A stretch of 61,799 nt of DNA, counting the filler, from Diploschistes diacapsis (taxonomy: Eukaryota), in the NCBI GenBank assembly GCA_023645945.1. It is 6 parts of 6 records of this genome, joined end to end, with 100 filler letters (N's around TTAATTAATTAA, not from the genome) between each part and the next. Parts side by side here need not be neighbours in the genome. Positions count along the whole stretch, not along the records: positions 30,976 to 41,192 come from JALAIB010000951.1; 5 more parts are not named here. The stretch is one strand, 5' to 3'. A program made the position numbers and the translations under genes. Under the pieces are notes generated by a model. That model worked only from the letters and a program-made list of their open reading frames with translations, did no database searches and was not told the DNA's origin. Shown piece by piece: positions 1-61,799 of the stretch. How positions within the stretch are numbered: the stretch's first letter is position 1; every line of letters starts with the position of its first letter.

Positions 1-626
1 CTGCAGAAGGCCCCGCGTGTCGGGGGACGGGGCAGGAGAGAAGCAGTCTGCGTTACCATCATCGTGCAAGAATGGTTCGATGGTGCGTGAAGTGGCAGGA
101 TGTTGTGGCGCTGAGCGCCGTTGGGCTGGAACTCGGAGCACGCGGACTATGTATGGCGCTCGGAGTTTCGAGAGAGAGAGTTTTGGGAGGAGACGGGGCT
201 TCCCATGATTTTTATTCAAACTTGTGTCTTCTGGGGAGGGGGGGTGAATCAAGGTGATTGTTGATATCGGAGGTGGTGGGCCGAGGTGGATCCTCGATTG
301 AATGAATACCGGCACGTCAGTGAAATAGTAGAATTGCGATTTCACTTTGAGTTGTACAGATGTTCAGTAGTTGAAAATGTTAGGTTTGCTACTGCTTCCA
401 ACTGTTGAAATCTATCCCTACCAATATCTATTCTAATCCCAATCAGCAGCCCATGCTCTCGAACCCATTGGCTATACATATGACAAACAGCCTCAAGCCT
501 TCGATCAACCCGCACACCCAAAGCACGTCGGACTCCCAAAACGCCTCGCTCACTTCTTCACTGCCTACTATCCAAAACGACTGTCTAAACGAACAAGCCC
601 CCTCCCCCGCCCACTAGTCATGAGCG

Positions 627-2043
627 CTACACCTCAAACTCTTCCTCCACCCAATGCCTTAAAACAGTCAACCCCTCGCTGAAGCTCTCCCTCTCCGTCC
701 GCACGATGATTGCCGCATGGCTATGCCGCACCTTCGTGATATGCACTGGATACTTGCGCCACCCCACGGCGTCTAGGTGGCGGATCATGGCGAATTGTTC
801 CGGCGCTAGGGCCAGTGTCGGGAAATCTTCTGATTGCTGCTTTCCTTCGCCCAATTGTGCACCGGATGGGAAGGCCAACGTTAATTTCTCGTTGCTGGGC
901 TCTTGTTGCTGGGGCTTGACATGACCATTCGCTTGTGCTAAATTGGTGGATGTGGAGTCTAGGTGCTCTTGCGGCCCCCGCGTCTGCATACTCTCTACGG
1001 CGCCATCAACCATTAGCGGGATGCGGTAGCTGCGGAAGCCCAGGCCAAGAGGGGAGGAATCGTCGTTATGCAGTTTCACGCGCTGCATGCTGCGAACGGT
1101 CTGGAAGCCTGAGTTGAGCAGGAAGGCGGAGGCGGCGATTGGTGTGAGGAGGGTGATCAGAGCGTAGAAGGGAAGCTGTTGAAAGAGGGGGGGGATAGTG
1201 CTGCCCAGGTAGCCCCATACTGTGCTGTTCTCGTGCTTGGATGGTTTGCGCGATACGGGGCGCTCGGGACTAAGGATTGTAGGTGAGTAGGGTTCCGAGA
1301 CGGGGTGTAGGTCTACAAGAGATAGGTCCTCGTAGGGATCCGTTGCGCTGATGCCGGTGGTATAGTAGGGTGCGGAACGGTCGTTTATGATGTTCGCATA
1401 TAGGACACGGTGCTTGAAGCAGCTCAGTGCTTTTATGAAGATGCTGTTGGGTTCGGCGAGGACGCTTAACAGAGGCCGCCCCGTGTCGCGGAATGTGTCG
1501 AGGAGGAACAACTGCTGCCCGGAGGCAGAGAGCATGTTCCCGCCCAGTGAATTCCAGAAAGAGCTGGTATACCCCTTTAGCGGGGTGCGCACGCCGAGAA
1601 AAGGGGAGGCGAAGGCTGTGAAGTTTGTAGGCTGGAGTTTCCCAGGTTCGAACCAGCCACGGCTGTAGAGCAGACCGATGCAGTATCGAGCAATGAGGCC
1701 GCCGAGGGAGTAGCCGACTATACTAAGCTTCGTGACGGTGTGGCCGGAGGAAGAGAGGGAGGAGAGCTCGTCTTCGACTTCGCGCGCCACACGCTCGCCG
1801 CCGACGTCGATGCCATCGTAGGTGTAGTTTTGGGAGTTGGATTTTGGGACGATTATGTGGAGCTTGTCCTCGCTGTATTTGTTCAGAAGAGCTTTTTGGA
1901 GAGACTGTAAATGGCCAGGGCTACCCCAGAGACTGTTGACAGTATGTAATTAGCAAGCGTCAACGGCCGGTATACATGGTTGCCTACCCGTGAACAAGAA
2001 CGCACAGATGGTCAGCCTTTCCAGCCTCCGTTGGCTTCCCCAT
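627..2043 (-). CDS. DUF676 putative serine esterase/lipase (Rog1/Lpl1-like), 2 exons (2043-1988, 1932-627)
   Basis: Spliced N-terminus HLCVLVHG|LWGSPGH, NYTYDGIDVGGER, nucleophile elbow GYSLGGL, FASPFLG, LYANIINDRSAPYYT, HSHAAIIVR; GTAGGC...CAG intron 1987-1933. Confidence 0.9.
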
Positions 2044-2625
2044 TATGTTGAAGCGGTAACGACAACCTGAGCGCAGTAAAAGGAAAATAGGAAATCTGAT
2101 ATGTCTTACAGAAGCCTCTTCCAAGCGTAGAAATCGCAGGCGACACTCCGGACGCCTCGGTGATCGACTATATATACCGGGGCAAGACATGCCGATGCAT
2201 GATGATGACATGTGATGAGGCATCCACCATAAGCCCGGAGGTCCGTGACATGCCTTGTAGGGCTGTGATTCCATCTGCAGTTGGCATCAAGAGTATCTTT
2301 GGATTAAACGATTAACTTTGGGGGCGAAATGGAAGTTGATGAACTTCTTCAAGACCTGCTGATGGTCACAGTCACTTTCACAATGGGTAAATCAACGAAT
2401 TGAAACTGGTGCTGCTTTTAGAGTTACGTTGAAAATGTTGCAGGAAGGTCAGCGCATGCCACTGGTGAGAACTGAGTTTGCTCGTTTACCTTTTCCAAGC
2501 TTCATTACTTCACAGATGTGAACTCTCCTATAAAAAAGCCGTTTGGGAAAGTATTGCACCCAATTTGATGTGAATCAACCATCCCAGCGTCAAGCCTCAC
2601 TTACTCTGTGTGTGCCAAACATACG

Positions 2626-4557
2626 ATGTTTTCTTCACTGGGGCTATTCAAGAAGATTGCATGTCCGGAAGGCGAAAAGTGCCAATTGCCAGTTTGCATA
2701 TTCTTCCATGATGTGTCAACAACTTCAGCCTCTCAGCAGCTTCTATTTGCTGCTAAAGCCGTTCATCCACCGGAATCCACGGAGGCCATAGAGCCACCGA
2801 AGAAGAAACAACGGCTGGGACCCTCGAAACCAGTAGTGCTTAACAAGGAGACAGAACAGAAAGGGGCCAAAAGAGCACCCATTCCAACGAAAGCGACAAG
2901 TGAGCGTGAGGGTAGGAAAGAAGGGAAGCCTGACGAAAGCAGCAAGTCTACTAATGTTTTTGAACATCTTAGAGCGGACGTTAGTCCGCCACCTCTGAAC
3001 AGGAGTCCAAAGAATGTCGAAAGCCGGAGTTCTCAAAGTATTGGAGGAAGAGAGGACAAGAGGCCGAAGATCGAGCCTGCGGCTACGTCTGCCACGCCCA
3101 AAAAGGCCGTCAAGAAGGAAAGCTTGAATCCACGATCTCTTCCAAGGCCACCAGCTGCACATGCGATGCGGTTCCAACTTCTCAGACTCATTCATGAGCA
3201 AATGGTGAGGCTCAATGAGGAAGTTAAGAAATCTGCAGAGTTTAAGGAGGCTTTGCAGCTCTCGCCGGAAGAACTGATCCGTCTTGCCCTCGACGAAGAA
3301 GAGCGAACTGCAAAAACGAATCCTACCGTCTATCCGAACGTGATGAAACTCCGTGTGGTAGCCCTGAAGAGGCTGAAGCTTGAAGGCTGGAAAGCTGAAA
3401 GGCTGAAGCAAATTGAGAAGGATAATCCTGAGATACACCCATGCGGCGAGAAGAGAAAACGAGAGAAAAATCCATGCATAGAAACGAAGCTTTCTAAAGA
3501 GGCTGAGATAGCACTCCTCCCGAATCTTATCACATCACAAACAGATCTGGACAAGTACGGGTACGTTCCCTCCGTTCCATCTAGTGTTGAGATAGAGGAG
3601 GCCAGGAAAGGAATCGAGGCCGCGAAAAACTGGGAAGTCTGTGACCGCTGCAAAACAAGATTCCAAGTCTTTCCCGGCCGCCGAGAGTCAGACGGTGCTT
3701 TAACCACGGGTGGAACGTGTACGCACCACTGGGGCCGAGTCCGTCGCCCAGCAAGGGAGAAGGGCCAGTCCGTGAAACCTGAGCAATATACCTGCTGTCA
3801 ACAGGAAATTGGTACGCTAGGTTGTACTACAAGCTCAACTCATGTCTTCAAGATTTCTGAAGCTAAGCGTCTTGCCCTGGTTCTTCCTTTCGAAAAGACT
3901 CCTGTTCCGCTCAAAAAGTCAGCAGGGCGAAAACCAATCTGCTTCGATTGCGAAATGGGTTACACGACCTACGGCATGGAGCTGATCCGCTTGACTGCCG
4001 TTTCTTGGCCTTCTGGTGGTGCACTCCTTGATGTCCTGGTCCGACCTCTTGGAGAGGTTCTCGACCTCAACTCTCGCTTTTCCGGAGTGTGGCCGGAGAC
4101 TTTCACGTCGGCAAAGTCATGGACTTCATCCATATCCCTTCCAGCACCACCCTCACAACCAGACTTAACCAAACCAACCTCTGACGTCTCGCTCTGCATC
4201 GTCCCTAGTCCCGTTCACGCCCGCTCTCTCCTCTTCAGCCTCCTGACTCCAGATACACCATTGATCGGCCACGCCCTTGAAAATGACCTAAACGCCATGC
4301 GTATCGTTCATCCCACGATCATAGACACTGTCCTCCTTTACCCGCATCCAGCAGGCTTACCGGCGCGGTACGGGCTGAAGAATCTCGTCAAGAAAGAGAT
4401 CGAGTGGGAGATCCAGACGGGCGGTGAATTGGGCCACGACTCTCTGGAAGACTCCAGGGCTGCAGGCGAGCTTGTTAGACTGGCCGTGAAGCGTAAATGG
4501 GAAGAGATGGCTCGGGAAGGGTGGAAGGTTGAGGGCAGTGTGTTTCATGCTCCGTGA
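2626..4557 (+). CDS. REX3: RNA exonuclease 3-like DEDDh 3'-5' exonuclease
   Basis: Single ORF; FDCEMG, IGHALENDL and GHDSLED exonuclease motifs; N-terminal CCCH finger and central Cys/His zinc motif; ATG 2626 preferred over the track's GTG 2608. Confidence 0.88.
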   Translation: MFSSLGLFKKIACPEGEKCQLPVCIFFHDVSTTSASQQLLFAAKAVHPPESTEAIEPPKKKQRLGPSKPVVLNKETEQKGAKRAPIPTKATSEREGRKEGKPDESSKSTNVFEHLRADVSPPPLNRSPKNVESRSSQSIGGREDKRPKIEPAATSATPKKAVKKESLNPRSLPRPPAAHAMRFQLLRLIHEQMVRLNEEVKKSAEFKEALQLSPEELIRLALDEEERTAKTNPTVYPNVMKLRVVALKRLKLEGWKAERLKQIEKDNPEIHPCGEKRKREKNPCIETKLSKEAEIALLPNLITSQTDLDKYGYVPSVPSSVEIEEARKGIEAAKNWEVCDRCKTRFQVFPGRRESDGALTTGGTCTHHWGRVRRPAREKGQSVKPEQYTCCQQEIGTLGCTTSSTHVFKISEAKRLALVLPFEKTPVPLKKSAGRKPICFDCEMGYTTYGMELIRLTAVSWPSGGALLDVLVRPLGEVLDLNSRFSGVWPETFTSAKSWTSSISLPAPPSQPDLTKPTSDVSLCIVPSPVHARSLLFSLLTPDTPLIGHALENDLNAMRIVHPTIIDTVLLYPHPAGLPARYGLKNLVKKEIEWEIQTGGELGHDSLEDSRAAGELVRLAVKRKWEEMAREGWKVEGSVFHAP

Positions 4558-5413
4558 GGAGTTGCGGAGGCAGGTACAATACCAGTGGATAGCATCAGAG
4601 GTGTTCGGGCGGTATTGTGGAAGGAGATTCGTTACGTAGGCCGGCAGGCGAAACAAATTTTAATCTGCACATACGGTGCCCCTTTCACCAATCTGATGCC
4701 CACATAAGAGCTTCAAACATGTCACGTTTCCTCGGCAATTGATCCGAAACATCCATTCAAGCCCTTGATGGGACATAAAGTGGATGCAAGAGGAGGGACC
4801 AGTTGTGCAAACATACACCATTAATATTATATCGCCCCGGTAGGAAAGCCATACAAGTCCCAAGAATCTCGTTCAACGGCCCCGAATTTCCCCCGTTCCG
4901 GACAGGCCTGCTGCCCCTTTTCCGCACTTTGCATCCCATTAGACTCCTCCTACCTGCAGCGCTATCAGGCTCACGCGTGCCCCATCGCCTACGACTTCAG
5001 CGCGCACCCACAACGGCCTCGCCGGTGGTGCTTGGTAGCTGAGTGGCGTGTTGGTGGTGCGCGAGACCGGCTTGCTTGCTGGGTACGATGATTGGCCTGG
5101 GCGGTGTGCTGTGCTGGTTACTCGGGTCTCGAACACAACGAGCAGAACAGAGCGGAGCAGAACAGAACAGAGAGGGTACCATGGGCGTGTTTACGTATGC
5201 GCTGTACAATACAAAGTCGGCGCAAAGATACCCGGCAATGTAGCATGGTCTGGAAGCTAAGGAAAGCGAGATGTATGTGACCGCCATTTTGTAATCGTGT
5301 ACAAACCCCCCCCGGCCCCCAAAGTGCCACGTTTTCTATGCGCACGCTGCACTGTTTGTTCGGAAACTTCACCACGCGCCAAAGCTCGGCCGGTGAATTT
5401 TTGTGCGTGCCGT

Positions 5414-5900
5414 CTATGGGGAAAGCTCATGGAAAGCTCCAGCGTCCTAGGATAGCTCGGCGTGCCGAGGCCGCTGGCGGGAATCCCAACCCGTCGTCAG
5501 CGGAGAAGGCCCTGCGTCCCCGTAACCGACGCCATTTCCCGTGTATGCATCATTGAGGGTGCCAGGGTGCGCGTATAGCGTAGGGCTTGTGAAGCCGAGC
5601 GGCGTTTTTACCCGCATTGAGACGCTCGCTGTTGATGCGCGTGATGGACACACGAAGATGGGCGCGCTTGCGCTGCTACTGTTCGAGATGGTGGCTGTTC
5701 TGAGTAGTCGTAGTTGGGGTTTAGATGAGTGTGAAACTAAGAGGATAGACGATGGACCACGCAAGCTGAAAATCGAGATTAGCCTCCTGCAAGAAGATTA
5801 GTTGCCAGAATATTCCCTGTCTTGCTTTCGAGCCACACCAGCGCTGTTGGTCGGCGTAATATTTTTAGAGATTTCAGCACCATTGATCAGGGTCGCGACG
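5414..5900 (-). pseudogene. Degraded sedolisin/aorsin-type (S53) peptidase remnant
   Basis: Across shifting frames: LINGA...NSAG|EANLDFQLAWSIVYPLSFTLI*T, then SASAPIF, ITRINSERLNAGK, PLGFTSPTLYAHPGTLND, TGWD, PASGLGTPSYPRTLELSMSFP; in-frame stop, several frameshifts, large internal deletion. Confidence 0.85.
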
Positions 5901-6510
5901 TCGAAGACGACGAGCCCTGTCGACCTTGTCATGAACTAGATGAAGCTTTGCCAATGTCCAATAATGTATGATAACATGAAAAGCTTACGGCGATTAGTCA
6001 TTCATTCCAGCCATAGTACCGGAAATTCAGTATATCCGCCACACAGCCAGCCCAATTATTAGTCCATGAAGCTCGTCAAGTAGCTATCATTGGTCAGATT
6101 TGACATTACTGCTAGCGATCCAACTGGTGTTGGTTGGTGTTGAGGGCCACTCAAGCCCTACAGTCCCCAGCACTGTTGAATTATTAGCTTGTAACTACTA
6201 GTGGAGCGCCACTCACCGGCTTAAATCCACCGCTCAACCAATATAATCTCTTACTAAAGTGTACTTCAAAATGGGAGTCTAATTTTTCAACCGCGACGGG
6301 AGTTTTACCTTGCAGCCCTGTAGGCCGGAAAACCATCGGAACAGCAGGGCTCAAAGAGTGGGGGAAGTGGTGTTACTTTCGAATTGTAGATCCGCTCGGG
6401 AAAGCCTGAACTGAGGCTGAGAAAAATACTTCTACTTGATCCAAGTTACCTACCTATATTCGTTTTCCTAAACTTTCACTCTCATTCCTGCTGCGCCCTT
6501 CATCCCCGCC

Positions 6511-7575
6511 ATGTAAGCATCCTCGCTCTGCCCCGGCAATGATCCAATTGACGTTTATCCAGGACGTACAACGTGACGCTCATCCACTCGCTAGCGTCGC
6601 CACCGCAGACATACTGGGACAACTACAACCTCATCTCCGAGTCTCAATTACATTTGAACATTGCGGAAAGGTTGTGGGCGGCATGGTACGCGTACATGCA
6701 GAACGATGTTCTCGCCACTGGCGTAATGTCCTTTGTGAGCACCACGCAATTGACCGAGTTATTGCAAGTCTCTGACTGTGCTGAAAGGTGATGCATGAAG
6801 TGGTATACTTTGGCCGTAATCTTCCATGGATCATCATAGACGCTATCCCTTGGTTCAACAGGTACAAGATTCAAGATGTGAGCACAACTTCCGGGGCAGC
6901 ATCTAGTCACCAGACTGACATGGCCAGCAAAAAATTCCAACCATCGCGGAGCAATGGAGCTGTACCAAGCTCGTGCTCCTCTCTCATTTAACCGTCGAGC
7001 TTCCCCAGATTTGGCTCTTTCACCCCATGGCCGTTTTCTTTGGCATGGCCACTGGCGTTCCCTTTCCGCCACTTTGGAAGATAGCCGTTCAGATCGCAGT
7101 CTTCTTTGTCATGGAGGATACCTGGCATTACTGGACACACCGCCTGTTTCACTGGGGTCCTTTTTACCGATATGTGCACAAGATCCATCACCAGTACTCT
7201 GCGCCTTTTGGTCTGGCTGCCGAGTACGCTTCGCCCATTGAAGTCATGTTCTTGGGTTTCGGAACCGTGTTTGGGCCCGTTTTGTGGTGTGCAGTCACCC
7301 AAGACCTGCATATCCTGACAATGTACCTCTGGATTGTGTTCCGCCTCTCTCAGGCCATCGACGCACACTCCGGCTACGAGTTTCCGTGGAGTCTGCACCG
7401 CTTTCTGCCTTTCTGGGCTGGCGCCGAGCATCATGACGTACACCATGAGCGCTTCATTGGCAATTACTCGAGCAGTTTCCGATGGTGGGACTACCTTCTG
7501 GACACCGAGGCTGGTCCGGAGGCGTCAAAGAGGCGCAGAGCGCGGGCAGAGGCGAAGTCGAGGAAAGTCCAGTAA
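6511..7575 (+). CDS. ERG25: C-4 methylsterol oxidase, 4 exons (6511-6512, 6563-6734, 6788-6877, 6928-7575)
   Basis: His boxes [44 protein letters not shown] introns give one continuous frame. Confidence 0.95.
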
Positions 7576-8299
7576 ATACGAAGTATACGAAAACGAATCA
7601 TCAGTTTCGATAGACACCAGGTGGCGGCATTGATTTTGTACATGGCTGCTTCGCTCATCTGTTCCACGTCCAAATCATTCTTATTAGCTTTGGGTTGGAG
7701 CGATAGAGGATCATTCGTGTTGGATGTAACTAAAATTAAGCAATTGCAGGCTTCAATTGAAGACAGATTGTCTCTCTTGTCGTTATTATATCGACTTTGA
7801 GCAGTGCGGAACTAGCCTCTTTCAAGTAGAAGCTAGATCACTCTAGATTTTGAACTTCCTATACATATGTTCAGAACTTTCCACTGAACAGGAACGTTGC
7901 TAACTTTGCTTCTACGAAAAGCACGATTCTGGTGGCTGATATCTGATCAAGCCGACTCTTCTATTTACCTAGTCTTCGTCAACGAAGTACTTGATCATCT
8001 GCATTGTGTAGATACCCAAAAATCTTTTCATTCCAGATTCCCTAGATCTCTCTTCGCCTATACTCTGCCTCCTCGCGGGTTCACATCCTTTCACAAGCTT
8101 GTCATGCCAGCACCAGATTCGTACAAAATCATTTACTATATCAGAGAAAGTCCCTTGCGTCGTTCCCTCTATGTAACCCTCACATCTGAAATTTATACTC
8201 TGCCCCCCCTTGTATTTTCCTACCTCTCCGTTCTCTACCTTATAAACCATCCTGTTCCATCAAACTACATACCCTCAACCGTCGCCCGAAAGCGTCAAC

Positions 8300-9283
8300 A
8301 TGAGCACTTGCCGCTCACCTCCCGTTTTCCTTCGGTCCCATCCCATAATCCTTTGTCGCCAGCGTCCATACTTTGGCGCCCATAAGCAGCCACTCACTCT
8401 GAAAGCAGGCTTCGCCACGACGTGTATTAGTCGTGTAGCCTCCTCAGACCCACCTCTGGCCACCTCTTCCCAACCCGCGGCAGCTGCTCCCGCGGAAGAT
8501 TCCCCTGCGGCTACTTTAGTAGCCGATCGCAGGACATCGACCTTTATTCCAGACTCAGAAGCTGAACCTACGGATACCACAATCTATGAATCCGTTAAAT
8601 CCTTTATCCAACACCATACCCCAGCGAAGCCGAAGCCCGTTCTGTCAAATCCTAAAGCGATCGACTCAAGTGAGCTCCTCAAGCTCATATCCGTCCTACT
8701 CTCCCCTCCTCGAAGCTTCAACTTCCCCTCCTCTGCTCGCTCATGGGCTCTCACCAAAAATAATCACGCGCTAACCAAAACCTTCCGGTTTCCGAAATTC
8801 TCCCCTGTTCCGCAGTTCGTGCACAGTATCCTCCAGCACGCCTCTACTATACAACATCACCCTGAGATCTTTACTTTGTACAAGACGGTCGAGGTTACGT
8901 GGACTACGCATCGGGACGTCAGCACCGGGAAGCCGGGGTTGAGCTGGAACGATCTGAGAGGCATGAGAAAGACGGACCACTTGTTTGACGTCTGTTCAAA
9001 ATATCATGTCAAACCGCAACGGGGAGAGATAGAGGAGGGGTTGAATTTCGAGGGGGAGAAGACTAACGAGACGCAAGATCTCCCAGCTTCAGCCCCATCA
9101 CCAAGACGCCCACGACGGCCGGATTCGAACACGGACCCGTTCCTGACGCAATCCTCGAAGTCAGCATCCCACGGTATTGATACTCCTCATGGCGATACGG
9201 AGCCAGCAAGGGCTCCTCAAACCGACGGAAATGAGCAAGCAGATGAACCCACCCACTCTCCGCCGAAGGGAGTAAGCAAATGA
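8300..9283 (+). CDS. Pterin-4-alpha-carbinolamine dehydratase-domain protein
   Basis: LTKTFRFPKF...QHHPEI...VEVTWTTH...GLSWND core; Arg/Ser-rich, acid-poor N-terminus suggests a mitochondrial presequence. Confidence 0.75.
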   Translation: MSTCRSPPVFLRSHPIILCRQRPYFGAHKQPLTLKAGFATTCISRVASSDPPLATSSQPAAAAPAEDSPAATLVADRRTSTFIPDSEAEPTDTTIYESVKSFIQHHTPAKPKPVLSNPKAIDSSELLKLISVLLSPPRSFNFPSSARSWALTKNNHALTKTFRFPKFSPVPQFVHSILQHASTIQHHPEIFTLYKTVEVTWTTHRDVSTGKPGLSWNDLRGMRKTDHLFDVCSKYHVKPQRGEIEEGLNFEGEKTNETQDLPASAPSPRRPRRPDSNTDPFLTQSSKSASHGIDTPHGDTEPARAPQTDGNEQADEPTHSPPKGVSK

Positions 9284-10236
9284 GTGCCCCGAAAACAGAA
9301 AATAAGTGCAGATGACGAAACGAAGGAGCTGCTCTACTGGCAAGAGAGCGGAGCACGTGCCGCGCCGAAGCCGGTTATTCGTGCGGAGAGCCTCGTGCTG
9401 GCACACTTTTCTCTTTCTCTTTCCTCCCTTACCCTACCCTTGCCATACGCAGTCAACCCTGACACCGCTGCTGCAAATACCTACCGGGGGGACAGGGCCT
9501 TGCAGATGGCTGTTTGCTCAGCCCTCTCGCCGAAAACACGGCTACATTGCAAATATGCCCGGCCCAGGTTGGATATGTATATGTATGCTTCCGCGCACCG
9601 GCACCGGCAACCAGCGGCAAAGGCGGAAGCAGGGCACGAGCAGCACGGCGGCGGGTTGTATGGTACCCGCTGCAAGGCAAATACATCCTAAGCCGAGGGC
9701 GCGCTCCCGCAGGGGATGACTGTCCTGGGGAAAAGATGTGTGGAGGCGGGAGTGTTACGAGGTAGAGACCAAGGTCGAATCGAGAAGTGAAATCAAGAGA
9801 GAAAAACAGTACGGGGGCTGTCACGTAGTGAACGATTTTCAGGGACGAACGAAAAGACGGAAGATAAAGTAGATGGGCGCTCCAGCAGGGCTCTGGAAGT
9901 CAGAATGCATGTGCATACTACCTACCCTACAGACGCTCATACCCATGCTCGAGTTCCGTCACCCTGAGCTCAAACACAGCTCAAGACAGGTTCGTTGGCG
10001 TAGGGAAGAAAAATCTCCATCCCAGCCCTCAGCGATACCCAATCCTCTTTGCCGGGCTCCCGCTTCCGTTCCCACCTCCCAGCCCTTCCTCCTCCCTCTC
10101 TCCCCACCTCGTCTCCTTGCTCGGACCCCGCCTCGCCGCCATCCCGGTTCCCATCCACGCCTCCCCATCCAAAGCATCGTAACTCCTCGCACGATGCCCC
10201 GGCGTATAGAACTGCCCTCCTTCCCCTCCTCCGAAA

Positions 10237-10336
10237 NNNNNNNNNNNNNNNNNNNNNNNNNNNNNNNNNNNNNNNNNNNNTTAATTAATTAANNNNNNNN
10301 NNNNNNNNNNNNNNNNNNNNNNNNNNNNNNNNNNNN
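10237..10336. other. Artificial contig spacer
   Basis: 44 N + TTAATTAATTAA (stops in all six frames) + 44 N. Confidence 0.98.
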
Positions 10337-10540
10337 GATCAAGGCCCCGGGGTGGGGGACGGGGGGTTCCAGAAGTGTTCGCTGGAGAGAAAAAAAAAGA
10401 AAGGACGAAGAAGATGGTCGAGTATGAAGCCAGTTGCCGGAAAGAAAGAAAGAAAAGAGGGACGCAACGGCCAGGAGGGGTGGATGCGCGTGCAACCGTC
10501 GGACTGGGAATCGCAAAAAGCAACCGGAAAAAGCACTCAC

Positions 10541-10633
10541 GTTCGCGTTCGTTCCGTGCCCGGCACTGCTGCCGGCCTCGATCGCGTTGTCGGAGGCCGG
10601 GGGCTCGTTGGCTGCTTCGGCGCCGCGGGGCAT
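10541..10633 (-). CDS. First exon of a small fungal hypothetical protein; remainder not resolved before the contig end
   Basis: MPRGAEAANEPPASDNAIEAGSSAGHGTNAN in GCCATG context, followed by a GTGAGT donor. Confidence 0.5.
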
Positions 10634-11038
10634 GGCGTTCGATGATTTGGGATGGGGGGCGGTATCTGGGTTAAGCCGTGGAAGGATTCGGAGAGGACTT
10701 CTTGTGCTTTTTGCGAACTTCAGAAGGAATGAGCTAGGGTGGATGGACGAATCGTATAGTAGAAATTGGTGGGGGGGTAGATGTTCAATGAATGTGTGAA
10801 TGTGTATTTTGGAAACGAGATACGGAAGAATGCTATTGCTGGAGGTGCACGTCACTGTGAAGTCATGACCCGCGAATTAACAAACGCGAGGTTGCCCAGA
10901 CCTCGATAGCAGCTTGGTTTGGTTCTCGGCTGTTGTTCTCATATAGGTTACTTTACGTTAGGAAGTAGAGTCAGATAAACCCCCTATATCCAGCAAATAC
11001 ACCACCAATATCATCTTCCATTGATGAGACTTCGCGCT

Positions 11039-13391
11039 TTACACTTTTCGTCTGACAAGTCCCTTCATAAAATCGAAGCTATTGCTATCGCTCTGGAGCT
11101 CGACCCTCCTCCCAGACCTTTCCCTCGTAATCCCATCTCCCCCAAGGATCTCCTCTGCCACCAGCTGTCCCCATTGCGTTTCAATCCCTTTGATCCGCGC
11201 CTTGATGCCGCCGTCGGATTCCAGCGTCACGATCTGTTCGCTGTGCAGCCAGTGCTTGTAGTACATCCTCTCAAAGTATGAATCGAAGCCCGCGATGCAG
11301 AAGCGCGAGTAGAAGGCTGAGACCTTGGTGACGAGGCGCGCAAGTAGGCGTTCAGCGCTTAGAGGTGCCGATGAGCTTGTTGAAGGGTGGAATGCGGAGA
11401 TGAGTGCCGCAATCGAGGTCGTGGGCAGTGTATTGGTTGTATTCAGGCCGATGCCGAGGACCGCGTGATAAGTATCGGGCGAGTAATGGCTGTTGACTAA
11501 GATGCCGCCGATCTTCACGTACGAAGAAGCCGGCGGTGGGCTCTTGGAGTTTGCGAGCTTGGGTGCTGACGGATCCAGGGCATCTGGAACAGTGTTAGTA
11601 CATGAAGCCCGGGTAATCAAACGTGAAAGCTTGCAATACTTACAGATATCGTTCGGCCATTTGAGTTTGATCGGCAATTTCTCGTAACCCTTGCTGTAAG
11701 AGTGTATCCCTTCTACGACTGCCAGCGCAGCAAGGTACTGTAGAAAGATTATAGGCGATCTCGACGATAAAGACATAGGGTGGTGGAACAGTGTGGAGAA
11801 CATGAGCGATCCAGATGGCGAAACCCAGACATTAGAGCCCCGACCACGTCCGGCGACTTGGACGGTAGCGCATGCGGTGAATCCAGCTGGCAATCGTCGC
11901 AGAGTCTGTGTGTTTCTAAAGATTTGGGTCATTTTGAAGCTCTATAATTAGATTCTGAAAGCAATTGGGCACAATAGTCTGGCCGCTCGGATAGAAAGGA
12001 GCAGATGATACATACTTCTCAAGGAGCGTGTTGGTGCTGGTCACGACCTCGCCGTAAAGGAGAGTCTGACCAAAGGAGGGATCGGCGTCTCGTTCATTGG
12101 ATTGGTAATCCTCTAAATGTTCAAAGTACACTTCATGGTTGAAGTAAGGTGTATCTGTGCCTTTCGGGTAGCCTTCCGTATGGGTAATGATACGCTTCAC
12201 AACGGTACTATAGTCGAGTATTCTATCCTCTTCATCAGCTGGGCTGCCTTTCTCAGCAGAATTTTGCTCTGGTAATCCTGGCAGACTCTCTTTGAGCCCG
12301 GACGTAGATAACGTAGAAGGTTTTTCAAGGCCGAAAACATCATTTTCATCCTTGACATACTCTTCACCGCCACCAATAGTGATAATATCTTTGAGCCCAA
12401 CAAGGAGCCGCGAGATTTCTCCAGAACGCAAGGAGCTAAGGTGAAGACAGGAAAGGGGAGGTACCGCATTCTTTTGCTGGATCACCTTCAGACCCAATTT
12501 CTGTAGGCAAGCCTTCACGAAGTCGTTGCGTAAGTCATCATTGTTATCAAGCGCCTCCACGACTTGAGGAAAGAATGGAGGATCCGGTTTAGGGTCCAGG
12601 TTTCGAGACGCAAACCTAGCAGCATGTCAAGCGAAGAGAGCAGGTAGAAGAGCCCAGGACAAACTCAGGATGGGGCCCGGTCAGCAAGGCCGCCCCTTGA
12701 CCAATTTTGCAATAAATGATTGCAGCCATACCCTCCCCTGCGTCGACCTCAAGCGGCTCAGTGTAACTTGCCAGCACCTCGACACCCCTATCACGAAATT
12801 TAGGAGCATCGACAAATACTCCGCCACCGTTGTAGTAAGAGCGAAAGACGTCCGGCACGTTTCTTTCCATCAAGCTTGCCTTGTCGACCTTCAACTCCAC
12901 TGCCCTAGCTCCGGCCTCGCTGCCATACTTGAAGCCCGAAAAGGCTAGTCCGCGGCATGTGCCAGGGAAGAAAGCGAGTTCGCGGGGGCCAACCACCTCG
13001 AGATTCTTGTGGCCGACTTCGAACTCACATCTCGTACTTCCATAGTAGCCGCCTGCGCAGAAGCCGATGTAGGCTCCACCTCCCTGAACAAAAGACTCGA
13101 TTCTCCTGTTCCCAAGACCATTAAGCTTTTCGCAGAAGCCCAGATCCGCTCCTCCGGGCATAACCAGGAGCGCACACGAGGTAGTCCATGGCTCTTTGAT
13201 AATAGCGTCAGCCGTTACTGTTGAGACGGCGTAATTTGGCGACAATAAACGCTTTAGCGTGAAGACGCAGTGCTGTACTGAGCCAACAGTGCTTCCCTTA
13301 TCTGATCAAGTTTTAGCAGATTTACGATAGAAGACGTCGCAGATTTGGCTTTACCGGCGTAGATCAGAACATTCAATCGCTTGCTGTCCAT
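11039..13391 (-). CDS. BPL1: Biotin-protein ligase (holocarboxylase synthetase), multi-exon
   Basis: BPL_N domain (LNVLIY, PGGADLG, GFCAGGYYG, GPHPEF) plus catalytic QVAGRGRGSNVWVSP, KWPNDI, KIGGIL, NSFDFMKGLV. Confidence 0.96.
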
Positions 13392-13482
13392 CCCGAGCAC
13401 CTTTACAACACCACAGCTTGGGAATATTTTACTTTGATAAGAAACACAAACAACTGGTTACTTGCTTATAAACCCGAATCAA

Positions 13483-13934
13483 ATGTCCAATAACGAGAAA
13501 GAAGAGCAAACGAAGAGGATTGAAGACGATAATGATGACGAGCCAGATGAATGGTAAGCGCAATTGTGCAGTTGTGGTAAGTAGTACTCAGTTCTAATGA
13601 ACCGGGCAGGGATCAGAGAATTTGCAGCACTGGCTGCGCCGGCAAGCGAATGATGCATGAAGCGCGCTACTACAACCTGACCGATATGTTAGATGAGCAG
13701 ACGCGAATGAATGACTGCTACTTTGAAAAGAAGGACTGGAGAGCATGCAGTAAAGAGGTGGGTATTCTGCCCTGGGAACGTGGAAGGGTCGGCTGTCGCT
13801 TGGCGCTCGTGCTTTTCGATGCTATGCAATCTGTTTCTCTATTCCTTATACTAATTTCTGTATAGATGCTGGCGTTCAAAGAGTGCTGGAAGAGCAAAGG
13901 CAACGACGATCGCACCGAGACTAAGGATGCATAG
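13483..13934 (+). CDS. COA4: Twin CX9C cytochrome c oxidase assembly factor 4-like, 4 exons (13483-13553, 13610-13641, 13693-13757, 13866-13934)
   Basis: Spliced: ...DDEPDEWDQRICSTGCADEQTRMNDCYFEKKDWRACSKEMLAFKECWKSKGND...; two exact CX9C motifs. Confidence 0.9.
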
Positions 13935-14124
13935 CGCTTGGATGCTCGCATGATTAATTTTGGCTATTCTACGGCTCGGCCCTGGGCTCTATGTCACGGT
14001 GTAAATGTGGAGTGCAAAGAACTCTACTCGAGAACCTTGCCGAGGCTTGACGAGCCAGTTATGGAGAGAGGCCAGTTCCATAGACGATGGATGCTCTAGT
14101 AAACGTCAATATGAGTCTCTCATT

Positions 14125-15022
14125 TCAGACCGGCGCCGATCGGGCAAGCTGATCATGCTCGTCTATGTCCCTACAAAACGAGTCAGCAAAGTCCACCTAC
14201 CCTCAGGTATAAGATTGTGGTTCCATACGTAGCTTCCCAAGGATAACATATCCAGTTATCCGGCACCGTCTCCGCCGCAAGATACCTATTTTCGGCCATC
14301 ATATCATCCGGCAGCTGCCCCTTCTTCTGCTTATCCTTGTTCTGTAACAGAAATCAGCAACGTATCCCCCAAACGAATTTCCACCTGAAACAGAGGTAGA
14401 AACGCACATGGAGCACAAAAATAAAGAAGTTCGTCTTCTCCGTCTCCCGACCCAGCCGCTTGCACCCCTCCTTCACGTCCTTCTCGAGCTCCTTGACCGC
14501 ATACTCGAGCGTCGTCCGCGTGTCGTCCACCTCGTCGACGATCAGGATATTCTTCCCGATCAGGTTCGTCATCTCGAGGGAACTCAGGTCGAGCCACTGC
14601 GTCCGCGTGACGACTGTGCCGGGCTCCTCTACTGGACCGTTTTTGCCGAGGTTCTCGTACAGAGAGAGACCGATGCCTTGCATGGGTATGTTTGAGGAGC
14701 CCGATTGCTTGAGGAATGACCTTTGATCTCCTTAGGACCAAGGTGCTGGATTCGGTTTGGTAGAAAGGGGGAGGGGGGAGATGACTTACCTCAAGATCCG
14801 GGCGGGTATGTAGCCTCCGCCGCCGATGGCGATCATTAGGTTGGGCTTGAAGTCACGCATGATCTGCTCGGCGGCTTGCTGACACAGCTTGTGTACCTGT
14901 GGAGGGAATTAGCCTGTTCTTTAGAAAATGTGATTAATACACAGTGCACGTGGGAACAAATAGGACGCTGAAAGGAGAAGGAGACCTGCCTGATTATATG
15001 TGATGTAGTGTTTTTCAACCAT
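14125..15022 (-). CDS. Hypoxanthine/xanthine-guanine phosphoribosyltransferase (Hpt1/Xpt1 family), 5 exons
   Basis: YITYNQVHKLCQ, IAIGGGGYIPARILR, PRPP-binding ILIVDEVDDTRTTL, WICYPWEA, DIDEHD. Confidence 0.93.
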
Positions 15023-15532
15023 TTTCGCTGTGGTGGTCCCGATATGCTGTTCGGCGCTCAGGAAGATTCAAATACTGAAACTGGTTGGACATTCCTTGCC
15101 GATTAGAAGTTTTTCTTTTCAACCCACTTGGCTCTGCACTTCTACGCAGTCATACGCAACCTGGCTCAATCGAATAGCCCGGAGTCACCCATTTTTGGAT
15201 TAGCGTTGTTCACATCTGCTGAGAATGGCAAATGATTACGCGAACCCCTGATTCTAGGGTCAGGAGAAGACGGAAAGATAAGTCTACAGGGCAAGAACAC
15301 ATGAATTGATCAATGAAGTAAGTACCTTTGGTATTGCTGTGGCGTGATTCTACACATTAGTCTAATCCACTGCCCTATGAATTTATTGAAGCTGTTCCGC
15401 GGGAGTAGTAATACAGTACTGAAGGTACTAAAGGACGAAAACTATCATACGTAACCTTTTGTGTGATGACACATTTCCCGGACACCCAAAGAATCTCTTA
15501 ATTACCATGCTGGCAGAGAAGTCGCAAGCTTT

Positions 15533-17551
15533 TCAGTCATCAGGTACACCCCCATTAGCATACTTCCACAGTCTGCTCAACTGCTTCACAGTCTTCCCCC
15601 TGGCTGCTTCAGCCTCAGCATGGCCGCCTAGGAAGGCAATTTCTCCTGGACCAAGCCTTCCAATCGGCATTTCGACATGATGGCCGTCTCCTAGTTCGAT
15701 CCCCCAGCGCTTGAACCAAAGGCGCTTTAGTGCTTCCGATCCAAATCCGGTTACTTTCGAATTTGACCTGGTCCTCATCTTATGAGTCTGGCGTCTGGCT
15801 TCCGCTTCTCGCTGTTGAGGTAACTCAATCTCCACAGTCACGACTTCGTCGAGGAACTCGGATGCTGTCTGTGCGTCCAGTGGAAACATAGCAGAGAGGT
15901 AATGCTGATTAAAGAAGTGACCGGAAGCTCCTAGACGTACGAAGACACGGCCGGCGTAATGCTTTGACATGACCTTATAAACACTGTATAAGACGCCCCA
16001 ACGAGGAATCATATCGTACTCGTTTGCGTAGTGCTCAATGTGGTTGATCGCATATTTCGCTGGTAGGGGGGCTGATGGGTTACCGTCTGGCAAACTCAGT
16101 TTAAAAGAGAAAGGGGTATCGAGCCGTCTAATAACTGGATTGCTAAAGTGACTCGCAGCAGAGCCGAACGTGTAGATCTCCTTCGCAGTGGTCGGTCAGT
16201 CGCTTTTTAACTCCAGTAAGCTTGAATTAGGTGTGTAACCTACTAGTTTTGACACCACATCGTGCGAAACCTCAGTAAGCAGACGATCCAGGACTAGAGC
16301 CGCCTCTATACCTCCTTGGGAATGCGCAATAAGAATCATCCTCTTGACTTCCGGATCGACCAGACCGGCTTTGACGGCTTCGTAGGCAATACGTCCATCT
16401 CTGGTAGGATAAGACAAGCAGCGCTGGATAATGCACTCGAGGATATCGCTAAAGAGACCATAAGTCTTGTTATGGATTCCCAGAACCGGACGACCAAAGA
16501 CCTTGGCGATTGAGTCAACACTTCTCTGCAGGTCGCTACCCTCGGTCATCACTCCGTTCAAGAAGAGCCAACGTTCGTCACTGAAAAGCTTTCTCTCACG
16601 GAGACCGATGACTTGGCGCTCACCATGGTTGGCCTCTCGCGCCATGAGGTCCATCCGGGACATAACTATGTTGGGACCGTGTGTGGGATACATTAGAAGC
16701 CAGATGAGGGCGGAAAAGGCGAGTATCCCAAGTATGAGCAAAGCTGCCGGTACGGGTAACACCAACACAACCGGGAAAGCCAGTCCAATAAGCAATTCAA
16801 GTAGAGAAACCAAGGAGATCAAGGTCTTAGACCCAATGTTTCTAAATGAAGGGTAGAACTCATGCCCAGGCTCTTTCGTCTCCAAGGGTAGAATGATGTA
16901 CGGGATGTAGGGTATCATTCGAAGAAAGATCCAGGTGTCGCGAGCCATCTGGAACAGGGGGCTGCTGTTCTTCGCGGTAGCTGAGATGTCGGCGTGGGGA
17001 TCTGCCTGGGGCGGTATGTATTTCACCATTTTTGTGGCGGGAGGAACCTCGACGTCTTCTGCCAAGTCCGCGTCTGAATCTACATCCTCTGATTTAGTAG
17101 TCCCATAGCCGCGTGGAAAGCCTATAGAAAGTGGCTGAGAATCGAAAGCGATGGCGTTGGTAAGGGATCTACCAGGAGGCGTAAGGAACGAAGGGTCTGG
17201 ATTCTGAAACGTTTGGAAGGCCTGTTCGTCGTGATCGATACCTGCGAGAATATCTCGAGCTGGAAGCTTACCGCGAGAGGGTCCTATATCTTGAGAGCTT
17301 CGCTTGGCATTTCTATCCGCTAACATATCCGCGAGACTGCTACTAGCAAGTGACTTGGTCCGAGAGGGTCCTGGGTCCTTAGAAGATTGGCCTGCGCCTG
17401 GCATCGAAGAACTGGACTCACTCCCCGGATTGTTGCTGGGGCCAGCTTCGTTGTCCGACTGTCCCGAGGACCGAAATGACCGTGCGGCATCCCTGAGACT
17501 CTGCCTGAAAGACGGCATTGGGGTTTGCTTGGGAGTTGCGGGATCCTCCAT
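15533..17551 (-). CDS. Uncharacterised membrane-anchored alpha/beta-hydrolase-fold protein, 2 exons; start may extend to 17659
   Basis: Hydrophobic helices, WLFLNG, IAHSQGG elbow, EIYTFGSAASHFSNP, IEHYAN..D, GHFFNQHYL. Confidence 0.78.
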
Positions 17552-18936
17552 TGTGTTTTCAATGTGCTCGATGTAGACAGGGTATCTAAATTGCCTTCGC
17601 TCTATCTCTATGCCCCTTGAAGATGAGTAGTCTTTGAACCGAACGATCAGATATGGCATCGCCTTGGAAGGGTTTCAACAGCAGATCTTCAGAACGCTTG
17701 CATTCTTGCACGATTGATTCATATGGGCAACGGTGAGATAGCTGGATGGGTAGAAACAAGAAAAGAAGAGGAAAGATCATCATGCTGTGAAGATATAGCA
17801 GTCACCGTTCCCAGGCTCGTTCTTGTCGTTGTACGTGAGTATTCCACGCCTTCGCCTTTCGTTGTTGCACGTAAGAATGCCTGTCCTTTCCGTTCGTTGT
17901 TGTACGTGAAGTCGGCAGGAGACATCCTAGTCATGCTTTTGGCCATCAAGGGCATTCTGCAATTCACCACAACAACAACACATTGGTGTGCAAGAGTAAT
18001 GCGTAATCACAAGCAAAGGAAAACAGTAGAGAGAGGTTCTAGTTGCCAAGTTTTCAAGATCCCAAGATGGGTCCGTTTCCGGCTGTGTAGCCAGGGCGAA
18101 TTACTGGTAACTTGAAGTCCTGTTGCTGTGATCCATCTGCGTAGCTCCTGCGATTAAATGGCCGATTGCCTTCTTGCATCCTCGATGCCACAAAACATCG
18201 TTGGTAAGAAGTCAGCGGGCAGGCTTGCCAAGGAGATGCGGAACGGACTGGCTAATAAGTTTTGCCCGTGCCATGCTGTAAATCCATCCCAACCAGCGAC
18301 CACTGATGTCTATAACCACGTTCCTTCAACGTGAGTCTGAAGGTTATTCCCCTGGACCGACTATCTCGGGACCCTGCAGTAGCTTACCTTGATTCGACTC
18401 GCTTCATGTTGACCCTCTTTCCCTTGAGTTCTTTTTCGAGCTCAGCCGGACTTAGTACTCTCAAAAACGATTCAGAAGCGGTTTGTTGACAGTATGAAGC
18501 GGCTCTTGAGTTCCCATCACCCACACGAAAATTGAAGAATGCGGACAGATGAGTGATCACCTCGTGTGTTGATGAACACAGTACTTCTACTAGCAGATGG
18601 AAATTAATCTGCCTGTCATCGATCTGCTAGTGCACTAACCCTCCCTTTTCGCCATCGCTTGGCTCGCTGTCATGACTGAGTAATAAAGATACAGAGATAG
18701 AAGCGTGAAAAGAGAGCTGCGCCAGACCGCATACCGGGTATCAATTTATCGCCAGGCGATCGCCGTTCCCCCAAGACGAGCAATGTACAAGCGAGGCATG
18801 CCTACCTCGTGCTCACATTGCCCCCGCGCCAACGCTGCAAACGCAGCACAGCACGAAAGCAGAACGTGGAAGCGTATTCAAACGCGGGAGAGCACCAACG
18901 CCAGATTCGCTGTCCCATCACCAATTACCTTGCCCG

Positions 18937-20216
18937 TTACTCTTTGCACATAAACTTCTCCACAACCTCCCATTTCAATCCCCCACTGACCACCTCTTCT
19001 CCAACTTTGAGTTCCCAGCCCTTTTCCCAGCACACCTGGCATGGCAGACTCATTTCCCCAATCTTGACCACACGCTCCCACATATTCTTCGTCAAGCCTT
19101 CGTCCACCCTTCCGATAGCACCGTCAAGCAAGGCCCCCTCACCACCCCCGAGCAAAGGTACGCCACCAAACCTCCATCTCTCCACACCGATGTCGGCCCC
19201 ACTACGGATCACACCTTGGCACCAGCTCCCTACTCGTATTATCAAGCCTCGGGTGCCGAGGACTTTGTTCTCCGCTTTCAGAACGAAGCTGAGCGCGCCG
19301 GGTTCGTGTGTGAGTTTTTGCGGCGGCAGATCCCTCCACAGCTCTTCATAATCTGTCATGAGCCCCGTATCCGGGTGTGGCATGCGGCCTTTCTCAATGC
19401 ATTCGTTGTCCCTCTCTGTCGGATAAATGGTTCCCGTATCTATGAAATCATCTGTGGATGCGGATGGATGTATTTCTGAAAGTATCGAGGAAGGGTTCGA
19501 TGCTCTCGAGGCACCTATGCTACTTCGTATGCCTTTCGAGTGCCGACTATCAACCCAATGTGTCCAAGTTGTTCGACGGGCTGTGATTGTCTTGGAGCCA
19601 CTTTGTATACGTTTGTGGTATGAGTTTGTAGACGCGGCTTCAGTCGAAGGAGGGTTTCCTTGGTCTTGATTCTTGCTTTGGTCTGAGTCGAGCGGTGTGA
19701 GCTCTTTCAACTTATCTTTCGAGGCGCTGCTACTTGAAGCACTGGAGCTGGACTGCCGGCGGGTGTAGGTCGTAGACTCGGCTGTTCCGGCAAATGCCCA
19801 GTCGAGGCGAGAAGTCGGAAGAGTGGACTTGGTATAAGGGGTTTCGAAGGCCGAGGCAATGTATCTGGGTTTGAAGATGCGGATGTCGACATAGTGGTTG
19901 GTTTGCGAAGTGAGGACCAATGTGGATGTGGTCTCGGAAAAGTCTCCGTCAGGTATCTGCAGGGTTGGTAGAGAATCGTCAGCTTCGCTTAGTCAACAGA
20001 AGAGATGGTCTTGCAAGCCTGGCCAGACTTCTGTCTCAAATCCCTGGAATGACTGGCGAGCCTGAGCCTGAGCCTGAGCCCGGGCCCTTCGTATAGAGCC
20101 ATAGTAGGAAGGACGGTGAGAGTGCCCAAGTCTCATAAACACACGACAAGACTTACCCAGCGAAGGTACCTCCTGATGCTCACACTGGGCGAGGTAGTTG
20201 ACTCAGAGGATGCCAT
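18937..20216 (-). CDS. HRI1: HRI1-family protein, 2 exons (20216-20157, 19956-18937)
   Basis: SIRRYLRW|...ETTSTLVLTS..HYVDIRI, LDWAFAG, WTHWVDS, EKGRMPHPDTG..DYEELW, RVGSWCQG. Confidence 0.85.
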
Positions 20217-20436
20217 ATTATAGAAGCGAATAGAATGTCACGAAAGTGAATACGACATGGAAGAAAAAGACAAAGAGATGAACAGGGAGAAGATGTGGAC
20301 TGTGAAGGAGGAAGTGAGGGTTGACATGGGACACCGTTACCGAGCAGCTACATCATCATGATCATCATGATGGGAGCGATCAATCGGCAGGTACAAGGTA
20401 CAGTACCATGAGAGAGAAAACAAGGGTAACAGGAAC

Positions 20437-20460
20437 GACAGACAGACAGACAGACAGACA
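20437..20460 (+). repeat. (GACA)n microsatellite
   Basis: Six tandem GACA units upstream of HRI1. Confidence 0.8.
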
Positions 20461-20558
20461 GTACCGACGCTTGTACCTGCTGGGTGCCTGAGCTCTTTCT
20501 ATTTCGTATGAATAGAATCTGTGAGGAATGTTGGGGCACGTGGGGGTGGGGGTGGAGG

Positions 20559-20658
20559 NNNNNNNNNNNNNNNNNNNNNNNNNNNNNNNNNNNNNNNNNN
20601 NNTTAATTAATTAANNNNNNNNNNNNNNNNNNNNNNNNNNNNNNNNNNNNNNNNNNNN
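20559..20658. other. Artificial contig spacer
   Basis: N44-TTAATTAATTAA-N44. Confidence 0.98.
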
Positions 20659-21764
20659 CTCCTCTCCCGCTTCCACTCATCCCCCAAGCGCCTGCTCTCC
20701 ACACACCTCGTGCCTCCCCGCTCGGGCTACGCATGGCGCCTGAAGGCGGGCCAGGTCTGCCGCCTCACGACGCCCGCGGGCCCGCAGGTCGGCGACCTGA
20801 ATCTCTGGTCCGCGGCGGATCCGCGGGAGCGCTTCTGGGCGGGGCGCACGCGGCAGCTGCATCGGAGCCATGTGCGGGTCGGGGATCGGCTGTGGAGCTG
20901 CTTGCCGTTCTTGCGGCCGATGGTCACGGTTACGGGGGACTCGTTGCGGAAGTATGGGGTGGACGGGGTGGATGCGTGGGGGGGCAGGTGTCACGATTTG
21001 CTGGGGACGAGGTGAGTTTCGGGGCGTGGTGAATTGCGGGCCCCGGTGCAGTAGGGTGCGAGAGAGATGATTTGTTGAATGCGGGTGCAATGTGAATTCA
21101 CTGTCATATGGTCGTTTGACTGGCAAGTAGGTGTGATCCCTATGGTATGCTCCATCCCTTCGATTCGCCAGTATCCGAGCAGGAGCAAACCCTCAGCTAA
21201 GCAACGGTGGGCTGCCATAAAGTGGATCATATGCTCTCCGGAGATTCCTTCGACTTCCACTGCCACTCGAACCTGGCCCGCGCCGTGCTCCCCTACGGCC
21301 TTACCGAATTCGACGTGCACGACGTCCTGAACGTGTTCCAGGTGACTGGCCTGAACAAGGACGGCAAGTATTGGATGTAAGCTAGCGGCGTTCATCCTTT
21401 TTCATCGCATCCGCTGCAGCTTTTGCGTTCTTTGAAGCGCCTCAGTTTCCTAATTTGGTACATTGATGCTAGTATTAATGTGGAGTTTTACAGGGGTACG
21501 TGTCCCGCAAAGCCCAACGACTACTTCGAGTTCTTCGCGGAGATCGACGTCTTGTGCGCCCTCTCGACTTGTCCGGGAGGGGATCTATCCAAGTTTGAGT
21601 GGGGCACGAGCGACGAGGAGATGAAGAAAACTTGCCGGCCACTCGGGGTCGAGGTGTATGAATTCGAAGATCCATCAGTGCTAGCAGATTGGCGGCCCCC
21701 CGAGCCTTCGGGTTATAAGGGCTTACATGGCTTGAAGATGCCTGCGCATGGAATGAGTGGATGA
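20659..21764 (+). CDS. DUF1989 / urea carboxylase-associated family protein, 5'-truncated, multi-exon
   Basis: PPRSGYAW, GPQVGDLNLW, GRCHDLLGTRCDPY, HCHSNL, VHDVLNVFQVTGL, FEFFAEIDVLCALSTCPGGDLS. Confidence 0.9.
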
Positions 21765-21894
21765 CAGACATTTTCGGATCGGCATTGATGAAGGTCAAAA
21801 GTGTTTTTATTCCAATGATGAGCCAGAGTACAATTACCGCTGTCCAGTGGGAATCTATATATCATACCCCGCGCTATGCAGAAGAACAACCCCG

Positions 21895-24800
21895 TCAAAA
21901 GAATGGACACCAACCTATATACATCCGCGCCAAATTAAATGCATCCGTTGCCTCCTGAATCAGCAGGTGCACGTGGCCCTCCACCGATAGCGGTACCGAC
22001 TCGCCAGGCAACAGGCCCCGGACCTTCGTTCTGATAGCATCCAGGACGCCCTCCGGTGTATCCGGTATAATGGATGCCGTCTTCTTTTTCTTTCCTATAA
22101 AGTCCGTAGTTGGGTCATAGAGAAACGTTTCGAGGATAGTCATGAGCGTGTGTTCATGCTGCCGAAGGATTCCCAGCGACAGCTCGCATGACTTTCTGAA
22201 CGGCCCTTCGTAGCCGTAGGCGCCAAAGGCATCCACCATGTTATGTGTTAGCCTGAACGGAACTCTCTCCGGCTTCTCAAAGGTGAGTCCCTTGTCAAAA
22301 AGACAGTTGAAATCGACGTGAAACGTCCCGCCGTTCTCCCCCTGGAAGAGTATGTTCTCCCCGTGGCGATCGCCAAGTCCAAGCACGTGTCCGACCATGG
22401 ACATGACCGCGCATGACCGCGTATATCTCAAGCGGGCTTCAAACCACGCGCTTGGCTCAGGAAACATGTCGACGAACCACTCATGGAACACTGGGTTGAA
22501 GCTTGTAAGTACTTCTTCGTCGAACTTGGATAACTTCTGCACATCGAGCGATATCTCATCCAAAATATTCTTGATTGCCGTGTAATCGGGTCTCACCCCC
22601 TTCGCCTTATACAGATCCAGGAGGATATCACGAAGAGTTCGAACGCCCTCAACCCACTCGACGAGACCGCATTCCTCGTTCAGGGGGGTCACTGCGTACG
22701 TCTTGATGTACAAGCGGCGCTTGCTGCACTCCGCATCTTTCTTCAGAAACCTCGTGATCATTGAGTTGAACTCCAGCAAGCGCTGATCTTTGCGCAGATC
22801 ATCTTTTGGCTTGCACATGACACCGTAGATACGCCCATCGGATCCACGTATATTCAGCTTCTTCGGTTTGATAAGGGAATTGAGTACCAATGCATCTTCC
22901 AAGAACGCATCAATGGTGACCGTATCTTTGGAGAACGCTTTGTGGGTTTTGATGTTCTCACCACCTGTTGGGAGAGTCGCCGTCAATGTCGCTTCAATCG
23001 GAATGGCAAGTCGGCAGGGTGCACTTTTGGTATGACTGAAACCAAGATCACTAGCCAAGCCGACTGTTCCGTGTTTTCCTACGTCGCGGTTGCATACTTT
23101 CAGAAGCTCTTCGGAAAGTTTTTGACCCTGCTTCATTATTCCCACCAACTCGGCGCGTTGCGTGTCGCTGCTGATCTTCTTCGCATTCTCCTGCACCTTG
23201 GACCATACCTCTCGACCCCTCAGGACACGATCTTCCTGCTTTTTCGACTTGATGAGAGCGAGCAGCGTCCACATAGCTTGTTGAGGATGGGAAACCACAA
23301 CTCTGGCAACAACGTCTACGAGACTGCTGTGTATCTTTTCATGAGGATGGCATATCCGAGCAACGATCTGAGTGAAGGCGGAGTAGAATATAAACGACGG
23401 CAGCCGGTCAATATACTTTTTGATTTGCCCCATTACCGCATTGAAGATCTTTTGCCTTTGAGTGTTTATATGTTCCCGAAAGTTGTGATCGTTTCCATAC
23501 TTTGAATCAACGGCTCGCCCGACATCAGTCCCAAGGTCTAGCCAAAGCGTGAGAATACGCGGCAGCGTTTGATGGATATATTTCGCGCCCATGCCGAGCG
23601 AGCGCAGATAGTTCTCGATTACCAGTTTGGCCATTTCTCCCGTAATGAACGTTTGGGCCTGTTTCGCCGGCGGCTTTGCCTTTTCCGATTCCAGGAGCTT
23701 GTTGTAGTGTTTACCAAGGTAGTAGTGCCCTTTTTCTGATCGAACATGGAAGTCAACCGCAGTTCTGTATTGTTTGATGATGGCGTCGGATTGCGTTTGG
23801 CCTGCATGGTCGACCCATTTGGCTAGTAACAGATGTGCTCGTGCTGCAACGGGGTTTTGGACTCGACCCCCCTGCGCCGCTGATCTACTTAAGGAATCTG
23901 ATAAAGCCGGAGTATCCTCTGGTTGGAACACGTTCGCAGCGATAGCTCCTTCCAGACTCTGAATTGCTTTTCGATTATGGCCTTCCTTCCAGAGCAGTCG
24001 AGCACTTTCAATCGTTGCAGCATGATCACCGAGCTGCGATGCATGCAGGACAGCATTGAACGCCTGATGCGTGAAGTTTCCCTTTCGGGCGAGCTTCGCA
24101 CTAGCAAGCCATGATGAAGATATATCAGATGCTGCAAACGTATAGCTATTTCCTAATCAGTGTGACTTCCGTGATTTGGGAACCATGATCCACCTTGAAG
24201 CTTCCATCGCTGCCCGTCTCAGCCCCAGCAAGTATTGTTTATCCGAAGCAAACGCACCAATGACACCAAGTCGTAGGTTAAGTATACCAGTAGTCGTGTT
24301 TGGATCACATTTCTTGTTCGAAGTGCGGCCTGCGATTTCTTCGAGCTCTGACAGAGCCTGGAAGCGAAGCAAGATCTCATGACAGGATTGGAGTGAAGCA
24401 ACAGTAGCTGTTGACAAGCTCCGCGCCAGGTCGCTTCGAAGGCTGTCTACAGTAGCGGTGAATCGGTCCCAGTCCTCTTGACGTAAAGCCAGTAATGCGC
24501 ACCCAACCCCAACTTCAAAGACGCGCAAATCTGTATCTGAAGCATCCTTGACTAGCTGTTCCAGATTCGCCCATCTGCCCGTCACCCAGCTTGCTTCAGC
24601 AGCAAAGGACTTGACGAGCGATGGTGAAGTATCCGATATCTTGAAGCTGGAAATCTGATTAAGAAGCGTATCTGTTCATGTCAGCTATTGAAATTGTCGA
24701 GATGCTTCCGGTGCACCCACCATACTGCCCTGACTCTCTCAGACTATCCAGCAGACTCAACTGCACTTCAGGATTACCAGGATCTTCGTTGAGCTCAAGC

Positions 24801-27800
24801 TCAAACCAGCTTTGCACTGCGGTCCATCTTCCTGCTTTGCGGTGTTCGAGAATTTGTTGATCAATCGTAATGAGGTGCATGTGGGCTGATATTCCCTCGA
24901 TTCCATCAGGCTCATCGATCTGGGAATATATGTCCTGGAGTCTTTGGTAGAGTATTTCCATTTCTTCACTACTAGTCGTACGCACTCTTTGCTCTCGAAT
25001 ATACTCCTCCCAGTGGAAGAGTGCACGTGAAAAGCTCTTACAGTCAATAGCTCGCTTCGAGAGGGTCTTTGCAGGTATGCGGCCAAGGAAATGTTCGACA
25101 TTGAAGAGTTTCTTTAGTTCAACGTTCAAAGCATCCTCCGATAGCTCCTTACCCTTCGAGGCTAGGCTTTTGAATTTTGCGATTTCTTTCTTCTTCTCTT
25201 GTACCCATCTTGAAAGATAATCGAGGGCTCGAAACACATTCTTTAGCAGTTCTTAGCAGAGCTCTCCCGTAACATCAGCGGAATACTTACATGGCTGCAG
25301 AGTATTAGGTTTTCCCTTTGTAGCTGATTCGCTTCATGCAAAGGCGTCGATAAGATGCCAAGGAACTCTGCCGCTACGTTATCAACCTGTTTCGCGGAAC
25401 CGTCCAAGACAATGTTTAAGGTAATAAAGGGAAGGATAAAGGTGGCCACAGAGATGTCTTGTCGCCGCACAATTCGCCTACAAATGGAGAACACCATTGA
25501 CGCATTTTTGCCATGTCCTTTGCCCAACAAATCGAAAACAAACTGTCGGATCCACGTCGAGTGACTCATTTCCAGAGCGTAGATCGGGTAGTGGACCTGT
25601 GGAACAGTAGCCAAAGGCTCCAAGACGTACTTGGACATCAGGAACGGTGTCAGCGTGTTCCTGATGGTTTCGGGTACCACCATCCAGCGTCGGTACAATT
25701 CGTCAGGTTGAAGGTCTTTTCGTAGGGTATTGGAGGCATCAAAGCCGCAGTTCCTCAGAAGCTCCTGAATAGCATAAGCGAACAGACCTTGGGATCGGGT
25801 ATCGGTAGTTGACAGAAAGGATTTCACAAGCACTTCCTGCAGGAAAAAAACAACAAAGTCAATGGTCTCTTCTGGATTTGTGAAGTCGGAGAGTACAAGG
25901 ATGTCTTGACTTTCCTTCGGCAGCTCAATCTTTGTGGGATCGAGGCAACCGATCATGCCTAGGCATCTGGCTGCGTTGGGAGCAACTTCAGTCTTGACCT
26001 GAGAGAACTTCAAACACACTTGAAGAAGCGAATGAACCAATGCAGCGATAACCGGATCGGGCTGCTCGCTAATGGCAGAGCCGTGTAAGAAAGATTGATG
26101 TTCTTCAAGGTATCGGTGCAGTTCCGTCAAAGCTCTTGCGACCACGGTGACGTTTTCGCTTTGGCATCGCTTTACGAATGCTTGGAATTGATGTTTCGGG
26201 TCCATCTGAGCCTTGAGTCTACCCAACTCCGTCTCGAACTTCTTCAACAATGGGATATTCCCTAATGAAGGAATAGTAGTCACCATGTCCCTCACCATGG
26301 TTGAATGAGTCTTCAGTAAAGAACTGATCATATCGTGTGCGTTTTGTTGAACTTCAGCGTCAAAGGATTCCCAATGCTCCGCGACTATAGCAAAAGTCGG
26401 ATCTATCAGGCTTTCTATGTCTTCCTCGTCCAAATTCTTCACTAAAGTCATCCATGCGCTGAACGCTTCATTGCAAAAGGTACCCTGTTCTATCGTCGAC
26501 CTTAAGCAGGAAGTAATCTAGCCAGATTAGCATATTTTCCATCGGAACTATTATTTGAAGGAAGATACCTGTGGTAAGGCATTACACAGGTGACTGCCGC
26601 CAATGACAGCCATTTCCTGTATCGCGCCAATGCAGCGTCTACGCTCCCAGTCGGCCTGCGCCCCCTTTGTCTGACTGATGATTTCGGAGAGTAACTGGAC
26701 AATGCCCAAAGCGCTCTCTTCGAAGAAGATGGCCACTGCACTATACTTCTTACTGCTTTTACGCTGAATCCTATCGGCCAGGACGTTGATTCCAAGACGC
26801 GCGCGATCCTTGGTATGCTCATCCGACTCCCCTGCCGCCTTGAGCAGTCCCGCAGCGATTTGTGTAGGGTCTGACTTGAGGATCTCATGCAAATCGATGT
26901 TTCCGAAACCCGGAGAAATTTCCGACAGAAGAGTGACGATCATCTTCTCTGGCTCGGGCGAGGGCTGAAGCAGCAAGCGAGTCAATATAGCGGCAAGCTG
27001 CTCCTTTTCTGAGCAGATGGAAACAATATTGTGTTCCGGACCATTTGCAGCTGCTATCCGCTGCAAAATTTCCTTTCTTTTCGTCAAAACTAAGAAAGGG
27101 ATCGTGAAGAACTGGGTCATCCTGAGGAAATCTTGGACACCAACGCCGAGCAAATCGCATATCAGCTGACAAACCTGGGGACGTGTCTGAAGATCTTTGA
27201 CGATCGCAACCGCGAGAGTACGCCAGTACGGCTCGAGAATGCGTAGGGCAGTGCTACCACTATGTGAGAACAGTTTCTGTAACTAGAAATATACGTTCAG
27301 TTTCTGAGGCTTTGACGGAACATGAAAGAATTCGAACCTCTTCGTACGCAAGGTTGCTAATGAAGGGATTGCTATGGCCAAGATATTCGATCAACCGCAG
27401 AAGAATAAGATTAGTCTCATCCTCGGCTTTGATACACCTATTCTATCTCAGTAATTGTCCCTACTGATGAATTATTGGCTTACCTAGCAAAGCGACCTAG
27501 TGCCAGTACGCATGTTTCCTCTAGTAAGACGTCGCCTCTTTCCGAAAGACTTCGTAATGCATCCAAGGCCTGCTTCCGATTATTTCTAAGTATCTTGGCT
27601 GGTATGCGCTCGACGAGCAAATGTGATGCGGGTCGCCTTGACACCATTAGCCTATGTTGAATTTAAAGGCTCCTAATCGAACAGACATTGCGGCAATCCT
27701 CAAGTCACGTATAGAGCTCTTCAAGGATTGAAGCGTCCATTGTGCTGTTGGAGAGATCTTCAAATCCAGCTGCTCGATACATTGTGTATGTCTGAACAGT

Positions 27801-29704
27801 CTATCCAGGGCAAGCATCGCCGCAACACGGGGTCGCGGAGACTTTTGTTCCTGACAGAGTTTGACCAAGGACGAAAGGGTTTCGTGTAGCTCTTTGGAAG
27901 TATCCTCTTTCAGCAATAAGACTTCATCAGAGGTTTCTCGTGTGTCACACGCTGGGCAAGAGGACTGTGAAGAAGCTCCAGCACTGGCGCAAACCTCTTT
28001 TCCTACTAGATCGATCAATAAACACTGAACCGGTTGCGATAATGATGGAAATTTCTCGCTATGTGCCCAATTAGTATATAAGCATTAGCTGCAGGTCTCG
28101 AGACGCACACGAGGCTCATGAGTAAGTCGGAATGATCATTGACAGTAGCTTGCAGAACGAGCATCATCTGGTTGTGGATATCGCCACGAGGAAGCACAAT
28201 GGATGGTTCTTCCTCTGAGAAAGAGGGTCGGACTCGTTTGTTTGGTCGCGAAGACTCGAAGCTGCCCCGACAGGAGGCAGCCTCCAGAGCAGCTTCGAAC
28301 GCTTGGCGTAACTCAAGGTCATCGAAATCGAGCAGCTCCGGAGGGGCCGAGCCGCCGCTGGCGAGGACGGTTGAGGTAGTCAGCACAAGAGCTCGCTAAT
28401 CAAAGTATGAGTGATGGCAAAAAGTTTAATGAGGGGATATACCTGAAAATCTCTTGAATGAGTCGCGAGTTTATTCGAGTCTCCGATGCATTCCAGAATC
28501 AATGAATCCAAATGTTGATGGAAAGCTCTCCATACCAATGCATTCTGGATACCAATAGATATGATAGCATGAAGAGACCAACATATTGACGACTGCATAG
28601 TCTCCGATAGAATTAGGCCATTTGGACGAAAAGATGAATGCAGCAAATCAGCCGTGAGACTGCAAAGAACGTCGGCTGCGTTTAAGATTACTGTTGACTC
28701 TGAACGAGGGCCAAAGAGACATTGGAGGCATTGCCGCAATACATTCGCCAAATCGATGTTGATCAACTCGAGTAGCTCTATTGGGATAAGAGACAGTCTT
28801 GTACCCAGTACATTCATCATACGTTGAGTAGCGGTGACAGCCCAGCGTTGCAGAGGCAAGAGCCTATGGTTCATACGCGAGCTGCTCCATGATACCAGCG
28901 TAGAAATTCCTTGCACAAAAACGGCAAAGCAACGTTGTAGACTCTCCTGCTGGACCCTCGCAGTGACCTGAGGAGGTACCATTGTAGAGGCAAAGGTGCC
29001 CTTGATGGTAGATTCGCTTGGAATCTGCGTGACCGCGATTGATCCATTACGACAGGCAGACACAGTTTCCAGATGACAGAGCAAATCTACGCCTTGTCAT
29101 TCATATCAGTGAGTGGAGACAGGCCTTCAAGTCTACCTTCAATGCATCCTTGGACAAAACGGGGAATCTGTAAGGGGCCGCTCTGCCTCAGGGAAGACCT
29201 TTTTTTCACATTGAGTATCGTCTTCAAAACTCTTTGTGCGCCACTTCGGACTTCCACTCCAACCTCGTGATAGAGAAGATTGAGTAGATGGGGTATCAGC
29301 CATAGGAATAATGGTCCCTCTGGCCTTGCATAGGTATCTTCACCATCGGGCAGCTCCCATAGGACTTCGGGGACTCTTTTGATCGTGACGCGAATAACAG
29401 CAAGGCTGTCTCGAGCCTGTTCAAAGACATCTCGCTGGCTTTCAAAAGGATTTAAAGAAGCCGGAAATGAAAGACAGGCTCTTACAATGACACAGATAAG
29501 CTTGTGGTTTACCTCTAGACTGCTATCAAAGGCACCTTCGGCAAATGTGTCCCTTTTATCAGCCTCGAGAACTCTATGTAGCAGTTCCTGGAGATGAGAA
29601 CGTGAGCCACTTGAATGTGGTCTGGACCTGGCATTTTCGATATTGTCCACTATCTGGGCCGCATAGGTTGAGGGCGGTGGAGCCTGCTCTATCCGGCCCA
29701 CCAT
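21895..29704 (-). CDS. MEC1: ATR/Mec1/Rad3/UvsB PIKK checkpoint kinase, many exons; start approximate
   Basis: KPKDDLRKDQRL, LGLGDRHGENIL, HVDFNCLF, FATC ending MYIGWCPFF; upstream FAT (RALFHWE, IDEPDGIEG) and HEAT/UME regions; N-terminal APPPSTYAAQIV. Confidence 0.95.
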
Positions 29705-29949
29705 TACGCTAGACGCCGTTGCGCAAGGCACGCTGTGGGAAGCTGAAGATACTCGAGTGAGCGGACATGGGACATGGAGGCACAAGAGAAGTGTAGCTTA
29801 GATGACGGTTTCGTATATTCGTATATTCGGAATTTGAACTTTTCATCGCTCGAAGTGAGAGAGATCAGCGCCGCTTTAGAACCAACTTGGCGCCTTCCTT
29901 TGCTTTTCATCGCCATACAAGGCTAATTCCAGGCAAGTCTTATTCTGCC

Positions 29950-30875
29950 TACTGTATACATTAATTACATGATAAGTACCATGGTTCTTAAGATACTTTT
30001 TTAGTTATACTAATTTGTATGTAGTTATAAGTATTTATGGAACTAGCTCTCTCTCCAACCATATTTATTTACTTAACGATCGATTATATGTTTTTTTTCT
30101 TATTTTTAATCTTAATATTCTAATTTTTTTTTAGATACGATAGAGTTTTTATTATCTGCTCGCCCTACTCGTTTTACGCGTTCTATCGTCTTTCCTACCG
30201 TCGCGGCGGCCACGGTCACGTTCGATATGATCGTCGATAACGATGAACTAAATCTTAAAAACTTTATACTTTACGACGCCCTTTCCGCCGTTCTGGGTCG
30301 TAATGTTATTCTTTTGCCCGTTTCGACGTCTACTGCCTTACCGTCCTTTAGCTCGCCTGTTTTCGCCGTTCTCGTCGAGCCTACGCGGGTTTAGACATCC
30401 TTGCCGCCGCTGTTTGTTGCGGGGAAGCTTTATAGCTTCCCCGCGGACCTTCCGGCGTAGAAAACGCGTTTTTTTGCCGTCGCGGATATTTTTCGGATGA
30501 TCGTGGCGGATTTTAACGCGTTTTAATTTTACGTGGATAATTTTTAAACGTTTAATCGAACGTCTGAAAATATTACGTGGTATTATTACCGTTATTAACG
30601 AAACGGCGATAGCGATACGATATTCGCTACGCGTAATATCGATATAAGAAAAAGGAAAATAACGCGCGATCTATTTTTTACGATTAAGAAATCGTGGCGG
30701 AAAGAACGCTTTTAAAAAATCGAAATATTTTTATAAATAACTTTTTACGCGTTACGAGTAAGTTTTATGGCCATTTATTATTACGACCGGACGCGGAAAT
30801 AAAGAAAGAACGGAAAGAGAATATAAGAAACGAAGAAAAAACACGGTATAAAAAAAATTATAAAAAGTTTAAGAA
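29950..30875. mobile_element. AT-rich RIP-like degenerate repeat relic, family not identifiable
   Basis: Abrupt AT rise; CpA/TpG scarce, TpA abundant, CpG retained; runs into the contig end. Confidence 0.7.
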
Positions 30876-30975
30876 NNNNNNNNNNNNNNNNNNNNNNNNN
30901 NNNNNNNNNNNNNNNNNNNTTAATTAATTAANNNNNNNNNNNNNNNNNNNNNNNNNNNNNNNNNNNNNNNNNNNN
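30876..30975. other. Artificial contig spacer
   Basis: N44-TTAATTAATTAA-N44. Confidence 0.98.
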
Positions 30976-30977
30976 CT

Positions 30978-31598
30978 TCCCTCCCTACCATACTCAGCCT
31001 CAAAGCCTTCACCGCCCTCTTCCCCACCACCCACCGCTCAAGCCCAGCAATCCCGCACCTCTACCGCTCCCTGCAGCACCGGCGCGCCCTGGACCTCGAT
31101 CTCGTGCGCCAGAACATCGCCGCCGAGGTCCAGCGCGGCGAAGCACAGCTCCGAGAACTCGTGCGGAGCCGGGCCCGGGATACGGAGGCCGCGAGGGGAG
31201 AAGGTGCTGGAGGGGGCGTGGAGGATATCGAGTTGGGCCTTGGCCTTGGTCTTGCGGATGCCGAGGGGGGAAACGGGACTGGTACGGCGGGGCATGCAAG
31301 AGAGGAGGCGCCAAGGGCGCACACGGCGGCGAGTATTGTACCGGCTTTGGAAGCGGCGGTCAGGGATCTGGAGGCTGAGGTTAGGGGGTTGGAGGAGGAA
31401 AGGGCGGAGGTGGAGAGGGAGATGGACGGGATTGTGGGGGGCTTGAGCGATTTGAGGTATGGGAAGGCGAGGGAGGGGGAGGCGGAGGAGACGGTGGAGA
31501 TGCTGCAGGAGCTGGAGAAGGAGTTGGATCGGTTGGAGGAAAGGGAGGGGAAAGGAGGGTTCGCGGGAGGTCGAGGTCCGGGTATGGGGATTGATTGA
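30978..31598 (+). CDS. Kinetochore protein of the Cnl2/Nkp2 family, 5'-truncated
   Basis: SLPTILSLKAFTALFP...IPHLYRSLQ...VRQNIAAEV; C-terminal coiled coil with IVGGLSDLRYG. Confidence 0.85.
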   Translation, partial: SLPTILSLKAFTALFPTTHRSSPAIPHLYRSLQHRRALDLDLVRQNIAAEVQRGEAQLRELVRSRARDTEAARGEGAGGGVEDIELGLGLGLADAEGGNGTGTAGHAREEAPRAHTAASIVPALEAAVRDLEAEVRGLEEERAEVEREMDGIVGGLSDLRYGKAREGEAEETVEMLQELEKELDRLEEREGKGGFAGGRGPGMGID

Positions 31599-31994
31599 GG
31601 AGGTGTGGGTTTCTGTTACGAGCTTGGGGTTTTGGATAGGAACTGCGTGAAGCCTTGTGTTTTGTAGTGAGATCCCGGAAGGGTTATTTTCGGGCCCAAA
31701 TACCTACGGGCATGAAATTGAGTCCCAATGGTAGCCAAAGCTTGTATTGACAGAGAAAAAGAAAGTAATCTTACCTCTGCTAGCGATCCGAATCAGCTCA
31801 GATCAACACGAAAATGACAACTGCTATATGTACACTGAAGAATTATGCTACTGCATTTCCCTTGGTAATACAGCACACGGGGTATCACAACCTATGACCT
31901 TGGAAACGCCTTCGCTCGCAAGTCTGTCCAACCTGAGTCTAAAGACTCCCTGTTACGCCAATGATTATTTCCCCTCTTCTTCATAAGTCATTAA

Positions 31995-34900
31995 TCAGGC
32001 TGCGAATCTAATGCTCTTGGCCTTGGGTGCGCTTTCGTCTTCCTCATCGGCCGTCTTGCGTTCCTTCGAGGCACCTGGTACCCCAGTCGTTCCTCCTCTT
32101 TCGTCTCCCGAGGTGGAGCTGGGGGAAAGGATCCCAGTGAAGCCGGATACGCCTGCGGTATCCGGTGAGTCCATGGTGTTCACCAGAAATTGCTTCCACT
32201 TGTTTGCGACGGCTTCGGCTTCGGCGAGGACAGCACGTGGGTCATATAATTGACTACTGGGAGGAATCGGCTTTCCGGGTGAGGTGTGGGCTTGTGTGCC
32301 GTTTGAATTGGCCATGCCTGTGGGCGGTTCATGCAAGCGTGAGATCTTCGAGGCCCGAACCTCATCGACCTCGTCGACCTCGTCTGCGAACGTGGCCTTG
32401 CGCTTTTGAGAAGCTGGTTTCGCGATTGGGGTGCTCAGTTCGTTTCTGAATGGTTTACAAGTCGGCTCAACATGTGACTCTAGTCTTGGCGACTTTGGTG
32501 GGTAAGACTCTTCTAGCTCATCCAAAAACGCAGCTTTCCTCTTCTTCAGATTGGTTTTGTCCGTGGGAGCGCTACCCTCGTTCGTAGCTTCTGATTCTCT
32601 TGGAGCAGTTGCTCTCCCTGGACCGCGGCCTATGAACTCACGCCCAAAGACTTGCTGTGGTACCTTCAAGGGCGCCATTTGAGGCACCACCTGATGTACA
32701 TGTTCGTAGCAGACATTTTGAAACTCAGCCGCCTTAATAATGTCATTCATGGTGAGATCATCCAATGGGCTTTTGGACGCCTTCTGGTGTTCTGAGGTTG
32801 TCATTGCCTTCCGTCTTTCGAGCATCTTGGCTTCCATGGTGCCCGTGAGGACTAACGTCTCGGCGAACACAGGTCTGGTCTGTCCGATTCTGTGAGCCCG
32901 TTTGATAGCCTGTGCCTCGGTACTTGGGTTCCACACCGGGTTGATGAAGAATACTCGTGAAGCGCTAGCTACATGGAGGCCATGTGCGGCTTGCTTCAGG
33001 TCCATTAGTAGCACACGGGTATGCTGACCCTTATTGAACTTTTCCAAGTATCGAGCCTTCATTTCAACCTTGATCCCAGTCGCATAAATTGCGTGCGGGA
33101 TTTGCAGCACCTCAAGAGCTTGCCCGACATAGTAGGCGACATGATCTGCGTCGTAGAAAATCAAGATCTTCTCATGCTCGTGCAGCTCTAAAACTCGGTC
33201 TAAGAGGTAAGATAGCTTTGCGCAAGAGGTAGCGATTAACTTCACTTTGGAGACTTTATCGTATGCTTCGGGCAGCGGGCGATCGCAGCGACTTTGTGAC
33301 TTGATAGCCGACTTTAGACCTGGTTCTGCACTCTCAACATCTTCATTGGATTCACTCGTATCGGGAGTCATGGCGCGAGTTCTACTACGCGCTTTGTGCA
33401 TGTTGAATTCTCGAGGTGTAAGCTTCTGAGAAGCCTCAAGCGATGAATTCATGATGACCTTACGAGCTGCTGAAACAGCGCCTTGTCCCTTTTTGGGAGA
33501 CGTTGCTGTTATTGACGAGGGGGATGTTTGGGATACTGGCACGGAACCTGAATCCCACGTCGCCGGTCTATCTCGACGGGCCAAAACTTTAAATGGGTCT
33601 GAAGCGAAGATGTTGCCATCCACGTCGGTCTGAGCATCGATCAGTTGAGTAAGGCCGATCAATGCAGGTTCATCGTCTTCGGTTGAATAAAGACCCCATC
33701 TAGTTTCATACTTTATGGGGAAATTCTCAACGAGTAAACCAAGCTCTTTGGACTCGGAATGGGCTTTCCAACCCATAGTATCAAGGGCCATTTCACCCGC
33801 TGCTACGGCTGTCTTAAGCATCTTCTCATCTTCTGCGGAAAGATAGTTCCCATGCTTATCCAAATATTCCTGGCCAATTCGAACAGATTCCGAAACTTCA
33901 TCGCAAGACCAACCAGGATAGTGGAATCCGGCCTGTCTCAAGTTCTTGATTAGTTTTTCAAGTTGGGATTTATTCTTGGTGTGGAACATGTAGTCTTCGT
34001 CTGCACGCTCGGAAGTTATAGCATTCGAGACTATTATGAGGGTGAATAAATTAAGTGTAATCTTGTCGGAGTAGCATGGTTGGAGATAGACTATCTTGTT
34101 GTTCAAGGGAGGCAGCTCGAGATCCTTCTCGATCTCGTTGATCTGATGACGGACAACGAGGCTTTCTAAAACGCATCGTAGGTTGCCAGCCTTGCGCATG
34201 CCTGTAGCATCCGGTACGAGATAGCTTTGCCATGATGCCGAGTCTTCTTGCGACCTAGAGTTCGCCCAGGGTTGTAGGCCAAGAAAATTGGTAACCGCAT
34301 GGCCCAGAGCAGCGAGATCCTTGCCTTCTAGTTCAGCCGACGGTCGCATCCTCCGCTTCTCGAGAATATCCTGCTGTTGCTCCGTACTTGATTTACCCTC
34401 TCCATCAGCGGCGTATTCCGTAGCCATATCGATCTCGAGCCCTAAGAGACCCTTTGATGGTGTACCGCTGATTATCCATTTTCGTTCAACGTGGATAGAC
34501 CTAAGACCGGCTGTGGCCCTGTTGCTAGTGGCAGAAGCGAAATTGTGACCTTCGTCAACAATGAAGCGCAAGAAGTGGATGTCCAATAGAGAAGAACGAT
34601 ACTCATGAATTGGACATGCCCGTTTTCGTCCAGAACAGCAGCAGCTATGTAGACTGGTGAAGCCGCGCGCGCCTGATTTACCGAGCTTGCCTATAAGATT
34701 GTTCTTCCTAGGCGCTATCTCATCCTCAAATCGTGTCTTGCTCATCAATATAACATCCAGCTTCAGTAGCTCCTCCGCAGTGGGGAGAGAATGGGCATCG
34801 TCCAAAAAGACCACCATAGAAAGAGCGTCCTTTTCGAGGTGGGTTGCAACTTCTTGTTGCCAATGGTTCATCAAGTTAGTTGGAACTACAATAAGCGTAT

Positions 34901-36068
34901 TAGAAGAGAGAAAGATTTTCTTTTCTTCAGTTTGCCTGTAACTTATTCGTCGAGCTCGTGGCGGGTCAGGAATAGAATACCAGCTTGGGGTTTCTTGAAT
35001 GAATCTTCGACATGTCTCCGGAAACTCTCCTTGCTTAGCTAGGTCATTGAAGTAAGGTTTCCAAGGAACTGCGTGCTGGTAGATAGCTCTACGAACCATC
35101 TCCTTGAGAGATGCTGCACCGGTATTGCTGTCATCAGAACGACGTGGCCTGAGTTCTGTTTGGTACTCCAGAGGGACTTGAGGTAAATGGCCCTTTGTCG
35201 CAATTACGACGGCGAGAGATATGAGTGTTTTACCGTGACCCATAGTTTCTGCTAAGATGCCTCCCCTCGTTTCTTCATAGGAGCGCTTCTCGCTGAGAAT
35301 CTGGCCTGCGATTCTATCGAAATAAAACTGTCGTCCAGTGGGGCCACAAAGTACTTCAAGTCGCGAGTCCAGTCGAAGAGCTGGTTGCGCTTCCCTTTGA
35401 ATCATCATGGCGGCCGAACGCCTCTGGTAGTCGTACAGTCGTGTCTTGAGTCCGAGATAGTCTCTCGAGTCCTCAAGGATGTCTCCCATGGCTAGAGAGG
35501 CATGGCTGTTTGTAACTGTAAGGGGATCCGGCTGAGGTGACTGCAAGGTATTGAACATGTAGAAGAGAGAGTCCTGCTCGCTACAAATAGGTTCGTACCC
35601 ATGCGGGTTAAGCTGTAAAGTATCTAAGCCGTCCCAGCTCTCGGCGCTGCTTACTATCGCAGCCATGATGACCTTTAGCGACGAACGGACTTTCTTGTCT
35701 TCTCTAGGAACTACGCCGCGTCCGATATCATCGGGTAAAAGGTAGACTCTCATCGCGGCCATCGTACAGCCAATGATCTGCAAGACAAAGATGCGGATCC
35801 AGCCATTGAGATACAAGGTATCTAGGTGTCTGCCAAGCTCATGGCGCTCTGGAAGATAAGAGGACGGGTTGCTTCCAATTTCTTGAACCTGCGCAGCGGG
35901 TGCACTTGCGGTGTTGGGTTCATATCTAATAGTGCCCAATGGAAGGTACTTCTCAAGGGCAAGAGGTCCAAACTTGGGCCTAGCGTTCTTCTTGACCTTG
36001 ACCTTGACCTTGGAGCTGGTTGGGCCTACAGCGCCGGGGGAAGATGCGGCTGATGCGGCTGTCGTCAT
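31995..36068 (-). CDS. SNF2-family ATPase (Rad5/Rad16-like group), single exon
   Basis: LYDYQ, GGILAETMGHGKT, TLIVVP, IVDEGH, ISGTP, HGLHV, WNPSTEAQAIKRAHRIGQ; ATG 36068 (AAAAATG) preferred. Confidence 0.9.
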   Translation of the reverse strand: MTTAASAASSPGAVGPTSSKVKVKVKKNARPKFGPLALEKYLPLGTIRYEPNTASAPAAQVQEIGSNPSSYLPERHELGRHLDTLYLNGWIRIFVLQIIGCTMAAMRVYLLPDDIGRGVVPREDKKVRSSLKVIMAAIVSSAESWDGLDTLQLNPHGYEPICSEQDSLFYMFNTLQSPQPDPLTVTNSHASLAMGDILEDSRDYLGLKTRLYDYQRRSAAMMIQREAQPALRLDSRLEVLCGPTGRQFYFDRIAGQILSEKRSYEETRGGILAETMGHGKTLISLAVVIATKGHLPQVPLEYQTELRPRRSDDSNTGAASLKEMVRRAIYQHAVPWKPYFNDLAKQGEFPETCRRFIQETPSWYSIPDPPRARRISYRQTEEKKIFLSSNTLIVVPTNLMNHWQQEVATHLEKDALSMVVFLDDAHSLPTAEELLKLDVILMSKTRFEDEIAPRKNNLIGKLGKSGARGFTSLHSCCCSGRKRACPIHEYRSSLLDIHFLRFIVDEGHNFASATSNRATAGLRSIHVERKWIISGTPSKGLLGLEIDMATEYAADGEGKSSTEQQQDILEKRRMRPSAELEGKDLAALGHAVTNFLGLQPWANSRSQEDSASWQSYLVPDATGMRKAGNLRCVLESLVVRHQINEIEKDLELPPLNNKIVYLQPCYSDKITLNLFTLIIVSNAITSERADEDYMFHTKNKSQLEKLIKNLRQAGFHYPGWSCDEVSESVRIGQEYLDKHGNYLSAEDEKMLKTAVAAGEMALDTMGWKAHSESKELGLLVENFPIKYETRWGLYSTEDDEPALIGLTQLIDAQTDVDGNIFASDPFKVLARRDRPATWDSGSVPVSQTSPSSITATSPKKGQGAVSAARKVIMNSSLEASQKLTPREFNMHKARSRTRAMTPDTSESNEDVESAEPGLKSAIKSQSRCDRPLPEAYDKVSKVKLIATSCAKLSYLLDRVLELHEHEKILIFYDADHVAYYVGQALEVLQIPHAIYATGIKVEMKARYLEKFNKGQHTRVLLMDLKQAAHGLHVASASRVFFINPVWNPSTEAQAIKRAHRIGQTRPVFAETLVLTGTMEAKMLERRKAMTTSEHQKASKSPLDDLTMNDIIKAAEFQNVCYEHVHQVVPQMAPLKVPQQVFGREFIGRGPGRATAPRESEATNEGSAPTDKTNLKKRKAAFLDELEESYPPKSPRLESHVEPTCKPFRNELSTPIAKPASQKRKATFADEVDEVDEVRASKISRLHEPPTGMANSNGTQAHTSPGKPIPPSSQLYDPRAVLAEAEAVANKWKQFLVNTMDSPDTAGVSGFTGILSPSSTSGDERGGTTGVPGASKERKTADEEDESAPKAKSIRFAA

Positions 36069-37104
36069 TTTTTGATGCAGATGCCAATAACTGGTTTGAT
36101 GGAGCAGGAGAAGAACCGGAATGTGTGTGCAAGGCAAATTTGAGAAGCTCCAGTCACGGAATGAAGAACCAAGTTGGAATATCGCATGGCTTCAAAGATG
36201 ATCAAGAATTCTCATAATCGAAAAAGCATCAACAAATTAGACTATCGATATCGTGGAATCCCCTGCCACCCGTCGAAATTGTTAGCAATTACAGCAAAAG
36301 CATCCAAAGTGATGGAACAAGACAGAGAGGTAGTAGTTACACAGAAGGCAGCAAGATGAGCCGCCAGAGTCAGGAAGCAAACATATCCCGTAGGGCTGTA
36401 GGATTGCTATGGAAATGAGTTTAGTCCAACTTTTAGCGTATAAACAGCACGGAGGTGCTGCGCCTCCACTCGGTGCCAACAGCCACTACTGGTTCAGCAA
36501 ACAGTTTCCTCGACCTTCTTCATCAACCAATTCAGCAGCGTCTCTCTTATATTCGACTCAAGCTCTAGCATAGATTGATTGAGCAGCTCCTAACTACCTA
36601 GATGGAGCAATCTCATCGTAATTGTTCCTGATATTGAATACCCATTATCGACACCTAAGCCGATCCGAGACTTTGCTAGCGAGTGTGAAAAACTACCTAA
36701 AGGCAGCTAGTAAAAAGAACACACCATCCTACCATATAAGGAAAGTCGCCTTCCCATAACTTCTGGCATGAAGGGAACAGAGTCAAGGAGCCATCTAGAT
36801 AACTGCCCTTGCTATCACCAACCGCATTTTGCTAGAAGCACAGCGCTAAGAGAATAGAAACTAAAGGAAACAAGGAGGTTTTCAACCATTGCTCGGCAAA
36901 CCTGAAGCAGAGGAATCTACTCAAGGCTCGCCAAGGCTCTCAGGGTGATGAGGCCTCTTCTAGTCTGTCAATCGTGACATATCTCTTTTGGGAGTGCGAA
37001 CCTATACTCACTGGTTAATGCAGCGGCCATCTCCTTTGATTGTATGAATAGAGGATCGAAGAGTGTAATGAGATAAGATCAATTTTGGAAGGAGAACGAA
37101 GCAG

Positions 37105-37112
37105 AAAAAAAA
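37105..37112 (-). terminator. Pol III oligo-dT terminator
   Basis: T8 on the minus strand, 2 nt after the tRNA-like gene's discriminator base. Confidence 0.75.
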
Positions 37113-37114
37113 GA

Positions 37115-37189
37115 TAGCGATGCCTGGGTTTGAACCAGGGGTCTTTGAAGTTAACATTTCAACGCATTTGCCAACTATGCTACATCGCT
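37115..37189 (-). tRNA. Atypical tRNA-like gene with 8-nt anticodon loop (GTT/Asn or TTA depending on register)
   Basis: AGCGATG TA GCAT AGTTGGCAA ATGC G TTGAA ATGTTAAC TTCAA AGACC CCTGG TTCAAAC CCAGG CATCGCT A; all four stems fully Watson-Crick paired; A box and B box intact. Confidence 0.85.
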
Positions 37190-37405
37190 GCTTGTTGAGA
37201 ACTGGATATCCTATTCTTGTCTATTACATGTTGTGTTGGTTGTTGTTGAGTCATCGTCCATGGCTGAGTCATATATTCATGAAGGCTCTGTCGAAATTGT
37301 TCAGGACTATGGACCACCAGCCGCAGTTGAGGCTGTTGCTTCAAGTAGCCACCCGGCGACAGTCCTGAAAGCAAAGTTCAGTGCAAGAGCTAGGAGACTG
37401 AGAAT

Positions 37406-38044
37406 TCAAGTTATGTACAGAAAACCACCGCAATAATTTTCAGCATCGTCACAAAGACATCGGCATGGGCACCATTCATATTTCAAAGCCATTATCCTTG
37501 CCACCATTTCCCGATGCAAATCAACTATTAATGCTGCCTGCCAGAACAGGTTGACCGCAGTCCCGGGGACTGGGGGTTCTGCGCCCGGCAAATCAGTATT
37601 GACGGTCTGATTAGTGCCTTCAAGGGTAGAGAATATCGGTGAATAGTCCATAAGCGGGAGGCGTTACCTTCGGTGTGAATTTGGATAATCTAGAACTGGC
37701 TGTCGTTGGACTGTGTAAGTATCTTACGTTAGCCATGCTTCTAAGTTTCCTTTAATGAAGGATAGAGAACAATGAGTTATACCCCAAAGAGTCCAGTCCT
37801 CAGCCCCGAGCCGCATGCACCACTTTGCTGCAGGCCATCGCCCTGAATCGCCACGTTGATGGTGTCGTTGCAAGCGCCGTTAGGGCTGGTAAGCTGCACG
37901 CCAGCATCCGACTTGAGATTCCATGCTGGTACAGGTCACTGAAATCGTGCCTTGGCCGGAAGGCGAGGCGGCCTCGAAGCTTGCCAAGGGGGCGGCGGAC
38001 GAGCCAGCGGCTATGATGGATACGAGGAGGGCTTGGGTCAACAT
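37406..38044 (-). pseudogene. Probable decayed small secreted protein gene, 3 exons
   Basis: Signal-peptide-like MLTQALLVSIIAAGSSA-AP; 1-nt frameshift near 37931; introns 37782-37711 and 37667-37618; in-frame TAG at 37690-37692. Confidence 0.55.
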
Positions 38045-39365
38045 CTTGAAGACGACAGCTATACTTTGAGCGTGCCTAAAGCGTGAAGCTGGTTTGCTTG
38101 TCTTGGTTGGCTTGTGAAGCGCCGTGCTTGTCTTGTGAGTTCGTCATGCAGGAGCTGATGGTATCTCTCAAAGAATGAGTTACTTCCTATTATGAGGATA
38201 GAGAGCCCAATCTGATGACAGAAGTCTTAGCTCCAAAAAGCTATTACTCCGTATGCAGGCATACCAGCAACTCCGTGAGAGCCTCTTCACCAAGCTATGA
38301 CAAACTCACGGGTTCTAGTGACAGCGGATATGCGCGGACAAGTCAACCGCAGTATGGTGGTAGAGGCCTAACGCTAAGCACGTTAACATCCGTGCAAGTC
38401 GGTCCTGAAGCCCTGAGAGATGGCGCATCGCAGTATGTGGGTCGGTACCTTTGTGCATCCTTAAGGAGGGAATGCAAATTGCAATTGAATTCGATCTGCC
38501 ACACAATCCCTTGATACTTTCCAACTATACAAAAAGTAGTGGCCAACGTGGTGAAGGACAGTGGTGCACAGGGGCTTGTCGACTTATGATAACGGCATAA
38601 AGTTGCAAGACAGCCAAATCACTGAGATACACTGTAGATACAGTTATGGTTGCGAAGCCTTCCCGAGCAAGGATTCCGTCAAGGCCCCTGAGGGATGCAA
38701 AGCTAGTAAACATACAGAAATCATCTCACCTCTTCGATGCTCACCATGACTGTTGCAAAAAAATAATCGTATAGTAAGGTTCGCTTCGGGGAAAAGGAGG
38801 GAGCGGTGATGAACGCCGATGAAAGGAAAAAGGGGTATAAGCTGCCAGAACAGAGGTATAGTCGGTGCTGCACAGTTTGCATCTCACATTCCGCTATATA
38901 TGGAACACTCAGCGTTCACCACGTAAATCAGGGCTATCATTGGCCCTTTACTCCAATACGAGGCTTCACGGGGTCGAGGCCGTACAGTACGCAAAGAATG
39001 TGGCAATTGTAGTCCGGAGCTCAGAGAGGCGTCTGTGAACCAAAAGTTACAAGCAGGCCTGAGTAGATAAAGCCGCCAGAGTTTCATAATCCGGATCAGA
39101 ATCTTGTCGGAGAACCCGCGCTAAGCTTGGCGCACCTGGTAGATAGCGGGTCGACGGTTGGTGCTTCATCTTCTTGTTGCCGTAGCTTGGAAACGATACT
39201 ACCCTCTTATGTGAATCTGTGCTACTGGCTTGGATCCAAGGAGCAGACTCACTGTGAAAGCAGAAGCACATGGAAGCTATTGTCCAGCCATGACTTTCGC
39301 TTTCTCCAAACTATGACCCGTCTCTATAATATGTACAGAAGCCATCCGAGAAGACAAGGGCGATC

Positions 39366-40549
39366 TCACCGCACATTCTGCTGCCTCTCGATCTCCTCCC
39401 GGAACACGTTTCCAGCATTTCGCGATCGATCCTCTCTCGTGGAGCCCTGAAACCCGCCCTGGCCAAGCTCCACATTATCCGTTATCGGCTCATCCCGATA
39501 GACCGACTCGGAGGGATAGATTTCCTGTTCTGAGAGACCAACCGCGCCTCTTTTCCCCATACGTTGGGTGCGGGATTTGCCCACACCGTATCCCTTACGT
39601 CGTCCCATGACATTGCCGATGCCAATGTTTCTAGTCTTCCGCATTCCGAAATACAAGACGGCGAGTATGAAGCCAGCTACGGCCACCCCTATTGGGAGAC
39701 CCACAGCAAGACCGAGGGTGTTGATCGTGCTGTGTGGGGATGCTGGCAGCGGGTGGGCGGGCGGTATCGGGACGAGGTAGATGATCGGTCCTTGAAATGG
39801 GGTCGCTGGTTGGTCCTCATTACCGTTGTTGGCAATAAGTGTAAACTGTGCAGTGACCTGACTTCCACCATTGAGCCAAGCTTGATCAGCTGGAAGAAAC
39901 ACGAAGCCGAGATTTTTGTCAGTCGCAACTGAGTGCCAAATGTTGGTTGGCGTGGTTTGATTGACTGGGTCGAGGGAGATGATGATTCGGGTGCCGTTGG
40001 AGAATTGGCCAGGCCACCACGTTACTATAAGCAGTCAGCGACATGGCCAAAATAGAGTTCTCGGCTGCACGCACCATAGTAAGTACTCCCAACAGTCTTC
40101 GAGCTCCTATTCACCGGCCTGCAGAACGGGAAGAACCTGGATGCGTGTGCATCGCCTTCAGTGCACGTACTCAGGCCGCTCCCAGGTATAGCTGTTGCGG
40201 ATGGTGCGAGAGTGCTCCCTGTAAAAGTCGAAGTCACCAGGTCGCCTGGGTCGTTGGTGCCAACAGTGGTTCCGGAAGCTGTGGAAGATGACGCTGTGGT
40301 TGATGTTGAGGACACGGACGATGTAATTGACGATAATGTAGTGCTTATAGATGCTGAGCTGGTCGTGGAAGATGCTATAGTAGTGGCTGGGAGAGAATGT
40401 TAGTATTGAAATTAAATTTGATGCTGCACTTTAAGTGTCGTACAAGAGGGCTCCTGGCGAGGCAGAACAGCGCTGGCTATTGCAAAGGCAGGGAGTACAG
40501 CGAAGGCTGATACCAGAGCAAGAGCCCTGAGTGGCCGTGTGGGCTTCAT
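39366..40549 (-). CDS. Type I membrane protein, Ser/Thr-rich, Psg1/DUF4448-like, 3 exons
   Basis: Signal peptide, S/T-rich stalk, PFCRP...VGSTYY|VTW, TM helix LAVGLPIGVAVAGFILAVLYFG, tail RKGYGVGKSRTQR...NVFREEIERQ. Confidence 0.78.
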
Positions 40550-41192
40550 TCTGTCTCCTCTGAGATGAATGTAGTAATGAATATGAAGACGAAGCACTGC
40601 AACAATGGAAAAGACAATACAGATTAAAATTCATGAAAGTCAAAATCGAGGTATTTTGCAGCGCTCGGCATGCGATGCCCGAACTAGGTAGCTTGCCCGT
40701 ATCAACAGAATTCGAACTCGTTAGTTATAAAGGACTATTCTGGCGATTATTTATTTATTACTTATTTGGTGCTTTCTTTAGATAAATCCCTCACCTTTCC
40801 CATCGGAACGAGCTATATTATACATACCCCAAGCCTGTGACTTCTCAAATAAAAACTAAACTATTTAATATCTTTTCCATGACAAGTAGTTTTATAGCCG
40901 AGTTTATCTAAAAATAACTCGCTACAGGGTCGGTGGATTAGTGATATCGTTGAATAAATCGGCGCCCCTGCTGGAGCCCAGAAGATCCTAGATCCCGATT
41001 TGTTTACTCGACTTCGAGCTTGAGTTCTCTCTCTCTCTTCTTGCGACACACACGGTTTTCACCAACCATCAGTTATTCCTTCTTCACGTTTCTCAGCCCT
41101 CGCCTCGCCTTTCGACCGTGCATCCCCTTCTACTTCTAACGCTTGTATTATCTATCCCCCCCAATACCCCAAAAATCCTAATCCAGATAACC

Positions 41193-41292
41193 NNNNNNNN
41201 NNNNNNNNNNNNNNNNNNNNNNNNNNNNNNNNNNNNTTAATTAATTAANNNNNNNNNNNNNNNNNNNNNNNNNNNNNNNNNNNNNNNNNNNN
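41193..41292. other. Artificial contig spacer
   Basis: N44-TTAATTAATTAA-N44. Confidence 0.98.
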
Positions 41293-41293
41293 C

Positions 41294-42037
41294 CCCAACC
41301 TCGCCGGCCCCATCATCCAACGCCCCCCCGACAGCTCCAACTTCACCTACGCCTACACCTCGCTCTTCCTCCCCTCTATCCAAGCCCCCAGCAACGCGGA
41401 CCCGCACACCGAATACGGCGTCCTCTTCCAAACTTTCCTCGGCTACAGCCCCATGCTCCAAGCCGGCGTCCTCGCCCGCATCAACGGCTCCGCCGGCGCC
41501 ACGCCCACGTACACCGCCGTCTGGTCCTGGGCCGAAGGCGGCTGGACGGCCACGGCGGGCGTGCAGCCGGGCATCAGCTTCGCGGCCGGCAACATCGTCG
41601 ACATCTACCTCGACGTCCAGTGGCCCAGCGACGTCTTCACCAACGGCACGGCCAGCACCGCGAAGGTGACCATCGTCAACGATGCGCAGCGCGTCAGCGG
41701 CGTGCTGCACGGGCCGGATACGAGTTTCTTGAGCGGGATGACGGCCGGGTGCGGTGTGCAGGATTATAATATTTCTGGGGTTGATGTTGGTACGGGCACG
41801 GGTGCGGGCACGCAGACGGATGCGCTGTCGGGCTCGAGGTATGCGCCGCTGGCGGATTGGTCGCAGGCGGCGTTTGAGGTGTTTACGGCGAAGACGAGTG
41901 AAGGGAATACGTATGATGCCAGTGATGCGGATCTGGCGGTCATGGTGCAGGGGAAGAAGACTTTGACGGAGAATGCGCGGATGGGCAGTGTTTTGGTGTA
42001 TGTCTGTGTGGATGGCGGGGAATGCGGTCAGGCTTGA
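41294..42037 (+). CDS. Divergent peptidase G1 (eqolisin / A4)-like protein, 5'-truncated
   Basis: NLAG (cf. NWAG), LQAGV, YTAVWSW, AGNIVDI, TAGCGVQDY (cf. NAEWIVEDF), LADWSQAAF, in the G1 motif order. Confidence 0.65.
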   Translation, partial: PNLAGPIIQRPPDSSNFTYAYTSLFLPSIQAPSNADPHTEYGVLFQTFLGYSPMLQAGVLARINGSAGATPTYTAVWSWAEGGWTATAGVQPGISFAAGNIVDIYLDVQWPSDVFTNGTASTAKVTIVNDAQRVSGVLHGPDTSFLSGMTAGCGVQDYNISGVDVGTGTGAGTQTDALSGSRYAPLADWSQAAFEVFTAKTSEGNTYDASDADLAVMVQGKKTLTENARMGSVLVYVCVDGGECGQA

Positions 42038-43045
42038 GGGGAGTGTGCGAGGTGTCCGAGGCTGTCGTCGCCTCCAGAAGACTCTGCGCTGGTTCTTGAC
42101 ACGGTGTGGTTTCTGGGTGGGGATTTTCCATGGCTTAGCTTCATGCTTGGTGGATCTGCAAGGTGGAAGTAGCTGCTTGTTTGCAATGCTTTGGTAGAGA
42201 TTCGGGTTTTGATGCTCGAAGAACTACTCATAAGCTAACGAAGTTCTTCATACATCCTGTTCGAGCGGTGCATAAACAAAAGTGCCCACAGGAGGTGAGA
42301 ATGCCAAACTCCCAAGTCGGGCCAAGTCCTAGAAAAGACGGCTTGGACCCCCTGAACAGAATGAGCAGCGATGCGGTGTATAAACCTACGGTCATCAAAC
42401 TCCTTGATCTATGCAGCTATTCTCGCGCCCGACCATCCCCCCTCAGAAGATCCATCGCCACATGCAAATACTATCATCTACCACAATCCCAGTATTACTC
42501 GTCACGACCCCGTTTTCTCGTGGTCGACGCCATGGCTAAATGTGAGATTGAGTTCAATCTACTTGGCATGAGGTCAGATGGAGGTGAGTCGAGCACTATC
42601 CGGAGAGGGGTTGAAAGGGACTCGAGTTGAGTTATGAGAAGTGAGTGATTGATCCTCAGTCCTAGGTTACGGTAGGCAGGTGATTGTACAGAGGGACCGA
42701 AAGAAGTCACGATCCCTTCCCCCTGCTATGCCACTCGAACCAATGAGGGAAAGCAAGTCTGCTTCGCCGCCAGTTGCTCCAGAAAGCGTAAAGTAGCCTG
42801 CCAGCGTCGGCTTCGCACCGCAAAACATTCGTATGTTTCATTCATGTCGAAAAGTGGGAGAAACTGTGGATGCTGGGGAATGATTGCGCACATGTTTGCG
42901 GAAGTCTATTGGACTATACGATAGAAAACAGGATGGTCTACCTTGGGGAGTTTTTGCCTCAATTCCAATGCTGATATAACAAGCACGGCATTGAGAGGCT
43001 GTCGCACAAATATACTTGTGGCTCTCTTGCATTGAGCGTTAAATG

Positions 43046-43077
43046 CACCACCACCACCACCACCACCAACAACAACC
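43046..43077 (+). repeat. (CAC)n(CAA)n microsatellite
   Basis: Direct reading. Confidence 0.8.
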
Positions 43078-45421
43078 ACTGTTTATGTTGCATGTGTACT
43101 CAAGATAGAACAGCAGCCGAAAGAACAGTAATGCATAATTAATTTTACCTGCTGCCTCCCTTGGGTGAGCAGTGAGCACTGACATGACATTGCTTAAGCG
43201 CCTGGTAAGCAAGAGGCCCGCCCGGCAGGCAGGCGCCCTCAACGGCTGAAGGCAGGGCAGACAGACAGACGTGTGTTTCCTGGCGCAGCCACTTCAACTT
43301 GGGAGAATAATGCTTTGCTCGATGGGACAGGAATAGCCTTACATAAAGCCTTATGTCGCTGGTTAGAGATTAATGCGAGGTAAAGTGCTTGAAACGTTGT
43401 GGCTGTTTGAGACCAGGCCTCTTCTGCAGGTAGGTGCAAGACAATGAAGGCTGTATAAGTGTATGCTTATGCTGTGAACGTAGACGAAGATACCTGTTGT
43501 TTCCAGTATATTTGATTGAGGCCATTGCAACCTGTCCGCCAACATTTTCGTCGTATGCTGCCGATACATACCTACGTTATGCCGTTTCCCACTCCTCCGC
43601 ATACTACGACAGTAAGCAACTCCCGTACCGTATTTTGACGACAACCACGGCAGCTACGGGCAGCTACAATAAGACACCGCATCCGGGACATGCACCGTTG
43701 ATCGGACGGCGTTTTACGAATACGTGTTAGCTTTATCGATATTCATCGCAATCGCTCCGCCTTGCATCCCTTAACTCTGAATGGGATACCAAAGGTGTCC
43801 TCCGTACACGAGCACAATGCCCCCCCCTCCTTGCCTCGGAGGCATCGTTTAAGGCCCGAGATAGATAGATAGTCTTCTTGATTGACTCTTGACGAATCTC
43901 CCCCGGGGGCGAAGCGTGACAGTTTCGGGTAGTCAGAAGCGTACCGGCCGTAGCCTTGACCCAGCAGGGCTTAGTTGACCGGTCGGGGTTTTTTTTCACT
44001 TTGAACATCTTCATCTTCAGCCACAGATCTGCGTCTCCTTCGCCTCAATCATCTATCTACCTCAGGCTTCGAGAAGGATATCGCCCCCTTACCTTACGCA
44101 TGCTGCTCTACCTATCTACCGGCTTACCGATTGGTTCGCTCTGCTAGTTAGTTGCCTTGCTGATCTTCGGCAGATAAGGAATTTCAACACTTTGCACTGC
44201 CTGCACTCAGCAAGATTGTCTTGCGAAAATGGTGATCATACCAGGGCACATGCAAAGAAATCCGACAGACAGAAGCAGCTTAAGAAGGACGAAAAAGGAT
44301 GGCGTGATCGGCTGGATTTGAATCAGATGGCCTCCTTCGGGGTCAAGCGAGCAAGCATGGACCACGGCAATCCCCACTCGAAGGCCCTGCCTGGGCCCGT
44401 CATTTGGCATCCTGTATACCGCGATTCGATTCGCTTCATAAACTCGGTGTGTCTGCTGTTAGGGTCTGCCGAGCAATCAGCCCGGGCATTTCTCTGTATC
44501 AGTCCACGGAAAGCATCTCAGGTGTACAGGCAGCGAGCGCTGAGCAACGGTCGTGCTTTTTTGGCTTGCACATAAGCATCCAGCACCCCTCCGGATTCCA
44601 GCCAGAGGTCGAGAACTGCTTGCTGCATCTTCGCACACAAAGGAGAATTACTGCGACTCCTTCCTTGCCTATCCCTTTCCCACCAACCTGCGCATACAGG
44701 GTCGAATTGATCGACTTGTATCTTCCATTGTTTCCGGTATATCGGCACGGCATAGCTTTATGCCAAGGGGAACAACATCTTGAAACCTGGCTGCCTATCA
44801 AGCACAGCGAGGGATATATTTTGCTCACAGCCTCGACCGTCAATAAAAGGGTATTAGGCGACAGGGCATCGGAAGAAGGTCTTGTCGGACTCCTACCGGC
44901 CAAAAAAAAAAACCTACACTCGATCCCTTGATCCCTTGAATCGTTTGACGAATCGCCCTCGTTTCGCTGTTTACAGGAGTGGAATAGTTCCTTCCTGCTA
45001 TCACCCTCGCAGTGACAGCAGGGACTCAAACCACCACACAGTGCATTGCTGTTGAGTCGAAAAGGGCCAAATTTGAAACTCACTGGGGGGGCGCCTTGAG
45101 ACGTTTCACCGCCGGGACTCCCGGGCGGGCGCGTCCTGGATCTATCTGTCTGGTCAGGGGGCTTTTGGCCAGCACCAGCGCTAAGTTCAGCAGCGATTAG
45201 CAGCCAGTTAGTTCTTCAAGCAAAGTCTCCGAGCCACCCTCACGCACACCACTTACGCCACTTCACATTTCCTCACATTCTTCTGCACACGTCCATCCAT
45301 CCAGCCAATAGATCTCCATATTCTTGATTCTTGATGACTGATACAGTCCTGGCATCCCACCACCAACGAGAGCGCGCGCTCACCTAAATTTACCAGCCTC
45401 TTGCAACGCCCCCCGCAAGGG

Positions 45422-45473
45422 AATACCAGGGAAAAATACCAGAGAAAATACCAGGAATACCAGGAATACCAGG
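45422..45473 (+). repeat. Five AATACCAG direct repeats
   Basis: Last three units have exact 9-nt period (AATACCAGG); ~1 kb upstream of the cyclin ATG. Confidence 0.75.
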
Positions 45474-46444
45474 AACAAAACTGACATACCAAAGCAACCT
45501 CCACCCAATCGTTTCTTACTCCATACTGGGGACTGGCCTGCCCTATTTTCATCGTCCAGTATCTGCCAGTCGACGACGCTGCTCCATTTTTACCTCAGAC
45601 GTCTAATCCACGCCGTTTCTGCACCCGCACTGACGATCGAGCTGCAATTAAGATTATAGCCCTTCCCGCTCTCGACTCCGGACGGCCACTCATTCACTCC
45701 ATCGCTCACAACACTTGCTCATCCATCACTTACTTAACAGAACCGCATCGCAGACCCGATTCATACATTCACTTCTCTTTACCTTTTTTCCCTATCACTT
45801 CACTTCACTTCACTTCACCTCACAGGCTTGAGGTTTGCTGCCGCATTGTGAAATATCCGAGTTTCCAGGATTCCTCCGTCCCGGCCCCGCACGAAACTAA
45901 CCTCATACACTTTCCTGCCAGCCATCTCACACCCCCCTTACCCAACCTCCATCAGCAAGAATCAAACTTACTTGTCTGGAACAAGTATAGACAAAGGAGC
46001 CCTCCACTCTCTCCCTTGTCTCGTCAGCTTAATCCTTCAACGACCAACGCAGGATCTCCTACACTGTTCGCCTATCCCCACAAAACCCAACAAGTGCATC
46101 GTTGCATTGCCATCGGTTGCATCAGCAATTAGGATCCATCCGGTGCGAACAACTTGCATTGTTCTGACGATTATTGATCTTGCCGGGTGCGAGTTCGATA
46201 AAAAAGAAGACTTTGCTCCAAGCCTGCTCCGTGCGCTTCGGGTTATTATCGTTTCAGCACAATAGCAACCTCCGGGTTCCTTATAGGGAACAATAATCTC
46301 TAATACCATAGACGTTCAGGTGTTCTTATCAGCGGACACATTTTCATACCCACGGTATATCCATTCATTCGCATTCAGCCAAGTAGTTATATCAGGGTCC
46401 TTGATTCTATTTCACCAATCTCGACATTCAACTCCCCGGTCGCC

Positions 46445-47608
46445 ATGGCTGCCACAGCAGCTCTGAACAAAGCTGCGCTCGACCAGTTCATCCAGCTGCC
46501 TGTCTCAAGGTCGATGGTCTCCTACTTGGCCCAAAAGGCGAGCGAGGTCATAAGATGCGGACCGGACTCGATGGAGAAGAACCTGCCACCGACCCCACCG
46601 ACGACCCCTCCCGCCGACGGTGCACCAGCTCTCGAGTCTCAACCACCGTCGCTGCCCCCACTCGAGCTGTTCATCCAGTCTCTCGTCGACCGCTCGCATG
46701 TTCAAGTGCCAACGCTCATGTCCTCTCTCATCTACCTCTCGCGGTTACAGGCCCGTCTGCCTCCTGTTGCCAAGGGCATGCGATGCACCGTCCACCGAAT
46801 CTTCCTGGCTTCCCTCATCCTCGCCGCCAAGAACCTCAACGACTCATCGCCGAAGAACAAGCACTGGGCTCGGTACACGGCCGTTCGGGAGTACGAGGAC
46901 TTCGGCTTTTCCATCACCGAGGTCAACCTCATGGAGAAGCAACTCCTATTTCTTCTCGACTGGGACCTCCGAATCGTGCCCGAGGACCTCTACAGACACC
47001 TCGACCCCTTCCTTGCGCCCATCAGGAGACAGCTGGCGGAGAGGGAAGAGGTGCTGAGGAAGCAGCAGGCCGTTCGAAGAGAAAGAGAATACCGTGGTCG
47101 CTCGCCAGCGCTCATTCCTTCATACTCGACACCGAGCCTACCCCTTTGCGACCCACAAGCGACGCCGATCAAGCACGGCTACCCGACGCCCCCAACAAGG
47201 GTCCGGCCCAACCACGCCCGACTCCGGTCCATTTCCCCGCCATCGGCCGACGCCGTACCATGCCTCAGCAGAGAAAGCTCGAGCACGCCGAGCTCGCGGT
47301 CATCCAGCATCTCGCCACCGCCCTCCAGGCTCGGCCGCTCCCACATCGGCTCGATCAACTCGGTGGAGGCATATATTGCGGAGCCGGAGATGGTCAAGCC
47401 GCTCACGGCATACTACCAGCACGACACGGTCAGCTTCGAGCAGATGCACGAGATCGCCGTCAACTACCTGCCGAAGATGAAGATGCGCATGCACCCGCAG
47501 CAGGCGGAGGAGAAGCCGGCCAAGAAGGCCAAGACGGCGCAGAGCGGCGGCATCCTCGCGCGGTTCTTGAGCGCGACTGGAGCTTCGGACCGACGCGTGC
47601 GCGCATAG
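46445..47608 (+). CDS. Pho85-type cyclin (Pcl1/Pcl2 subfamily, PclA-like)
   Basis: SHVQVPTLMSSLIYL, HRIFLASLILAAKNLNDSSPKNKHWA, EVNLMEKQLLFLLDWDL; LPPTPPTTP. Confidence 0.93.
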   Translation: MAATAALNKAALDQFIQLPVSRSMVSYLAQKASEVIRCGPDSMEKNLPPTPPTTPPADGAPALESQPPSLPPLELFIQSLVDRSHVQVPTLMSSLIYLSRLQARLPPVAKGMRCTVHRIFLASLILAAKNLNDSSPKNKHWARYTAVREYEDFGFSITEVNLMEKQLLFLLDWDLRIVPEDLYRHLDPFLAPIRRQLAEREEVLRKQQAVRREREYRGRSPALIPSYSTPSLPLCDPQATPIKHGYPTPPTRVRPNHARLRSISPPSADAVPCLSRESSSTPSSRSSSISPPPSRLGRSHIGSINSVEAYIAEPEMVKPLTAYYQHDTVSFEQMHEIAVNYLPKMKMRMHPQQAEEKPAKKAKTAQSGGILARFLSATGASDRRVRA

Positions 47609-48757
47609 GAATTTTTCAACAATCAACTCTCCCGCGAAAGCGATATCGGATTTACTTCCACAGCGATGAGGCCATGCATGGGCTGGACGTTGTTGTTGTT
47701 GTTGTGGCTACACATTAGCGGCATTTTTGCAGGCGTTACGTGCGTGCACGCAGGGGGTATTGACTGGGATATCAACTACCATGTCAAACAAACCATTTAA
47801 CTAGGCGGCGTTTGCTATTATCGGCATTACGATGTGACCGATAGAGTGAGCCATTTTTTATGAACACGAACAAGAGGTCGGTCATCTGAGATGGGCGGGC
47901 TTCGTGTGGAAACGTGGGTCTGGTGTGGTGGGATGGACGATACCAATGCGAGCATGAACGAATCAGAATCTTAGCACATCTATCGAAAAAACAATATTCG
48001 AAAGCTTATTTTGCTGTGAACTTGACCGTGACTTCGTCGCACTTGGGATATATTTCACGTGATCCAGCCTTGGCGCTTAAACCTCGATCGTGAGAGAAAC
48101 TTTTTTTCATCCGATTCTCACTTTAGCGTTTAGCTCGCTGACTTTTTCCGTGCTGCTCAGATTTCCCCTCCTTTCAAACTCCCCTTTGCATGTTTATGGG
48201 CCTGCTCATCGTGCACCTACTCTGAAATGGGGAACTCGTCGATAGACATCGATGCACAGCCTCCATTGCCAAGCCACTACTGGATTGTACGCTCTGCCAA
48301 GTCGCTATGACGATGTACATATAGGGCGCGTCAGCGCTTCCTCCTTGGCGTTGGGGAAACAAGCAGGAAATCTCGTTCCCCTCTTGCCTTTCGACGGGAT
48401 GTAGCTGCAGAGCCAAAAACACATCTGATACATGAACTGGATGTAAGAGAGAAAATATCAGATTCTCCAATCGAAGTTTGAACCTTCTTGCCACTCACTG
48501 TCTCTTGGCCCCAAGCTGTCTTGCGTGTACAGCATTCATTGAGTCATCCCTGTGGCTGCAACCGTCCGTTTTCGAGGAACCGTCATAAAAACGCCTGTGG
48601 TTCTGCCTTGAAAATAGCTGCTGCGTTTACACGGTAAACAGAGGTTCCGACCCTTTACCAGCCGGCGAAGTTTGTTCTTGGGAGTGTACGTTGCGACTTG
48701 GGGCTTTGTTAAAACCAAAGACTGGGAACAGAAAATTTCATTCCGCTTACATTCCAC

Positions 48758-50469
48758 ATGGGTGAGTGTTGATTTCTGTCTGATATACTTAACCACGCTG
48801 TATATATTGTTATCAAGTACAACCCCAACCTTGTGCCAGGTCAAGAACTGCATCAAATCTTTAGCTTGATTCGGGCTCTTCTTCTTTTGGTATCTGTGAA
48901 GCTAACGTATGCCCTTTCCGGTGCACCTCACCAGCTTACAGACTCCGCCGCGAAAAGAGTCGCTCGTACAGAGGGCCCGTCCACCAGCTCCGAGATCACA
49001 TCATGCCATTCGGAGGCAGCGATCGCCAGCCTTTACTGGGACATCTGAGAGCTGACACGCCGCATCTGCACCTCAGTCGGCATGACTTGACCAAGAGCGA
49101 CAACGCTTTCGCGCGCTGGCCGGCGCAGGCTCTGGCGACGACATGGGCCGTTCTCAAGACGAACCCGGTGAACCTGCTGCTCGTGTTCGTGCCGCTGGGG
49201 ATCATAGCGGCCAACGTAGGATGGAGCCCGACCGCCGTCTTTGTCATGAACTTTCTGGCCATCATCCCGCTGGCCGCGCTCTTGAGTTTTGCGACGGAAG
49301 AGATTTCGTGCAAGGTCGGGCAGACGGTGGGCGGCTTGCTGAATGCCACCTTCGGCAACGCCGTTGAGCTTATCGTGAGCGCTCTGACTTTGACAGCCCT
49401 CGATGGTTTCACAGTCGCTAATTCTGACCATAGGTGTCTATAGTCGCTCTCAAAGAGGGCGAAATCCGCATTGTACAGTCCAGCATGCTGGGCTCGATCC
49501 TGTCCAACACCTTGCTCGTGCTCGGCTGCTGCTTCATAGCCGGCGGCATCAACAAACTCGAGCAGCGCTTCGACACCACTGTCGCGAGTACCATGTCCTC
49601 GCTTATGGCCGTCGCCTCTGCCTCCCTCATCATCCCAGCCACGCTCTACGCCGTGATGGACCGCAGGCCCGGCGGCTCGTCCCGGGACCGCGACGACAAC
49701 ATCATGATATTATCGCGGGGCACGTCGATCATCCTGCTAATCCTATACGTACTCTACCTAATCTTCCAACTCAAAACGCACAACAAGTATTTCGACGGCA
49801 AGCCGGACGAAGAATCCCAGGAAGGCGGCGAGGGCCAGCAGCAGCAGCAGGCGCAGGAAGCGGACGACGAGCCGCAGATCCTCACGCCCTGGACGGCCGC
49901 GCTCTGGCTCGTGCTCGTCACCGTGCTGGTCGCCGTGTGCGCCGAGTATCTAGTCGACAGCATCGACAGCATCGTCGCGTCCACGGGCATCTCCAAGACT
50001 TTTATCGGCCTGATCCTGCTGCCCATCGTGGGCAACGCGGCTGAGCACGTGACGGCCGTGGTGGTCAGCTACAAGAGCAAGATGGACTTGGCGATCGGCG
50101 TGAGCATCGGGAGCAGCATGCAGATTGCGCTGCTGGTGACCCCGTTCCTCGTGATCCTGGGTTGGATCGTCGGGCAGCCGATGACGTTGCATTTCGAGAC
50201 CTTCGAGACGGTGGTGTTCTTTTTGAGCGTCTTGGTGGTTAACTGTGAGTCTGGCCCGGTCCCTTCTTCGTTTCCTTTGGCGGCAGTTCGGGGAAAGACC
50301 ATGGCTTTGGATGTCACTTGCTAACGTTTTGGGGACGGCAGATCTGATTCAGGACGGCAAGTCGAACTATCTCGAGGGCGCCATGTGCATCGGCATCTAC
50401 ACCATCATCGCGCTCGCCTTTTACGTCTATCCGGAGGAGACACCGAAGCCTGACACCCCTTTCCTTTGA
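48758..50469 (+). CDS. VCX1: Vacuolar Ca2+/H+ exchanger (CAX family); 5' exon structure tentative
   Basis: Alpha repeats LLNATFGNAVE and LPIVGNAAEH; LGSILSN; IGSSMQIAL; DGKSNYLEG; acidic central loop. Confidence 0.93.
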
Positions 50470-51372
50470 TTGGATGGGCGCTACCTCCACCAAAACGATC
50501 GAGGGTGGACTCACGGCATGCCCCCAAGGCTTGGTCCGGTTTCTGTTTCTTTGTACATATTTTACTTTACTATGTTACGTCCGAGCCGTGCAACCGGCCG
50601 ACGGCCTTTGTTTTTCTTGTTCTTCGTAACATTTCACTTGGCCACTAGGCTTGAAACAACAATGGAGGTATCTTGAGCTCCAAAGCAAGGAAATGCGCGT
50701 GCGGGGGGAGGGGGGGGGGTCCCATGGGCCATCAAGTGTACGACTGTCCCGAAATGCAAAGCAGCCCTGGTGTTTGTCCCAGCACTATAGGAAGACCACA
50801 GGGCACTACAGTGTTGCTAGGAAGCAAAGCATCCACAGCGGCCGCAGAGGGTTGAGGAGAGCTCCTGCAGGCCAACCTGTACGGTGGTAACAAACGTGCG
50901 GATTGAGACTACTTGCTAGTGGCGTCAAGACAGGACAGAGACAAAGTATCTATATCCGAGAGAGCAAAATTTTAGAATTATGTAGTGTGGGCTACCTGCA
51001 AGTTACTTTTTTGCTGTTTGCTTTATCGAAAAAAGGCCGCCCGCCCCCCCTGCCCCTTGACCTAACCTACTCTTACTTGCCCATTTCAGCCATCCATTAC
51101 GCTAGCCTCAATCAGCCTAATAATGTTACGAACGAGTGAGTCCCCCCCTCTTCGTATCTTTTGACGCAGCTGGGTTTTTTTATCTTGGGCGGGAATGTCA
51201 TGGACAGCATTGTGCCGTTCTTGCCTCTTCGCGAGGCCGATGGGCCTGGGCATGGCGTATGCTGCCGCCCTTGCGCTGCTGCGTCCTGTTCGCTCGGCTT
51301 TCTCGATCCCCATGCCCCATCGTATCGCATGGCACGGCATATCATGGCGTAGCATGGCTTGATAGCGTTGCA

Positions 51373-51496
51373 TCTTCTTCTTCTTCTTCTTCTTCTTCTT
51401 CTTCTTCTTCTTCTTCTTCTTCTTCTTCTTCTTCTTCTTCTTCTTCTTCTTCTTCTTCTTCTTCTTCTTCTTCTTCTTCTTCTTCTTCTTCTTCTT
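51373..51496 (+). repeat. Long perfect (TCT)n microsatellite at the contig end
   Basis: ~41 uninterrupted units running into the spacer; likely cause of the assembly break. Confidence 0.95.
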
Positions 51497-51596
51497 NNNN
51501 NNNNNNNNNNNNNNNNNNNNNNNNNNNNNNNNNNNNNNNNTTAATTAATTAANNNNNNNNNNNNNNNNNNNNNNNNNNNNNNNNNNNNNNNNNNNN
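51497..51596. other. Artificial contig spacer
   Basis: N44-TTAATTAATTAA-N44. Confidence 0.98.
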
Positions 51597-52027
51597 GTGG
51601 GGTGCGGGATGGAGAGGTGGAGGTAAAAGGTAGTTTGCGGGAACACTGTTTGGGTGGTGGAAAAGGTGGGGTTGTAAGACGTTGTGTTGTTGTGCTGATG
51701 TAGGATTGGAGAGGTTCTGAGCTCGGATCGACGAAATCAATCTCAAAGAGGGTTTTTTTTCAGGATTTACTTCTATAAAAAAACTTTTGGTGTGAACTCC
51801 CAGCAGACTGGGTAGCGGAAGTTTAAGGCTGTTGATCCAGCATACAGTGCCAGCAGCCCTTTCATCCGTTGTAAGTCTGAACAAGCCAAACTACCAACAT
51901 TCCAAACCCGAGAACAGTCGTTACAAGCCCCTTCTTCACCAATAGACGCTGGGCAAAAGGCCCACAACATCTTCCAACCGCATTCTCATCAATCAATCAC
52001 TCAAGGGCCCCCTGCAGACTTCCCTTC

Positions 52028-53823
52028 CTACTCCCCCATGCTGACCTTCGGCCCCGTGAACCTCTTCCTCCCACTCACGACCCACGTCACTAGACTGACG
52101 AGCCCAATCACCCCGGTAGCAGCGCTTGTGTAGTTCATGTTCTGCGCGGTCACGGGCGCAAAGCCGGGGAAGTTGAAGGTTATGCTCGCGAAGACGAGGA
52201 AGAGGAGACCGATGACGTTGATGGGCGCGCCGAACCTGCCGAGGGTGTAAGGGCCGGAGAGGAGTGTTGCGTTTGGTGAGGAGGAGGGGCGAGTCAGGCG
52301 GTGGAGGAGGGCGGCGAGGAGAGGTGTGGCGTAGGAGAGGTCTTGGAGGGGAAGGGTTAGCGAGAATAAGGGGGGGGAAGGGGGAAGAGGAAGGAATGAA
52401 AGGTTGGCTTTCTTTCTTGTTATGGAGCTGCGGAGACAACTCACAGAAGCCCGCCGTTGAGATGGCAATCACAGTGTTAAAGCCCTCCACCGTTCCAAAG
52501 TAGATCGAGTTCAGCGCCATCTGCGCCCCACAGGCCAGCATCACCGCATTGGCGGGCACGCTGGCTCCGCCGCCCACGGTCCGTACTCTCGCCCAAGTAT
52601 CTGAGAAGGGCAAGCCTCTATCCCTCGCAAACGCATATAGCGCCCTCGACCCCTCTGCCTCCAGGAAAACAACGGTCGCTAACGCAATGACAGCGAAAAG
52701 GCCAGCCAGGACGCATGCCCCAGCGACCGAGGATGTGGAGTCGAAGAATATTTGGATGAGGGGTACGCCAGTGGGTGTGGAAGCGACGCTGCCGAAGTCC
52801 CCAATGCAAAAGCAGACGGCGATGAGGAACACGAGGCCTGTGAGGCCGCCGATTACGACGGAGAGGATGATGGCTTTGGGGGCTTCGGTTGTGGCGAATA
52901 ACATTTCTTCTGTCATGTGCTAGATTGGGAAAGGGTTCTGTAAGCAGCAGTCGTTGTCGCATGATGCAAGCGATTGATAAAAGGGGACTATGAAGGCCGT
53001 GGAGGGATTTCACGAACCGCTGGAGCGTCATAGCAGCACCTAGATGAGTGTTAGCAAGCTCGGTTTGTGGGCTTGGAGGATAAGTCTTATAATACATGCC
53101 AAACGCACTTTGAAGTACTCCCAATAACCCCGCCATCGCCGGTCCCCAGCCTGTCAGGTTCTGGAATTCAGCAAACACAAACGAGGCTGGTTGCTTGTGG
53201 TCGTTACACGCGAGAATTGTGATGACCACGACGAAGAAGCTTGCAATGTTCCAAACCATCATGACCTTGGACATCCGTTCTAGCAAGTGCGACCCAAATA
53301 GATTCGCCAGCGCCGCCAGCAATGCAACAGAATACGACGCAAGCACCGTATGCCATTGCTTAATGGCATACCCAGGGTAGCTCAGATTAGCCATGCCGAG
53401 AATAAAGTTTGCGCCAACAAAACTTGTTGTTGCCGCCATAGCAAGGATTCCCGTGATCATAAACCACCCTGTGATCCAACTCATGCCTCTAGCTATACTT
53501 TTCGGAGCAAGTACCATTACCCACGAGTACTGTCCTCCAGCCACCGGGTATGCGGAACAGATCTCGGCCAGCGAGGAAGCGACGGCGAGGGTCAAGAGTG
53601 AAACTGCTATCCACGAATATATCATCACGGGCGGGCCGCCTGATTCAATACCGACCACAAGCACGCTGCCGAGAGCTGACCAGGAAGTGACAATGCAGAA
53701 GGAAAAGCCGAGCATTCCTAGGAGGCTAAAGGATCGCTTGAGTTCTTGGGCGTAGCCGAGATTCTCCAGCATCAAGGACTCTGGGACCTCGGGGGAGAAG
53801 GCTGGGTCGGCCTTTTTCTCCAT
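52028..53823 (-). CDS. APC-superfamily amino acid/choline/GABA permease (ACT family), 4 exons
   Basis: LGYAQELKRSFS, LAEICSAYPVAGGQY, GM|CCYDAPA|HMTEEM, SRALYAFARDRGLPFS, NMNYTS, RKRFTGP. Confidence 0.92.
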
Positions 53824-54881
53824 TGTGACGGCAGTATTCTCATGCAGGAGAAAGATCGAGTATATGATACTGGTGCTGCGATAGTCCCACCTTACATAGC
53901 AGAAATAGAGCCCAAAATACGAAATAGAAAAATTATATTCACTATATGAATGGAGGGTATAATGTATGGAAGGAATAGAGATGAGTTATAGCTCCATATT
54001 CGCAATAGACAATAGATAGGAAGACAGACAGATTCAGAGCAAATAATCTTTATCACCTTAATATAACAAGTTGCCGTAAAGCCTAAACTCTAGCTACTCC
54101 GCGTTAAAAGAAGCCATGCTGTACGAGTATCAATCTCGACCTGCTTTCGAGAGATAAGTCAAAGCGATGGCCAGTAGCTGCGCGGCTCTTGAACCTTGCT
54201 AGATTTCCAATACGGCAGGAGAGCATGGATAGTAAACTTACGTGAGTATCTCTTAGTTCCCCAACTAGATACTACCCGGTAGATAACAGATGTACATAGC
54301 ATCCATCCTAGGCTCGCAGGCGAGATTAACAATAAATATGCACAGCAGATACCTCTTCCACCATTTTATCCCCGCCCAAGAGCTTCAAGGGTGCTTCAAT
54401 CAACTAAAGAATAAGTTCCAAAGGCCCCGGGAGAGTTAAGTACTTAATCTGAAGGATCCTTTGGAACTCTTAAGTGTATATAGAGTGGTGAAGGAGGTAT
54501 CTGGTGTGCAGATTATTATTATATCGCCTGGCTCGGCATTTTTTTGGGGGGTGGAGGGGAAAACTGCCCCTCCGGGCGGTTGTTATCAATGCAGGAGACC
54601 ATAAAGACATGATCGAGCAACTTAGCGTTCCTATCAATACCCATGTTTAAACAGGGTAAATAATCGCGATATTTGTCTTCGTCTCCCCATATTTGCATAC
54701 TGCAGGTTACGAACAATTGCTACGTCAGTTCAGACCAATAAATAGCGGCGCGAAGATACAAATAAAAAGTCGAATCCAAGCCCTCAGTCCTCCATCCCCT
54801 TGACCAGAACGTTCGAAACTTGGTGGATATCAAAACAATCTAACAATCTATGCAGACCAATGAAATGCAAAAGGGATTAAA

Positions 54882-54981
54882 TGATTGCACTGAGGATCGA
54901 ACTCAGGACCTTTCGCGATATGCTCTATCTTAAACAGAAAGAACTGTGAGGCGAACGTGATAGCCGCTACACCATGCAATC
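54882..54981 (-). tRNA. tRNA-Val(CAC) with 27-nt intron (54918-54944)
   Basis: Acceptor GATTGCA/TGCAATC, anticodon stem TTCGC/GCGAA, loop CT-CAC-A|C, T arm CTGAG TTCGATC CTCAG, A73. Confidence 0.95.
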
Positions 54982-55394
54982 ATCGACAAGAATGTTGAAG
55001 CCCTTGTGGCCTCTATACACCAAATGTGATAGAAGCCGGTGAGATCGCGTGGCCATAACTTCCAATACTACCGTGAAGCATAAAATATGCAAGCAATGAA
55101 CGCGTTTTTATGGAAAGACTAAAGCGCAGCATTGTAAAGCAGAACAACTGTCACGGACGGACAAGTAAGTTGAAACGTAGATACGAAAAGACAGGGGCTG
55201 TTTCCCATAGCATAGACGGACTTAAGATGGCTGTGAGCTGTTCTATCTCCGGTCGCATTATTCAAGCTGTTTGATTGTCGCATATCTCGTACTACAACTT
55301 AGAACTCATTAATACCAGAGCTGGATTGCATACCTTCACTCGTTTCCTCTTGGATATTTTCTGGCCTATTGCAGAATCTTAAGCGCTTCCTCCA

Positions 55395-57505
55395 ATGTCA
55401 GGCCGCTTTGTGCGCGCGTCGAAATACCGTAAGTATGCACCAAACGTCTGTAGCTACGAATGAGAACTGACACTCTTTCACAGGGCACGTCTTTGGAAGG
55501 TCGGCTAGGAAGGTTGGTGTAAAAAACGGAATGTTAACACGGTTCGCTAAGTAATACTGAGGAACAATGTTACGATAACATCCGAGTATCGAAGAACGCA
55601 TGGGACACAAACCTAGTGAAGGTGAAGCTGCAAAATCCTCGGCAGCGCATAGCGCTTACAGCTGTTAGGCGAACCCAAAATACTTGTCGGTCAATTGGGA
55701 TGCCAGTGGAGGTGGAGCATTTGCGGTTATACCGCTTGGTGAAAGAGGGAAAGCTCCGGAGCAGATACCACTTTTCAGGGGACATACTGCGGTCGTATTA
55801 GACACAGACTGGAGTCCGTTCAACGACAACATCATCGCATCCGGGTCAGACGACGGCAAGTCTTTCATATGGAAAGTTCCGGAAGGTTTTACACTGCACA
55901 CCGATGGAGATGAGATACAAGATGTTGCGCCTGTCGCAAAGCTTTCTGGTCACTCAAGAAAAGTCGGTCACGTGCTATTCAATCCTTCTGCAGAAAATGT
56001 TCTTGCAACCTCTTCAGGCGACTTCACGGTCAAACTATGGGATATCGAGGCTTCCGCGGCTCGCCTAACGCTCAAGCACACCGACATTGTACAATCGCTA
56101 TCATTCAGCGCCAACGGAGGCTTGCTAGTGACGACGTCGCGAGACAAGAAATTGAGAGTATGGGATGCCAGACAGCAAGAGCCCGCGCACATTGGGCCCG
56201 GGCATGCAGGAGCGAAGAGCAGCCGAGCAGTCTGGATGGGCGAGCATGACCGAGTAGCTACAACAGGGTTCTCCAAGATGAGCGATCGGCAACTCGGACT
56301 CTGGGATATTAGGAACGCAAATGCCCCGATGAACGGCTTTGATATGCTAGACTCGATATCGGGTGTTTGTATGCCATTCTGGGATGATGGCACGCAATGC
56401 TTGTACCTTGCCGGAAAGGGGTAAGTGTCAAGCACGTAAGGCTGGCAATTGCTGACAAGGCACAGTGACGGTAACATTCGTTACTACGAGTATGAGAATG
56501 ATGCTTTCGAGTATCTATCTGAGTACAAGTCTGCCGACCCTCAGCGTGGTGTTGCATTCATGCCTAAGCGTGGGCTCAACCTTCAAGAGAACGAGGTCGC
56601 GCGGGCCTATAAGACGGTCAATGACGGCTACATCGAGCCGATATCGTTTATCGTCCCTAGGAGAGCCGAGGTCTTCCAAAGTGACATCTACCCCCCCGCA
56701 ACTGGCTCCAAGCCAGGCATGAACGCTACAGATTATTTCAGCGGCAAGGACGCTTTGCCGCCCAAGATCGATATGGAGAGTATCTACAACAACGAAAATC
56801 CAACCGAAATTCCCTCGGATTACAAGCCACCTCCGCCCTTGACGCCAACCCCAGCCGCCGAACCAAAGAAGGAAGAGCAACCCAAGGAAGCCCCACAACC
56901 ATCGCCTGCGGTGCGGGCTCCTGCCTCAATGAAGGATCAAGGAGCTTCAATGTCCAGCATAGCTTCCAAGTTCGCAGATAGCAAAACGGCCGAAGAGGAA
57001 GAGGAGGACGATAGCTCTAGTTTCGAAGAAATTTCGAAGCCCGCAGAGAGGGCACAAGCCAAGCCAAGCATCAAGGTCGATAAAACTGAGGCTGCGCCAA
57101 CAACTTCGCAAAACTCGCTCGAGCCTCAATCACAAACAACACCTGGAATGTGGAAAGTAAGGACCCAGCTTTGGCAACTCTGCTGTAGGAACACGTACTA
57201 ATCCTCACTTCCAGCCTACCGCCTCCCCTGCCCTTACCTTCTCTACTTCCCCCACAACCCACGACGCTTCCGGCGCCACCCCTTCCGGCTCCACAAATTC
57301 TAACCTCGCAAACTCATTGGGAGAAATCAAAGCTCTCCTCCAGCAACAAAAGACCACCATGGCCGCCCAGAGCGAGATGATCGTGCAGCTCTCCTCCGAA
57401 GTCGACGCGGTGAAGCGCAACGTCGCGAGCTCCTCGGCCGACACGTCGGAGAAGGACGAGAGGATCAGGGCACTGGAGAAGGAAGTCGCGGCGTTGAGAG
57501 GTTAG
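55395..57505 (+). CDS. CRN1: Coronin, 6 exons
   Basis: MSGRFVRASKYRHVFG, WD40 repeats, GKGDGNIRYYE, FIVPRRAEVFQSDIYP, C-terminal coiled coil. Confidence 0.96.
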
Positions 57506-57885
57506 TACGTGACATGGCTTTTTCCTTCACTTTTCAGGGGAGTGGGTGGTTTTTTTTTTTTGTTTGGCGTTTGGGTGAAAGAGCGGCCTATGAGAACCCA
57601 CCGCTTCCTATCGGGCAACGGTGACGGCCGGGCGAACGGCAGCTGTGGAGGTGAAGGAAGTGGAAGAGGTGGAGCAATGGAAAGGCGATCTGATCTGCGG
57701 ACTAGCCTGGGGCCGGGATGTAGGTTGGATAACTTTGCAAGCTTTGTCAAGGAAATTTAAGAGAATCTGAATGGAATGAAATGGATGGATCATCTTCTCG
57801 CTGTTTCATTCTTTTGCTTCGTCCCAATACACCATACCTGATGCGGACGTCTGTGCAACTTTGCTAAGTGCTTCTCTTTTTGTAG

Positions 57886-58055
57886 GCTTTGATGCGGATA
57901 GCTTCCTCAAGTCGAAGTGGTCGATAGCGCGGGACGGGCACGGCTTGTGGTCCGTGAAAGCAGCGCCTGAAGAAGAGGAGCGGGAGGCGGAGGTGGAGGG
58001 GGAGAAAGAGGAGCCTGTGTTGGATGAGGGGAGGAGTAACATGTATGCGGAATAA
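57886..58055 (+). CDS. Candidate alternative terminal exon of coronin
   Basis: Branch GCTAAG, pyrimidine tract and TAG acceptor at 57885; in phase with the GTTAGT donor at 57501. Confidence 0.55.
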
Positions 58056-58316
58056 CAGCCTTGGGCCAGACGTTCAATTGATGGGCACACATGTATGAAT
58101 GTATTTTTAAGGGATTGCTGACTGGATATTATATTTCTATATAAAGTTCGTCTTGAATGCAAGGAGCGCTACGCCTCCCGTTGCCCATGGAACACGCCTA
58201 CCCACATGATGGTATTGAGGCCATCCAAGCTTGCATCGCTGCTAAATTGCCTACAATGCTTCAACGCCGAGAGTCTCCGGTGGATTTGGTCTGAGGAAAG
58301 AAGGTGCGTACGGCGG

Positions 58317-60462
58317 TCATTGTACGGCAATCTTGCCTACTTCATCGGTCGCTTCTTTCCAGGTCTCAAGATTCTTCTTCGCCCAGTCGATGTGGCATTT
58401 GGCATAGGCGATCTGAGCCATCTGTATCAGCAAAAAACAACCTAAACAATTGAGGTGAGGTCCATCGCTTACCATATACCTCCTTAAGTCTTCCTCTTTC
58501 TGGCCTTGGAAGCGCTTTAGGTCTTTCATAACTCCAGCGCTGGCGTCTTTGACATCTTTTTCTGATACTTCGAGGGCTTGCTCCAGCTACGCCGCCATCA
58601 GTACCAGTACAAAGAGCTTCTGTAAAAGTTATCAGCAGAGAGTTGCACTTACGTGATTCATTGACTCCCTAGTCTTGCCTATCGTATCTCTCCTCGTCCG
58701 CTCCGGATCGACATCGACGAAACCATGCATTGCGTGACTGATGCGACCTAGAATCTTATTGGTGACAAAATTGCCACCACCGCTTTGGCTTTTGCTCCGC
58801 TGTGGCGTCATATTTACACCCTGGCCCGAAGAAGGTGGTGATGCATGTGTGGGTGGGAAGTCAGAGTCTATCGAAGCAGTATCGTCATGCTTGTTTAGAT
58901 CTGGAGAGGGTGAGTCCGACGAGTTTCTTCGACGGTTGACGTTCGTCTGTGGCAAGTTACTACTGAGATATGATTCGATGCGTTTGGCTTCAGTCTCTGA
59001 TCGTTCTAAGGATTCGAGTAGAGCACGCTTCTTGTCGAGCTCGTCTTTTGTCATCTCTTCTTGTACCCGCTTCAATATCCGGTACCGCAGCACATTACGA
59101 ACAACACCGGCGAATTGAGCACTTTCCCGCATAGGTTCAGCAAAGCTAGCACCAAGTGTGGAAGATAATTCTTCGGTTGCGAGGTAAGACGAGTCCATGG
59201 CCTGGCCTATTCGTTCTATTGCAGCACCCACGGTAGGTGACTGTTCTGATAGCGCAAAAGCATTGTAGCGGGCGCCTAATTCTGCCATGTCGGTGGACAT
59301 GGAGTTCAAGTGTGACAAGGTCCGACGGTTGACTCTTTCTATGTTGCCTTGTAGTAGTGCTTCGAGCTCGCGTGTGGATGATTCGAAGTTCGTGAAATAG
59401 GGATCCAGATCTTGTTCGGAGAGATTGCGGGTCGAAGGTGGGAAGCGGCCAAAGACTTGGGTGCCAGGTACGGAGTGGGAGGCTACAGAAGGCATTGTAG
59501 ACCGCTCTGGAGGCGTTTGTGGAGTTCCACTGCTAGAGGTATTCGAAGAAGATCGTAGCTTGGCCATCGTTGCTGGGACCGGTAGCCATTGATGAGCAGG
59601 ACTCGGGTTCGAGGGGTTTAATGGGGGAGCTTTCATGTTGCTCTTGGGGATTGACATGACCGGCGCCGAATGCAGTACTTCATTCTAGACTCGGTCAGAG
59701 CTTGATCATTGCAGGGAGGAAGTCTGCTTGTACCCAACTTGCATTCGGATCTAGAAACCTCCACCAGACGCCGTCTTCTCTAACTTCCTTCATCTTCCTA
59801 CATCTATTAAGGAAGACGGCTAACATTCTCTTCCTGAGATCGATAATGCTTGCATCTTCCTTAGCTTTGGTAGGCTTCGCCGCATAGTCTGCCATTGTAT
59901 GCTTCTCGGGTATGGGTGGTATGATGAGGGTTGGATGCAGATTGACCAAGGTTTGCCTTAAGGATGCAAATTCTGAATACCGCCTTCGTACTTCAAGATC
60001 CTACATCTGTTAGCCGCTTACAGCATTGTTTACTTGAGGAACTGCGGTAGTGACAAAATAGCAAACTACCTACCCCCGTCCGTATGGTATACACAATATA
60101 GCCCCCACCATTCTCATTGCTTTTCCCGGCGTCTGTAATCAAGATCTCAAGGTCAGGATGCTCGTATAGAATCTGCTCGATGCGGCTGTCGTATCCCCCT
60201 TGCCAGCGGGGTACTCTAGAATCCTGAGCGCCGTATTCGTCGTCGCTGTCGACATGCTGTTGGGTTGCAAAAGGTGGCGGCTCGTTTGTATTGGACGAGG
60301 TTTCGGAGGTTGGCGTTATGGGGCGATCGAATGGCGCTGTAGCAGTGGTTAGGCATAGTGAGTGAATTCGTTGTCGGACAGCTTACTGGCGCCTTGCGGG
60401 GGCTCTATCGAGTCCTGACGCTGGAATGAACCGTACGGATTGTTGTCCTCATCATTCCACAT
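58317..60462 (-). CDS. SNX41: PX-BAR sorting nexin (Snx41/Atg20 family), multi-exon
   Basis: MWNDEDNNPYGS, YIVYTIRTG, VRRRYSEFASLR, LHPTLIIPPIPEKH, RKRMLAVFL, helical BAR region. Confidence 0.92.
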
Positions 60463-60799
60463 GATGGAAAAGTGCGAATTCGAGCCCAATAGCAACTAAG
60501 GAAAGAACCGCAGAGCTTCGGAGACTATTCAATAACGGATGTGCGAGGAGGCAGCTACTTCAGATATTGGAACGCCTGTGACGACAACTTGCAGCACCCA
60601 CTACTACTGCCAAGACGACAGAAATGTGCCCCCGACTTCACCCCTCTTGGGGACTAGGGTGACGGCCGCCCTAAGGTCGCGCGACCGTGCGTATTAGCTG
60701 CTGAAGCTGAGCAACTAGTCGTTTCAGCCTTCAAAGTGCCAATCTCCAATCAGAAACTTTACGCGCTCAGAGCGTCCTATCTCTTTGTACAAAGGTAGG

Positions 60800-61799
60800 T
60801 ACTGTAAAGATGAAAAACTCCTTGGAGAAAAATATGTGTTACTGTAGAAAAACCTATTCTGAAAAGTCGGACATAAAAACTAACTTAACCGAGAGATAAG
60901 GGGAAGTGTTATTCTGTCTTGTGGAGCACCTGTAATTTACAGATGTTTTGGGTTTTCCGGGAGTACTTACTGTACTATATAAATTTATATGAAGCATTAG
61001 ATACTGTCAGGTGATTAACGTAAATGGGTTAGTCTATTTAACTAGTTAGCACTATTAGGACCCTGAAGGTTCTCTAACCCTTCAGGACACGTCACTAACA
61101 ACTGTTGAACATCCTACTGACAACAGTTAAACGTCCTACTAGTAATGATCTACTAGTAGCCAGGGGCTATTAAGGAGGATCTTTGGATTATTGGATTATT
61201 AATCCAATAATATTTGAACCAGGGATCTAATAAATGTTGGATAATTTAATCCAATATTTATGTTGGATTGTGGATTAAATAATGTTGAATTAGAAGATCT
61301 AACATTAACGTATTTCACAAGTCATCCGCCTACCTACCCCACCTTCTATATGTTTTCAACCTTGTAACATAATTAATTCAGGCTATAATGAAATTTCTTT
61401 TATTTAACTAGTATTATAGCGTTGCGAGTATGTACGGGTAGTATATTCGTACGAATTATATAAACTGTATCGTGGTAGAACGCGTGTTTTTTGCGAAAAG
61501 GCATCATACTCCTCCGTAGTTAAAGTAGTATTTATATTTGATTTTATACGATTTTATCCTTCCTATACGGTCAAAACATTTTTTTATAATATAGAAGTAA
61601 TTAGATTCGATCGTTTTCGTCTTTGTTTTTAATTTAGAACGCGTAAAACGACGTTTTTATTAACGAGAAGTGCGGCGTTATATATCGTCATTTAATAGTC
61701 TTTAATAAGCTAATTTAAAGTATAATTTATTAAACTTATTAAACTTATCGTACGACGTTAAAGATATCGTTTAATAAGAATAGATTAACGGTCTAATTG
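60800..61799. mobile_element. AT-rich RIP-like repeat relic with internal inverted and tandem repeats
   Basis: TpA-rich, CpA/TpG-poor; CpG retained especially after ~61400; palindromes at 61187-61260. Confidence 0.7.

What the first reader, a model, noticed from the sequence alone, without database searches (positions are those of the whole stretch)
37105..37189. Intact Pol III tRNA-like gene with 8-nt anticodon loop and non-standard identity
Seen: 75-nt cloverleaf, all 21 stem pairs Watson-Crick, A box (TAGCATAGTTGG), B box (GGTTCAAACCC) and T8 terminator, so it does not look decayed. The loop is AUGUUAAC (37157-37150): 5' register gives U33-GUU (Asn); 3' register gives UUA (complementary to UAA); a four-base reading GUUA would pair with UAAC. 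It also holds the self-complementary hexamer GUUAAC. Established: normal loops are 7 nt with a pyrimidine at 32; tRNA-Asn uses G73 whereas this has A73; A1:U72 is typical of eukaryotic initiator tRNA, but the loop and T arm are not initiator-like; 8-nt loops can act as +1 frameshift suppressors. Inference: candidate recoding/suppressor tRNA, single-nucleotide-intron tRNA, or tRNA-shaped non-translational RNA. Strongest candidate for something undescribed here.
Basis: partly seen in the sequence, partly recalled or inferred. Interest (0 to 1): 0.75.

Follow-up and report, generated by a model that had tools for sequence, protein, structure and literature searches.

The report
Odd eight-base-loop tRNA gene, lichen fungus
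A lichen-forming fungus carries a well-formed transfer-RNA gene whose anticodon loop has one base too many; the extra base is real, but nothing shows that the gene does anything unusual, and a close relative's copy is already picking up damaging changes.

Summary
At window 37115-37189 (- strand) lies a 75-nt tRNA gene: Rfam tRNA 57.5 bits against a threshold of 29, and ARAGORN calls 'tRNA-???' with anticodon gtta. All 21 of 21 stem pairs are Watson-Crick. It has A and B boxes and a T8 run, and its anticodon loop is the 8-nt AUGUUAAC. The extra base is not an assembly error: contigs of three public runs from three studies (one may be the source) show no insertion or deletion inside the gene.

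The host is a lecanoromycete (lichen-forming) fungus. Nothing supports a recoding role. All three stop codons close ORFs in the window, and TAAC-bridged ORF pairs are no commoner than those at other stop+N quadruplets. No homologue appeared in the metagenome, prokaryote or viral collections.

The one diverged relative (about 4%) has two changes in the gene. G4>A makes an A:C mismatch in the acceptor stem, and G15>A breaks the G15:C48 pair. That rate (2 of 75) does not differ from the flanks (11 of 271).

Identity is mixed: an Asn-type loop (U33-GUU-A37) but A73 where Asn tRNAs have G73, and A1:U72 without other initiator marks.

Best reading (about 50%): a Pol III tRNA gene of undetermined specificity under weak or no constraint. 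No fungal genomes, RNA data or isotype models were available.

The parts
37115..37189 (-). 75-nt tRNA-shaped gene (acceptor 7 bp, D 4 bp, anticodon 5 bp, T 5 bp, discriminator A)
   Evidence: ARAGORN tRNA-??? (gtta). Rfam RF00005 57.5 bits. 21 of 21 stem pairs are Watson-Crick.
37150..37157 (-). 8-nt anticodon loop AUGUUAAC, closed by a perfect 5-bp stem UUGAA/UUCAA
   Evidence: No insertion or deletion here in contigs of X1, X2 or X3. A 7-nt register would leave only 3 of 5 stem pairs, one of them G:U (read by hand).
37171..37182 (-). A-box-like stretch TAGCATAGTTGG (tRNA positions 8-19)
   Evidence: Sequence. The consensus is recalled, not tested. X2 has G15>A inside it.
37126..37136 (-). 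B-box-like stretch GGTTCAAACCC (tRNA positions 52-62)
   Evidence: Sequence. Unchanged in X2 and X3.
37105..37112 (-). T8 run 2 nt after the discriminator, a Pol III terminator-like signal
   Evidence: Sequence. In X2 the trailer differs (37112, 37113) and three more T are present, which I work out to a run of 10 T, so a terminator-like run is kept.

Best explanation
This is a nuclear, Pol III-type tRNA gene of undetermined specificity in a lecanoromycete (lichen-forming) fungus. Its anticodon loop is Asn-like (A32 U33 G34 U35 U36 A37) with one extra base on the 3' side, which can be written A37.5 or an extra C before position 39. It is probably transcribed and folded, because its boxes, terminator and cloverleaf are intact. 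It probably contributes little or nothing to decoding: the loop is the wrong size, position 32 is a purine, and the discriminator is A73 rather than the G73 that asparagine tRNAs use. It therefore drifts at about the neutral rate, making it a young or slowly dying tRNA gene rather than a recoding device. Shown here: the gene, its 8-nt loop in three assemblies, and the changes in X2. Inferred: transcription, poor charging and lack of function.
For: (1) It is a true tRNA by covariance model and ARAGORN, and the 8-nt loop is real in 3 of 3 runs that cover it.
(2) In run X2 (about 4% diverged, another study) the gene has 2 changes in 75 nt against 11 in 271 nt of flank (Fisher p = 0.74). If the gene evolved ten times slower than its flanks, two or more changes would be expected with p = 0.04.
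(3) Both X2 changes hurt the structure. G4>A gives an A4:C69 mismatch, and G15>A breaks the G15:C48 tertiary pair.
(4) Intactness in the window copy is weak evidence. With 2% divergence on a branch, no change in 42 stem bases is expected 43% of the time.
(5) Identity marks conflict. The loop is Asn-type, but Asn identity rests on the anticodon plus G73, and yeast tRNA-Asn has G73 (passages of PMC9976931).
(6) No sign of need for a recoding tRNA. TAA, TAG and TGA all close long ORFs (3, 3 and 8 of 14). There is 1 TAAC-bridged ORF pair out of 23 such pairs over all twelve stop+N quadruplets.
(7) No homologue with this loop among 25 metagenome matches.
Against: All 21 stem pairs are Watson-Crick, and the boxes and terminator are intact in the window and in X3 (0 changes in 75 nt).

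No simple parent exists. Removing any one loop base gives an Asn, Tyr or UUA loop, or a loop without U33, yet the body has A1:U72 and A73, unlike what I recall of eukaryotic Asn or Tyr tRNAs. The gene therefore does not look like a fresh copy of a standard isoacceptor with one insertion. That hints at a longer independent history under structural constraint.

The pooled count of changes (2 seen, 4.9 expected if neutral, p = 0.14) is also compatible with mild constraint.

8-nt loops can work in normal triplet decoding, as in yeast mitochondrial tRNA-Thr(UAG) (PMC7609411 passage; PMC3113583 abstract).

I had no fungal genomes, no RNA data and no isotype models.
Confidence: 0.5

Rival explanations
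1. It is a working elongator tRNA that reads ordinary triplets (AAC/AAU with G34 U35 U36) despite its 8-nt loop. It would be charged with asparagine or with another amino acid set by A73 and the acceptor stem.
For: The cloverleaf, boxes and terminator are perfect. The loop is kept in three assemblies, and the gene is identical in X3. A natural 8-nt-loop tRNA that reads triplets exists in yeast mitochondria (PMC7609411 passage). A32 with a GUU anticodon occurs in ordinary 7-nt-loop tRNA-Asn genes: 21 of 25 metagenome matches.
Against: A73 conflicts with Asn identity. X2 carries an acceptor mismatch and a broken 15:48 pair. The substitution rate does not differ from the flanks. No related gene was found elsewhere.
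Confidence: 0.15
2. It is a recoding tRNA: either a +1 frameshifter at AAY-N, a reader of the quadruplet UAAC (anticodon GUUA), or an ochre suppressor in the UUA register.
For: The loop architecture, with an extra base 3' of the anticodon, is that of classic frameshift suppressors such as SufB2 (abstract seen; the placement of their extra base is recalled). ARAGORN itself reads a four-base anticodon gtta.
Against: TAA closes 3 of 14 long ORFs, one of them followed by C. That TAAC lies in a CTAAC stretch, which I read as an intron branch site (the motif is recalled). Only 1 TAAC-bridged ORF pair was found, the same as or fewer than for the other stop+N quadruplets. The UUA register has G at position 33. 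GUU cannot re-pair well in the +1 frame of AAC-N (inference). An efficient frameshifter on Asn codons would be harmful (inference). The window holds only about 20 genes, so the test is weak.
Confidence: 0.05
3. It is kept for a role outside translation. It could be a TFIIIC/Pol III-bound site acting on neighbouring chromatin in the gene-poor 3-kb stretch upstream of the SNF2-family gene, or a source of a small tRNA-shaped RNA.
For: The B box is unchanged and a T run is kept in X2 although the trailer changed. The gene sits alone in a stretch without long ORFs (36200-39300), about 1 kb upstream of the SNF2-family ORF. Barrier activity of tRNA genes is recalled from yeast work and was not tested.
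Against: There is no direct evidence of any kind. Such a role would not explain the perfect stems. X2 changes a base inside the A box.
Confidence: 0.15
4. It is a tRNA with a one-base intron that is removed to give a normal 7-nt Asn loop.
For: Only the arithmetic: dropping one A or the C restores a 7-nt loop with GUU.
Against: The gene is exactly one base longer than a standard cloverleaf, so no bulge-helix-bulge or intron-anticodon helix can form. I recall no one-base tRNA intron, and my searches listed none.
Confidence: 0.02

Closest known systems
Predicted nuclear tRNA genes 'of undetermined specificity' (for example the tX(XXX) entries of the yeast genome database; recalled, not checked here)
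   Same: A good cloverleaf and Pol III signals, but an anticodon loop that cannot be assigned; single copy; function unknown.
   Different: This one has no evident parent isoacceptor and has A1:U72. Its host is a lichen-forming lecanoromycete.
Frameshift-suppressor tRNAs with 8-nt loops (bacterial SufB2/SufA6, yeast SUF16)
   Same: An 8-nt anticodon loop on an otherwise normal tRNA (abstract of 10.1101/2020.12.31.424971; PMC6701816 passage and its references).
   Different: Those are laboratory-selected mutants of Pro or Gly tRNAs that act at runs of identical bases. This is a natural gene with a GUU anticodon and no slippery target, and no suppression has been shown.
Yeast mitochondrial tRNA-Thr(UAG) with an enlarged 8-nt loop
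   Same: A natural tRNA with an 8-nt loop (PMC7609411 passage; PMC3113583 abstract).
   Different: That tRNA is organellar, is tied to a known codon reassignment (CUN to Thr), and is conserved and shown to be active. None of this is shown here.
'GUUA quadruplet anticodon' tRNA-Asn annotated in a chloroplast genome (Gossypium sturtianum; PMC9840617)
   Same: The same four-base call from an automatic annotation, read as GUU plus an inserted A (passages).
   Different: That is a plastid gene with a clear tRNA-Asn parent, and it too was only predicted. Here the body is not Asn-like (A73, A1:U72).
Bacterial and phage tRNA-Asn(GUU) with loop AUGUUAA
   Same: They share the string ATGTTAAC and A32 (21 of 25 metagenome matches).
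   Different: There the C is position 39, paired with G31, so the loop has 7 nt. The bodies are unrelated: 47-50 identical columns of 78-83 in the 6 that I aligned.

Membership tests
tRNA (Rfam RF00005) | Covariance-model score at or above the gathering score | tested here: met
   57.5 bits against 29, model positions 1-71 of 71.
tRNA (Rfam RF00005) | 7-nt anticodon loop with U33 | tested here: not met
   The loop has 8 nt. U is second in the loop, so U33 is kept only in the 5' register.
Eukaryotic nuclear Pol III tRNA gene | Internal A and B boxes and a downstream T run | tested here: met
   TAGCATAGTTGG, GGTTCAAACCC and T8 starting 2 nt after the gene. The consensus is recalled. Transcription was not tested, and no RNA holder was listed.
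tRNA-Asn(GUU) | Anticodon GUU | tested here: inconclusive
   GUU follows U33 in the 5' register, but the loop has an extra base.
tRNA-Asn(GUU) | Discriminator G73 | tested here: not met
   The discriminator is A. The rule is from passages of PMC9976931.
Eukaryotic initiator tRNA-Met | A1:U72, CAU anticodon, three G:C pairs at the foot of the anticodon stem, A54 and A60 | tested here: not met
   Only A1:U72 (and A73) are present. The stem UUGAA/UUCAA has one G:C pair, the T loop is TTCAAAC, and there is no CAU. The feature list is recalled.
Frameshift-suppressor tRNA | 8-nt anticodon loop | tested here: met
Frameshift-suppressor tRNA | Demonstrated +1 decoding, or genes that need it | tested here: inconclusive
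   There is no excess of TAAC-bridged ORF pairs in 61.8 kb (1 of 23 over all stop+N). Activity is not testable with these tools.
Ochre suppressor tRNA (anticodon UUA) | U33 directly before the anticodon in a 7-nt loop | tested here: not met
   In the UUA register the base before the anticodon is G.
tRNA-derived SINE | Many copies, with a tRNA-unrelated body 3' of the tRNA head | tested here: not met
   The window has a single copy. The T8 terminator follows 2 nt after the gene. There are no repeats in 35500-40000 apart from one 26-nt pair at 77%. The genome-wide copy number could not be tested.

The most novel reading that the evidence does not exclude
A lichen-forming lecanoromycete keeps an expressed, aminoacylated nuclear tRNA with a natural 8-nt anticodon loop (GUU plus one base), with A1:U72 and A73. 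This tRNA would serve programmed recoding, either +1 shifts at AAY-N or reading of UAAC, or would carry a non-Asn amino acid to Asn codons. It would be the first natural nuclear expanded-loop decoder in fungi.
Probability: 0.06. Interest if true: 0.8.

Novelty: new member of a known kind. Interest (0 to 1): 0.3.

Why it matters
If it were active, a natural nuclear tRNA with an expanded anticodon loop would bear on how reading frame and tRNA identity are kept, and would give genetic-code engineers a natural template. As it stands, it is a clean, verified example of an unassignable tRNA gene in a little-studied fungal class. It also shows that an intact-looking cloverleaf is not evidence of function when the nearest relative's copy is already accumulating damaging changes.

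Tried and rejected
- **Whole genome:** none is held for this window. Copy number, the normal tRNA set and a possible parent gene could not be examined.
- **RNA evidence:** no RNA holder was listed among the 6 runs. This says nothing about expression.
- **Run X4** (share 0.05): nothing was laid on 36700-37600. This is no evidence of absence.
- **Metagenome scan** with a pattern asking for the tRNA frame plus the loop ATGTTAAC gave 25 loci. ARAGORN called 21 as ordinary 7-nt-loop tRNA-Asn and 1 (L015) as an 8-nt loop, and called nothing at 3 matches. L015 has a poor acceptor stem and falls below the Rfam threshold. None is related to the window gene (I aligned 6 of the 31 loci fetched). The pattern needs the exact loop, so homologues with a changed loop would be missed.
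- **D-arm pattern:** 5 loci in prokaryote genomes and 1 in viral contigs. Only a tRNA-Gln and a tRNA-His carry it; the other 4 are not tRNAs. Overall identity is about 60%. There is therefore no sign of bacterial or phage origin.
- **Repeat-induced point mutation:** the dinucleotide indices around the gene match those of the rest of the window.
- **Mobile-element context:** no repeats of note.
- **Bacterial promoter/terminator scan:** empty and not relevant.
- **Earlier findings of this scan:** nothing on this genome or on look-alikes. Three unrelated tRNA notes came up.
- **Literature** (5 searches): no paper listed describes a nuclear fungal tRNA with an 8-nt loop. Three strings of the gene occur in no searched text. 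Supplementary files were not opened.
- **One-base intron:** rejected on geometry.

Full report
**What is there.** Read on the - strand, window 37189-37115 is a 75-nt cloverleaf:
- acceptor AGCGATG/CATCGCT
- U8 A9
- D arm GCAT-AGTTGGCAA-ATGC
- G26
- anticodon arm TTGAA-ATGTTAAC-TTCAA
- variable loop AGACC
- T arm CCTGG-TTCAAAC-CCAGG
- discriminator A, then TC and eight T

A script counted 21 stem pairs, all Watson-Crick, with no G:U. ARAGORN finds this one tRNA in the 61.8-kb window and cannot name it: 'tRNA-???, anticodon (gtta)'. The Rfam tRNA model scores it at 57.5 bits against a gathering score of 29 and places one extra base in the anticodon loop. A permissive Rfam scan of the whole window adds only a chance-level snoRNA hit.

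The alternative 7-nt register would leave only three of five anticodon-stem pairs, one of them G:U, so the 8-nt loop is the sensible reading. As bare RNA, the cloverleaf (-19.3 kcal/mol) ties with a fold that pairs the D loop with the anticodon loop (-19.6). The z-score against shuffles is only -1.55. This is usual for unmodified tRNA sequence.

**Is the extra base real?** Six public runs were listed for the 3.1 kb around the gene.
- X1 is a lichen metagenome that holds all the sampled words and may be the source of the window.
- X2 is a named organism, coded A, with share 0.36.
- X3 is a rock metagenome with share 0.20.

Laid on 36700-37600, the contigs of X1, X2 and X3 cover the gene, and none shows an inserted or missing letter between 37115 and 37189 (tables 4 and 8). 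So the loop has 8 nt in three assemblies from three studies, two of them independent of the window. X3 has a depth of only about 5. X4 laid nothing. No RNA run was listed, so expression is untested.

**The host and the surroundings.** No genome is held. The window carries eukaryotic genes:
- an SNF2-family helicase
- an ATR-type kinase
- a cyclin
- a Psg1-like protein
- an amino-acid permease

The named proteins closest to the SNF2-family neighbour are from lichen-forming Lecanoromycetes: Thelotrema lepadinum at 58% identity, then Stictis and Xylographa. The gene sits alone in a stretch without long ORFs (about 36200-39300), roughly 1 kb upstream of the SNF2-family ORF. There are no repeats of note around it and no repeat-induced point-mutation signature. 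The T run starts 2 nt after the gene, so it is not the head of a tRNA-derived SINE.

**Evidence on constraint.** X2's contig matches 36999-37344 with 13 substitutions and 4 gapped letters. Two of the substitutions lie in the gene. On the tRNA strand they are G4>A and G15>A. G4>A turns the G4:C69 pair into an A:C mismatch. G15>A breaks the G15:C48 tertiary pair.

The rate in the gene (2 of 75) does not differ from that of the flanks (11 of 271; Fisher p = 0.74). If the gene evolved ten times slower than its flanks, two or more changes would have a probability of 0.04.

X3 is identical over the gene (0 of 75 against 10 of 412 in the rest of its contig; p = 0.37). Pooled, 2 changes are seen where 4.9 are expected under neutrality (p = 0.14). 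The data therefore fit neutrality and do not exclude mild constraint.

The clean cloverleaf of the window copy proves little. On a branch with 2% divergence, 42 stem bases stay untouched 43% of the time. In X2 the trailer changed, but by my working the T run grew to ten, so a terminator-like run is kept.

**Identity.** The loop A-U-G-U-U-A-A-C contains the U33-GUU-A37-A38 string of asparagine tRNAs plus one base. The review PMC9976931 (passages) states that asparagine identity rests on the anticodon and discriminator G73, and that yeast tRNA-Asn has G73. This gene has A73.

A1:U72 with A73 recalls the eukaryotic initiator, but the other initiator marks that I recall are absent from the sequence. 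Those marks are a CAU anticodon, three G:C pairs at the foot of the anticodon stem, and A54 and A60.

Removing any single loop base gives an Asn, Tyr or UUA loop, or a loop without U33. None fits the body. The gene is therefore not simply a standard isoacceptor with one fresh insertion. This is the main point against my best reading and remains unexplained.

**Search for relatives.** I used a pattern that asks only for generic tRNA landmarks at the right spacing plus the loop ATGTTAAC. It matches the gene once in the window and never in 100 shuffles. In the metagenome contigs it found 25 loci. ARAGORN results were:
- 21 ordinary tRNA-Asn(GUU) genes with a 7-nt loop AUGUUAA, in which the C is position 39 paired with G31. 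Several lie in tRNA arrays (six or more tRNA genes within the locus at L004, L014, L016 and L019); I take these 21 to be bacterial or phage genes, an inference that no tool tested.
- 1 (L015) with an 8-nt loop, but with a poor acceptor stem and no Rfam match.
- 3 with no tRNA called at the match.

None resembles the window gene beyond the generic level: 47-50 identical columns of 78-83 in the six that I aligned.

A D-arm pattern found five loci in prokaryote genomes and one in viral contigs. Only a tRNA-Gln and a tRNA-His carry it within a tRNA.

So no family was found. However, no collection of fungal genomes was available, and the loop pattern cannot see homologues with a changed loop.

**Test of the recoding idea.** TAA, TAG and TGA close 3, 3 and 8 of the 14 long ORFs examined. 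The one TAA followed by C lies in a CTAAC stretch inside the Na/Ca-exchanger gene, which I read as an intron branch site (the motif is recalled). ORF pairs of 80 or more codons bridged by a quadruplet number 1 for TAAC and 1 to 4 for each of the other eleven stop+N words. In the UUA register the base before the anticodon is G, not U. Nothing points to recoding, but a window of about 20 genes is a weak test.

**What is known.**
- Natural 8-nt loops are described for yeast mitochondrial tRNA-Thr(UAG), which reads CUN triplets (PMC7609411 passage; PMC3113583 abstract).
- Laboratory frameshift suppressors such as SufB2 and yeast SUF16 carry an extra loop base (abstracts; PMC6701816 passage).
- An automatic 'GUUA' call for a chloroplast tRNA-Asn was published as a putative quadruplet anticodon without experiments (PMC9840617 passages).
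- Five searches listed no nuclear fungal case.
- I recall that genome databases list nuclear tRNA genes 'of undetermined specificity'. I did not check this.

**Verdict.** The most likely reading (about 0.5) is a Pol III tRNA gene of undetermined specificity that is weakly constrained or unconstrained and adds little to decoding. The rivals, with my estimated probabilities, are:
- a working triplet reader: 0.15
- a role outside translation: 0.15
- a recoding tRNA: 0.05
- a one-base intron: 0.02

The rest is unassigned. Interest is modest. It would rise sharply if tRNA sequencing showed a charged RNA, or if distant Lecanoromycetes kept the loop.

Noticed in passing
window 37149-37176 (- strand; tRNA positions 14-21 and 34-41): The D loop (AGUUGGCA) is complementary to the anticodon loop region (UGUUAACU): 8 pairs, 2 of them G:U. 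As a result, the minimum-energy fold of the bare RNA is not the cloverleaf (-19.6 against -19.3 kcal/mol). This is probably chance.
   Followed up: partly
window 36200-39300: This is a stretch of about 3 kb without long ORFs around the tRNA gene, between the SNF2-family ORF and the Psg1-like ORF. GC is 0.48 and there is no RIP-like signature. I did not work out what it holds.
   Followed up: partly
L001-L025 (metagenome contigs): 21 of 25 matches are tRNA-Asn(GUU) genes with a purine (A) at position 32 (loop AUGUUAA, G31:C39). Several lie in dense tRNA arrays, for example L004 and L019 with 17 and 22 tRNA genes. So A32 is not rare in Asn tRNAs of what I take to be bacteria or phages.
   Followed up: partly
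L015:765-839 (-): This is a second 'tRNA-??? (gtta)' with the same 8-nt loop string in an unrelated contig. It has a weak acceptor stem, no T run and no Rfam tRNA match. It looks like a decayed tRNA-like sequence.
   Followed up: partly
window 50318-50330 (+): The Na/Ca-exchanger ORF ends at TAA within GCTAACG, which looks like a fungal intron branch site, so the ORF end is probably an intron and not a stop.
   Followed up: partly
window 21895-26451 (-): An ATR-type kinase gene is spread over at least two long ORFs (PI3/PI4 kinase and FATC domains in one, M-HEAT in the other), presumably joined by introns.
   Followed up: no
window 52208-52300 (+): There is a weak match to the archaeal C/D-box snoRNA family sR53 (22.5 bits, gathering 49, E 0.6). 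It is most likely chance.
   Followed up: no
window 36980-36999: One contig of run X3 replaces 18 bases with 65 other letters, an insertion/deletion difference about 120 bases downstream of the tRNA gene in that relative.
   Followed up: no
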